Shown: positions 1 through 49,516 of the stretch, piece after piece
How the letters are laid out: every line of letters begins with the position of its first letter
How positions within the stretch are numbered: the stretch's first letter is position 1
NCBI GenBank assembly: GCA_016463375.1
Contig: JAEMRK010000004.1
Coordinates: 12,797 to 62,312, forward strand
Length of the DNA stretch: 49,516 nt
Direction: 5' to 3'
From: Parachlamydiales bacterium
Lineage (GTDB): Bacteria > Chlamydiota > Chlamydiia > Chlamydiales > JAEMRK01
Position numbers and translations under genes: made by a program
The notes under the pieces: model-generated
Told to the model about the DNA's origin: nothing
The model's database searches: none
What the model saw: the letters and a program-made list of their open reading frames with translations, nothing else

Positions 1-1580
1 GAATGCCATTCACTCAATATGTATTTTCCGCGTATAATAGCGCAGTAATCATTGCGCAAGCATACAGCCTGACGCTCAACATCATTCATTTTTATTTCGA
101 GTTCTTTAGTAATTCCTAGCAATTTCATCTGTTCATGGCATTCATTAACAGAATCATTTTCTCTTAAGGCTGCAGCTATTGCTTTTCTTTGCAATTGAGC
201 TAATGGTTGTAACCCTAATTTCGAACGAAATATAAGCTTAGTATAAAATTTTTCGTCTGTAACGGATAATTGCTCTATGAATTTATGTATTGGTAAAAGA
301 TCATTTTTTGTTTTTGCAGGGATTGATGTAAATTTTAAATGACCTTTTTTATCAAAAAAAACTTTGGACGGATCTAAATCAGCTGGTAAATACTCACTAT
401 TAACTAGCTCATTTAAAAATTGGATAAGTCCTTTCTCATAGATTTTGTAATTAGGTGCTGCTTTATCCCAAGAGCATAACATGGGTGATTTACCAAGTTT
501 TTCTTCAACGGTAAAAAGACCGTTTTCTGCTAATTGACGATCAGCTAAAGGCAATCCCCAATTACTTTTTTTCCTCTCTAATTGCTCAAGAGCTAGGCTG
601 GTTTCGTTCCTTAAACTGTAACGAACAACTATGCTGTCATTACCCTCAACATGAAAAACTAAATTTTGATCGTTGGCTTGTCTTTTAATCGATTTAAATG
701 GCAATCCCAGAGATAATATGTTCCCATGATCATTAACTTTTTCGGGATGTCTGCAATTAGCTTTTTTCAGTACCCATTTTTCATGTAACGGATCTTTTTG
801 CAAAAAAATTGGACATTCAAGCCGTTCTAAACTTTTATGAAGTTGATATTCGAGTTTGAAAAGCTCAGAATATCCTCCCCCATTTTTTTTCACGATTTGC
901 TTTAAACCATGATGCAATGTACGCACTGACAGAGAATTTTTTTTGTTTTTGTAAGATTTTGCAATAGCGTTCACTAGTGTTGAAGAATCCTCTATCTTAT
1001 CTAAGCTAGTTTTTCCCAACTGATTGAGAACGTCAATCTTAATTGGATTCTCGAGTTTGGACTCAAGTTCCATAATTTCAACTTCTTTTTGCAACCGATT
1101 GTAAAATCTACAAAAATCATCAACTTGTATTGGACTTGATTTTTGTATAGTCTGTGAAAAAACGCGGTTGATTTTAGTAATTGATTCTTTGATTGTTTCT
1201 GTATTATTGGAGCTGTTGGGATCAATGAGCTGACATAAAAGCATTAAAGAATCAACAGATCCTTTATCGCCATGCTCTCTTATGGCCAGTTCAGTATTAG
1301 CTATTGTTAACAATTTCGACCATTGCTCATAAACATTCAAAATTGTCTGATTCAATTTCTTATGTTTGTATTGGTCATTCTTATCGAACAAATGGATGAT
1401 GTTATAAATCCAGATCCACACTCTTCCATGCCTAGATTGAGTGCTTGAATAAAGTTTGTTGCTCCATGGTGAAGCAATAAGCTCAGAGTTTTTTTCACTT
1501 TTAATAAGTAATGGTAATGTTTGTTTTAAAGATAGGTATGATAGATCTGCGGATTTTTTTTGATTAACTGATGAATTCAT
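1..1580 (-). CDS. Large hypothetical protein (>526 aa, 3' end beyond window), degenerate kinase-like motif; candidate effector
   Basis: Not in the ORF track. Manual reading: ATG at 1580 (MNSSVNQKKSADLSYLSLKQ...) with no in-frame stop down to position 3 (...YILSEWH). Contains YLPADLDPSKVFFDKKGHLKFT at about 327-392. Confidence 0.85.
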   Translation of the reverse strand, partial: MNSSVNQKKSADLSYLSLKQTLPLLIKSEKNSELIASPWSNKLYSSTQSRHGRVWIWIYNIIHLFDKNDQYKHKKLNQTILNVYEQWSKLLTIANTELAIREHGDKGSVDSLMLLCQLIDPNSSNNTETIKESITKINRVFSQTIQKSSPIQVDDFCRFYNRLQKEVEIMELESKLENPIKIDVLNQLGKTSLDKIEDSSTLVNAIAKSYKNKKNSLSVRTLHHGLKQIVKKNGGGYSELFKLEYQLHKSLERLECPIFLQKDPLHEKWVLKKANCRHPEKVNDHGNILSLGLPFKSIKRQANDQNLVFHVEGNDSIVVRYSLRNETSLALEQLERKKSNWGLPLADRQLAENGLFTVEEKLGKSPMLCSWDKAAPNYKIYEKGLIQFLNELVNSEYLPADLDPSKVFFDKKGHLKFTSIPAKTKNDLLPIHKFIEQLSVTDEKFYTKLIFRSKLGLQPLAQLQRKAIAAALRENDSVNECHEQMKLLGITKELEIKMNDVERQAVCLRNDYCAIIRGKYILSEWH

Positions 1581-1703
1581 AAAATTACCCTGGTGATTGA
1601 AACTAACTTTTATATTTTTTTCGATTAAGACAAAATCATTTTTAACTTTTAATTTAAATAAAAAAATATTAATTAAATATTAATTTGAATTAAAAGAGAA
1701 AAA

Positions 1704-2363
1704 ATGAGCATTGATCCTAATATTACTTATGTAAATTTGAGAACAGGTCAAATTATAAAATATGAAGAAACAGATGAAGTAGATGAATCAATAAAAAATT
1801 TATTTAGTTTAGGTGAGGGAGTTGTCATCGATTTTTTCAATAACAAATTGAAAAATAAGATAACTGATATTGAAGAAAATTCTAAATTAGATGCATCTTC
1901 CAAAAAAACTGAAACAACTGCCTCAAATATTGTTTTTCCTATAACAGACAACGTATTAACAAGTATACCCAGAGGCAGTTTTTTACCTAACTCTCCCCTA
2001 CTACAATTTAATGATTCACCTAGAATGTCCCCAAGAAATTCGCCTAAAAATTCTCCAAAAAGATCATTGAGTCCATGTCCTCAGTCTTTCATTATTAATT
2101 TGGAAAATATCTCTGCAGTGGCTTTATTTTTTTTTATAAAATTCAATGAATTAGGATATTCAAAATTTTTACATTACATGGATAGTAATAAAGATTTTTC
2201 TTTAAGTGATCTTAAATCTGCTGCTGATAGCGCTAAGAATTACCATAGAGCAATCATAGATCCTTATGTCATGCGAAACCTAACTCAAAGAGCCAAAAAT
2301 TCAGTCTCTGCTGCCAAAAAAAATGCTGAAGAGTTTGGGAAGCATTACAAATCTGTATTATAG
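1704..2363 (+). CDS. Hypothetical protein with tandem SP[RK]x motifs
   Basis: 219-aa ORF divergent from the 1..1580 gene; segment SPRMSPRNSPKNSPKRSLSP; no family recognised. Confidence 0.75.
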   Translation: MSIDPNITYVNLRTGQIIKYEETDEVDESIKNLFSLGEGVVIDFFNNKLKNKITDIEENSKLDASSKKTETTASNIVFPITDNVLTSIPRGSFLPNSPLLQFNDSPRMSPRNSPKNSPKRSLSPCPQSFIINLENISAVALFFFIKFNELGYSKFLHYMDSNKDFSLSDLKSAADSAKNYHRAIIDPYVMRNLTQRAKNSVSAAKKNAEEFGKHYKSVL

Positions 2364-2420
2364 ATAACAAATCGACAGTTAAGTTATAATAAACCTTCTA
2401 ATTTGCCCGCTGGATGTTAA

Positions 2421-3806
2421 ATGAAAATTTTAGTTATTGGCACAGGTTATGTTGGTTTAGTCACTGGAAGTTGCTTTGCAGAGATGGGTCACCATGTCAC
2501 ATGCCTTGATGTAGATACTAAAAAACTAGCTCTTTTGAAAAAGGGTACAATCCCTATTTACGAACCAGGTCTGGAAGAAATTGTTAAACGCAATATTAAG
2601 TCAGGGCGCCTGCTCTTTTCAAATAACTATCAAGAATCCGTTGATGATGCTCAATTTTGCTTCTTAGCCCTTCCGACTCCTTGTAAAGCGGGTGGTGAAT
2701 GTGATCTCACTTACATTGAGCAAGCAATTGTCGAAATCGCTTTGCACATGAAAGAGCACAAAGTAATTGTCAACAAATCAACTGTGCCAGTTGGTACCAA
2801 TGAAGCTGTTCGTCAACTTTTATCTGATATGTTGGCAAACCATGGTAAAGACATATCATTTGATGTTGTCTCAAACCCTGAGTTTTTAAAAGAAGGGGAT
2901 GCTGTTAACGATTTCATGAAACCAGATCGTATTGTTTTAGGTGTTGAGAGTCCATCTGTCGAAAAACTAATGAGAGAGTTGTACGCGCCATTTAACATCA
3001 ATCATGAACGCATATTGGTCATGGATCCAATTTCTGCAGAGATGACTAAATATGCTGCTAATGCCATGTTAGCAACACGTATATCCTTTATGAATGAACT
3101 AGCCGGACTTTGTGAAAAAACGGGCGCTAACATTAACTTAATTCGTAAAGGATTGGGGTCTGATTCTCGTATTGGTTACAGCTTTTTATACGCAGGTGTT
3201 GGATATGGTGGATCGTGTTTTCCTAAAGACATTAAAGCCTTAATGTCTAAAGCAGAAACACTAGATCATCCATTATCTATTCTTCAAGCAGTTGAAAGCG
3301 TGAATACACGTCAAAAAAAATTGTTAGCTGAAAAGATAAAAAACTATTTTCAAAACGATTTAAGTGGAAAAACTCTTGCTATTTGGGGATTATCATTTAA
3401 ACCTGGCACGGACGATATGCGTGAAGCGACATCCCTTGTACTGATACAAGAGATGTTAGAACTTGGTGTGACTTTGCGTTTATTTGATCCTGTCGCCATG
3501 AACAACGCCAAGAAGTTATTACCTCATCCAGATCTCATTTGGTGCCAAGATGAAAATGAAGCTGCTATAGGCGCTGACGCTATCGTTCTTGTAACTGAGT
3601 GGAAACAGTTCCGTTTTGCAGAATTTGAAGAAATAAAAAAAGTATTGAAAGGTTATGTTATTTTTGATGGTCGCAATCAATACAATCCTAAAGAGATGTT
3701 TAGTAAAGGATTTGATTATATTGGAATAGGTCAACCTTCATTACTTAATGATCAAACTGGCCAATCAGAAGAAGATTTCTTAGAAGAAGAGGCCTTTTAC
3801 CCTTGA
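2421..3806 (+). CDS. ugd: UDP-glucose 6-dehydrogenase
   Basis: GTGYVG Rossmann motif, KSTVPVGT, SNPEFLKEG, catalytic GYGGSCFPKD, DGRN near the C-terminus. Confidence 0.96.
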   Translation: MKILVIGTGYVGLVTGSCFAEMGHHVTCLDVDTKKLALLKKGTIPIYEPGLEEIVKRNIKSGRLLFSNNYQESVDDAQFCFLALPTPCKAGGECDLTYIEQAIVEIALHMKEHKVIVNKSTVPVGTNEAVRQLLSDMLANHGKDISFDVVSNPEFLKEGDAVNDFMKPDRIVLGVESPSVEKLMRELYAPFNINHERILVMDPISAEMTKYAANAMLATRISFMNELAGLCEKTGANINLIRKGLGSDSRIGYSFLYAGVGYGGSCFPKDIKALMSKAETLDHPLSILQAVESVNTRQKKLLAEKIKNYFQNDLSGKTLAIWGLSFKPGTDDMREATSLVLIQEMLELGVTLRLFDPVAMNNAKKLLPHPDLIWCQDENEAAIGADAIVLVTEWKQFRFAEFEEIKKVLKGYVIFDGRNQYNPKEMFSKGFDYIGIGQPSLLNDQTGQSEEDFLEEEAFYP

Positions 3807-4804
3807 TTAATCAACGATTCAATCAAAACGTACTAGTCACAGGTGGTGCGGGTTACATTGGATCGCACACTTGTAAGGCCTTATTTGAAGAGGGATACAC
3901 TCCAGTTGTAATCGATAATTTAGTGACTGGTCATGAATGGGCAGTTAAATGGGGTCCTTTAGAAAAGGGATCATTTGGCGATTCACAATTCATTACTGAT
4001 CTTATAGCTCGTTATAACCCAATAGCCATTTTGCATTTTGCGGCATCTATTGATGTTGCAGAATCTGTTAAAGACCCCTTTAAATATTATCAAAACAACA
4101 CAATCAATACGTTTGAGCTTCTCAAAGTCATTAAAACTAATCCCATACCTTTTATCTTTTCAAGCACATGTGCAACTTATGGCACACCCTTGCAACCAAC
4201 ACTTGATGAAAATCATCTTCAAAATCCAATCAATCCCTACGGTTCTTCAAAATTAATGGTTGAAAAGATGTTGATCGATGCCAGTCGCATCTTTAATATC
4301 CCTTACACCATTCTTCGATACTTTAATGCTTGTGGCGCCGATTCAGCATGTGAAATTGGTGAAAGCCATCCTATTGAAACACATCTTATTCCTCTTACTG
4401 TGCAAGCAGCGCTTGGACAGCGTACTTCATTAACTGTTTTTGGTACTGATTATGAAACACCCGACGGCAGTTGTATAAGAGATTATATTCACGTTACAGA
4501 TTTAGCTAATGCTCATATTTTAGCATTGAAGAGATTGCTCAATCAGCAATCTAGTGAATGTATAAACTTAGGCATTGGCCATGGCTACTCAGTATTAGAA
4601 ATTACCGAATTAGTAAAAAAAATAACAGGTAGTGATTTTAAAGTTGAATATGCTGACAGAAGGGCTGGCGACCCAGCTATTCTCATTGCAAATGCGTCTA
4701 AGGCGCTAAAGCTTTTACGCTTTATGCCAAAACATTCTAATCTTACCAACATCATACAAACAGCTTGGTCATGGCAACTTAAAGAGAGTTTGGCATGCAA
4801 ATAG
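3803..4804 (+). CDS. galE: UDP-glucose 4-epimerase
   Basis: GGAGYIGSH, FSSTCATYG, YGSSK (YxxxK), LRYFNA, IRDYIHVTDLA; TTG start overlaps the ugd stop. Confidence 0.95.
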   Translation: MINQRFNQNVLVTGGAGYIGSHTCKALFEEGYTPVVIDNLVTGHEWAVKWGPLEKGSFGDSQFITDLIARYNPIAILHFAASIDVAESVKDPFKYYQNNTINTFELLKVIKTNPIPFIFSSTCATYGTPLQPTLDENHLQNPINPYGSSKLMVEKMLIDASRIFNIPYTILRYFNACGADSACEIGESHPIETHLIPLTVQAALGQRTSLTVFGTDYETPDGSCIRDYIHVTDLANAHILALKRLLNQQSSECINLGIGHGYSVLEITELVKKITGSDFKVEYADRRAGDPAILIANASKALKLLRFMPKHSNLTNIIQTAWSWQLKESLACK

Positions 4805-5910
4805 ATTACTTAATTGTAGGCGCTGGATTTTCTGGATGTGTGATTGCTGAAAGGCTTGCTCGTGAAAAAAGTAAAAGCGTTTTAATCATCGATAAAAGAT
4901 CTCATATTGGTGGAAACGCTTATGATTACTATGATGAAAGTGGAATACTAGTTCACAAGTATGGACCCCACATTTTTCATACAAATTTGAATGAAGTCTT
5001 CGAATACCTAAGCCAATTTACTGAGTGGATTCCTTATGAGCATCGAGTGAGGTGCATGGTCGAAGGTAAAAGCTACCCTTTTCCGATTAATCGATCGACC
5101 ATTAATGCACTGTTTGGTCTAAAACTTGAAACTGAAGAAGAAGTTGAAGCTTTTTATGCCTCACAAAGAGAGCCAATAACAAATCCTACTAACGCAGAAG
5201 AGCGGGTTTTAGCAACTTTAGGCCGCAAGCTTTATGAAACTTTTTATGAGAGTTACACTAAAAAGCAATGGGGTATTGATCCTAAAGAATTAAATGCTCA
5301 AGTTACAGCGCGTATTCCCTATAGATTAAACAATGATGATCGCTATTTTCAAGATCGCTATCAAATGATGCCCAAAGACGGCTATACGGCGATGTTTAAA
5401 AAGATGCTCGATCATCCGCTCATTCAAGTTCAACTCAATTGCGATTATTTTCAGTTACCATCTTCAATTTCGTACAAGCATTTAATTTACACAGGACCAA
5501 TCGATCAATTTTTTAATTATTGTTATGGACCACTTCCTTATCGCAGCGTTAAGTTTTCTTTAAAAACGCTAGATCAAGATAGCGCGCAAGAAGTTGGCAC
5601 AGTTAATTTTCCTAATGACCATGACTACACACGATGCACCGAATTTAAAAAATTAACGGGCCAACAAACAGATAAAACAACAATTGCTTACGAGTATCCA
5701 GATACACCAGAAAATTGCGATAACGAGCTTTATTACCCTATTCCCACAAAAAACAGCGATGCTTTGTACAAACGCTATTCTCTTCTTGCGCATCAACTAA
5801 AAAACGTCAGTTTTTTAGGCCGATTGGGAGATTTCAAATATTACAATATGGATCATGCCGTTATGCGTGCTCTTAAATTTTTTAAAAATGAGCTATCACA
5901 CCATGAGTAA
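4795..5910 (+). CDS. glf: UDP-galactopyranose mutase
   Basis: GAGFSG FAD motif, HIGGNAYD, HKYGPHIFHT, YTKKQWG, GRLGDFKYYNMD. Confidence 0.95.
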   Translation: MQIDYLIVGAGFSGCVIAERLAREKSKSVLIIDKRSHIGGNAYDYYDESGILVHKYGPHIFHTNLNEVFEYLSQFTEWIPYEHRVRCMVEGKSYPFPINRSTINALFGLKLETEEEVEAFYASQREPITNPTNAEERVLATLGRKLYETFYESYTKKQWGIDPKELNAQVTARIPYRLNNDDRYFQDRYQMMPKDGYTAMFKKMLDHPLIQVQLNCDYFQLPSSISYKHLIYTGPIDQFFNYCYGPLPYRSVKFSLKTLDQDSAQEVGTVNFPNDHDYTRCTEFKKLTGQQTDKTTIAYEYPDTPENCDNELYYPIPTKNSDALYKRYSLLAHQLKNVSFLGRLGDFKYYNMDHAVMRALKFFKNELSHHE

Positions 5911-6853
5911 AGTGCTATTAGTAACCGGCTGCGCCGGTTTTATAGGAATGCATGCTGCATTATATGCAAAACGCCGTGGAGATAAGGTGATAGGGCTTGA
6001 TCACTTTAATGACTACTACGCTATTAAACTGAAACGCGATCGCGAAAAAATTCTTAAAGACAATGGCATCGATGTCATTGATTGCGATGTTTGTGATCAA
6101 AAAAAATTAGAACAAATCATTGAAGAACATAAAATCACACATTTTCTCCATTTAGCTGCTCAAGCCGGTGTTAGGTATTCTCTAGAAAATCCCAACGCTT
6201 ATTTACATAGTAATGTAAATGGCTTTACAAGTGTTTTGGAAGCTATTCGCAAATTCCCACACATACCCCTCATTTACGCATCGTCTTCTTCTGTTTATGG
6301 CACTAACGACAAGCTCCCTTTTTCTGTAGATGACACAACGGATCATCCAGCCAACTTTTATGGTGCTACAAAAAAAGCCAATGAAGTGATGGCCTATTCC
6401 TACCACCATTTGTTTAAAATCAAAGTGACAGGTCTCAGATTTTTCACAGTCTATGGACCATGGGGCAGACCTGATATGGCTTACTATTCATTTGCTGAAG
6501 CCATAAAAAAAGGTATTCCTATCAATGTCTTTAATAATGGAAATATGAGCCGCGATTTCACGTACATTGATGATATCGTTGAAGGTACATTATCTGCTGT
6601 CGATCATGCTTATGATTGTGAGCTATTCAATTTAGGTGACAATGATCCACAGGATCTTGGCACCATGATTGAATACATTGAAAATGCATTGAATAAAAAA
6701 GCGATTATAAATTACTTGCCAATGCAGCAAGGAGATATGCTCAGCACGTATGCAGACATTTCTCATTCACAATTAAAACTTAAATTTCAGCCGAAGACAC
6801 CTTTAAAAGACGGCATTAATCAATTTATAGAGTGGTTTAAAAATTATGAATAA
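5903..6853 (+). CDS. UDP-glucuronate 4-epimerase (NAD-dependent epimerase, GAE/LpsL/WcaG type)
   Basis: GCAGFIG, HLAAQAGVRYS, YASSSSVYG, YGATK, RFFTVYGPWGRPDMA. Start moved to ATG 5903 (MSKVLLVTG), which overlaps the glf stop. Confidence 0.92.
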   Translation: MSKVLLVTGCAGFIGMHAALYAKRRGDKVIGLDHFNDYYAIKLKRDREKILKDNGIDVIDCDVCDQKKLEQIIEEHKITHFLHLAAQAGVRYSLENPNAYLHSNVNGFTSVLEAIRKFPHIPLIYASSSSVYGTNDKLPFSVDDTTDHPANFYGATKKANEVMAYSYHHLFKIKVTGLRFFTVYGPWGRPDMAYYSFAEAIKKGIPINVFNNGNMSRDFTYIDDIVEGTLSAVDHAYDCELFNLGDNDPQDLGTMIEYIENALNKKAIINYLPMQQGDMLSTYADISHSQLKLKFQPKTPLKDGINQFIEWFKNYE

Positions 6854-7304
6854 ACTCCCCTCCTTTTCTTTAAAAGACTCTCAAGGAAATATACATAGCA
6901 ATCAAGATTGCCAAGGTTGTTACACACTACTTTATTTTTATCCTAAAGACGACACTACAGGTTGTACAAAACAAGCATGTCTTTATCGTGATCTTAAAGT
7001 TGAACTTCTTGAAAAAGGGATAAAAATTATAGGGGTTAATCCAGCACCGTCTCATCAAAAATTTGAAACCAAATACGAATTGAATTTCCCCATTTTGTGT
7101 GATGATCAGCTTGATCTATGTAAAAAAATGGAAGTCTGGAAAGAAAAATCGATGTATGGCCGCAAATATATGGGTGTTGAACGCTCATGTTTTTTAATAA
7201 ACCCTGATGGAATCATCGTTTGGGAAAAAAGAAATGTTTCGCTTGCAGGTCATCAAGAAGAATTGTTAAAAGTGGTAGAGACATTTCTCATACACAATAA
7301 CTAA
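6846..7304 (+). CDS. bcp: Peroxiredoxin, BCP/PrxQ family
   Basis: YFYPKDDTTGCTKQAC (PxxxTxxC plus resolving Cys); KSMYGRKYMGVERS. Confidence 0.9.
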   Translation: MNKLPSFSLKDSQGNIHSNQDCQGCYTLLYFYPKDDTTGCTKQACLYRDLKVELLEKGIKIIGVNPAPSHQKFETKYELNFPILCDDQLDLCKKMEVWKEKSMYGRKYMGVERSCFLINPDGIIVWEKRNVSLAGHQEELLKVVETFLIHNN

Positions 7305-7314
7305 GGACATAACT

Positions 7315-7809
7315 ATGACATTGAAAAAAGGCGATCGCGCACCCGATTTTGAATTAACCACTAAAGCAAAAGATGGTCCAAAAAAACTAAAATTGTCGGA
7401 TAACTACGGAAAAAAAAATACAGTTCTTTTATTTTTCCCTATGGCTTTTACCGGCGGTTGCACTCAAGAAATGTGTGATGTCAGCAAAGGCCTTCACAAT
7501 CTCGATCAAGATAATTCAATAGTATGGGGCATCAGCGGAGATAACCCTTTTTCTCAAGAAGCTTGGGCTCAAAAAGAACATATCACAGTATCTCTGCTAT
7601 CCGATTACGATCATGCTGTTACAAAAGATTACGGTGTTGCCTATGAAAGCTTTTTACCTGACCATAACTTAGGTATGAAAGATGTTCCTAAACGTGCTGC
7701 ATTTGTAGTCGGTAAAGACGGTACCATACAATATGCAGAATCAAATGATGATCCACACTTAATGCCAGATTTTAAAAAAATCGTTGAGGTTTTAAAATCT
7801 TTACAATGA
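7315..7809 (+). CDS. Peroxiredoxin (AhpC/TSA family, AhpE-like)
   Basis: GDRAPDF, FFPMAFTGGCTQEMC, GISGD, LLSD, RAAFVV; AAGGA RBS upstream. Confidence 0.88.
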   Translation: MTLKKGDRAPDFELTTKAKDGPKKLKLSDNYGKKNTVLLFFPMAFTGGCTQEMCDVSKGLHNLDQDNSIVWGISGDNPFSQEAWAQKEHITVSLLSDYDHAVTKDYGVAYESFLPDHNLGMKDVPKRAAFVVGKDGTIQYAESNDDPHLMPDFKKIVEVLKSLQ

Positions 7810-8546
7810 TTAGCGTTACCATACTCACAAAAAATTCACAAAGGCATCTCAAAGCTGTCTTAGATTCTTTAAGATCTTTTGATGAAATCATTGTTTTAGA
7901 TAATGGATCAGACGATCAAACTTTGGATATTGCTCAGCAATATCCAAATGTTCGTATTCATAAAACGCCATTTATAGGTTTTGGTCCCCTGCACAATCAG
8001 GCATCGAATTTAGCTAAACACGATTGGATATTATCAATAGACAGTGATGAAATTTTAAGTGAGGGTCTTTTGCATGAAATTCAATCTTTAAATCTTAATG
8101 CTGATGCTATTTATTCATTTCCAAGACATACCTACTACAGAGGTAAGTTAATTCGGGGGTGTGGCTGGTATCCAGATCGAATTGTACGAATTTATAATCG
8201 TAAAAAAACACAGTTTTCAAATGATCAAGTTCATGAACGTATTTTAAAAGATGGTTTATTAGAAATTAGGCTCAAAGAGCCAATTATCCACTACTCCTAC
8301 ACAACGATTAGTGATTTTTTATCTAAGATGCAAAGTTACTCTGAACTTTTCGCAAAAAATTATAGGGGCAAAAAAAAATCATCGCCATTGATAGCGTTAA
8401 CACATTCTGCTGGAGCTTTCTTTAAAAGCTATTTTTTAAAGCGCGGGATTTGGGATGGGTATGCAGGATTTTTAATCTCATTTTATCAAGCTCATACAGC
8501 CTTTTACAAATATTTAAAGCTTTATGAAGCGAATAAAGACATTTAA
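7806..8546 (+). CDS. GT2 glycosyltransferase (WaaE/KdtX-like LPS core glucosyltransferase)
   Basis: ISVTILTKN, DNGSDDQT, WILSIDSDE, GWYPD..R, VHE, LKRGIWDG. Confidence 0.88.
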   Translation: MISVTILTKNSQRHLKAVLDSLRSFDEIIVLDNGSDDQTLDIAQQYPNVRIHKTPFIGFGPLHNQASNLAKHDWILSIDSDEILSEGLLHEIQSLNLNADAIYSFPRHTYYRGKLIRGCGWYPDRIVRIYNRKKTQFSNDQVHERILKDGLLEIRLKEPIIHYSYTTISDFLSKMQSYSELFAKNYRGKKKSSPLIALTHSAGAFFKSYFLKRGIWDGYAGFLISFYQAHTAFYKYLKLYEANKDI

Positions 8547-8551
8547 TATCT

Positions 8552-9646
8552 TTAGGTTAATAATTTTTTATAAATCGCTTCCATCTGGTCCAAAGTCTTA
8601 TTAAAAGTAAATTTATCCTCTACTAAACTTTTAGCGTTTTTTCCAAATTTAATCCGTTTACTTTTATCAACAGCTAAATCCATTACAGCATTGGCAACTT
8701 CATATGGGCTAGCAGGGCTTACTAAAATACCAGTTTGATTATTAATACAAACTTCTTTTAGCCCGCCTACAGGTGTTGTCACTAACGGCTTTTCTAAATA
8801 AGCTGCTTGCAAGCTTGCTTGGCTGACACCCTCACTTGCTGTACTTAGCAAAACAAAGATGTCAAATGATGCAATTGCTGTGTAAGGCGGTGTTAAATAT
8901 CCTGTAAATATTACAGAATTTTCAAGACCAAGTTCTCGACACTCTTTTTGAAAACGCCCTTCAGATGCTTCGTTACCAACTATCATCCATTTGAGATGTG
9001 TATGATCTTGCAACTTCTTTGCAGCCTGCAAAAAATCTGAAATTCCTTTCCAGCTGCGTAGCACGCAAGCTGTTCCAATTAAGCAATCATCATCTTTAAT
9101 GCCCCATTGATCGCGGAATTTTTTCACATCTTCTTGAGACACTTGTAATACTGATGGATCAACACCTGTCGGTATTGAGCAACATCTATTTTCAGTTAAA
9201 TCAGCTTGTAGACATATCGTATCAGCAGTTTCTTGACATGTCGTGACAACTTGATCGGCCAAGTGATTATAAACAATTTTGGAATTAAGGCCTGTGCGTA
9301 TATTTGAAGAGATATGCCTTGTTCGAATCACACGAGCTCCAGAAACTCTTGCTGCAATACCAGCAAGCCAAGCATCTTTGGATGAATGAGTATTCACAAT
9401 GTGATATTGCTCTTTTTTAAATAAACGAGATAGCTGCATGATGTTTTTTATTCTCGAACCTTTAAAAGGTATTTCGTGAACTACAAATCCTTCGGCACGA
9501 GCTTTTTCAATCAGCTTGCCGCCACTAATGACAGCTAACTCTACATCATAACCTCTTAGTCGCATGCCAATTGCTTCTCGCAGCACACGCATCTCTTGAC
9601 CACCCCAACCACTAGATGCTTCAGTATGTAAAATTCTAATTTTCAT
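8552..9646 (-). CDS. GT4 (GT-B fold) glycosyltransferase
   Basis: MKIRILHTEASSGWGGQE, NTHSSKD, RTRH, EGVSQASLQA. Start set at ATG 9646, which overlaps the mutY stop, instead of 9757. Confidence 0.9.
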   Translation of the reverse strand: MKIRILHTEASSGWGGQEMRVLREAIGMRLRGYDVELAVISGGKLIEKARAEGFVVHEIPFKGSRIKNIMQLSRLFKKEQYHIVNTHSSKDAWLAGIAARVSGARVIRTRHISSNIRTGLNSKIVYNHLADQVVTTCQETADTICLQADLTENRCCSIPTGVDPSVLQVSQEDVKKFRDQWGIKDDDCLIGTACVLRSWKGISDFLQAAKKLQDHTHLKWMIVGNEASEGRFQKECRELGLENSVIFTGYLTPPYTAIASFDIFVLLSTASEGVSQASLQAAYLEKPLVTTPVGGLKEVCINNQTGILVSPASPYEVANAVMDLAVDKSKRIKFGKNAKSLVEDKFTFNKTLDQMEAIYKKLLT

Positions 9647-19117: not shown

Positions 19118-21250
19118 ATGTTTCGCTTCGGCATTTTTATATTTCTTTTTTTGATTCAGGCTTTTCAGCTGCACGCTGAAGAGCCTGCGCCCGACCTTGT
19201 CAGAGATTTGTGTATCATTGAATACTGGAATAAAAAATTAAATGATCGTTTACCGGTTTACTATAATACGTCTGGCTATGTTGGATACTACAATATGCCA
19301 TCTGCTCGTATGGCTAAAGATGGTACATTTGCATTTGGGTTTAACTGGGTACCTCCCTACATAAACTGGACAATTGATTTTCAATTGCTAGATCGATTTG
19401 AGGTTTCAGGGGCTTACCGTATTTTCAGAGGAGTGCAAGACGCTAATTTATCACCCCTTGGGTTTGGAGATTATGCTGACAAAGGCATCAATGCTAAAGT
19501 TTGTTTATTAAAACCAGAAGACACCGGTTATACACTTCCAGGGATTTCAATTGGTGCAGACGATTTCTTAGGTAGTCAGATGTTTGCTTCAAGATATGTG
19601 GTCTTTACAAAAGTTTACCCCGATGCAAACCTAGAGTGGTCTTTAGGATGGTGTTGGGGGCGTATGCGACATTTATTTGGAGCCTTTGCATGGACTCCTT
19701 GGAGACAATGTTCAAATTCATGGATTAATGGACTAACTCTTTGTGCAGAGTATGATAACACAGACTACGAGGATCCTAATATAGAGCCTCACCCCAAAGG
19801 TCGAATAGTCCATAGTCGCATTAATGCAGGTTTAAAATATCATTTTTTACGTTATCTTGATCTATCTGTAAGTAGTTTAAGAGGTGTTACCACAGCTTCT
19901 AGCTTAGCTTTTACATATCCTATTGGATCATCTAAAGGTTTAATCGCAAAAGTTGATGATCCTCTATATCACAAAAGGCCCGTCAATCGCGAACCTATTT
20001 CACAAAATCGCCCTGAACTTGATCTTTGCAACGACATAGCTTATGCGCTAAAAGAACAGGGATTCACCTTGTTAGAAGCCTCAATTGAATTTGATGAAGA
20101 AAGTCAACGCATCATTAGATTAAAAGTTTCAAATGATCAATGGCGCTATGAGCGCATACTGCATAAAAGATTATCATGGGTGTTAGCAACACTTATTCCT
20201 ACAAATGTTGATAAAATTGTTGTCGATTTAATTTGCCAAGGGCTTCCTTGCCAAGAATACAAATTTAGAAGAGAAGATTTGATTGCTTTTTCTAAGGGAT
20301 GCATTGGCTCAATGGAGCTTGATGTATTATCAGCAATGAGCGAAGTGACCTGTAACCCATGCTCTCAAGAATTGTTTTCCTCGAAACAAAAACTCATTAA
20401 CTGGGGAATTAATCCCCGTATTAGAACTTTTTTTGGTAGTGCCAAAGGTAAATTTAAATATTCTGTAGGAACTTCTTTAGATGCTCATGGATTTGTTTTT
20501 GGCGATATTTTTTATAAGTTCCAGGTTGGTTATACAGTTTTTTCAAGTATGAGTGATGTTAGTGATATGGATAAGCTCAATCCATCTCAAATACTTAACG
20601 TACATAGCGACTGGATTAACTATCATAGACCCTACCATTTTACTTTTGAGCATGCCTACATGCAAAAAGCCTGGAACTTGACAAAAGGCTTTTTTGGACG
20701 TTTAGGAGGCGGTTTTTTTGAATCAGCCTATGCAGGCAGTGTTGCAGAAGTACTTTATTATCCAGTTAACTCTCCATGGGCTTTTGGAGCAGAATACGCT
20801 CTACTTAAAAAGCGAAGTTACAGTGGTTTTGGATTTCAAAATACAATAAGAATATTGGATGGTTATACACCAACATATGTGCCTTATAACTATTTATCAC
20901 AGTATTTTTTTGATATCTATTATGATTTTTCTCTATGCAATGTTGAGCTCAAATTAAGTATAGGTCAATTTCTTGCTCGCGACAAAGGGGCTCGCATTGA
21001 AATGACCCGCTATTTTAAAAATGGCCTAAGAATACTTGTTTGGTACACACTTACTAATGGCCACGACTACGTTAATGGCTCCGTATATTATGACAAGGGA
21101 ATAGGATTTTCTGTTCCGCTAGATTTTTTCATGAAAAAATCTAGCACTAAACGTTTAGGATATAGCATGTCTGCATGGTTAAGAGATGTTGGTTTTAGAT
21201 CGGGAACAGGTAATCGTTTATTTCAAATTGTTAATGAAGAACGACGCTAA
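19118..21250 (+). CDS. YjbH/GfcD-family outer-membrane beta-barrel protein (exopolysaccharide-associated)
   Basis: Signal peptide, GY.NMPSARM, DKGINAK..L, GQFLARDKG.R....R.F.NG, DKGIGFSVPLD. Confidence 0.82.
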   Translation: MFRFGIFIFLFLIQAFQLHAEEPAPDLVRDLCIIEYWNKKLNDRLPVYYNTSGYVGYYNMPSARMAKDGTFAFGFNWVPPYINWTIDFQLLDRFEVSGAYRIFRGVQDANLSPLGFGDYADKGINAKVCLLKPEDTGYTLPGISIGADDFLGSQMFASRYVVFTKVYPDANLEWSLGWCWGRMRHLFGAFAWTPWRQCSNSWINGLTLCAEYDNTDYEDPNIEPHPKGRIVHSRINAGLKYHFLRYLDLSVSSLRGVTTASSLAFTYPIGSSKGLIAKVDDPLYHKRPVNREPISQNRPELDLCNDIAYALKEQGFTLLEASIEFDEESQRIIRLKVSNDQWRYERILHKRLSWVLATLIPTNVDKIVVDLICQGLPCQEYKFRREDLIAFSKGCIGSMELDVLSAMSEVTCNPCSQELFSSKQKLINWGINPRIRTFFGSAKGKFKYSVGTSLDAHGFVFGDIFYKFQVGYTVFSSMSDVSDMDKLNPSQILNVHSDWINYHRPYHFTFEHAYMQKAWNLTKGFFGRLGGGFFESAYAGSVAEVLYYPVNSPWAFGAEYALLKKRSYSGFGFQNTIRILDGYTPTYVPYNYLSQYFFDIYYDFSLCNVELKLSIGQFLARDKGARIEMTRYFKNGLRILVWYTLTNGHDYVNGSVYYDKGIGFSVPLDFFMKKSSTKRLGYSMSAWLRDVGFRSGTGNRLFQIVNEERR

Positions 21251-22161
21251 ATGCGTGGACCAGCTCGTCCTAACGATTGACCTAACAGACACCGAACTTC
21301 AATATGGTGTTTAGAAGACTCTATTAAATCTTCATCGAAGTGGATTGCATCCGGTTCAAAAAGCATTATGATTGCTGATGCGCCAAAAGAGAAATATCCT
21401 TTTTCTTCACCCTTTTCATAAAAAGTACCCGGTGTAAAAGTTTGGTGGATACTTCCAACGCATGTGGCACCAATTTCAATCATTAAAACTTTGCCGAATA
21501 ACTCTGAAGATATTTCAGTAATTACCCGCTTATTTTGAGTAAATCTTTTAACACTTTTTTTTAGTGACACCGGATTTACTGAGTAAAGCCAACCATTGAT
21601 TAAATGACTTTTCGAAGGTATTCCATCACATGGAAAATGAAAACGGTGATAGTCAGTTGGGCACAAGCGAACCATCACCATACTTCCATGATCGTACTTT
21701 TTGGCTAAAGCAGTATTTTTTAATAAATGTCTTAAATCGAATTTTTTACCTTTTACAACAAAGCCATCAGCCATTGTTATATTTGGATAAAACAAATAGC
21801 GCCCATCTGTCGGCATTACTGCTACATTTTTACCAACTGCAATTGGTCTTGAAGAGGCTTTTAATTTGCGATAAAAAAATTCGTTGAATGATTTGAAATG
21901 ACTAACAGGTTCAAAAAATTCATAAGAATCGACTTTAAATTTATCAATAAATGGCTGAATCTTTTTTCGACTTGAAGGCAGACTTTGGCAAATACCGAAC
22001 CACCAAGCAAAGAAAGACCATTTTACCAGTAAATGCAATGCTGCTTTTCCAAAAATTTTACTAATAAGAGAATCCCCATAGACAAATTCTATGGCTTTGC
22101 CAAAGTAAACATCTTCTACTTTTTGTTTGCCAGTGGCTCTATCCAGATATTCTATGGGCAT
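21247..22161 (-). CDS. psd: Phosphatidylserine decarboxylase proenzyme
   Basis: FKSFNEFFYRKLK, RLCPTDYHRFHFP, EIGATCVGSI, KGYFSFGAS. Stop overlaps the convergent YjbH stop by 4 nt. Confidence 0.94.
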   Translation of the reverse strand: MPIEYLDRATGKQKVEDVYFGKAIEFVYGDSLISKIFGKAALHLLVKWSFFAWWFGICQSLPSSRKKIQPFIDKFKVDSYEFFEPVSHFKSFNEFFYRKLKASSRPIAVGKNVAVMPTDGRYLFYPNITMADGFVVKGKKFDLRHLLKNTALAKKYDHGSMVMVRLCPTDYHRFHFPCDGIPSKSHLINGWLYSVNPVSLKKSVKRFTQNKRVITEISSELFGKVLMIEIGATCVGSIHQTFTPGTFYEKGEEKGYFSFGASAIIMLFEPDAIHFDEDLIESSKHHIEVRCLLGQSLGRAGPRI

Positions 22162-22167
22162 ATTATT

Positions 22168-22581
22168 TTATTGAGCACGATTTAAAGATTGACGATTGAC
22201 CATTTGGGCAATAACCTTAATTTCAGATAGAAATTCAGGATTAAACAAATGAGTTAAATAATTTTCATTAACAAGTTCTTGAATTTCGTAAGCATTTCGA
22301 ATGATAAGAGAGGCGACTTTTTTATCGTCATTTCCATCCCTGAATACCTTTCGAGCCTCTTTAAACTCATTAATCAAACTAGCTAATTTTTCTTGAACGA
22401 CTAAATTTTGCTTAGTCATTTCAATTAATTGGTTGATAGACTCGAGTGCATCAACCTCTACGACAAGGTCTTCAACAACTACAAAATCTTTTTTTAAATT
22501 GGAGTCTGCTTTAGCAGCGAAAGTCGGTGTAGATAGAGCTGTGAGGGCTGTTATCAAAACTAGTAAGAATAGTGAATGCAT
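22168..22581 (-). CDS. Exported hypothetical protein
   Basis: Signal peptide ending in TFA-A; helical body; 6 nt upstream of psd. Confidence 0.75.
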   Translation of the reverse strand: MHSLFLLVLITALTALSTPTFAAKADSNLKKDFVVVEDLVVEVDALESINQLIEMTKQNLVVQEKLASLINEFKEARKVFRDGNDDKKVASLIIRNAYEIQELVNENYLTHLFNPEFLSEIKVIAQMVNRQSLNRAQ

Positions 22582-22610
22582 AGTTAAAACCTTTTTAAAC
22601 TCGATTTATA

Positions 22611-22678
22611 ATTTTAAGGCAGTCCTTTGCAAAAGACAAGTGAATTCACTTGCCCCAATCACCTTGCAAAGTTAAAAT
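22611..22678. promoter_or_regulatory. Back-to-back sigma70/sigma66-type promoters centred on a 16-bp palindrome
   Basis: Plus: TTGCCC(22650-55)-N17-TAAAAT(22673-78). Minus: TTGTCT(22639-34)-N17-TAAAAT(22616-11). Palindrome CAAGTGAATTCACTTG at 22637-22652. Confidence 0.7.
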
Positions 22679-22711
22679 TGAATACTTTGTCGAAATACGA
22701 GGGCAAAACTA

Positions 22712-24130
22712 ATGCAAATGTGGAAACAGTACCGAAAGTACATCGTCCTGATCATCAGTTTCATGATCGGTCTGGCAATGTGGCTATCTCCTGCCCCAGA
22801 AGGGATGCAGGAAAAGGGATGGCACTTGTTGGCGATATTCATCTCAACGATCGTTGCGATTATTATGCAAGCTATGCCTATGGGTGCAATTGCAATCGTT
22901 GCAATTGCTGTGGCATTAATAACTAAAACTTTAACGCTTCAAGAAGCATTAAGTGGATTTAGCAATCATATTATATGGCTAGTCGTTTTAGCCTTTTTTA
23001 TTTCACGTGGTATCATATCAACAGGATTGGGAACCAGAGCTGCCTATATTTTTATGCGTATGCTTGGAAAAAGCACCCTTGGACTCAGTTATGGAATGAT
23101 AGCAACAGACTTACTTTTAGCTCCAGCAATCCCAAGTGTAACAGCAAGAGCTGGGGGTATTGTTTATCCAATTTTAAGTGGCCTTTCTAAAGCGTTTGGC
23201 AGTGAAGCAGGGCTTGGTACCTCTAGACGCATCGCATCTTTTTTGACTCAAGTTGCTTTTCAAGGCAGTTGTGTTACAAGTGCCATGTTTTTGACGTCCA
23301 TGGCTGGTAATCCAGTCATTAAATCTATTGCTGCAGAAGCCGGCGTTGTCATAACCTGGGGATCATGGGCAGTTGCAAGTATTGTGCCAGGACTTTTAAG
23401 TTTGATACTTATTCCATTGATCATCTACAAAATCTACCCTCCAGAAATTAAAGAAACGCCGCAGGCTAAAGCATTAGCTCATCAAAAACTTAAAGAAATG
23501 GGGCCAATGAAACGCGACGAGTGGATTATGCTTAGCGTTTTTATTTTGTTGGTCGGTTTATGGGCTGGAGAAAGTTTTTTTAAAATTGCCCCCACTACAG
23601 CTGCTATGTTCGGTCTTGCCATTCTTTTAATTACTGGCGTTCTGAACTGGAAAGACATTTTGAAAGAAGAAGGCGCATGGGATACCATGGTCTGGTTAGG
23701 CACATTATTGATGTTAGCAACCTATCTTTTTAATTTTGGCGTTACTGGTGTTATGAGCCAAAAAATTATGGGGCATGTTGTCGGCTTAAATTGGGTCACA
23801 GCGTTCGGCGTTTTAAGTTTAGTTTATTACTTCTCCCATTACTTTTTTGCTAGTAACATGGCTCATATTAGTGCTTTGTATTCACCATTTCTTGTTCTAA
23901 TGATTGCTATGGGAACACCTCCAGTGCTTGCAGCACTGACTTTGGCATTCTTTAGTAATCTATTTGGATCGCTCACACATTATGGTTGTGGACCAGCTCC
24001 TATCTTTTTTGGTACAGGTAATGTAACTATAGGCGATTGGTGGAAACTTGGGTTTATCATCAGTGTTGTCAACATCATCATTTGGTTAGTTGTTGGTTCA
24101 ATGTGGTGGAAGTTAGTAGGTTTCTGGTAG
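22712..24130 (+). CDS. DASS-family dicarboxylate transporter (2-oxoglutarate/malate translocator, YbhI/CitT-like)
   Basis: WHLLAIF, TGLG.R, PAIPSVTARAGGIVYP, SAMFLTSMAGNP, HYFFAS, LTHYG.GPAPI. Confidence 0.93.
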   Translation: MQMWKQYRKYIVLIISFMIGLAMWLSPAPEGMQEKGWHLLAIFISTIVAIIMQAMPMGAIAIVAIAVALITKTLTLQEALSGFSNHIIWLVVLAFFISRGIISTGLGTRAAYIFMRMLGKSTLGLSYGMIATDLLLAPAIPSVTARAGGIVYPILSGLSKAFGSEAGLGTSRRIASFLTQVAFQGSCVTSAMFLTSMAGNPVIKSIAAEAGVVITWGSWAVASIVPGLLSLILIPLIIYKIYPPEIKETPQAKALAHQKLKEMGPMKRDEWIMLSVFILLVGLWAGESFFKIAPTTAAMFGLAILLITGVLNWKDILKEEGAWDTMVWLGTLLMLATYLFNFGVTGVMSQKIMGHVVGLNWVTAFGVLSLVYYFSHYFFASNMAHISALYSPFLVLMIAMGTPPVLAALTLAFFSNLFGSLTHYGCGPAPIFFGTGNVTIGDWWKLGFIISVVNIIIWLVVGSMWWKLVGFW

Positions 24131-25498
24131 ATGTCAGCAGCTTACGGATTACATGATACGATTGCAGCAATAGCTACACCTCCCGGCGAGGGAGGTGTAG
24201 CTATCATACGTTTATCAGGCAAGGATGCTGTAACAATTGCAGATCGCATTTTTAGCGGTAACGTCTTTTCATATAAATCACATACAGTTCACTACGGTAA
24301 AGTTAAAAATTCAGATGGATCGGTAATTGATGACGCTTTAGTCATACCAATGCTTGCTCCCAATTCATATACTGGTGAGAACGTTGTAGAAATTCATTGC
24401 CATGGGGGCAGTTTAGTTTCTAAACGCGTTTTAGAAGCAACATTATCGGTTGGTGCTATAGCTGCAAGACCTGGTGAATTTACATTTAGAGCATTCATTA
24501 ATGAACGCATCGACTTAGCACAGGCTGAAGCTGTTCAAAATTTGATAGCTGCAAAAAGTGATTTAGCTCTCAATGCTGCTGAGAATCAGCTTCAAGGAAA
24601 ACTCTCTGTTTTAATTCACTCATATCAAGAAAGACTTACAGAAATTGCTGCAATTTTTGAAGCATGGGTTGATTTTCCTGAAGAAGGTCTTGAGTTTGCG
24701 ACTCAAGATGAAATTACAGAAGATATCCAATCAATCATCAATGATATGCAATCTTTACTAGAAACATTTGATGATGGGCGCTTATTACACGAAGGTTTGG
24801 TTTTGTGTTTAGCGGGTTCTCCCAACGTTGGTAAATCGTCTTTGATGAATGCTTTAATCGACAAAGAAAGAGCGATTGTAACTGACATACCCGGCACAAC
24901 TCGAGATATCATTGAAGAGGACTTAAGAATACACGGTCTCAATGTCCGCCTAACAGATACTGCAGGTATTCGCACGACTAATGAAGTTGTCGAACAAGAA
25001 GGCATTAGGCGATCTAAACAAGCAATGCTTGATGCAGATCTTGTTTTGTTAGTACTAGATAGCTCAAAGCCTCTTAGTAAAGAAGACAATGATTTAGTAC
25101 GAGTATCAGATAAAGAAAAAACATTGATTGTTTGGAATAAAATTGATCTTCCACAAGTTGAATCCCCCATTTTGAATTTTGATCATATTGTAAAATTATC
25201 TGCGAAACAAAAGCTTGGTTTAGACCAATTGCATCAAGCAATTGATCTAATGATCTGGAAAAAAGGACCTCCATCTAAAGAAGAAATCGTTTTAACATCC
25301 ACAAGACATAAAGAGGCTCTATCACAGGCTATATCTTCATGCTTAAAAGTTATTAATGATCTAATGAACGGTCAGTCTCCAGAGTTTTTGATTTTTGATA
25401 TTAGGGATTCGTTAGGTCACCTAAGTAAAATTATTGGTCGAGACATAACTGAAGACATCTTATCCTCAATTTTTTCTAAATTCTGCATTGGTAAATGA
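24131..25498 (+). CDS. mnmE: tRNA uridine-34 modification GTPase MnmE/TrmE
   Basis: DTIAAIATP, GSPNVGKSS, PGTTRD, DTAG, NKID, C-terminal FCIGK. Confidence 0.97.
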   Translation: MSAAYGLHDTIAAIATPPGEGGVAIIRLSGKDAVTIADRIFSGNVFSYKSHTVHYGKVKNSDGSVIDDALVIPMLAPNSYTGENVVEIHCHGGSLVSKRVLEATLSVGAIAARPGEFTFRAFINERIDLAQAEAVQNLIAAKSDLALNAAENQLQGKLSVLIHSYQERLTEIAAIFEAWVDFPEEGLEFATQDEITEDIQSIINDMQSLLETFDDGRLLHEGLVLCLAGSPNVGKSSLMNALIDKERAIVTDIPGTTRDIIEEDLRIHGLNVRLTDTAGIRTTNEVVEQEGIRRSKQAMLDADLVLLVLDSSKPLSKEDNDLVRVSDKEKTLIVWNKIDLPQVESPILNFDHIVKLSAKQKLGLDQLHQAIDLMIWKKGPPSKEEIVLTSTRHKEALSQAISSCLKVINDLMNGQSPEFLIFDIRDSLGHLSKIIGRDITEDILSSIFSKFCIGK

Positions 25499-25529
25499 AT
25501 ATTTGATAGTATACGTTTATTAAAGTGGA

Positions 25530-26142
25530 ATGAGGAATATTATGTGGTCTTCACCTGTAGGTCCCCGACCTGTATATGATCCTTTAGGTCAAAAAGAGCT
25601 TCATAAAATCGATAAGCTTGCTTATCAGAGAGTTAAGAATTTGTTACCTCAAAAACCCGAAAATAGCCGGGTTTTTTCTATTAAATTATACAAGCCTAAA
25701 AATAAAGGTGTATCTTTATATCTATTTAATCCTAAGATAGATGCAGACAAAAAACTCGGTAATTTTAAAATAATCTTTTACCGATTTTCTAAATTAGTGT
25801 TATAATAAAGGTAACTAGGAAAGACAATCTAGTTGTAATAATAAAAGACACTTTTACAAAATTAAAACTAAATCAAACTGTAGGAATAAAACCGATTATT
25901 AAATATGCGATAACTTTCTTTTGTAGAAACTAGCTAGCTTAAGGAAGGATATTCGAGAAAGAGCTGACCGAGAATGTTGCATTAGCAATCACTCAGTCCA
26001 TTGACAAGCTCACTCAATTCAAAATGTTTAGTAATTTAACGTTCAGTTAACAGTTTTTTAAGTCTTAATTTTTAAAAGTAATTATGGGCTAATTGAAGTA
26101 ACCGTTAGATGTACAGCAAGAGATGCTATAACCACCAACTAA
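25530..26142 (+). pseudogene. Probable decayed gene (91-aa ORF followed by short open fragments in shifting frames)
   Basis: ORF 25530-25805, then fragments IIKVTRKDNL...FFCRN*, GRIFEKELTENVALAITQSIDKL...* and VLIFKSNYGLIEV...*. About 350 bp is otherwise unassigned in a compact genome. Confidence 0.35.
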
Positions 26143-26151
26143 AAAAGGTGA

Positions 26152-26793
26152 TTACATCAATACTTTCGGATCTACTTCAATTAGCCATTTGCATATTGGG
26201 CACATATCTTCTTTGTGACCTCTAGCTTGACAAAACTCCCTCGCACAATAAATAATTTGTAAATGCAAATCGATCCATTTCTTCTTGGGATAAAGCTTTT
26301 TAAGATCCTCTTCGACACCTTTAACAGTTTTTGATCTTGATAGTCCCCATCTACGTGCACAACGATAGATATGTGTATCGACGGGAAATGCTGGTATTTT
26401 AAATGCTTGGGCCATCACAACAGATGCTGTTTTATGACCAACCCCTGGAAATTTTTCCAACTCCTCAAATGTATTAGGAACAGTGCCATCAAAATCTTCA
26501 AGCAACATTTCAGATAAAAGATGAATGGCTTTAGCTTTTGTTTTGGATAACCCACATGGCTTAATAATTTCTTGAATTTGATCAATTGACAATTTCACCA
26601 TTTTCTTAGGTGTATTGGCTTTTTTAAAGAGAAAAGGTGTGACTTCATTGACCCTCTTATCTGTGCATTGCGCAGATAAAAGGACAGCTATGAGAAGAGT
26701 ATATGGACTTTCATGTTCAAGTGGAATAGTGGGTTTGGGGTAAAGTTTCTGTAAAATTTTTGCAATTTTTAAAGCGCGCTCTTGACGTTTCAT
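26152..26793 (-). CDS. nth: Endonuclease III
   Basis: LLIAVLLSAQCTDKRVN, HhH FPGVGHKTA with catalytic Lys, PVDTH. Confidence 0.95.
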   Translation of the reverse strand: MKRQERALKIAKILQKLYPKPTIPLEHESPYTLLIAVLLSAQCTDKRVNEVTPFLFKKANTPKKMVKLSIDQIQEIIKPCGLSKTKAKAIHLLSEMLLEDFDGTVPNTFEELEKFPGVGHKTASVVMAQAFKIPAFPVDTHIYRCARRWGLSRSKTVKGVEEDLKKLYPKKKWIDLHLQIIYCAREFCQARGHKEDMCPICKWLIEVDPKVLM

Positions 26794-27383
26794 TTTTCTT
26801 TAAGGGCTTTAGCAATTAAATGAGACAATTCAACTGGTTCTTTAAGTTCAGTGATTGCTTTTTTAACAGCTTGCTGTGCCTGGGCTTGTTGAAATCCAAG
26901 ATTAATTAAAGCACTAACAGCGTCACGCCAAAGTTGTGTTGCACCAACTGGTTGATCAACTCTTTCTTCCCACAAAGCTATGCCCGCAAGCTTATCTTTA
27001 ATCTCTAAAATTAAACGCTCTGCCGTTTTTTTTCCGATTCCTGGTAATTTGCATAAATATTGACTATCAGCTTGATGAACTGCTGAAAAAAAATCCTCGA
27101 GTAGCATGTGACCCAAAAGACCAACAGCTATCTTAGGACCAATACCAGATACATCAATTAAAACTTCAAATACATCACGTTCCGTTTTGGTCACAAAACC
27201 ATACAATGTATGAGCTGTTTCACGAATAACCATTGAAGTATAAAGAATAACGTCTTTACCCCTCACTGGTAACTTAGGGCTTGCATTAGCTGGTATACTA
27301 ATTTTATAACCAACACCATGAACATCAAGTATTGCCAGTTGGGAATTAGCTTCTACAAGAGTTCCTTTAATAAATTCAAACAT
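26790..27383 (-). CDS. ruvA: Holliday junction branch migration protein RuvA
   Basis: GVGY, LYGF, VSGIGPK, PGIGKKTAERLILEIKDK, AL..LGF. Confidence 0.96.
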   Translation of the reverse strand: MFEFIKGTLVEANSQLAILDVHGVGYKISIPANASPKLPVRGKDVILYTSMVIRETAHTLYGFVTKTERDVFEVLIDVSGIGPKIAVGLLGHMLLEDFFSAVHQADSQYLCKLPGIGKKTAERLILEIKDKLAGIALWEERVDQPVGATQLWRDAVSALINLGFQQAQAQQAVKKAITELKEPVELSHLIAKALKEK

Positions 27384-27882
27384 ACGTCAACTTTTTTAAT
27401 TTGCATGTATTCCAGTGACAAATAGCTAAAGCCAATGCATCAGCTGCATCTTCTGGTGTAGGTAGTTCTTTAAGACCCAGCAATGCTTTTACCATGCTTT
27501 GAACTTGCTGCTTACTCGCTCTTCCTGTTCCAACAACTGCGGATTTTGCCTCAGTTGGTGCATAAGATACAACTTCGACACCATTTTTAGCAGCAGCTAT
27601 AACAATGGCACCACGTGCCATTCCAAGTTTAATAGCACTTTGAACATTCTTATGGACATACTGAGTTTCAACAACTAAAACATCGGGTTTATGCTTTTCA
27701 ATAAGAGCTTCAATTCCTTGAAAAATAGCTAAATATCTAAGTTCGAGTGCTACAGTTGATGGTGGCATAATACACCCAAAGTCCACAGCTTGACAACTGT
27801 GACTTTGGGTTGTGATGATACCGTAGCCAGTGATTCTAGTACCGGGATCAACCCCTAATATTATTTGATTAGTGTGTTTCAC
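27376..27882 (-). CDS. ruvC: Holliday junction resolvase RuvC
   Basis: ILGVDPG...TGYG, VVE, G.GRASKQQV, DAADALALAICH; GTG start. Confidence 0.96.
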   Translation of the reverse strand: MKHTNQIILGVDPGTRITGYGIITTQSHSCQAVDFGCIMPPSTVALELRYLAIFQGIEALIEKHKPDVLVVETQYVHKNVQSAIKLGMARGAIVIAAAKNGVEVVSYAPTEAKSAVVGTGRASKQQVQSMVKALLGLKELPTPEDAADALALAICHWNTCKLKKLTYV

Positions 27883-30800
27883 TTAGCCAGCCGTATCGAA
27901 TAAATCGCTCTTTTGTTTTTGCCCTAAATAAGGAAAGTTTGAACCAAAAGGTAGAGATGCCTCAAGCTTAGGAGTTGTATCCATTACTAGTTCTTCTTGA
28001 CTATGAGCCATTACAGGTTGAGGTACAGAAGCTACTAATGATTCGGGTAGGCTTTTAGGCGATAACTGCTGTGACATCAAAGGAGCATTTGATTGAATTG
28101 GGGCTGGTTCTGGCATTGTTTTATTAACAAAACTTTTAAAGTTATTCATGAATGCTTCGTATTCTGTTTTAGCACGCTCAAGTGTCACCATTTGAGCCTG
28201 ACTTTCTTGTAATTGAGTTTGCAAAGCCAAGTAACGCTCTTGCGATTGTTTCATTTGATCTTCGTACCAATGAAGTTTTTCATTAGCTAAATGTTGCAAT
28301 TTTTGTGATTGCTCTTTTTCTTGATCAATTAAATCTTGTAATGACTTTGTTTTGGAACGATGCTCACTAAGTTCTTCTTTAAAAGATGCTAAAGCCATAT
28401 TTTGTTCTTCGATGATGGCTTTAGAGTTCAAATTCTCTTGAATTCTCTCTGAAATTTCAACGTCTTTATCAGCGGTAGCCCGATTTTTTTCTTCCACTTC
28501 TTCTTGAAGTTCTTGTACTTGAAGCCAGCCTGTGCGCACTTCATCTTGTAATTTTGCAATGAGACCACTTTGTTTTTCTTCGATCTGCATACTTTTTTGT
28601 AAAATGTCTTTAAGCTTGGCAGACTCTGCGAGAAATTCTTTTTCTTGAAGAGCTATGGCTTGAGCTGCTCGTTGCTGAGATTGATCAAGAGCTGTTTTAA
28701 ACGTTTGTTTTAGATGAACGATTTCACGATCCTTAACTTCAAGATTTTGACGAGTTTTATCTTGATGCTGTTTCCAAAGGACTTCAAAATTTTTACTGTT
28801 TTCTTGCCATTCTTTTTCTTTAATCGAAAAAGCAACTTTTTCATCTTCTAATTGTGCGATTTGTTGTTGGGCTAGAAAAACCTCTTCGTCTAACAGGGTA
28901 CGCTCTTCTCTTGCTTTTGATAATTCACATTTAGCTTTTTCCCAAGCTTCTTGCCATTTATCTTTATCGCGTGATTCTGACGCCATTAACTGAGAGTAAA
29001 GAGCAGCATCTTCTGCCTTTTCGGCAATCTTATATTGCAGCTCTTCTAAAAGCACTGCATTAACATCTGAAATTTCTTCAATCTGGTATTTTAAAAAATC
29101 AATTTCAGATTTGTAGATAATTTGCTTTTCTTCAAATTCTCGATTCAATTCTTCTTTAAATGCATGAGCTTCTTTTAATCGCTCAGATAAAGAAAATATT
29201 TCACTTCTTGTTTCTAGTCGTAAAACTTCTAGCTGATGCAATGCAGAATTTTTTTCGTCTTCTAGCTCGATAACGCCATGATTAAGAGCTGCAATTTCTT
29301 GTCCTTTTTCTTCCAATTGCTGTTTTAGATCATTTTGAACTGTGACAAGTTGTTGTTCGGAATATTCAAATTTCTCTTGCCACTCTAAAAGTTGAGCATG
29401 TAATTCATGGTGCTCACTCTTTAATCTTGCATCCAGTGAAGAAATTGTACGATCTGCATCTTGAACTTTTTGTTGAAGCGCGGACAATAAAGCATCTTTG
29501 TCGCTCATTTGACGCTCTGTCTCATACGACAATGTTAAATGCTCTCTTTGAGTAGCTGCAAGCTTCTCGTACAAAGAACTTGTTTCTCTTTCTTTATCTA
29601 GACGGAATTGCTCCCAATCTTGACGCATTGTCTCTTTAATTTTTTCAGCATCTATTAATTTCTTTTTGATTGCGATGACTTCATTTTCAAGTGCAATGCG
29701 ACGATTATGCATTTCTTGTTCATGAGCGATCTCAGTCTTTTTTGCATCTTCATAAGCTGCTTGCAATACAAGAAGCTGTTTGTCTTTTTCATTAACCGTT
29801 TCTTGCAAGCGCTGACGCTCTAACAAAGAGGCCTTATAGGCTTCTTGATGTTTGGAAAGTAAATCTTCTTTAGCACAACATTCTGCAAAGGTTTCTTGTC
29901 TGGCCAGATCGAGATCTTGTAATGTTTTTTGCAATTGGTCGATGAGATTTTCTTTAGATTTTAAAGTTTGCTCTATTTCAATAGACACATGCTTTTCTTG
30001 CATAAGACGCTCATGCCAAAGAACGAGTTCATTTTCCGCATCAAGCTTTTGCTGTTGAAGCATTTGACAAGCACTATCTTTAAGCTGCTTTTCTTCTTGA
30101 AGAGTGCGCTGTAAATCAACGACCATCTTTTCTTTAGATTTAAGCTCTTCAGCCTGCTCTCTTAGAAGATATAAACCATGTTCTTTTTCATGGCGTAAAA
30201 TTTCATTATGATGTTGAGCTTGATTTAGCTTCTCAACAAATTCATTTTTAGAGGCATTAGAATGAGTTTGCTGTATTTCTTTTTCGAAGGCTTCTAAACT
30301 TTGTTTACTATGGCGATATTCAATTTCTAAAGAAGAGTATTCTTTTTGAAGGTCTTCAAGTTGAGCTTGTTTTTCTAAAAAATGTGATTGAGTTTGTTCA
30401 ATGAGTTCTTTAAGTGTCGTTACTTCCTTAACAAGCTCGTTATTTTTGATTTCATAAGAAGCTATATCAGTTTTTGCAACATTTTCTTGTAACCTTAAAT
30501 TTTGCAAAGTGTGTTTGGTTTCTTCAACCAACATTTTTAAATGGACATTGTCTTCTGCTAGATCTGCTTCATGCCTTTTGGCCTGTTGCAATTGATAATC
30601 TAAATTTTCACAAAGAATAGTTTGCTCTTTGACTTGGTCTAAAGCCTTCTTTAAAGACTCTGCCATTTGAGTTTGTCGCAGTCGCATTGTTTCAAGATCT
30701 TCTTGCGATCTCTTTAAAAGACGCTTTTCTGCCTCAAGATGAGCAATTTTCTGGTGCTGTAAATCTGTTTTACTTTTAGTTTGTTCGTAAATCAGTTCAA

Positions 30801-31293
30801 GCTCTTTAACACGTGCTAAAGCATTATCTTTAGCTTTTGTGAGATCTTGTTGGTCTCTTCTAGCGTCACTAATTTCTTTATTTAAATTTTGAAGTTTTTG
30901 CCTTGCTGTTTTTAAATCAATTAGAGCTTTCTTTAAAGCTTCTTGAGGAACAGATCCTTGATCTTTGGAATAATAAGTGACATTTTCATTGAGGATGCGA
31001 TCTGTATTTTTTAATCTTTGAATTTCATTTTGGGCCAATTGTAGCTGAGAATCTAATGAAGAGTGTTGTTCTTTTTTTGCATGAATTTCGCTTTGCAGTT
31101 CATTTACATGACATTTAGCTTTTTTAAGCTCTATAACGGTGCGTTTTAAAATTGATGCCATTTGCATCTGTTCTTTTTTATGACGCAGACGCTGTTTTTC
31201 TTGTTGTGAGGCTCCATCTTCAACTACAGATTGGTCTTGGTTCGATAGATTGTTGATGAGATGATTAAATTCTTCATCGGTGTAGATATTCAA
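27883..31293 (-). CDS. 1136-aa long coiled-coil protein
   Basis: E/Q/K/L heptads and nearly Pro-free over ~1050 aa; Pro-rich tail; GAGGT RBS before TTG; stop abuts the ruvC start; no Walker A. Confidence 0.88.
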   Translation of the reverse strand: MNIYTDEEFNHLINNLSNQDQSVVEDGASQQEKQRLRHKKEQMQMASILKRTVIELKKAKCHVNELQSEIHAKKEQHSSLDSQLQLAQNEIQRLKNTDRILNENVTYYSKDQGSVPQEALKKALIDLKTARQKLQNLNKEISDARRDQQDLTKAKDNALARVKELELIYEQTKSKTDLQHQKIAHLEAEKRLLKRSQEDLETMRLRQTQMAESLKKALDQVKEQTILCENLDYQLQQAKRHEADLAEDNVHLKMLVEETKHTLQNLRLQENVAKTDIASYEIKNNELVKEVTTLKELIEQTQSHFLEKQAQLEDLQKEYSSLEIEYRHSKQSLEAFEKEIQQTHSNASKNEFVEKLNQAQHHNEILRHEKEHGLYLLREQAEELKSKEKMVVDLQRTLQEEKQLKDSACQMLQQQKLDAENELVLWHERLMQEKHVSIEIEQTLKSKENLIDQLQKTLQDLDLARQETFAECCAKEDLLSKHQEAYKASLLERQRLQETVNEKDKQLLVLQAAYEDAKKTEIAHEQEMHNRRIALENEVIAIKKKLIDAEKIKETMRQDWEQFRLDKERETSSLYEKLAATQREHLTLSYETERQMSDKDALLSALQQKVQDADRTISSLDARLKSEHHELHAQLLEWQEKFEYSEQQLVTVQNDLKQQLEEKGQEIAALNHGVIELEDEKNSALHQLEVLRLETRSEIFSLSERLKEAHAFKEELNREFEEKQIIYKSEIDFLKYQIEEISDVNAVLLEELQYKIAEKAEDAALYSQLMASESRDKDKWQEAWEKAKCELSKAREERTLLDEEVFLAQQQIAQLEDEKVAFSIKEKEWQENSKNFEVLWKQHQDKTRQNLEVKDREIVHLKQTFKTALDQSQQRAAQAIALQEKEFLAESAKLKDILQKSMQIEEKQSGLIAKLQDEVRTGWLQVQELQEEVEEKNRATADKDVEISERIQENLNSKAIIEEQNMALASFKEELSEHRSKTKSLQDLIDQEKEQSQKLQHLANEKLHWYEDQMKQSQERYLALQTQLQESQAQMVTLERAKTEYEAFMNNFKSFVNKTMPEPAPIQSNAPLMSQQLSPKSLPESLVASVPQPVMAHSQEELVMDTTPKLEASLPFGSNFPYLGQKQKSDLFDTAG

Positions 31294-31517
31294 GCGGGTA
31301 CCTCGATTGCGTCAAAATTCAAATCTCTGATTGCATGTCAGCAAAATGTCAAAAACCATTGAGACTGATCAACTCCCTCAACAAGAGTATTTTGCTACAA
31401 CACACTAGAAAAGAAATTATAAAAGACACAGAAATTCGGGGCTACTCAAATCTATCTAGCAATTCAAATCAAAAAAAAGTAACATAGCGCGCACGCAAAT
31501 TTTAACCCTGATTTATT

Positions 31518-31976
31518 ATGCAATTGACATCGCCAGCTTTCAAACATTCATCATCTATTCCAGCTCTTTTCACCTGTGATGGAGAGAATATTAATCCTCC
31601 ATTAAATATTAAAGATGTGCCAAGTCAGGCAAAATCTCTAGTCCTAATTTTCGAAGATCCAGACGTGCCTTCATATGTAAGAAAAGATGGTCTCTACATT
31701 CATTGGGTTGTCTTTAACATGGATGTTATGACAAAAACAATTGAAGAAGGTATTCCACCCAAAGCACTTTTTGGCATTAATACAAGTGAAAAAACAAGTT
31801 ATGTTGGCCCATGTCCTCCAGATAAAGAACATCGATATTTTTTTAAATTGTATGCTCTCAAAGAATCACTTTCATTAAAAACAGGGGCAACAAAAGATGA
31901 GGTCATGGAGGCAATGTCTGATTTGGTGATTGAAGAAACTGAATTGATGGGTCTTTATGACAGAGCAAGGAGTTAG
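31518..31976 (+). CDS. YbhB/YbcL (PEBP/RKIP-like) protein
   Basis: LTSPAF, TCDGENINPPL, EDPD.P, HWVVFN, GPCPPD..HRYFF.LYAL. Confidence 0.93.
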   Translation: MQLTSPAFKHSSSIPALFTCDGENINPPLNIKDVPSQAKSLVLIFEDPDVPSYVRKDGLYIHWVVFNMDVMTKTIEEGIPPKALFGINTSEKTSYVGPCPPDKEHRYFFKLYALKESLSLKTGATKDEVMEAMSDLVIEETELMGLYDRARS

Positions 31977-32000
31977 GGCTTTTTTTCAAAAGCCCTAACT
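31971..32000. terminator. Hairpin between convergent genes, probable bidirectional terminator
   Basis: Perfect 13-bp stem AGTTAGGGCTTTT (31971-83) / AAAAGCCCTAACT (31988-32000), 4-nt loop. Confidence 0.8.
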
Positions 32001-32004
32001 ATTG

Positions 32005-34911
32005 TTAATAACTCGCTGTAACTGAGAAATTAAACATACCAAAAGAATCATCATAAGAATTGAGCTTATGTAATTTAATTCCATAGTCGCAGCGTGCTGT
32101 AATATATGGGTTTAAATTAAATCTTAATCCGGGACCGACACTCCATACATAATCATTAGCTTTAATGCCGTTAGCTGCATTGTAATTATGTCCAAAGCCA
32201 AAATCAGTGAAGAACAAATAAGATAATTTAGGAGATAGTTCTCTACATTTCATTTGTAGCGGTGGTGCATACCATTCTACATTAATACATAGTGCATTAT
32301 CTGCATTAAATTCTCTTTCTTCGTATCCTCTAACTGTATACATACCGCCCAGACCAAACTGCTCACTTGGTAACAAGCTACCAGTTGCAACTTGACCTCT
32401 TAATTGACTACGTATTGAACTTTCATTATACCAAGTGTATTTATGAGAAAAATTTACCCGAGCATAATCAAAATCTGGTTCTGCACCATTGCGTAAAGCT
32501 TGGTAATCAGATCTTGATTGATCAGGGAATATCTGTCCTGGTGAGAATATGTTTTCCACCAATAATGAAAACTCGTGATCGTAGTAGATAAAATTTGTTT
32601 TATAAGAAAAGTATAATTCAAAAATATTAACTGTATTTGCAATAACTGGCACAACACTTTGATTTGCTATAAATAGCAAGTTACTGTTGATGTTCTTGTA
32701 ATCAACACCAAATGCTATCTCACTGTTGTCTAATGTATAGAGTGGCAAAAATGGCATTGTATAGTGAGCACTTCCATATGCACTTCTACCCTCGTTCGAA
32801 AAGTCAGTAATATCTGCATGAACCTCTGCAAAACCACCAGCTAATGTCAATATATTCTTGTTTGGTAAGAATACCATGTAATTAGCATAATGGGCACTAA
32901 AGGCATGTAAGCTTTCACCAAATGTATATTGGTAGGTAAACAAGTCATTGACTCCATAAGGCGAGCTCCAATTAAAACCTACATAGAACCGTGTTTTACC
33001 AGTAACTTCTGTTCCAGTATTATCCACACCAATATATGGACGCAGTGGGAAACGATCTCTTGTAACAATTTGTAAATTAGTTGAACTGCCATCATCGCTA
33101 GGAGATAAAACAATTTCACTTTGATGAAATGGATTACGGTTGAACCAAGCTAAGCTATTTAAAACATCCTCTTGATCAAATTCGCATTCGCCCTGAACGT
33201 TTATAGTATCGATAATCAAATCATCCGAAAACCATTCATTGCCACATGTTGAAACACATCCAACATATCCTTCAAAAATATGGAAAACAATAATTCCACA
33301 AATCACTTCTTGTGCTGGAATATTAACTACGACCAATGGTCTTTTTTGCGTTTGATAGTGTTTGATAATGTCTTGCTTAATAGCGCTAAGATTCTCAACA
33401 GAAATTTCTTTCCCCACATATGGAGTCAAAATGTTTTTTAAGTTTGATTGATTAGGTATTTTCATTTCCCAAACAGTAAATTCACCAACAGTACTATCGG
33501 GTACGTACTCAATCGACGATGTCAGAACAATTCCCCTAATTATCTCTTGGCAACATGGAGTCTCTGGGCAACATTCTTTAGACAAATCTTGAGCCTGTTG
33601 ATTCATACCATCTTGGTACATATCAATTGGTTGATTTATACATTGATCTTGAGAAGGAATTTGCGACTGATTAGGCAACATTTGATTTTGAGACAAATCA
33701 ATTGGCATAGTGTCATTATTTACAGGTACATTCGGTATTGCATTATTGGATGGGCTGCTTGGCATTTGTCCTTCAGGCAGTCCATAATTTTGCATTGGAT
33801 CAGAACCAATAGGAATATCTACTGCATTAGAATTATTTTGCATAGCAGGTGGAGATACTATCTTTGGCTGATCCGAATTTGGTATATCAGGATTTTGTGG
33901 TGCAGGTATAGGTAAATTATTACCATTTTGCACAGGTGTTGGATATGTAGAAATACCAGGTGAGCCAGGCATATTTAGTGAGTTAGGCACATTGTTGTTA
34001 GGTGTTGTGTAGTTTGTACCGTTGTAGCCATTGAATGTTTCATAGCCACTTGGAGTTTGTGTATTTACATCATTTTGAGATGATGTTTTTGGAATCGTAC
34101 TTTGTGGCTGACTCACATTTGGTTGATTGGGCTGAGTAGGCCCATAACTTCCCTCTTGCATCTGCGTTGGGTAAGTCGTATTCGGTGTATTGGGTAAGTT
34201 ATTTTGGCCAGGTAGATTTGTTTGGCCCGGTAAGTTTGACGAATTAGGACTGTTTGGTTGCGATGGTGGATTAGACAAACCTGGCAAATTTATATTGTTC
34301 GGATTGTTATCATTAATTCCACTATTATAGCTACTTGGATATTGAGGATTCGAACCATCTGGCAATCTAGTGGTTGGCGCAGTATTAGTAGTGCCAGGTT
34401 GCGATGGCGCTGGAGTTTGAGACGTTGGATTTAATGGTGTAACCCCACTTTGGATAGGCGTTGGACTAGTTACAGAGGTGTCTGTTGAAGTCGACATAGT
34501 CGCAGCTTTAATACTATTATCATCTACTTTGATGATAATAGTGCCTTGATAAAGGTCCTGCGATGAAACACTAACGTCTACATAAAAACCTGTTTCTTGA
34601 TGATAATGCTGTATTATAGCAGCCTTAATCAAAGAGTTCTGCATTTCAGTCATATCTTTACCAAGATATGACTCTAATTTTTTATTTAATGCAGATTCAT
34701 TTGGTATATTCAAACCAGATGTCGAAACCATTCCACTTGAAATAATTTTAGCGCGGTCGGGAGCAGATGTTAAAAGAATTGCTTTTAACGGTCTGTTACT
34801 CACACTGGTCTTCACAGACTGCCCAGAATTTGTAGTTTCAGGACTTAATACATTTAAGTTAGCCCAGCCAGTGGAGAAAAATAGAAACAAAAATATGTAT
34901 GATCTTTTCAT
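32005..34911 (-). CDS. TpsB (ShlB/FhaC/HecB) Omp85-family transporter with an extra POTRA and a long low-complexity linker
   Basis: Signal peptide from ATG 34911 (MKRSYIFLFL), POTRA segments, DNTG...TG..R, QFGLGG..TVRGY, terminal aromatic residue. Confidence 0.88.
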   Translation of the reverse strand: MKRSYIFLFLFFSTGWANLNVLSPETTNSGQSVKTSVSNRPLKAILLTSAPDRAKIISSGMVSTSGLNIPNESALNKKLESYLGKDMTEMQNSLIKAAIIQHYHQETGFYVDVSVSSQDLYQGTIIIKVDDNSIKAATMSTSTDTSVTSPTPIQSGVTPLNPTSQTPAPSQPGTTNTAPTTRLPDGSNPQYPSSYNSGINDNNPNNINLPGLSNPPSQPNSPNSSNLPGQTNLPGQNNLPNTPNTTYPTQMQEGSYGPTQPNQPNVSQPQSTIPKTSSQNDVNTQTPSGYETFNGYNGTNYTTPNNNVPNSLNMPGSPGISTYPTPVQNGNNLPIPAPQNPDIPNSDQPKIVSPPAMQNNSNAVDIPIGSDPMQNYGLPEGQMPSSPSNNAIPNVPVNNDTMPIDLSQNQMLPNQSQIPSQDQCINQPIDMYQDGMNQQAQDLSKECCPETPCCQEIIRGIVLTSSIEYVPDSTVGEFTVWEMKIPNQSNLKNILTPYVGKEISVENLSAIKQDIIKHYQTQKRPLVVVNIPAQEVICGIIVFHIFEGYVGCVSTCGNEWFSDDLIIDTINVQGECEFDQEDVLNSLAWFNRNPFHQSEIVLSPSDDGSSTNLQIVTRDRFPLRPYIGVDNTGTEVTGKTRFYVGFNWSSPYGVNDLFTYQYTFGESLHAFSAHYANYMVFLPNKNILTLAGGFAEVHADITDFSNEGRSAYGSAHYTMPFLPLYTLDNSEIAFGVDYKNINSNLLFIANQSVVPVIANTVNIFELYFSYKTNFIYYDHEFSLLVENIFSPGQIFPDQSRSDYQALRNGAEPDFDYARVNFSHKYTWYNESSIRSQLRGQVATGSLLPSEQFGLGGMYTVRGYEEREFNADNALCINVEWYAPPLQMKCRELSPKLSYLFFTDFGFGHNYNAANGIKANDYVWSVGPGLRFNLNPYITARCDYGIKLHKLNSYDDSFGMFNFSVTASY

Positions 34912-34930
34912 CGATGTCTCAAATATTGCG

Positions 34931-37900
34931 TTAATAGATGACTGTCTGGTCGCCAATGGCTCTTAAAATGACTGCCTTTTTAATACTAGATCCTGTGCAA
35001 TCCACCGGAATGGTTGCATTGTTACAATCGCTGTAGCCCCACCAATAAATTGGAAATTGCCACTTGTATAGTGCTTCACTGATAGCTGTTAAAAAATCTA
35101 AATAAGTCTGACTTGACACTGAAGAGAGTGCTGTACCACCATTTTTGTAATAAATTGTAAATGGTGTTCCGCCACTACCTCCAGGATAATAAACTCCCCA
35201 CTGCTCTTGGGATGAATTAGCAAATTCTTCACCTGGAACATAAGCTGTTCCATTGATAGTTGAGGGTACAGTGTTTAAATCTCTTAATGCTGAATAGAGT
35301 TTAACTGTTGTACCAGCAGTTAAAGTAACAGCATTAGCCAAGTTAAAAAACCCAGTTCCAATCGTTGGTGCTGTAGGAGATAAATTATCTACTACAAGTG
35401 TTAAGCTACCGTTAGTACTATGAATATCTGCATTGGTAGTCGCTACAATATCTTCACCTGCAATCAACAATACATTACCACTAGTGCTTGCATAAACTGC
35501 AGCACCGCTATTCAATACGATATTATGGTCATAAGCTTGAACTGTGATATTACCAGTTGTTGAAGTAAGTGTAGAGTTTGTACCAAGAGTTATGTCACTA
35601 CTTGTAGTTTGGGTATTACCTGCACCATTATTAAGAGTTAAAGTTAACGACCCGGTACCCGATGTAATAATTACACCATTTGCAACAGTAAAACTAGCTG
35701 TTCCAGTTAGTCTGTCATTGTTGCTAACACCACTTGCAGCTGTATCATTTGCAGTAATTATCAAATTACCATTATCCGTTGTGATATTTTGATTTATTGT
35801 GACACTGCGACCAGCTGATAAAGTTAAATTACCACCATTTCCACTTGGATTATTAGCAACAATTGGAGAATTAATGGTAATGTCGTTATTAGCCTGCATA
35901 ATGACAGGTGTTCCAACATTAAGAAGATTTTTTATTGCTAAAGATGAAACTGTTAAGTCCTGGCTTGGAAATTGTCCATAATCAACATTAGCTGGATCAT
36001 TTAAACCTGCGTTAACTGTACCATTTCCGGAAGTGAAAACGGCATAAGTGATACCATTAACAGTATCTTCAACAAAATTCGTCGCTTTGTTTTGACTTAA
36101 TCCAGAAGACGCGTTAGGACCAAAATAACTATTTCCAATGTCTGGAACTGATCCTGTAAGTGTATTTAAGCCATCATTGTAAACAACAGCTCCAATGTTT
36201 GTTCCAGCGCTAGTATCAAAATTGGGGAAATGGGCAACAAATTTACCTCCAGAAATTGCTAAAGCATCCAGACCTACACCATCATTTGCAGTAACTCCAT
36301 GTAAACTATTTGAACCAGTAACTGTCGCATTAGAAAAAGCTGCTTGAGGACATAAAGTGATTGCACCAACGTCTGCTGTCGTATTATTCCACAAGGGAGA
36401 ACAAACTAAAAAATTGCCATTGGTTAAAGCAACAACACTAGTTCCAACCTGGTCACCTACTGTAGTGCCATGCAGTGATTTAGAATCGTCCACAATACCA
36501 GTAACAACATCTTGAGGTGTTCCCCTAGAATATACTACAGCGCCTGCAGTGGCAGTAGGAGTTCCAGTTGTTGTCGCTGAAGGAAAGGCAGCTACAAAGC
36601 TTCCAAAGTTTTGGGTTATGTTCGGTAAAGCTGTTACATTTAAGCCGGTGCCATTATTTGCTGCTGGTCCATAAAGACTATTAGTTGTTGTGATAGCAGC
36701 ACCTGGCGATCCGTTTCCATTGCGTAAAGTTACTGCACCCACATTAGCTGTTGCCCCATTGTCCCACAAAGGCGAAACAAGGACATAGTTATTGTTAACT
36801 AAAGGAACTATTATTCTTCCTACATCATCTAAGTTGGTACTTCCATATGTAGAATTAGTTGTGCTAACAAGACCAACTGCTCCCGTCGATGCACACCAAG
36901 TGGCAGCTCCTACTTGAGCACCACCATTTGTCCAAGTTGGTGATCCGACAACATAATTATCATTTGTTAATGCTACAATTACAGTACCCACAGCATCATT
37001 TGCTGTTGAACCATACAAGCTATTAGTTGTTGCAACAGCACCAACATATGTTGGACCTGACAATGGCATACGAGTTGCCGCGCCAACAGCTGTTGCACCA
37101 TTGTGCCATGTGGGTGAACCTACAACAAATGCATTTCCATCAAGTGCAGTAATCACAGCACCGACGCCATCATTGGCAGTTGTTCCGTACAAACAATTAG
37201 CAGTTGACGGAGAGCCACCACTAGGGGTAATTGTACCATTATTAGTACTACAAAAAGCGATTCCTGATTGTGCAATTCCGTTTATTGTGTAATTAGGAGC
37301 TCCAATAACATAGTCTCCATTTTCTAAAGGTACAATCAATTGACCTAAACGATCGCCCGGCGAACCTCCTGTAACACCAATTAAACTATTTGTTGAATTC
37401 ATAGTCCCCGAATTACCATTGACTCCACCACGAGTTCCCACAATACCTTTATTATTGTCCCAAGTTGGTGAAGCGACAACGTAATTACCGTTTGTTAATG
37501 CATAAACATTCCCAATTAGATCGCCATTTAAACTGCCTGTGATACAAATATTTGGCGCAAGTGTTACGTTGGTTGTACTTGTAGCCGATCCCCTATAAAC
37601 AGCCCCAGCATTTGGAACGCCAGTTACTGTAAAGTTAGGTGAGGAAATAACAAAATCACCACCAGTAAGCTGAATGACACCACCTGAGCTGACGTTATCT
37701 GTTGAAACAGCACCAGAAATCGTAGAATTAAGAGCACCAGTCATCCCATTATAGAGATAAACAACACCAGCGTTAGCAGGTTTTGTTACCACGACATTCC
37801 CAGAAATTAGAGGAAGTACAATAGTTCCAAATCCAGGACTTGGATTGGGATCAACAAGTGTGAAATGAGGAAATGTTCCCGTTGTGTCATCAATAATAAT

Positions 37901-39427
37901 ATTGCGCGGATCTAATAGAAGTGTTCCAGATTTATCAAGACCTGTGACATCAACTTGGGCACCATAATAAAATTTGTTTTTTCCAGAAACTTCAACAAAA
38001 CCGCCGTGTCGACCAGTTGCTGTCACTGTTGCTGCGCAATATGTGTAATCTTCTGAATTAACTATAACTTTACCGCCATGTGATTCTGAAGATCCATCGG
38101 CTTTAAAAGTTGTGGCATGGTTAATTTGAACATGATTTGCAATTAAACTAATTTCTCCACCACTTTGACCGCTCACATCAACTGTTGCTGCATTGATTGC
38201 GATGTCATCGCTAGTGAATGCGATGGTTCCACCATTATTTATGCCTTTTGATTCATAATGACCCGAGCTAAATAAACGCCCATCTTCATTATGAATTTTT
38301 ATTGTGCCTCCAATTATTCCACTTGCGACTAGATGAGACGACTCTGTTTCGATCCAATTCTTATTAGTGTTTATTAAGATGTTTCCGCCAGAACCATCTG
38401 TTCCGATAGCTAAAATTTCACCACCATGTAACCCTTTATCACTTGAAATTTCTACTGTTCCACCATTAGGTCCTGATACATCAATTGTTCCATTAGCAAA
38501 AAGAGTTCCTTGGTCTTTAATTTCGACATGACCACTTGATGCTTTTAAAGATCCATTTAATTGGGATAGTTGATCACCAATGTCCAATAGTATAGTTCCG
38601 TTATTACCAGCGTCGATAACACTATCACTGTCTAAGTTGACTTGGTTTGCGACTAAATGAACTTTGCCATTTCGCATGACACACATTGTCGCATCGGAAG
38701 TAGACTTGGGTATTGCTAAAGAATAGGCACTGCCTTCTTCATTAATCTGATCTTTGATCAGATTAATTTTTCCGGTCATAGAAATTTTACCTTCCGGATC
38801 TACCATTGATGGCTTAATTGTAATCCATCTGGTGCCTTCTGGTTTTAAATAGAACTGATGTCCGGTTAGTAAATTGACATCAACAGCATCGATGTCCCCA
38901 TCATTAACTATTGTTTCAGATAAAAGAGTGACTGTACCTGCCAATGTCTCAATTTTACCAAGATTTATAATCGATCCATTAGAAGAACCAGCAAATGTCA
39001 TCATGGCATTATTGATAAACTCTTCAATGCTCATATCTAATGTTGAGGAGACAAAATCTGCCGCTTTGATAAAGCCATCTTTTCCGATGACAACGCCATT
39101 GGGATTAACCAAATAAACACGGCCATTAGCTTGCAGCGTTCCCATAATTTGAGAAAGATCTCCACCAGTTACTCGATTAAGGACTGCTGAATCAATTGCT
39201 GGCTGAATGAACTGCGTAATTTCTCCAGATCCTATAGAAAAACTATTCCAATCGATCACTGCTTTATCACTTGTCATGATATTCAGTGTATTTTCGATCG
39301 ACGTAAACTGAGCATCACCATAAACAACTTGCGGATCGGTCGGATTAGCAAGTAATGTCCCATGTGCCAAAAGCAACGAAGCAAAGGTAGTTAATTTTCG
39401 GATTTTTTTTGAAGATTTACGACGCAT
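34931..39427 (-). CDS. TpsA filamentous-haemagglutinin-family exoprotein with internal repeat domain
   Basis: Signal peptide, TPS domain (IDWNSFSI, VLNRV, G.L.ANG.VYLVNPNGV), GG.I.I beta-helix rungs, LLLDP motif, about 10 L.NG(N/D)YVV.SP.W...GA repeats. Confidence 0.92.
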   Translation of the reverse strand: MRRKSSKKIRKLTTFASLLLAHGTLLANPTDPQVVYGDAQFTSIENTLNIMTSDKAVIDWNSFSIGSGEITQFIQPAIDSAVLNRVTGGDLSQIMGTLQANGRVYLVNPNGVVIGKDGFIKAADFVSSTLDMSIEEFINNAMMTFAGSSNGSIINLGKIETLAGTVTLLSETIVNDGDIDAVDVNLLTGHQFYLKPEGTRWITIKPSMVDPEGKISMTGKINLIKDQINEEGSAYSLAIPKSTSDATMCVMRNGKVHLVANQVNLDSDSVIDAGNNGTILLDIGDQLSQLNGSLKASSGHVEIKDQGTLFANGTIDVSGPNGGTVEISSDKGLHGGEILAIGTDGSGGNILINTNKNWIETESSHLVASGIIGGTIKIHNEDGRLFSSGHYESKGINNGGTIAFTSDDIAINAATVDVSGQSGGEISLIANHVQINHATTFKADGSSESHGGKVIVNSEDYTYCAATVTATGRHGGFVEVSGKNKFYYGAQVDVTGLDKSGTLLLDPRNIIIDDTTGTFPHFTLVDPNPSPGFGTIVLPLISGNVVVTKPANAGVVYLYNGMTGALNSTISGAVSTDNVSSGGVIQLTGGDFVISSPNFTVTGVPNAGAVYRGSATSTTNVTLAPNICITGSLNGDLIGNVYALTNGNYVVASPTWDNNKGIVGTRGGVNGNSGTMNSTNSLIGVTGGSPGDRLGQLIVPLENGDYVIGAPNYTINGIAQSGIAFCSTNNGTITPSGGSPSTANCLYGTTANDGVGAVITALDGNAFVVGSPTWHNGATAVGAATRMPLSGPTYVGAVATTNSLYGSTANDAVGTVIVALTNDNYVVGSPTWTNGGAQVGAATWCASTGAVGLVSTTNSTYGSTNLDDVGRIIVPLVNNNYVLVSPLWDNGATANVGAVTLRNGNGSPGAAITTTNSLYGPAANNGTGLNVTALPNITQNFGSFVAAFPSATTTGTPTATAGAVVYSRGTPQDVVTGIVDDSKSLHGTTVGDQVGTSVVALTNGNFLVCSPLWNNTTADVGAITLCPQAAFSNATVTGSNSLHGVTANDGVGLDALAISGGKFVAHFPNFDTSAGTNIGAVVYNDGLNTLTGSVPDIGNSYFGPNASSGLSQNKATNFVEDTVNGITYAVFTSGNGTVNAGLNDPANVDYGQFPSQDLTVSSLAIKNLLNVGTPVIMQANNDITINSPIVANNPSGNGGNLTLSAGRSVTINQNITTDNGNLIITANDTAASGVSNNDRLTGTASFTVANGVIITSGTGSLTLTLNNGAGNTQTTSSDITLGTNSTLTSTTGNITVQAYDHNIVLNSGAAVYASTSGNVLLIAGEDIVATTNADIHSTNGSLTLVVDNLSPTAPTIGTGFFNLANAVTLTAGTTVKLYSALRDLNTVPSTINGTAYVPGEEFANSSQEQWGVYYPGGSGGTPFTIYYKNGGTALSSVSSQTYLDFLTAISEALYKWQFPIYWWGYSDCNNATIPVDCTGSSIKKAVILRAIGDQTVIY
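36000..37840 (-). repeat. About 10 tandem ~55-60-aa repeats (DUF5650-like/FG-GAP-like) inside TpsA
   Basis: Examples: ALTNGNYVVASPTW, PLENGDYVIGAPNY, ALDGNAFVVGSPTW, ALTNDNYVVGSPTW, PLVNNNYVLVSPLW, ALTNGNFLVCSPLW. Boundaries approximate. Confidence 0.85.
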
Positions 39428-39479
39428 GTTAACCCACTTAAAAAAATTATTTTCTACACATTAGCCGTAAAAGATTTCT

Positions 39480-40391
39480 TTAATCAACTGAATTTTGTTT
39501 TTTCTTTTGTCCGAGTAAGATCACCCAAATTCCACCGCAACATATTAAAATGACACCAAACCACATCATTAAAGTGGGTGTGTCACGCCAAATAATCCAA
39601 TCGAATATTCCCGAATAAATAATTGCGGAATAACTCAAAGGTGCTAGCACCGTAACTTTTGCTTCTCTGAAAGCTGTGAAGAAAAAAAACTGACCAAGTA
39701 CTGCTGTAACACCTAACAATACAAAATAGAGCCAAGCTTCGATAGTTGGGACATGCCAAGCATATATGGCAAAAGGAAGACTTAGAACAACACCAATGAC
39801 CATATACCAAAATAAAACAGTTAATGGATTATCACTACCGCTTGTCATTTTGACAGTGACTGCTGAAAAAGCTAAACAAATTCCAGCTAACAATGCGATA
39901 AATGCCTCTGGTTTAAAGACACCTGCATCTGGTTTTATCACAAGTATTACACCTAATAATCCTAAAACCATCGGCAGCCAAAACCTGTGATCGATTTTTT
40001 GTTTAAGCCAAATTCTGACAATAATGGGAACAAATAATGGCGATGTATTACTTAGTAATGTTGTATTAACTATAGATAATTTTTGAAGTGCTAAAAAAAT
40101 TAAACCGAGAGCTGTCATCCCACTGAGTCCTCTTAAGATAACAAGCCACGGTCTATTCATATGGATGACTTTTTTGTGATCTTTAATCACAAAAGGTAAT
40201 AAGCAGATTAATCCAATCCAATTACGAAAAAACACTGTTTGGCCAACAGATGATAATGGTGTTACAATTTTTGCAAGTGGGTAACCCGCACTTAAAAAAA
40301 GCCATCCCAGTAAAACTAAGATAACACCTTTTTTTAAAGATCCTTTTCTTGGATGTAATTTGAGTTCTTCCACTTTATTTTCTCTCATCAT
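39480..40391 (-). CDS. DMT/EamA-family transporter
   Basis: About 10 TM in two repeats; FFR, SPLFV, GVILVIKP, LAPLSY. Confidence 0.9.
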   Translation of the reverse strand: MMRENKVEELKLHPRKGSLKKGVILVLLGWLFLSAGYPLAKIVTPLSSVGQTVFFRNWIGLICLLPFVIKDHKKVIHMNRPWLVILRGLSGMTALGLIFLALQKLSIVNTTLLSNTSPLFVPIIVRIWLKQKIDHRFWLPMVLGLLGVILVIKPDAGVFKPEAFIALLAGICLAFSAVTVKMTSGSDNPLTVLFWYMVIGVVLSLPFAIYAWHVPTIEAWLYFVLLGVTAVLGQFFFFTAFREAKVTVLAPLSYSAIIYSGIFDWIIWRDTPTLMMWFGVILICCGGIWVILLGQKKKQNSVD

Positions 40392-40430
40392 TGTGTTATA
40401 GTTTATTTTAACAGTTATAAAGATTGATAA

Positions 40431-41477
40431 ATGGTCATAAAGAATAATTTCAATAACATCGAAAAAATTATAGTTCGCATGCCTAATTGGATGGGCGATT
40501 GCGTAATGGGCCTACCTGTACTTCAAGATTTAAAAAATTGCTTTCCTCAATCAAACATCACTGCCATGATTTCAAAACCTTTAGCTCCCCTACTAGAAAA
40601 TAATCCATACATTGAAAGCACTTATACTTTTTCCAGACCGACAAATCGAGCAGAGCAAAAAAAAATTATCAATGATCTTTATCAAAATCACTATGACCTT
40701 GGAATTTTACTACCTAATTCCTTTTCATCAGCTCGACTTTTTTACAAAGCTAAAGTTCAAAATCGATTGGGTTACAAAGGTAACTTGAGATCGATATTTT
40801 TGACTTACCCAGTTAAATGTATCGACGATGAAAATACTCATTTGGTTGTGACATATAAAAAAATACTAGAACCACTTGGAATTCGCTTAAGTTCAACTAA
40901 ACCGACGTTGTATATTTCTGATAGTGAGAAAACAGAATCGATTCAATTTTTGAAAAATAATGATATCGACCAAGAAATAATTCTTATAGGAATTAATCCA
41001 GGAGCCGCATTTGGTCCTGCCAAATGCTGGCTCCCTGAAAGATATCGCCAAGTGGCTAGTCAATTATTGGAAAATCCAAAAGTGCGTCTTCTATTTTTTG
41101 GAGATAAGCACACTACACCACTATCATCTTCTATAAGCGAAAAGCTTCCTCATTCCAGATGCCTGGATTTAAGTGGCAAAACATCTATCAGACAATTCAT
41201 TGCACTGATGGATCAATGCCATGTCATTTTAACAAATGACAGCGGACCCATGCACGTAGCTGCCGCATTACAAAAACCCATGGTTGCATTGTTTGGTTCA
41301 ACTAACGATGTAGCAACAGGTCCTTATTCTGACGCGACAGTTATACACAAACATGTAGAATGCTCTCCTTGTTACCGTAAAGTTTGTCCAATTGATTTTC
41401 GTTGCATGAAACGTATAGAAGTCCAAGAGGTCTATAAAGCCCTTTGCCAATACATTAACTCAGTAGGTGTTAATTGA
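40431..41477 (+). CDS. waaF: LPS heptosyltransferase II (GT9)
   Basis: RMPNWMGD.VM, LPNSFSSA, INPGAAFGPAKCW, NDSGPMHVAAAL, ALFGST, CSPC...CP...CM. Confidence 0.9.
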   Translation: MVIKNNFNNIEKIIVRMPNWMGDCVMGLPVLQDLKNCFPQSNITAMISKPLAPLLENNPYIESTYTFSRPTNRAEQKKIINDLYQNHYDLGILLPNSFSSARLFYKAKVQNRLGYKGNLRSIFLTYPVKCIDDENTHLVVTYKKILEPLGIRLSSTKPTLYISDSEKTESIQFLKNNDIDQEIILIGINPGAAFGPAKCWLPERYRQVASQLLENPKVRLLFFGDKHTTPLSSSISEKLPHSRCLDLSGKTSIRQFIALMDQCHVILTNDSGPMHVAAALQKPMVALFGSTNDVATGPYSDATVIHKHVECSPCYRKVCPIDFRCMKRIEVQEVYKALCQYINSVGVN

Positions 41478-42838
41478 ATTTAGAAGAAGCTAATAAACTT
41501 TTGCGAGCTATCGATCAACGACATGTATTACATGGATTTGATAAACTCACTGTGACACAACAGCAAAATTTATTAAGACAAATAAAAAAATTAGATGTGC
41601 CTTTTTATCGTCACCAAAAAGCTTTTTTATCTCAAACTAAGCGACCTTTTTTTTTATTTTCACCTTTTAAGCAGACTCAAAAAAGTGGAAACAAAGAACA
41701 CATTTTATTGGGTAAGCAGAGGTTAATGAAGAAAAAAGTCGGTGCAATAATTGTTGCTGGCGGTCAAGGAACGCGCCTAAATTTTGATGGACCTAAAGGT
41801 CTGTTCCCTGTTTCTGTTATTAAGCGAAAAACATTGTTTCAACTTTTGTCTGAAAAAACTATAGCTGCAAGCGAACAAGTAGGTCAAGACCTACCAATTG
41901 CCATTATGACATCTCCTATAAACCATACACAAACGATTGCATATTTTGAAAAAAATCATTTTTTTCAGTTAAAGCGTGGCCAAATTAGTTTTTTCTGCCA
42001 AGAAATGTTACCTATGCTTGATGACAAAGGTAATTTGTTTTTAGAAGGACCGGGCCATATTGCTGAAGGGCCTGATGGCAACGGATCGGCCCTCGATCAA
42101 TTCGTCACATCAGGAATTGCTGAAAAATGGAAAGAACAGGGCATCGAAGATGTCATGTTCTTATTTATTGATAATCCTCTTGCCGACCCTTTTGATGCCG
42201 AATTAATAGGTCATCACAAAGTGCATAATAATACAGTAACTATCAAATGCGTTGAAAGACACGATTCGAAAGAAAAAGTGGGATTAATTGTTGAAGAAAA
42301 TGGCAATCCTTGTGTTATCGAATACACTGAATTCCCGAAAGAAGAGTGGGATGCCAAAGACCCAAATGGTTACTGGCGTCATAATTTAGCAAATGTTGGT
42401 CTTTATATTTTCCAATTAAGTTTTATAGAAAAGCTTGCGTTTGAACAAGCTTGCAAAAAAATTCCTTTGCATTTAGCTCACAAAAAAACGCGCTTCATTA
42501 ATTCCAAAGATGAGGTCGAAGAACCAACCAAAGCCAATGCTTGGAAATTTGAACGCTTTATTTTTGATCTACTTCCCTATGCTGACAAAACGTCTGCTTT
42601 GACGTACCCTAGGGAGATCTGTTATGCTCCTTTGAAAAATATGGCTGGTAATAACAGCATTGAAACTGTAAGAAATGCCTTGCAAGCATTAGACTATCAA
42701 ACTTTTCATCGAATTTCGGGTAGAGTACCCCCATCGCGACCTTTTGAGCTTAGTCAAGAATTTCATTACCCAACACAATCTTTACTCCATAAATGGAAAG
42801 GTAAAGAGCTGCCCGCCGCCGCGTATATAGAGCCCTAA
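41474..42838 (+). CDS. Eukaryote-type UDP-sugar pyrophosphorylase (UAP/AGX-like, UDPGP family)
   Basis: AGGQGTRL...GPKG, IMTS, PDGNG, IDNPL, EKVG, IEYTE, KFERFIFD, PLKN. Confidence 0.9.
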   Translation: MNLEEANKLLRAIDQRHVLHGFDKLTVTQQQNLLRQIKKLDVPFYRHQKAFLSQTKRPFFLFSPFKQTQKSGNKEHILLGKQRLMKKKVGAIIVAGGQGTRLNFDGPKGLFPVSVIKRKTLFQLLSEKTIAASEQVGQDLPIAIMTSPINHTQTIAYFEKNHFFQLKRGQISFFCQEMLPMLDDKGNLFLEGPGHIAEGPDGNGSALDQFVTSGIAEKWKEQGIEDVMFLFIDNPLADPFDAELIGHHKVHNNTVTIKCVERHDSKEKVGLIVEENGNPCVIEYTEFPKEEWDAKDPNGYWRHNLANVGLYIFQLSFIEKLAFEQACKKIPLHLAHKKTRFINSKDEVEEPTKANAWKFERFIFDLLPYADKTSALTYPREICYAPLKNMAGNNSIETVRNALQALDYQTFHRISGRVPPSRPFELSQEFHYPTQSLLHKWKGKELPAAAYIEP

Positions 42839-42851
42839 AGGAATTTACACC

Positions 42852-43886
42852 ATGTCTGAACATAAAAAAACAGATCAAAAAAAACTAAAAATTGCATATC
42901 TCGGTGCTGGCACATGGGCTTTTTGTCTTGCGTGTCTATTAGCTGCCAAAGGTCACGACGTGACAATTTGGGTATCAAATCCAAAAATTGCAAAAGCTCT
43001 TAAAGAAACAGGTCAACATCCAAATCTTTTGGGGCACATCCCCGAAGGCAACTTATATTATACTGAAGATATGGCTGAAGCAGTAAAAGGGGCTGATTTA
43101 ATAGCAGAAGGCGTCACATCTGCGGGTATTAGGCCAGTTTTTGAAAAACTTAAAAAAATAAAAAATGCTCCAGATTGTCCAATCGTTTTGACATCTAAGG
43201 GTATTGAACAAAACACTGGGTTATTACTCACTGAAGTTGTGATGGAAGTTTTGGGGATGCCAAGCAGATCACGTATCGGTTGTTTATCCGGTCCAAGTCA
43301 TGCTGAAGAAGTCATCAAAGGGATGCCGACATCAGTTGTTTGTTCAGCTTATGATCACCAAGTAATGGAATTTATTCAAAATGCTTTTGCGACACCTCAT
43401 TTCCGCGTGTACCGCAACGCCGATATTAACGGTGTTGAATTTGGCGGTGCCATGAAAAACATTATTGCTATAGCTTGTGGCATATCAGACGGTCTTGGAT
43501 TTGGAGATAATACAAAAGCTGCGCTCATGACTCGAGGTTTATTTGAGATCATAAAACTTTGTGTGACAAAAGGGTGCCATCCCCAAACTTTAAATGGTCT
43601 TGCTGGCATGGGAGATTTGTGCGTCACATGTTTATCACGATTTAGTCGAAACTATCGGTATGGAGAATTATTAGCCAAAGGTGTCGATCCAGAACTTGCA
43701 AAAGAAACCATAGGTGTTGTCGTTGAAGGTGCCTACACTTGTGTTTCAGCTCTGCAATTAGCAAAAAACGCCAATATTGAATTACCAATTACACAAGCAA
43801 TTTACGACATCATTTACGAAAGAAAAAAACCCAGTGAATGTGTAAAAAATCTACTTAAACGACCGATTAAAGAAGAGTATATCTAA
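42852..43886 (+). CDS. gpsA: NAD(P)H-dependent glycerol-3-phosphate dehydrogenase
   Basis: GAGTW, SKGIE, LSGPSHAEEV, GAMKNIIAIA.G, GMGDL..TC...SRN. Confidence 0.96.
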   Translation: MSEHKKTDQKKLKIAYLGAGTWAFCLACLLAAKGHDVTIWVSNPKIAKALKETGQHPNLLGHIPEGNLYYTEDMAEAVKGADLIAEGVTSAGIRPVFEKLKKIKNAPDCPIVLTSKGIEQNTGLLLTEVVMEVLGMPSRSRIGCLSGPSHAEEVIKGMPTSVVCSAYDHQVMEFIQNAFATPHFRVYRNADINGVEFGGAMKNIIAIACGISDGLGFGDNTKAALMTRGLFEIIKLCVTKGCHPQTLNGLAGMGDLCVTCLSRFSRNYRYGELLAKGVDPELAKETIGVVVEGAYTCVSALQLAKNANIELPITQAIYDIIYERKKPSECVKNLLKRPIKEEYI

Positions 43887-45403
43887 TGCTTAAAGTTGTC
43901 TTGCCAGAAACGATGTCCACTATTGAAAATCAAGCGCAATCAGCTGGATCGGACCCAGCAGTATTTATGGAAAACGCGGGTCTTCATTGCGCCTATTTTT
44001 TAAGAGATTGGCAAAAAGACCATGAAAATGTGAAGACATTTCATGTTCTTTTGGGTAAAGGCAACAACGCAGGCGATGCTTTAGTTTGCGCCCTACACTT
44101 AAAAAAAATGGGATTTACAATTAAAGCTTACGCTCTTTATGAATTTGATGAATGCTCTGAACTTTGTCAAAATCACTGGAAGTCTTTTAAAGAATCCGGT
44201 GGAGAAATACTAAAAATTAGATCCAAAGCAGATTTAAATTTTTCATATGATGGTGCCATCATCGACGGTATATTTGGAACAGGCTTTACCAATAATGTCA
44301 CCGGGCTATCACTTGAAGCAATTATTGTGGCCAATTCTTGTAATTTGCCAATAATATCGATCGATATACCCTCTGGATTAAACGGCTCTAATGGTGAGCC
44401 ATCACCAATTGCTATAAGAGCCGATGCAACCCTTAGTCTTGGAATGGCAAAACTTGGCTATTTTATTGGCAGCGGTTGGAACCATGTTGGTAAAATTGTT
44501 CACATAGATTTTGGTCTTCCACAAGATATTATCAATAAAGAAGATGGCATGTTGCACATGGTTGAAGAACATTATGCAGCGCAACTACTTCCTAGTATTC
44601 AACGCAATCGTCACAAATACCAAGCAGGTTATGTACTAGGTGTTGCTGGTTCTCAAAATATGCCAGGTGCTGGCGGATTATCAAGCATGGCTGCTTTAAA
44701 GGGCGGCGCTGGAATGGTTCGTCTGGGTTTTTTTAAAGAGCACAAAAATTTACTGTCACATTTGGCTTGGGAAATAATTCCAGAGCCCATTGAACATGCT
44801 GCCGATCTTGCAAATCTCATGCAAAAAGTCACAAGTTTTTATTGCGGCCCAGGAATTGGACGAGGTGAAAAAGAAAAAGTTTTAGTAAATCAACTCCTTT
44901 CAAAAATTAAGTCTGCGTATGTTTTAGATGCCGATGCACTCTATTTTGTATCTCAAGACGACACTTTAGTTTTACCACCTCTTGGCGTGCTGACACCCCA
45001 CACTGGAGAAATGTCACAGCTTTTAGATATTAAATTAGGTAAAGACCCTTTAAACTGGCCATTTCTAAGAGCAGTTGACCAGTATGCTGCAGAAAAAAAT
45101 GTCACTGTTGTTTTAAAGGGTGCGCCATCATTTGTTTTCCATCCTAATAAAACACCTGTAGTTATACCAACTGGAGATCCTGGCATGGCGACCGCTGGAT
45201 CTGGAGATGTTTTAACGGGCCTTATTGCAAGCTTACTTGCACAAAATTTAACTCCTCATGATGCAGCTATACTTGGTGCTTATATTCATGGATTGGCCGG
45301 CATGCATGCCGCCAAAATCAAGACATCTTATAGCATGACTGCTAAAGATATTTTAGAATCAATTTCATGCGCCTTTAAAACTCTTTTAAAATCATCGACT
45401 TGA
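43886..45403 (+). CDS. nnr: Bifunctional NAD(P)HX epimerase/dehydratase (YjeF)
   Basis: MENAG, GKGNNAGD, DGIFGTG, DIPSG, HK...G, GPGIG, DADAL, TPH.GE, MATAGSGDVLTG. Confidence 0.94.
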   Translation: MLKVVLPETMSTIENQAQSAGSDPAVFMENAGLHCAYFLRDWQKDHENVKTFHVLLGKGNNAGDALVCALHLKKMGFTIKAYALYEFDECSELCQNHWKSFKESGGEILKIRSKADLNFSYDGAIIDGIFGTGFTNNVTGLSLEAIIVANSCNLPIISIDIPSGLNGSNGEPSPIAIRADATLSLGMAKLGYFIGSGWNHVGKIVHIDFGLPQDIINKEDGMLHMVEEHYAAQLLPSIQRNRHKYQAGYVLGVAGSQNMPGAGGLSSMAALKGGAGMVRLGFFKEHKNLLSHLAWEIIPEPIEHAADLANLMQKVTSFYCGPGIGRGEKEKVLVNQLLSKIKSAYVLDADALYFVSQDDTLVLPPLGVLTPHTGEMSQLLDIKLGKDPLNWPFLRAVDQYAAEKNVTVVLKGAPSFVFHPNKTPVVIPTGDPGMATAGSGDVLTGLIASLLAQNLTPHDAAILGAYIHGLAGMHAAKIKTSYSMTAKDILESISCAFKTLLKSST

Positions 45404-45437
45404 CAATATAAGTAGTGTGAAACAAACTCGATAAAAT
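45400..45437 (+). promoter_or_regulatory. Putative sigma70/66 promoter for mcsA-mcsB
   Basis: Perfect TTGACA at 45400-05; CAAACT at 17-bp spacing (45423-28); alternative TAAAAT at 45432-37. Confidence 0.45.
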
Positions 45438-45454
45438 TCACCTGTAAGAGACGT

Positions 45455-45970
45455 ATGACGGACCGACCATTGGAATGCACTGAATGTAAGAGACCTGTAG
45501 CTGTTTTTTACACGGAAGTTGTTAAAAACTCTGCAACTAGAAGTTGTATGTGTAATGAATGCCCAGTCCTACAACGCCTCATTCATGGCTCAAAAAAATC
45601 AGATATCATTAATGAAAATTCAAATGTTATCACAGGTCTTTGTTGTGGGCATTGTGGTACATCTCTTGAAGCAATTCGCACAGGAAATAATTTAGGTTGT
45701 AGTGAATGTTATGAAATATTTGGAGATCAGCTTGTCAAGGAACTCGTCATTTCTAAAAAATTGTCTGCTAAAACAATTGCTAATTTAAAAAAGTCATCTC
45801 CAATACATATTGGTAAGGCTCCTGGTGAATCAAATGAGATGAACCCTTCGATGAAATTAATGGCACTAAATGAAGCTTTAAATGAAACATTATCTCGCGA
45901 AGACTATGAACAAGCCGCACTGCTGCGCGATCAAATTAAATCACTAATGGAAAGTTCTGATGGAAAATAG
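45455..45970 (+). CDS. mcsA: McsA (CxxC motifs plus UVR domain)
   Basis: Four CxxC motifs, H.GK.P, C-terminal EDYEQAALLRDQIK. Confidence 0.92.
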   Translation: MTDRPLECTECKRPVAVFYTEVVKNSATRSCMCNECPVLQRLIHGSKKSDIINENSNVITGLCCGHCGTSLEAIRTGNNLGCSECYEIFGDQLVKELVISKKLSAKTIANLKKSSPIHIGKAPGESNEMNPSMKLMALNEALNETLSREDYEQAALLRDQIKSLMESSDGK

Positions 45971-47015
45971 TCAAATCACTGCGTTTCTATTGGAAAATCA
46001 TCCATGGGCTCAATCTTCTAATCCCATTTGGCTTGCTACCACATACCGTTTACACAGAAATCTTTCTAAATATCATTTTCCTGCAAAACTTGATGCAGCA
46101 ACGCAGCAACAAGTTATGCAATTTATATTAGCTGCAACTAAAAGTTACACTACCCTTTACCTAAAAGCTGAAGACTTATCACCATTAAATAAACAATTAC
46201 TCTATGAACATTTTTTAGCAGCTCAAGCTTTTCAACAGTCCCAGACAGGAGAGGGTTTTGCCATCGATGAAAAAGGAGAATTATTTTTTTTATTCAATGC
46301 ACAAGATCATCTTCAAATTCAACTGAACGACGCATCTAATGAAATCGAAAAAGGGTGGAATCGCTTATCGAGAATAGATACAGATTTAAGCAAAGTGCTG
46401 CATTTTGCATTTAGTCCCCGATTTGGGTATCTGACTGCAAATCCAGATCAATGCGGCACCGCATTAATTACGTCGCTATATTTGCATGTTCCAGCTTTGA
46501 TACACACTGATCTAATCAATGAAACTTTAAATAAATACAGTGATGATCGAGTCATGGTTTCAAGCCTTCAAGGAAGTGCAACTGACCTTATTGGAGATAT
46601 TGTCACTCTACAAAATCATTATAAACTTGGAATATCTGAAGAAGAGATCATTAGTTCACTTAGAACTTTTGGCACTAAACTTGTTAATGATGAAACAAGT
46701 GCCCGTCAAAAAATTAAAAAAGATAATTCAGCTTTGATTAAAAACAAAGTCAGTCGAGCTTATGGTCTTGTAAAACACTCTTATGAGCTAGATACTGCAG
46801 AGTGTCTCAGTGCTATCAGCCTATGTAAATTAGGTGTAGATCTAGAATGGATTAAAGGGGTTAGTCAAAAAGATCTCAATCACCTCCTTTTTAATTGTCA
46901 ACGAGCTCACCTGCTAGCTCAGCTAAAGAAAGAAGATCTATCTCAACAAGAATTACTCGTTCAAAGAGCTCAGTTTATTCATGACCATTTCAATTCAAGT
47001 AGTTTAGCAATTTAA
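45960..47015 (+). CDS. mcsB: McsB/ATP:guanido phosphotransferase-family protein (divergent)
   Basis: RL.RNL..Y.FP, L.EH, DHL.IQ, FAF...FGYLT, GT.L....LHVPAL, N...LG.SEE, RA near the C-terminus; overlaps mcsA. Confidence 0.88.
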   Translation: MENSQITAFLLENHPWAQSSNPIWLATTYRLHRNLSKYHFPAKLDAATQQQVMQFILAATKSYTTLYLKAEDLSPLNKQLLYEHFLAAQAFQQSQTGEGFAIDEKGELFFLFNAQDHLQIQLNDASNEIEKGWNRLSRIDTDLSKVLHFAFSPRFGYLTANPDQCGTALITSLYLHVPALIHTDLINETLNKYSDDRVMVSSLQGSATDLIGDIVTLQNHYKLGISEEEIISSLRTFGTKLVNDETSARQKIKKDNSALIKNKVSRAYGLVKHSYELDTAECLSAISLCKLGVDLEWIKGVSQKDLNHLLFNCQRAHLLAQLKKEDLSQQELLVQRAQFIHDHFNSSSLAI

Positions 47016-47030
47016 TTTTTTGCGATTATC

Positions 47031-47924
47031 TTACATAAAAGGAATATCTTCAAAATGGAATTTTATTTTGTCGAAAAAATATGAGTAATAAAAAAGCTCA
47101 ATCCTAAAACTTACCTCTTCAATTGTACTATCTTTTAATTCTTTGAAGTAATTTTTAGTTTTCTTCAGAAAAAACTGAATATCATGTTCATCTTCAAAAT
47201 ATATTCCATCTTTTGTAAAACTGTCTGTTTCACGACCATCGTCATTAATTATACCAGATGCATAACCCTTATGAAGAAAAAGTAAGTGCAATCCGATTAA
47301 ATCTAAATCTTTTAAATCTAGTAAATTTGCAAAAGATTTTTGGTAATAATTTTGATAAATAGGACTAGTGTAAGTTAAACCAAATCCATTCCATTCAAAG
47401 CGATTCCATGCATAATTTTCGTGATAAAGTTTTGGTGATGCAACAATCTTTAAAGGAATTTGAGTTGCTTTATGTTTAAAATTTAATACCACAAAACCTA
47501 AATTTTCGTGTGTATAACCCCAACCGATATCTGACTTGAATTTTTGGATTTTACCTAAATAATCAAACTTTAAAAAACTTTCAGCTCCTCCAAGATTTTT
47601 TACAACCGTATCATAAAATGGTCCTGGAAAAGCAAAACCAAGCTCGATACTTAATTTATCTACGTTAACAAAGTTTTCCTTAGAAAAAATTTTCTCAAAA
47701 GGAAAGCTACTTTTTAACTCTTTAGTTCTCGAATACAATGATTTTAAAAATAACCGCCATAACCTGTTATCATTGACAACAATCGAAAACTTTTTACATA
47801 GATGCGCTAATCTTTTAGACTCAATTGGAAGCAGAAAACTGAAGACCTCAATTAATATCTCTTTTGGAAATTCTGACAATGTATAAGTCTTTAAAGAGCA
47901 GTTACAATTTGCTACACCATTCAT
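47031..47924 (-). CDS. F-box domain protein (candidate secreted effector)
   Basis: LSEFPKEILIEVFSFL...KRLAHLCKKF..VVND..LWR at the N-terminus. Confidence 0.85.
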   Translation of the reverse strand: MNGVANCNCSLKTYTLSEFPKEILIEVFSFLLPIESKRLAHLCKKFSIVVNDNRLWRLFLKSLYSRTKELKSSFPFEKIFSKENFVNVDKLSIELGFAFPGPFYDTVVKNLGGAESFLKFDYLGKIQKFKSDIGWGYTHENLGFVVLNFKHKATQIPLKIVASPKLYHENYAWNRFEWNGFGLTYTSPIYQNYYQKSFANLLDLKDLDLIGLHLLFLHKGYASGIINDDGRETDSFTKDGIYFEDEHDIQFFLKKTKNYFKELKDSTIEEVSFRIELFYYSYFFDKIKFHFEDIPFM

Positions 47925-48101
47925 AAAAAACGCATTATTATTTTGTCTTAGTCAAGGCTATTAAATTTTCTCTCACTACTTAAGAATAATTTTATTAGTT
48001 AAGTAGTAAGTTTGAGACCAATCTCATTTTTTTAAAAAATTTGTTTATTTTATTTTCAAAAAATTCTACAAAAGCAAAGTTTTTATTAAACTTTCTGGTC
48101 A

Positions 48102-48947
48102 ATGCACAGCGTTAAATTTGTTTTTCTGTCACTTCTGTTTTCTTGTACGCTTTTTTCTTGTACCGAAAAAAATACTAGTGAACTCATTCCTTTGAATTAC
48201 TCTACATTAGAACTTAAACATGTTTTTGGAAAAGGTATAGGCTATTCTTGCGGTTATACGTCTTTAGTCAATACAAATTATGTTATAAAAAGCTTAAATA
48301 CTTACATTGTAGATTTAAGAAGTCATGTTTTTGATGATGATTCTACAGCTTTCAATGTAGGATTAGCATACAGACATTTTTTTCCAACCAGTGAAATCGA
48401 AATAGGCTTAAACACCTATTTTGATGGACTTCGTCCAGCTGACAGTGGTTTTATTGGGCAAGTTGGTCTAGGGTTCGAATTTTTTCACCCTTTATCAAAT
48501 GTCAATCTCAATATTTACTTACCAACTAAAGATGAAGTAAAAACTTTTGACATCTCGTACGATAACTATTTTGGATTTTTTTGGATTTACCATGAGCATA
48601 CAAATATAAGCTTCAAATGTTTTGATGTAGATGCTTGTTTTTACAGGCAGAATTTCAAATATGCAACTCTCACAACGTCTGCAGGTTTTTATTATATATA
48701 TAACCGAGTAGATGAACCGACATGGGGATCTCAATATAATTCCACATTAAAGTTTTATAAATGGGCAACGTTATCTCTAATGTTCACGAATGATAATATT
48801 TTTGATTCACGCTTCCAAGTTCAAATTAGTTTTGAAATTCCATTATACACGCCTAATAAACGAAAAAACCGTTTAGATATTGAACCAGTGCAACGTCACG
48901 AAATTCTCGCAATACAAAACCATCCATTCTGGGATTGGAGTTACTAG
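48102..48947 (+). CDS. Inverse-autotransporter beta-domain protein without passenger
   Basis: Possible lipobox LFSC; DLR.H.FDD...FNVGL.YR, G.N.YFD, QVGLG.E, N.NIYLP, D..F; terminal PV.R.EI motif followed by only ~14 aa. Confidence 0.75.
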   Translation: MHSVKFVFLSLLFSCTLFSCTEKNTSELIPLNYSTLELKHVFGKGIGYSCGYTSLVNTNYVIKSLNTYIVDLRSHVFDDDSTAFNVGLAYRHFFPTSEIEIGLNTYFDGLRPADSGFIGQVGLGFEFFHPLSNVNLNIYLPTKDEVKTFDISYDNYFGFFWIYHEHTNISFKCFDVDACFYRQNFKYATLTTSAGFYYIYNRVDEPTWGSQYNSTLKFYKWATLSLMFTNDNIFDSRFQVQISFEIPLYTPNKRKNRLDIEPVQRHEILAIQNHPFWDWSY

Positions 48948-48967
48948 CACTTTGGAGATTATTCTTT

Positions 48968-49516
48968 ATGAAAATTTACAAACAACTACCTGTATATTGT
49001 CTTGCATGCCTTTCATTACTATTTATAAGTGCTCAACATAAATGTAAATGGCCTCCACCTCTGCAAGGTCCTCCAGGTGAAAAAGGTGACCCTGGAGAAC
49101 CAGGCCCTAAAGGTGAAGATGGTGCTATGGGACCACAAGGACCTAAGGGCGACACTGGTGATATAGGGCCACAGGGCCCACAGGGTCCCCAAGGTTTACA
49201 AGGCCCTCAAGGTCCCTCTAACGGAATAGTTGGCCCGCAAGGTGTTAAAGGTGATACTGGTTTACAAGGTATCCAAGGCCCAATCGGTTTAACTGGCGCC
49301 TCTGGCCCTCAAGGTATTCAGGGACTAAAAGGAGATACAGGTGATACTGGACCCCAAGGATTGATGGGCCCTTGCGGAGCTAATGGCCCATCGGGTCCAA
49401 TTGGTTTAACTGGTCCTATTGGTTCGCAAGGTCCTCAAGGAGCTGTAGGACCAATTGGTTTAACAGGTTCTATGGGTCCTCAAGGGTTAACAGGTCCAGC
49501 CGGGCCTACAGGTTCT
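48968..49516 (+). CDS. Collagen-like protein (Gly-X-Y repeats), 3' end beyond window
   Basis: Not in the ORF track. GGAG RBS, ATG 48968, signal-like [22 protein letters not shown], then 17 G-X-Y triplets, one extra Asn, and 32 more triplets to the window edge. Confidence 0.93.

Follow-up and report, generated by a model that had tools for sequence, protein, structure and literature searches.

The window, a stretch of 49,516 nt, carries a tpsA-tpsB operon on its minus strand, surrounded by housekeeping genes in the 1.88-Mb genome of an uncultured chlamydia-like bacterium. The tpsB coding sequence (32005–34911, minus strand), delimited from the ORF list, its translation and Pfam matches, starts with an ATG at 34911 and comprises 968 codons plus stop. 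Its product is TpsB, the type Vb outer-membrane transporter of this operon, with a role in secretion suggested by its sequence. The presumed secreted partner of 1498 aa is encoded by tpsA (34931–39427, minus strand), whose end lies 19 nt ahead of the tpsB start codon; TpsA contains a TPS domain (95.5 bits; cut-off, 33.5) and nine DUF5650 repeats according to Pfam, and matches TIGR01901 (70.8 bits; cut-off, 29.1). On the other flank, where tpsB and a PEBP gene converge, a terminator-like scan found a hairpin with a 13-bp stem (31971–32000) that likely serves as a bidirectional terminator, a consensus match only, with 5 such hairpins in the region against 5.5 expected. The promoter scan returned 20 sites against 29.6 expected.

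Placing the start at the ATG at 34911 supplies TpsB with a predicted Sec signal peptide (residues 1 to ~17; 34861–34911, minus strand), recognised from its hydrophobic N-terminus, with the cleavage site judged by eye; AF2 predicts a helix inside it, at residues 5–13. In the database, the gene call (P0002, 932 aa) begins at V37, which would leave the protein without this signal. The reading frame is unbroken from 32005 to 34911. The gene is intact, and it is one gene rather than two, since the TpsB sequence has no hydrophobic stretch upstream of residue 456 that could form a second signal peptide, and since a second assembly reproduced the contig: a Logan contig from the probable source sample (7433 nt, depth 20.4), built from the same reads by another assembler and hence only partly independent of the GenBank assembly, shows zero differences over window positions 31900–35300.

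That the protein is a TpsB, as a sequence-only reading of the locus had proposed, is borne out by Pfam matches to ShlB (68 bits, E 1.2e-18; cut-off, 22.7) and POTRA_2 (34.1 bits in the whole protein; cut-off, 24; best stretch, residues 488–548), together with the adjacent TpsA and its TPS domain. The single TpsB sequence matched no PDB chain at E <= 0.01 in phmmer, and the family profile was needed: built from 120 TpsB homologues, it matched CdiB (6wim, E 3.1e-31) and FhaC (4qky, E 1.5e-22) at nearly full length. The C-terminal part forms a ShlB-type β-barrel (residues ~623–968; 32008–33045, minus strand; Pfam ShlB and AF2), predicted to consist of ~16 long strands (AF2, DSSP; pLDDT >90). It includes the L6-loop VRGY motif, a TpsB hallmark (PMC5422565), as V860-R861-G862-Y863, of which R861 and G862 do not vary, and V860 and Y863 hardly vary, among the 120 homologues. 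Directly before the barrel, AF2 predicts two strand-helix-helix-strand-strand units (residues 456–620, pLDDT 88–97). The first is the canonical POTRA1 (residues 456–550; 33262–33546, minus strand), recognised by Pfam POTRA_2, by a clade HMM (64.6 bits) and by an AF2 pLDDT of ~90 or more; the second is the canonical POTRA2 (residues ~551–622; 33046–33261, minus strand), with boundaries derived from the AF2 model, strands at 549–556, 596–604 and 610–619 and helices at 563–570 and 580–590. Two POTRAs per canonical TpsB, assumed in the earlier reading, agree with the passages of PMC5422565 and PMC2878562 that treat this point. FhaC of Bordetella and CdiB resemble the window TpsB in their ShlB-type 16-strand barrel, VRGY motif, two barrel-proximal POTRAs and linked TpsA with a TPS domain, yet their solved chains measure ~540–560 residues and the window TpsB 968.

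What occupies the remaining N-terminal part? Residues 40–134 (34510–34794, minus strand) are a diverged duplicate of POTRA1, delimited by self-alignment, clade HMM, AF2 and fold matches. The duplication had been spotted by eye, and BLASTP pairs residues 42–129 (nt ~34788–34525) with residues 458–545 (nt ~33540–33277) without a gap, at 26/88 identities (30%) and 55% positives (45.8 bits, E 8e-11 in a two-sequence search space). The Smith-Waterman score between the N-terminal segment and POTRA1 is 107, compared to 26.4 ± 4.8 for shuffled sequences, none of which reached this value in 2000 trials (maximum, 56; z 16.9). Likewise, a clade POTRA1 HMM built from 108 single-domain POTRA1s, leaving out N-terminal copies and the window protein itself, matched residues 41–129 with 42.6 bits across HMM positions 2–94, and the domain retains the Q, D and G of the family motif PEQDxTxG. 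The Pfam scan proposed earlier supported the duplication in part: POTRA_2 and ShlB both exceed their cut-offs in the whole protein, with the N domain as the second stretch of the POTRA_2 match, but the N domain scanned alone reached 16.2 bits (E 0.0095), under the cut-off of 24 bits, aligning residues 70–129 to profile positions 15–73 of 76.

Structure prediction suggests that the N-terminal segment folds as a POTRA, again as anticipated. Based on a POTRA1 alignment, AF2 returned a model (pLDDT 84.1, pTM 0.77) with strand-strand-helix-helix-strand-strand order (strands at 9–13 and 27–30, helices at 37–45 and 54–72, strands at 77–80 and 89–95 of the model), a confidence that is partly circular because that alignment consisted of POTRA1 domains; in the full-length run with a whole-protein alignment, the pLDDT of the N domain was only 50–72, and the domain was not placed relative to the core with any confidence. 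All 50 VIA fold matches listed for the N domain model were POTRA-containing chains, the best being CdiB (6wim, Z 8.9, residues 50–163) and FhaC (4qky, Z 8.7, residues 57–172), whose POTRA1 is the nearest fold to the extra domain. Foldseek yielded no match at E <= 0.001, its top rows being CdiB, a TpsB4 POTRA and FhaC (probability 0.96–1.0). The branch of the N domain in a domain tree is long (1.86 vs a median of 0.42), and only five proteins among 1.84 billion representatives match it at E <= 0.001.

N domain and POTRA1 are connected by a low-complexity tether of 321 aa (residues 135–455; 33547–34509, minus strand), defined by composition and AF2, its length being that of the stretch separating the two HMM envelopes. 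The ~320-aa disordered linker of the earlier reading is thus recovered, at least in prediction: the tether is rich in P (17%), N (15%), S (11%), Q (10%) and T (10%), with a pLDDT of 30–45 and no secondary structure in AF2. Such composition is exceptional in this genome, where 3/1257 stop-to-stop ORFs of at least 200 aa, surveyed genome-wide, attain 58% P/N/Q/S/T or more over some 100 aa, tpsB being the most extreme (75%). The NLPGQ repeats noticed earlier are present as well, NLPG(L/Q) occurring three times; Tandem Repeats Finder reported a unit of 18 nt in 2.6 copies, coding NLPGQ(T/N) (34193–34238, minus strand; score 57), as the sole tandem repeat in 33400–34600. At its junction with POTRA1, the tether ends in the expected cysteine cluster, ECCPETPCCQE (CC-x4-CC; residues 446–456; 33544–33576, minus strand; read from the sequence), with cysteines at 447, 448, 453 and 454, and the cysteine content of the whole TpsB is 1.24% compared to a homologue median of 0.54%. 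That this protein is a TpsB with a tethered extra POTRA, we consider very nearly certain.

How exceptional is this design? Two POTRA1-like domains were found in 12/120 TpsB homologues, and P0123, P0125 and P0124 carry 4, 6 and 8 POTRA1-like domains, respectively, ahead of a TpsB barrel. Nine metagenomic TpsBs of ~676–703 aa, including one from a Rhabdochlamydiaceae MAG locus (L015), consist of an N-terminal POTRA, a linker of 22–43 aa and then POTRA1. In seven orthologues (686–703 aa) of this ~700-aa group the extra POTRA is as conserved as the canonical ones, with mean pairwise identities of 62% for the extra POTRA, 57% for POTRA1, 60% for POTRA2 and 26% for the linker. A further arrangement, in the betaproteobacterial-type P0115, P0116, P0134 and P0135, places Pro/Ala-rich tethers of 119, 315, 362 and 478 aa, with KP/EP-type runs, after an N-terminal POTRA; the P0116 cluster contains a Betaproteobacteria MAG member, and near-identical proteins of this kind, 96% identical in the N domain, differ in total length (937 vs 996 aa). 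The window tether, in contrast, is rich in Asn/Gln/Ser/Thr rather than Ala. With its core, the window TpsB is 22–41% identical to the TpsBs with extra POTRA1 copies; the representative-protein search retrieved no close relative sharing its N domain, and no TpsB found among 40 related genomes of the same order has an N-terminal extension, which is confined to the window's lineage among the 41 genomes of the order. Across the phylum, POTRA_2 matched in 345/400 genomes (823 matches), P0124 matched in 0/400 at E <= 1e-150, and a metagenome scan with P0123 returned a 24%-identical relative as its sole hit.

As for descent, an unconstrained domain tree, inferred by a quick method from 69 rows and 105 columns, requires at least four changes of the ‘N copy’ label and joins the N copies of P0115/P0116 to their own POTRA1s (99% support). 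Uniting the 12 N copies in one clade was not rejected by an AU test (delta lnL 26.3, p 0.106). TpsBs with extra POTRAs are rare, yet recurrent beyond the window protein. The concern that such an architecture might already be common and described applies only in its first half, and there only partly: the design recurs, in 12/120 homologues, in arrays of 4–8 copies and in the tethered betaproteobacterial group, but it is rare, and we found no description of TpsBs with extra POTRAs in the literature covered.

Other members of the wider superfamily offer partial parallels. BamA (5 POTRAs) and TamA (3 POTRAs) also exceed two POTRAs and have a duplication-derived periplasmic arm, as stated in the relevant part of PMC4104836, which the relatives with 4–8 POTRA1-like domains resemble. 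However, BamA and TamA combine a Bac_surface_Ag barrel with contiguously packed Surf_Ag_VNR POTRAs lacking a long disordered tether between them, and insert outer-membrane proteins, whereas a TpsB secretes its partner. Cyanobacterial Omp85 has a disordered stretch of variable length N-terminal to its POTRAs that is proline-rich (10–40%) (described in a section of PMC2878562) and, in being low-complexity, is akin to that of the window TpsB; yet it forms the very N-terminus without a distal domain, whereas the window stretch lies between domains. This interdomain position, together with the absence of PF01103 (Bac_surface_Ag) from the Pfam hits of the window TpsB, rules out a cyanobacterial-type Omp85. 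Nor does the window TpsB fit the self-secreting Omp85s of type Vd (PlpD-like), which have an N-terminal patatin-type passenger and a single POTRA: it shows no patatin or other enzyme domain, its barrel is ShlB-type, its canonical POTRAs number two, and TpsA is encoded by a gene of its own.

What, then, is the role of the extra POTRA? The most likely one, which we propose tentatively and by analogy, would be to capture or hold TpsA as a mobile module in the periplasm. According to the portion of PMC5422565 on substrate recognition, the POTRAs of a TpsB engage the TPS domain of TpsA in its extended form, probably via β-augmentation. Staying periplasmic, the extra POTRA might similarly bind extended, still unfolded TpsA segments; the tether would allow it to sample the depth of the periplasm and to catch or retain TpsA shortly after its export by Sec, before TpsA would be handed to POTRA1/2 and the pore. 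Such capture could raise the local TpsA concentration and limit its aggregation or degradation. Counting against capture by a POTRA1-like domain, the major TPS-binding site of FhaC resides on POTRA2, not POTRA1 (same portion of PMC5422565). A complex prediction of the N domain (residues 36–140) with the TPS domain of TpsA (residues 29–300) scored 0.01 (mark, 0.34) and carries no weight either way. Blending the anatomy with this tentative mechanism, our best explanation as a whole stands about evenly balanced: the recurrence of extra POTRAs and their conservation in the ~700-aa group count in its favour, while the long branch, the Pfam score under the cut-off, the five matches and the lack of an extension in relatives of the order count against it.

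Rather than TpsA, the extra POTRA might bind something else—a protein of the inner membrane or periplasm, the cell wall or, via CC-x4-CC, the disulfide-linked envelope network of chlamydiae—with the Pro-rich tether acting as a ruler that positions or immobilises the transporter. A precedent is TonB, whose Pro-rich segment is thought to span the periplasm with a binding domain at its end; TonB, though, shows no sequence relationship to the window TpsB and is anchored in the inner membrane, reaching outward, whereas TpsB would extend inward from its anchor in the outer membrane. A role as spacer or anchor would fit the recurrence, in a second lineage, of Pro-rich tethers (119–478 aa) whose KP/EP-type runs recall the TonB spacer, the cysteine cluster at the junction in a protein with about twice the median cysteine content, and the comparable N-terminal region of cyanobacterial Omp85 (PMC2878562, in part). 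We nevertheless deem it unlikely, as the N domain copies the substrate-binding POTRA1 instead of a known wall- or membrane-binding module, short-linker and multi-copy forms would better suit an extended binding arm than a single anchor, and the neighbouring housekeeping genes offer no evident partner.

Somewhat less plausible still, the extension could be a neutral relic, in which an old internal duplication of POTRA1 was followed by runaway low-complexity growth that is tolerated but useless. Its restriction to one lineage of the order, the long branch and sub-threshold Pfam score of the N domain and the varying tether length between near-identical betaproteobacterial proteins would all fit a relic. 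Yet a 1.3-kb frame has been kept open in a genome of 1.88 Mb that is otherwise nearly devoid of such low-complexity runs, and the N domain still spans positions 2–94 of the clade HMM at 42.6 bits and keeps the Q/D/G signature. Moreover, the extra POTRA of another clade is conserved like the canonical POTRAs, and a distant TpsB lineage likewise carries its distal POTRA at the end of a long Pro-rich tether.

An improbable alternative is that of a built-in regulator: the tethered POTRA, or the end of the tether next to POTRA1, might compete with the substrate by docking on the pore or on POTRA1/2, thereby replacing the N-terminal amphipathic H1 helix and 30-residue linker that do so in FhaC, that FhaC and CdiB both possess (PMC5422565, in the part concerned) and in place of which the window TpsB has its third POTRA1-like domain on a 321-aa tether. 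H1 plug and linker are, per the same source, dispensable and not family-defining. In keeping with a replacement, AF2 predicts no FhaC-like plug helix before POTRA1 in the window TpsB, nor any helix there besides those of the signal peptide and N domain, and the 108 single-POTRA1 homologues have a median of 40 residues before POTRA1, signal peptide included, which could not accommodate both H1 and a 30-residue linker. However, AF2 gave no confident docking of the N domain to the core, and arrays of 3–7 extra copies are hard to reconcile with plugs.

That the N domain and its tether are threaded outward through the barrel of the same protein, in the manner of type Vd, so that the N domain acts extracellularly, is very improbable. 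P/N/Q/S/T-rich stalks are common among surface proteins, and the order of N-terminal module, POTRA and Omp85-type barrel matches PlpD. The N-terminus of the FhaC H1 helix is found at the cell surface (PMC5422565 and PMC4104836, in the parts dealing with H1). Against surface display, the module at the N-terminus is another POTRA and so of a periplasmic type, a separate substrate is encoded next door, and the short-linker tandem arrays of relatives resemble BamA-style periplasmic arms. Finally, low complexity can mislead assemblers and the database call starts elsewhere, but a chimeric assembly or two genes mistaken for one is scarcely conceivable given the continuous frame, the identical second-assembler contig at depth 20, the single short tandem repeat, the core without a signal peptide of its own and analogous architectures on independent contigs elsewhere.

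Returning to capture of TpsA by the extra POTRA, a bolder version is possible, if doubtful: as on a fishing line, a tethered POTRA anchored in the outer membrane would reach the inner membrane, seize the TPS domain as it leaves Sec and reel TpsA to the pore. The Pro-rich tethers of Chlamydiota and Betaproteobacteria and the POTRA1 arms of 4–8 domains would then be alternative solutions, possibly independently evolved. If true, trans-periplasmic targeting would be built into the transporter itself, and these proteins would constitute an unrecognised class of extended-reach TpsBs.

The textbook TpsB is a minimal secretion machine of two POTRAs and a barrel, and the way in which TpsA, a very long and unfolded chain, crosses the periplasm to its transporter and avoids aggregation is still poorly understood, as noted in the pertinent section of PMC5422565. 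Natural TpsBs with tethers of ~120–480 residues or with arrays of 4–8 POTRA1-like domains vary reach and number of binding sites while keeping the core constant, and could thereby provide a direct way to probe the role of POTRA1 and whether periplasmic capture limits secretion. Even if the extension should be functionless, it shows the growth of a POTRA arm through duplication, as has been proposed for BamA.

Is this 968-residue protein (P0001) a TpsB? Pfam ShlB matches it at 68 bits (cut-off 22.7) and POTRA_2 at 34.1 bits (cut-off 24), the latter over two stretches of which residues 488-548 are the best. A profile built from 120 homologues aligns with almost all of CdiB (E 3.1e-31) and FhaC (E 1.5e-22), two TpsBs of solved structure. 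The VRGY motif lies at residues 860-863. The adjoining upstream gene, tpsA (34931-39427, reverse strand), encodes 1498 residues, in which the secretion domain TPS scores 95.5 bits (cut-off 33.5) and the haemagglutinin N-terminal domain TIGR01901 70.8 bits, and the DUF5650 repeat occurs nine times. By every criterion that can be tested on sequence, P0001 is a TpsB, departing from the family in a third POTRA and a tether. The other genes nearby have housekeeping roles (RuvABC, Nth, MnmE, an EamA transporter, a heptosyltransferase, GpsA), and the locus is therefore a chromosomal tpsA-tpsB operon. A 13-bp hairpin (31971-32000) separates tpsB from a convergent PEBP-family gene; past the latter, 0.7 kb off the operon, 27883-31293 (-) encodes a Q/E/K-rich, apparently coiled-coil protein of 1136 aa with no significant Pfam match.

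The tpsB gene is part of a single open frame at 32005-34956 (-), the 968 residues being counted from an ATG at 34911, 19 nt past the tpsA stop, and begins with a typical hydrophobic predicted signal peptide. At this end of the gene (34801-34911, reverse strand), the public call (P0002, 932 aa) takes the GTG codon of V37 as its start; since it would lack the signal peptide, the ATG at 34911 is more likely the true start. A chimeric assembly, which the sequence-only reading had named as a way to be wrong, is not what we see: a 7433-nt Logan contig (depth 20.4) from the one run that contains the stretch, a freshwater metagenome and probably the source sample, represents the same data put together by another assembler and covers 31900-35300 with 0 differences. 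Nor does the P0001 sequence contain, before residue 456, a hydrophobic segment fit for a separate downstream gene.

The N-terminal domain resembles the canonical POTRA1 of the same protein. Residues 42-129 align without gaps to 458-545 (26/88 identical, 45.8 bits), and the Smith-Waterman score of the two copies, 107, was reached by none of 2000 shuffles (26.4 ± 4.8). An HMM of the POTRA1s of 108 single-domain homologues, from which N-terminal copies and the window were excluded against circularity, scores 42.6 bits on residues 41-129 (HMM positions 2-94) and 64.6 bits on residues 458-549. Pfam's generic POTRA_2 finds its second stretch here within the whole protein, but the N-terminal 145 residues alone reach only 16.2 bits, under the 24-bit cut-off. 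The 321 residues between the two HMM envelopes are rich in Pro (17%), Asn (15%), Ser (11%), Gln (10%) and Thr (10%), contain short NLPGQ repeats (18 nt × 2.6) as their sole tandem repeat and end in ECCPETPCCQE, much as had been read by eye. In the window's genome (1.88 Mb, 125 contigs, 98.9% complete), a comparably P/N/Q/S/T-rich 100-aa stretch occurs in 3 of 1257 ORFs of at least 200 aa, P0001 being the most extreme. The other two are a small, apparently secreted protein (contig C4, 17419-18180, reverse strand), the sole Pro/Gln-rich one, with Pro at 30% and Gln at 18% over its last 100 residues, and a Thr-rich 2036-aa frame on contig C29. Opposite the tether-coding region, a W/R/I/L/Y-rich 155-aa ORF (33448-33915, forward strand) is most probably a side effect of low complexity on the opposite strand.

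Structure prediction points the same way. AlphaFold2 with 120 homologues models residues 456-968 at pLDDT >90, as two strand-helix-helix-strand-strand units and a barrel of ~16 strands; the tether has pLDDT 30-45 and no secondary structure, and the N-terminal domain, which few alignment rows reach, just 50-72. When residues 36-140 were folded alone, with an alignment in which 110 other rows contribute their POTRA1 to the same columns, a POTRA topology resulted (pLDDT 84.1, pTM 0.77). Foldseek of this model against the PDB gave no match at E ≤ 0.001, its top rows being CdiB, the TpsB4 N-terminal POTRA and FhaC (probability 0.96-1.0), while in VIA-align all 50 rows were POTRA-containing chains, among them CdiB residues 50-163 (Z 8.9) and FhaC residues 57-172 (Z 8.7). 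Because the model leans on the POTRA1 alignment, it shows compatibility with a POTRA fold rather than independent proof. By alignment, HMM and model, the duplicated POTRA on a long tether that was first noticed in the raw sequence is real, and its domains had been assigned correctly.

How common is this architecture? A word-seeded search with core residues 456-968 returned 144 proteins at E ≤ 0.001; among the best 120, the nearest non-self homologue is 41% identical, names suggest Chlamydiae, Parachlamydiales and Verrucomicrobia MAGs, and lengths are mostly 532-610 residues. Two POTRA1-like domains are present in 12 of 120 sequences examined (the window's and 119 listed homologues, with P0002 dropped as the same protein): P0001, P0115, P0116 and nine proteins of 676-703 aa, in which 22-43 aa link the N-terminal POTRA to POTRA1. 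HMMER, run exhaustively with the N-terminal domain over 1.84 billion representatives, found only five proteins at E ≤ 0.001, the window's own included. Of the other four, three have longer arms: four POTRA1-like domains lie ahead of the TpsB core in P0123 (905 aa), six in P0125 (1359 aa) and eight in P0124 (1594 aa, encoded on an 859-kb NCBI contig). The fourth, P0122 (890 aa), encoded at equal length on both an 8552-nt and a 3325-nt contig, has eight such domains and a signal peptide without a barrel, and could be an array of POTRAs soluble in the periplasm, or else a TpsB split in two, of which it is the N-terminal half. The small group of P0116, with a Betaproteobacteria MAG member, comprises four forms with an N-terminal POTRA on a Pro/Ala-rich tether of 119, 315, 362 or 478 residues. 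P0134 and P0116 share 96% identity in the N-terminal POTRA, yet their Pro/Ala tethers (315 versus 362) differ by 47 residues; tether length shifts quickly among close relatives.

Among 52 loci from species-representative genomes, two encode a TpsB with two POTRA1-like domains. That of a Rhabdochlamydiaceae MAG (L015) has a TpsA-like gene upstream; in a Chlamydiales MAG (L044; 6512-8884, forward strand) the two domains lie just 7 residues apart, and no large TpsA-like ORF adjoins within the 15.9-kb locus. Of 41 genomes of the window's order, one per family, 12 gave a match, and no relative has the N-terminal extension: all matches outside the window's genome start at or beyond query residue 440, in open frames of at most 626 aa. 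Close relatives of P0123, too, are of ordinary length (569-610 aa). From this scattered occurrence across homologues, loci and order, extra POTRA1 copies are, as far as these surveys reach, sporadic and tied to particular lineages. The concern that the architecture might be common and already described holds only in that it recurs; it is rare and apparently undescribed. Within the same order, three genomes of family f5 (G306, G324, G328) have 12-13 POTRA_2 matches each versus 1-5 in most others, which suggests large TpsB paralogue expansions.

The copies differ in apparent age. Copy-to-copy identity is 27-30% in the window's protein, 30% in P0042 and 42% in P0115 and P0116, and reaches 75% between copies 2 and 3 of P0123. 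P0124 and P0125 consist of alternating A and B units, 55-80% identical within and 32-44% between types and spaced by charged linkers of 17-142 aa, so that a two-domain unit appears to have been amplified. Judging from these identities (75% in P0123, 55-80% within type), certain amplifications are recent. In a domain tree, the N-copy label has to change at least four times, and the betaproteobacterial N copies group with the POTRA1s of their own proteins (support 99%); the AU test did not reject monophyly of the N copies as a whole (p 0.106). Repeated origin is likely, short of proof.

What could a tethered POTRA do? By random-coil scaling, the tether would have an rms end-to-end distance of ~15 nm, on the order of the periplasm's width, and a contour length of more than 100 nm. 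According to a 2017 review (PMC5422565), TpsB POTRAs recognise the extended TPS domain of TpsA; binding is micromolar and exchanges fast, and probably works through beta-augmentation. In our best reading, the extra POTRA1 would be a further mobile, periplasmic substrate-binding module, to which the proline-rich tether would supply reach. That the layout recurs in Betaproteobacteria with Pro-rich tethers of another chemistry, and that multi-POTRA1 arms occur elsewhere, speaks for a benefit in moving POTRA1-type sites away from the membrane. As a proposal, this functional story is plausible. Alternatively, the extension could be an anchor or ruler, possibly via its Cys cluster; the Cys content of P0001 (1.24% versus a homologue median of 0.54%) speaks for this, which we nonetheless consider unlikely. 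Slightly less probable still is a neutral relic. In seven orthologues (686-703 aa) of the ~700-aa group, a clade other than that of the window's protein, which itself has no close relatives, mean identity is 62% for the extra POTRA, 57% for POTRA1, 60% for POTRA2, 75% for the barrel and 26% for the linker; there, the extra domain is by sequence conserved like the canonical POTRAs. In FhaC, the pore is plugged by an N-terminal helix, H1, and a linker of 30 residues sits on the POTRA2 substrate site (PMC5422565). No H1 helix is predicted in the whole-protein model of P0001, and since just 40 residues (median of 108 single-POTRA1 homologues, signal peptide included) precede POTRA1, many clade members seem to lack the H1-linker; that the extension is an autoinhibitory element in place of both strikes us as improbable. 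Surface display of the extra POTRA, a domain that our preferred reading places in the periplasm, is highly improbable.

According to Arnold et al. 2010 (PMC2878562), TpsB-type proteins have just two POTRAs, and cyanobacterial Omp85 begins with a disordered, proline-rich stretch whose function is unknown. The phrases "three", "third", "additional" or "extra POTRA" are absent from the 2017 review, and full-text searches of the literature yielded no description of TpsBs with extra POTRAs. The architecture is a rare, recurrent form, apparently undescribed, of a well-known family of transporters; its value lies less in the single gene of this window than in the group of natural TpsBs with extended reach to which that gene points.

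Follow-up and report, generated by a model that had tools for sequence, protein, structure and literature searches.

The stretch of 49,516 nucleotides analyzed here, in the following termed the window, stems from a member of the Parachlamydiales and closes with two genes on the same strand: one for an outer-membrane barrel of the inverse-autotransporter type that carries no passenger, and the 5' part of one for a secreted collagen-like protein (Table 1). The end of the window coincides with the end of contig C39, and the truncation of the collagen gene therefore reflects the assembly, not a biological event. A terminator-like site is not present in the spacer between the two genes, which are probably co-transcribed. 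The promoter listed upstream of the barrel gene is only a candidate because the region holds 13 such sites versus 9.4 expected. The original prediction, made from the letters of the DNA, had described a barrel that stops shortly after a PVQRHEI motif, followed 20 nt later by a gene with its own ribosome-binding site, a signal peptide and at least 49 Gly-X-Y triplets. This layout was recovered in every respect; a scripted count of runs of three or more triplets gave 49. Barrel and collagen are encoded in different frames; 11 further codons of the collagen frame, upstream of the ATG, are free of stops and overlap the end of the barrel gene. A second assembly of the stretch, probably derived from the same sample, contains neither differences nor an indel and extends only 50 nt beyond the window. 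The freshwater-metagenome DNA run behind it, which may be the source of the contig, is the only sequencing run in which the stretch was found; no RNA run was among the matches listed.

Table 1. Features of the barrel-collagen locus and of related sites. Positions refer to the window unless a contig is named.
Feature	Position	Strand	Remarks
Type II secretion secretin and ATPase (GspE)	13613-17631		Same window as the gene pair
Candidate promoter, TTGAGA-17-AAAAAT	48012..48040	+	In the 177-nt AT-rich gap 5' of the barrel gene; weak match, 9/12
Passenger-less inverse-autotransporter (type Ve) outer-membrane barrel gene, 281 aa	48102..48947	+	ORF, family profile, AF2, Foldseek/VIA
Barrel signal peptide, residues 1-20	48102..48161	+	Two LFSC lipobox-like motifs; modelled as a helix (residues 2-17) outside the barrel
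Beta-barrel proper, residues 31-249	48192..48848	+	Modelled strands; alignment with all 12-stranded barrels spans about residues 31-248
PVQRHEI linker motif, residues 262-268	48885..48905	+	R265 nearly invariant in the family
Aromatic C-terminal tail, 13 residues	48906..48944	+	Ends W-D-W-S-Y; matches the family end C-W-x-x-N-[FYW], but without Cys
Barrel stop codon TAG	48945-48947	+	
Intergenic spacer, 20 nt	48948..48967	+	GGAG at 48954-48957, 10 nt before ATG
Secreted collagen-like gene, 5' part, 183 codons	48968..49516	+	ATG at 48968; Pfam Collagen E 7e-25; open to the contig end
Collagen signal peptide, residues 1-22, ...ISA	48968..49033	+	Aligned with 21 partner proteins; putative cleavage site
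Mature collagen N-terminus, 11 residues	49034..49066	+	Single Cys; Pro-rich C-x-x-P-x-x-Q lead-in before the first GPPG
Gly-X-Y repeats, 49 triplets	49067..49516	+	From residue 34 up to the contig end
BclA_C-like ORF, the only one in the genome of the window	Contig C91 end, 8864-9310	-	Opens in Gly-X-Y; 58.4 bits, cut-off 38

The assignment of the barrel to the inverse autotransporters had been meant to be checked with the Pfam model IAT_beta (PF11924), and this check held for the family but not for the window protein. The latter scores 16.1 bits (E 0.0089) over residues 79-144 only and stays below the cut-off of 22.3 bits, so that its membership rests on the family profile, the relatives and the structure. 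Relatives score up to 60.6 bits. IAT_beta is matched at E<=1e-3 by 60 of 63 short relatives, and a profile of these 63 sequences, headed by the window protein, matches invasin (4E1T, 2.8e-12) and intimin (4E1S, 1.1e-9). On the evidence of these profiles the family is homologous to the intimin/invasin beta-domain. The AlphaFold (AF2) model of the barrel (pLDDT 90.3, pTM 0.83) retrieves intimin and invasin as top matches with both Foldseek and VIA, the closest being intimin 4E1S (VIA: Z 22.8, rmsd 2.8 A, 215 residues). Residues 31-274 of the model correspond to residues 208-449 of the intimin chain, including the linker inside the pore, whereas other barrels align only up to about residue 248. 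As modelled, the protein forms a barrel of 12 strands whose linker returns through the pore, and PVQRHEI is aligned, weakly, with the invasin linker in the family profile (domain 3).

A C-terminal passenger, be it Ig-like, lectin or beta-helix, is absent from the window barrel, which ends 13 residues after the linker motif; beta-helix passengers are present in long relatives. Taken together, the family profile, the IAT_beta matches of the relatives, the AF2 model and the structural match to intimin bear out the passenger-less inverse-autotransporter barrel that had been predicted. No LysM or other periplasmic domain was matched by Pfam in the barrel, whose first strand follows the signal peptide after only about 10 residues. 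The two LFSC motifs possibly point to lipidation; signal-peptide types are mixed among the relatives. A search of 1.84 billion proteins yielded 7606 family representatives at E<=1e-3, many of which are extended considerably at the N-terminus, and the tail motif C-W-x-x-N-[FYW] stands at the end of 85 of the 150 best of them. With the barrel as a single query, a search of low sensitivity, just one relative was found in addition to the window's own protein, and two longer homologues retrieved by a similarly insensitive search both lacked collagen.

The product of the second gene matches Pfam Collagen (PF01391) with 87 bits. Its NCBIfam scores are 108 bits versus a cut-off of 500 for the Legionella collagen-like protein Lcl (NF046116), and 86 versus 325 and 72 versus 400 for the streptococcal Scl families NF038329 and NF038330; these alignments cover the collagen repeats only. 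What the missing 3' part may look like can be read from the partners of related barrels. Among 10 complete partner proteins, Collagen was found in eight and BclA_C in six (E 5.5e-8 to 9e-4, all below the cut-off), and one further partner also matches BclA_C. A profile of the partner heads matches adiponectin (3e-13) and BclA (1WCK, 2e-12), and an AF2 model of the head (pLDDT 85.5) resembles F-BclA (9H38, TM 0.84 by target and 0.70 by model) as well as C1q and BclA. The partner N-termini share the consensus C-x-x-P-x-Q-G-P-P-G-P, in which the conserved Cys precedes the helix by 3-8 residues. In the genome of the window, the head profile alone led to a BclA_C-like ORF at the end of contig C91, and tblastn with the collagen revealed no second contig with Gly-X-Y repeats. 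The C91 head is probably the 3' end of the window collagen gene, which would imply that C39 and C91 join. The original prediction required a collagen protein without a barrel or anchor of its own. In line with this, no such domain was found in the 10 complete partners, which carry only Collagen and the BclA_C/C1q head, and none on the C91 fragment, which terminates in BclA_C.

As had been anticipated, short inverse-autotransporter barrels recurrently precede collagen genes in related genomes. A collagen-like ORF on the same strand lies directly downstream of 26 of 64 short-form barrels, the window included, with starts at -59 to +261 nt; three more barrels have a collagen gene directly upstream and nine more have one within 3.5 kb. 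Among 25 long-form barrels from the same order, defined by a passenger of over 100 aa, none adjoins a collagen gene and one has a collagen gene within 3.5 kb. The difference in adjacency between short and long forms (Fisher 4.6e-5), like all counts given here, overstates significance because kin are not independent. The pairing of barrel and collagen is not due to chance. Order and strand are constant in 26 of the 29 adjacent cases, and the pairs are distributed over nine codes at family level and 19 at genus level. When mapped onto a tree of 88 barrels, linkage to collagen has to change at least 13 times, and well-supported branches enforce eight of these changes, so that the pairs do not constitute one recent clade. 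In four out of five genomes, that of the window among them, the barrel-linked gene is the sole Pfam Collagen locus, while the fifth contains three. The genome of the window encodes a second short barrel, on contig C109, without a neighboring collagen gene. Genome-level co-occurrence has an odds ratio of 4.6. Since none of the 150 best of the 7606 family representatives contains collagen repeats, the link between barrel and collagen is one in trans.

ZirT, an intimin/invasin-like outer-membrane barrel, translocates the Sec-dependent ZirS encoded downstream of it (Gal-Mor, 2008; PMC2270342), and two-partner secretion via an inverse-autotransporter barrel has been modelled (Heinz et al., 2016; PMC4943183). 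Both barrels lacking a passenger and barrels encoded together with their substrates are already on record, and what is new is therefore limited to the collagen cargo and to its occurrence in Chlamydiota. The view that the arrangement is not a textbook system is not supported in so far as the arrangement is not unknown. In the literature searched we found no paper tying collagen-like proteins to inverse autotransporters and no description of collagen-like proteins in chlamydiae; chlamydial examples may be contained in the operon lists S6 and S7 of PMC4943183.

The pair shares with ZirT/ZirS an intimin/invasin-type barrel with little or no passenger and a co-oriented downstream gene for a Sec-dependent protein devoid of a barrel. 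It differs in that the partner consists of collagen and, probably, a C1q/BclA_C head instead of Ig-like domains. Furthermore, the substrates of ZirT resemble its own Ig-like C-terminal domain, whereas the chlamydial barrel has no such domain but a 13-residue tail, and its putative cargo would be an obligate trimer. ZirT/ZirS belongs to Enterobacteria, the present pair to Chlamydiota. With intimin and invasin (4E1S, 4E1T) the barrel has in common the fold including the linker in the pore (Z 22-23), homology at profile level and the linker motif P-V-x-R-x-E-I; it deviates by the missing C-terminal Ig/lectin passenger, the missing LysM/periplasmic domain and a score below the IAT_beta cut-off. 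The partner, in turn, resembles BclA and F-BclA, which form the exosporium nap and the tip fibrillum of endospore appendages in Bacillus, in its short N-terminus, its collagen stalk, whose length varies, and a probable trimeric head of the C1q/TNF type. This resemblance includes the BclA_C score of the C91 fragment and the match of the head model to 9H38 and 1WCK. Unlike these proteins it occurs in a Gram-negative host and bears a classical Sec signal peptide, and it has neither an exosporium nor a basal partner of the ExsFA/BxpB type but an outer-membrane barrel as its neighbor. In type Vb systems (TpsB/TpsA, FhaC/FHA) a barrel gene likewise adjoins a gene for a Sec-exported fibre, but the barrel described here is not of the 16-stranded Omp85 type, lacks POTRA domains and is encoded first, and Pfam detected no TPS domain in the cargo. 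A YadA-type anchor as in type Vc trimeric autotransporters is absent from the partners and from the C91 fragment, and hence from the window protein if C91 encodes its end. Lcl, a surface or secreted collagen-repeat protein from an amoeba-associated intracellular bacterium, aligns over the repeats, but its terminal domains differ and the score lies far under the family cut-off. To our knowledge, no barrel partner of Lcl has been described.

On the analogy with ZirT/ZirS we put forward, with somewhat more confidence than doubt, that the two genes constitute a type Ve module of two partners, the barrel serving to export a BclA-like collagen fibre, to tether it, or both. The first gene would provide a 12-stranded barrel that keeps the pore-threading linker and ends in an aromatic tail of 13 residues at the point where a passenger would start. 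The second gene would provide a Sec-exported, BclA-like protein in which a very short N-terminus with a Cys is followed by over 50 triplets of collagen stalk and, most probably, by a C1q/BclA_C head. The barrel could then act as an outer-membrane partner dedicated to the collagen. Since a collagen trimer with folded head cannot pass a 12-stranded pore, the chains would have to be exported singly and unfolded; upon displacement of the linker such chains may move through the pore and trimerize outside, with the head as nucleus. In addition or instead, the N-terminus of the fibre may be held at the tail of the barrel, presumably exposed on the surface, in the position that a passenger in cis would take. 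In this way, collagen hairs would come to form a nap resembling the BclA layer of Bacillus spores. Complex prediction with barrel residues 21-281 and collagen residues 23-90 (score of 0.00 in two runs carried out without controls) speaks neither for nor against contact. The earlier interpretation that a stand-alone barrel serves in export or anchoring in trans is partly supported, with export or anchoring itself inferred.

It is possible, though in our view less probable, that barrel and collagen are merely neighbors with independent roles, that is co-regulated envelope genes travelling together, the barrel being porin-like or structural and the collagen being periplasmic or exported by other means, for example type II secretion. 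C1q-head genes sampled independently of barrels speak for such independence: among 52 informative genes out of 60, a barrel is located directly upstream in two cases, divergently in one and 1.3 kb away in one, while none is present within about 1.8 kb of the other 48. Heads without a barrel match occur in 48 of 400 genomes, and in one family (code f3) heads are found in 23 of 23 genomes and barrels in two of 23. In many chlamydiae, proteins with such a head therefore arrive at their destination without the help of this barrel. A general dependence on the barrel is excluded, because most head genes of the order have no adjoining barrel and 48 of the 400 genomes contain heads only. Conversely, 35 of the 64 short barrels have no directly adjoining collagen gene, 26 of these none within 3.5 kb, and with its 7606 representatives the barrel family is huge and varied. 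The secretin and GspE encoded in the same window offer a possible alternative route of export for the collagen; Lcl of Legionella leaves the cell by type II secretion. Against purely independent roles stand the restriction of adjacency to passenger-less barrels, the constancy of order and strand, the status of the linked gene as the only collagen gene in four of five genomes and the scattering of the pairs over deep branches of the barrel tree. Moreover, the P-x-Q-GPPG subtype of collagen tracks barrel-positive genomes even when unlinked: 11 of 12 such collagens not adjoining a barrel reside in barrel-positive genomes, compared with 11 of 36 others (uncorrected for kinship). A broken gene, resulting from a frameshift or stop in what was once a barrel-collagen fusion or else from an assembly error, could be suspected from the differing frames and from the collagen frame reaching back over the end of the barrel gene. 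It is extremely improbable, since the collagen ORF is equipped with a GGAG, an ATG and a signal peptide of its own, 25 other pairs share the stop after the tail and the separate signal peptide, the fused form is absent from the 150 best of the 7606 representatives and the independent contig build shows no indel. In agreement with the original prediction, the two reading frames do not represent one frameshifted gene.

A further possibility is a role of the barrel confined to anchoring. The collagen trimer would be exported by another machine, such as type II secretion, and its N-terminus would then be fixed to the surface-exposed tail of the barrel, through a disulfide where both proteins have a Cys, resulting in a split inverse autotransporter that acquires its passenger only once this has been exported. 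The tail lies just beyond the residue aligned with intimin 449, where a passenger exits, and the polarity, barrel C-terminus to passenger N-terminus, is that of a passenger in cis. Both the Cys of the common tail motif and the conserved Cys ahead of the collagen helix fit a disulfide, and presence of Cys is concordant in 19 of 25 pairs (13 with Cys in both proteins, six in neither). In Chlamydia, disulfide cross-linked outer-membrane complexes are well established. The Cys covariation comprises just three phylogenetically independent contrasts, however, and is a lead and not evidence; the same tail is also kept in barrels without a neighboring collagen gene. In the window pair the collagen has a Cys and the barrel tail has none, and a disulfide tether is therefore inapplicable to this pair as such. 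We consider anchoring without export by the barrel unlikely. More doubtful still is the most far-reaching version, according to which a genuinely split inverse autotransporter is common among environmental chlamydiae and its passenger has become a separate gene on account of being an obligate trimer. Here, single chains would thread the barrel, triple-helix folding outside would drive export, the N-terminal Cys motif would be fixed to the C-W-x-x-N-F tail, and a BclA-like, C1q-headed nap would engage the protist host.

The recurrence of the gene pair in many uncultured chlamydiae suggests a two-gene route for collagen hairs on the cell surface. If the barrel does handle the collagen, the pair would represent a type V system whose cargo in trans is a trimeric collagen. 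As a naturally occurring case, it would also help to test whether a monomeric 12-stranded barrel can export a passenger that is not its own, a question that has been open since ZirT/ZirS. With 26 of 64 sampled passenger-less barrels from 19 genus codes, and a barrel family thousands strong, the pairing is a feature of the family and not a curiosity. Should the barrel play no part, it would still hold that collagens of the BclA/C1q type are common in Chlamydiota, as they occur in 150 of the 400 genomes searched. Our findings point to a so far undescribed surface structure of environmental chlamydiae, C1q-headed collagen hairs, which may matter for attachment to amoebae or other hosts just as BclA-type fibres do for spores.

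The barrel and collagen genes at the 3' end of the window are laid out as originally predicted: the barrel frame stops shortly past a PVQRHEI motif and, across a 20-nucleotide gap, a gene follows with its own ribosome-binding site, a signal-like peptide and 49 Gly-X-Y triplets (script count, runs of at least three). The barrel protein begins with a hydrophobic signal peptide carrying two LFSC motifs, abounds in alternating aromatic residues and ends 13 residues after PVQRHEI, the last ones being W-D-W-S-Y. In the collagen-like protein, a signal-like peptide of 22 residues precedes 11 residues with one cysteine and a proline-rich lead-in, and the triplets start at residue 34. Pfam Collagen is matched with E 7e-25; alignments to the NCBIfam Lcl and Scl models are confined to the collagen repeats, with scores far below the cut-offs. 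A weak promoter-like site lies 5' of the barrel gene, and no terminator-like site was found in the spacer. The window ends where contig C39 ends (assembly of 125 contigs, 1.88 Mb, 36% G+C), and the collagen gene is therefore cut by the assembly. The sole sequencing run matching the stretch comes from a freshwater metagenome. On its upstream side the barrel gene is flanked, in divergent orientation, by a gene for a protein with an F-box, a eukaryote-like domain that makes it a candidate host-directed effector; such proteins fit intracellular life in protists.

Features of the gene pair, its surroundings and related loci of the same genome (window positions unless a contig, C, or fetched locus, L, is named)
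Feature	Position	Strand	Details
Type II secretion secretin, then GspE-type ATPase	13613-17631	+	790 aa (Secretin + Secretin_N); 547 aa
Amino-acid permease	17694-19049		follows the ATPase gene
YjbH-family exopolysaccharide protein	19118-21250		follows the permease gene
Bifunctional NAD(P)H-hydrate epimerase/dehydratase	43886-45403		upstream of the McsA-like gene
McsA-like protein and McsB-like ATP:guanido phosphotransferase	45455-47015	+	McsA-like: UVR motif, Cys-rich N-terminus; overlaps McsB-like start
F-box / F-box-like protein	47031-47924	-	297 aa; N-terminal domain, 33 bits (above cut-off)
Barrel ORF	48102-48947	+	281 residues; TAG stop 48945-48947
Intergenic spacer			20 nt; GGAG at 48954-48957
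Collagen-like ORF	48968-49516	+	ATG to last window base, frame open
Second short barrel	C109:20144-20965 = L099:2145-2966	+	274 aa; IAT_beta 80.7 bits
FadL/TodX-like outer-membrane protein	C91:7506-8738	+	27 bits (just below cut-off); convergent with BclA_C ORF
BclA_C ORF	C91:8864-9310 = L098:3865-4311	-	contig end; Gly-X-Y start, then BclA_C

Taken alone, the window barrel scores 16.1 bits against Pfam IAT_beta, below the cut-off of 22.3. The assignment is supported by the family profile, the IAT_beta matches of relatives and the predicted fold. Homologues occur in 17 of 41 genomes of the same order and, by profile search, in 181 of 400. IAT_beta is matched at E<=1e-3 by 60 of 63 aligned short homologues, whose joint profile matches the beta-domain structures of invasin (2.8e-12) and intimin (1.1e-9), with no further match at E<=1. 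Invasin and intimin are also the top Foldseek matches of the AlphaFold2 model computed from this alignment (pLDDT 90.3, pTM 0.83). In a VIA alignment with intimin 4E1S (Z 22.8, rmsd 2.8 Å, 215 residues), model residues 31-274 correspond to chain 208-449, which covers all of the crystallised domain and with it the linker returning through the pore; for porins and for autotransporter barrels of the classical kind the alignment stops at about residue 248 of the model. Profile and model thus identify the protein as an inverse-autotransporter barrel without passenger. By analogy with the established topology of intimin, the aromatic tail would come out on the cell surface, at the very point where a passenger starts.

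Family members share a tail with the consensus P-V-x-R-x-E-I-I, some five further residues and a C-terminal C-W-x-x-N-[FYW]; tails of the latter type end 85 of the best 150 of the 7606 cluster representatives that a search of 1.84 billion found at E<=1e-3. Chlamydiota make up most of the nearest Atlas cluster. Three architectures exist in the family: barrel only, a long N-terminal extension with terminal barrel, and barrel plus beta-helix passenger. Many members (P0010, P0013, P0023, P0039, P0073, P0098) carry the barrel after 400-1100 low-complexity residues, which are either highly basic helical repeats or acidic repeats, often with no obvious N-terminal signal peptide. This architecture is puzzling for an inverse-autotransporter barrel.

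Among ten complete partner proteins of relatives, Pfam Collagen was found in eight and BclA_C in six (all sub-threshold, E 5.5e-8 to 9e-4); a further partner outside the ten has the same domain pattern. None of the ten carries a barrel or anchor domain, in keeping with the export or anchoring in trans originally predicted. A profile of 23 C-terminal heads matches adiponectin (3e-13) and BclA 1WCK (2e-12), also ExsF/BxpB, cerebellin and C1q. The head model (pLDDT 85.5) resembles the F-BclA head 9H38 with TM 0.84 (target-normalised) or 0.70 (model-normalised), and C1q-family heads and BclA match as well. These profiles and models argue for a collagen of the BclA/C1q type. In the window's own genome the sole collagen locus is at the end of C39 and the sole BclA_C locus at the end of C91 (58.4 bits, cut-off 38; the single head-profile match), and the two frames are therefore most probably halves of one collagen gene. 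In one linked partner (L018, G015:C8, 6966-8690) the short collagen stalk and BclA_C-like head follow an N-terminal region of 376 residues in which RHS-repeat/DUF6531 signals are weak.

As had been anticipated, short barrels recurrently neighbour collagen genes. Open frames of up to about 450 residues were taken as short forms, drawn from the 41-genome search and 150 listed matches of the 400-genome profile search, a further 249 matches being left out of the survey; 20 regions around long forms, with passengers above 100 residues, served as control. A script classified 94 barrel ORFs, five of which were cut short and set aside. Collagen lies directly downstream on the same strand (-59 to +261 nt) in 26 of 64 short and none of 25 long forms, upstream only in three and none, and within 3.5 kb in nine and one, respectively. 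Fisher's test on the downstream counts gives 4.6e-5, which overstates significance because kin are not independent. The 26 pairs come from nine family and 19 genus codes, and Pfam Collagen finds no locus besides the linked gene in four of the five pair-bearing genomes searched. A maximum-likelihood tree built from 88 barrels puts 22 of 25 long forms into one clade, and the collagen-linked label changes on it at least 13 times, eight of these forced by well-supported branches; the link is thus old or was formed repeatedly, with many losses or relocations. The window barrel sits on a long branch of uncertain placement next to a clade rich in linked barrels. At five loci (L052, G354:C1; L066, G333:C46; L070, G380:C6; L045, G045:C7; L027, G030:C34) a barrel heads or lies inside a series of small collagen/C1q-head genes, two to four in tandem, and in G354 a stretch of 6 kb holds two barrel-collagen units.

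That barrel and collagen are independent neighbours is a possible though rather doubtful reading. The head profile is positive in 150 of 400 genomes. Heads are present in 102 and absent from 79 genomes with a barrel, vs 48 and 171 without (odds ratio 4.6). In a reverse test, the best head match, among the matches listed, was taken in 60 genomes with loci new to the survey, and its gene start and about 1.8 kb upstream were inspected. Eight were uninformative (contig end, or start out of reach). Among the other 52, a short barrel lay directly upstream on the same strand in two, one had a divergent neighbour and one a barrel 1.3 kb upstream; 48 had no barrel within about 1.8 kb, four of these lacking a Gly-X-Y run in the fetched part. 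In family f3, all 23 genomes have heads and two have barrels. Since heads so often occur without it, collagen-head proteins in general do not need this barrel. The f3 collagens form a subtype with basic triplets at the helix start (C-K-R-G-P-K-G... or G-P-R-G-H-R-G...; e.g. L115, L117, L123, L130, L131, L141, L146, L158). A P-x-Q-GPPG helix start is found in 17 of 26 linked vs 12 of 48 unlinked collagens; 11 of these 12, vs 11 of the 36 other unlinked ones, come from barrel-positive genomes, a contrast confounded by relatedness. This tracking partly offsets the reverse test. The secretin and ATPase genes in the window point to another possible export route. In two relatives, short barrels occur next to type II secretion or pseudopilin-like genes (prepilin-type N-termini): convergently in L022 (G030:C40, 1586-5983), whereas in L067 (G326:C3) a pseudopilin-like ORF follows the barrel on its strand after 274 nt. 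The second short barrel of the window's genome, on C109, has neither a C-W-x-x-N-F tail nor a collagen neighbour at its locus.

The best-supported reading, which we consider somewhat favoured, is that the barrel acts as a dedicated outer-membrane partner of the collagen in a two-partner type Ve module, by analogy with ZirT/ZirS. ZirT, an outer-membrane barrel resembling intimin and invasin, translocates ZirS, a Sec-dependent protein whose gene is adjacent (PMC2270342), and in a published model the C-terminal segment quits the barrel lumen so that the substrate passes (PMC4943183). A collagen chain, being thin, glycine-rich and unfolded until trimerised, could plausibly be passed through a narrow pore, and trimerisation nucleated by the head outside could give export its direction. 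A role as mere anchor or tether, which overlaps with that of a dedicated partner, appears improbable. The tail position and the cysteines conserved on both sides (in both proteins of 13 pairs, neither in six, tail only in four, partner only in two) are suggestive of it, but the window's own pair is discordant and the covariation rests on three independent contrasts. That one broken or frameshifted fusion gene is at hand, the artefact considered with the original prediction, is very improbable: the best 150 of the 7606 representatives carry no collagen repeats and hence no fused form was seen there.

Distant inverse-autotransporter groups in Chlamydiae were noted by Heinz et al. (PMC4943183), and barrels without passenger or with co-encoded substrates are described in published work (PMC4943183, PMC2270342). 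Our literature search, which did not extend to the supplementary tables of Heinz et al., found no paper on collagen-like proteins of chlamydiae and none tying such proteins to inverse autotransporters, one review naming both separately. The claim that this is not a textbook system therefore has to be narrowed: the principle of such a barrel with a separate substrate is not new, but the cargo class, a trimeric BclA/C1q-type collagen, the extreme cut-back of the barrel C-terminus and the lineage are.
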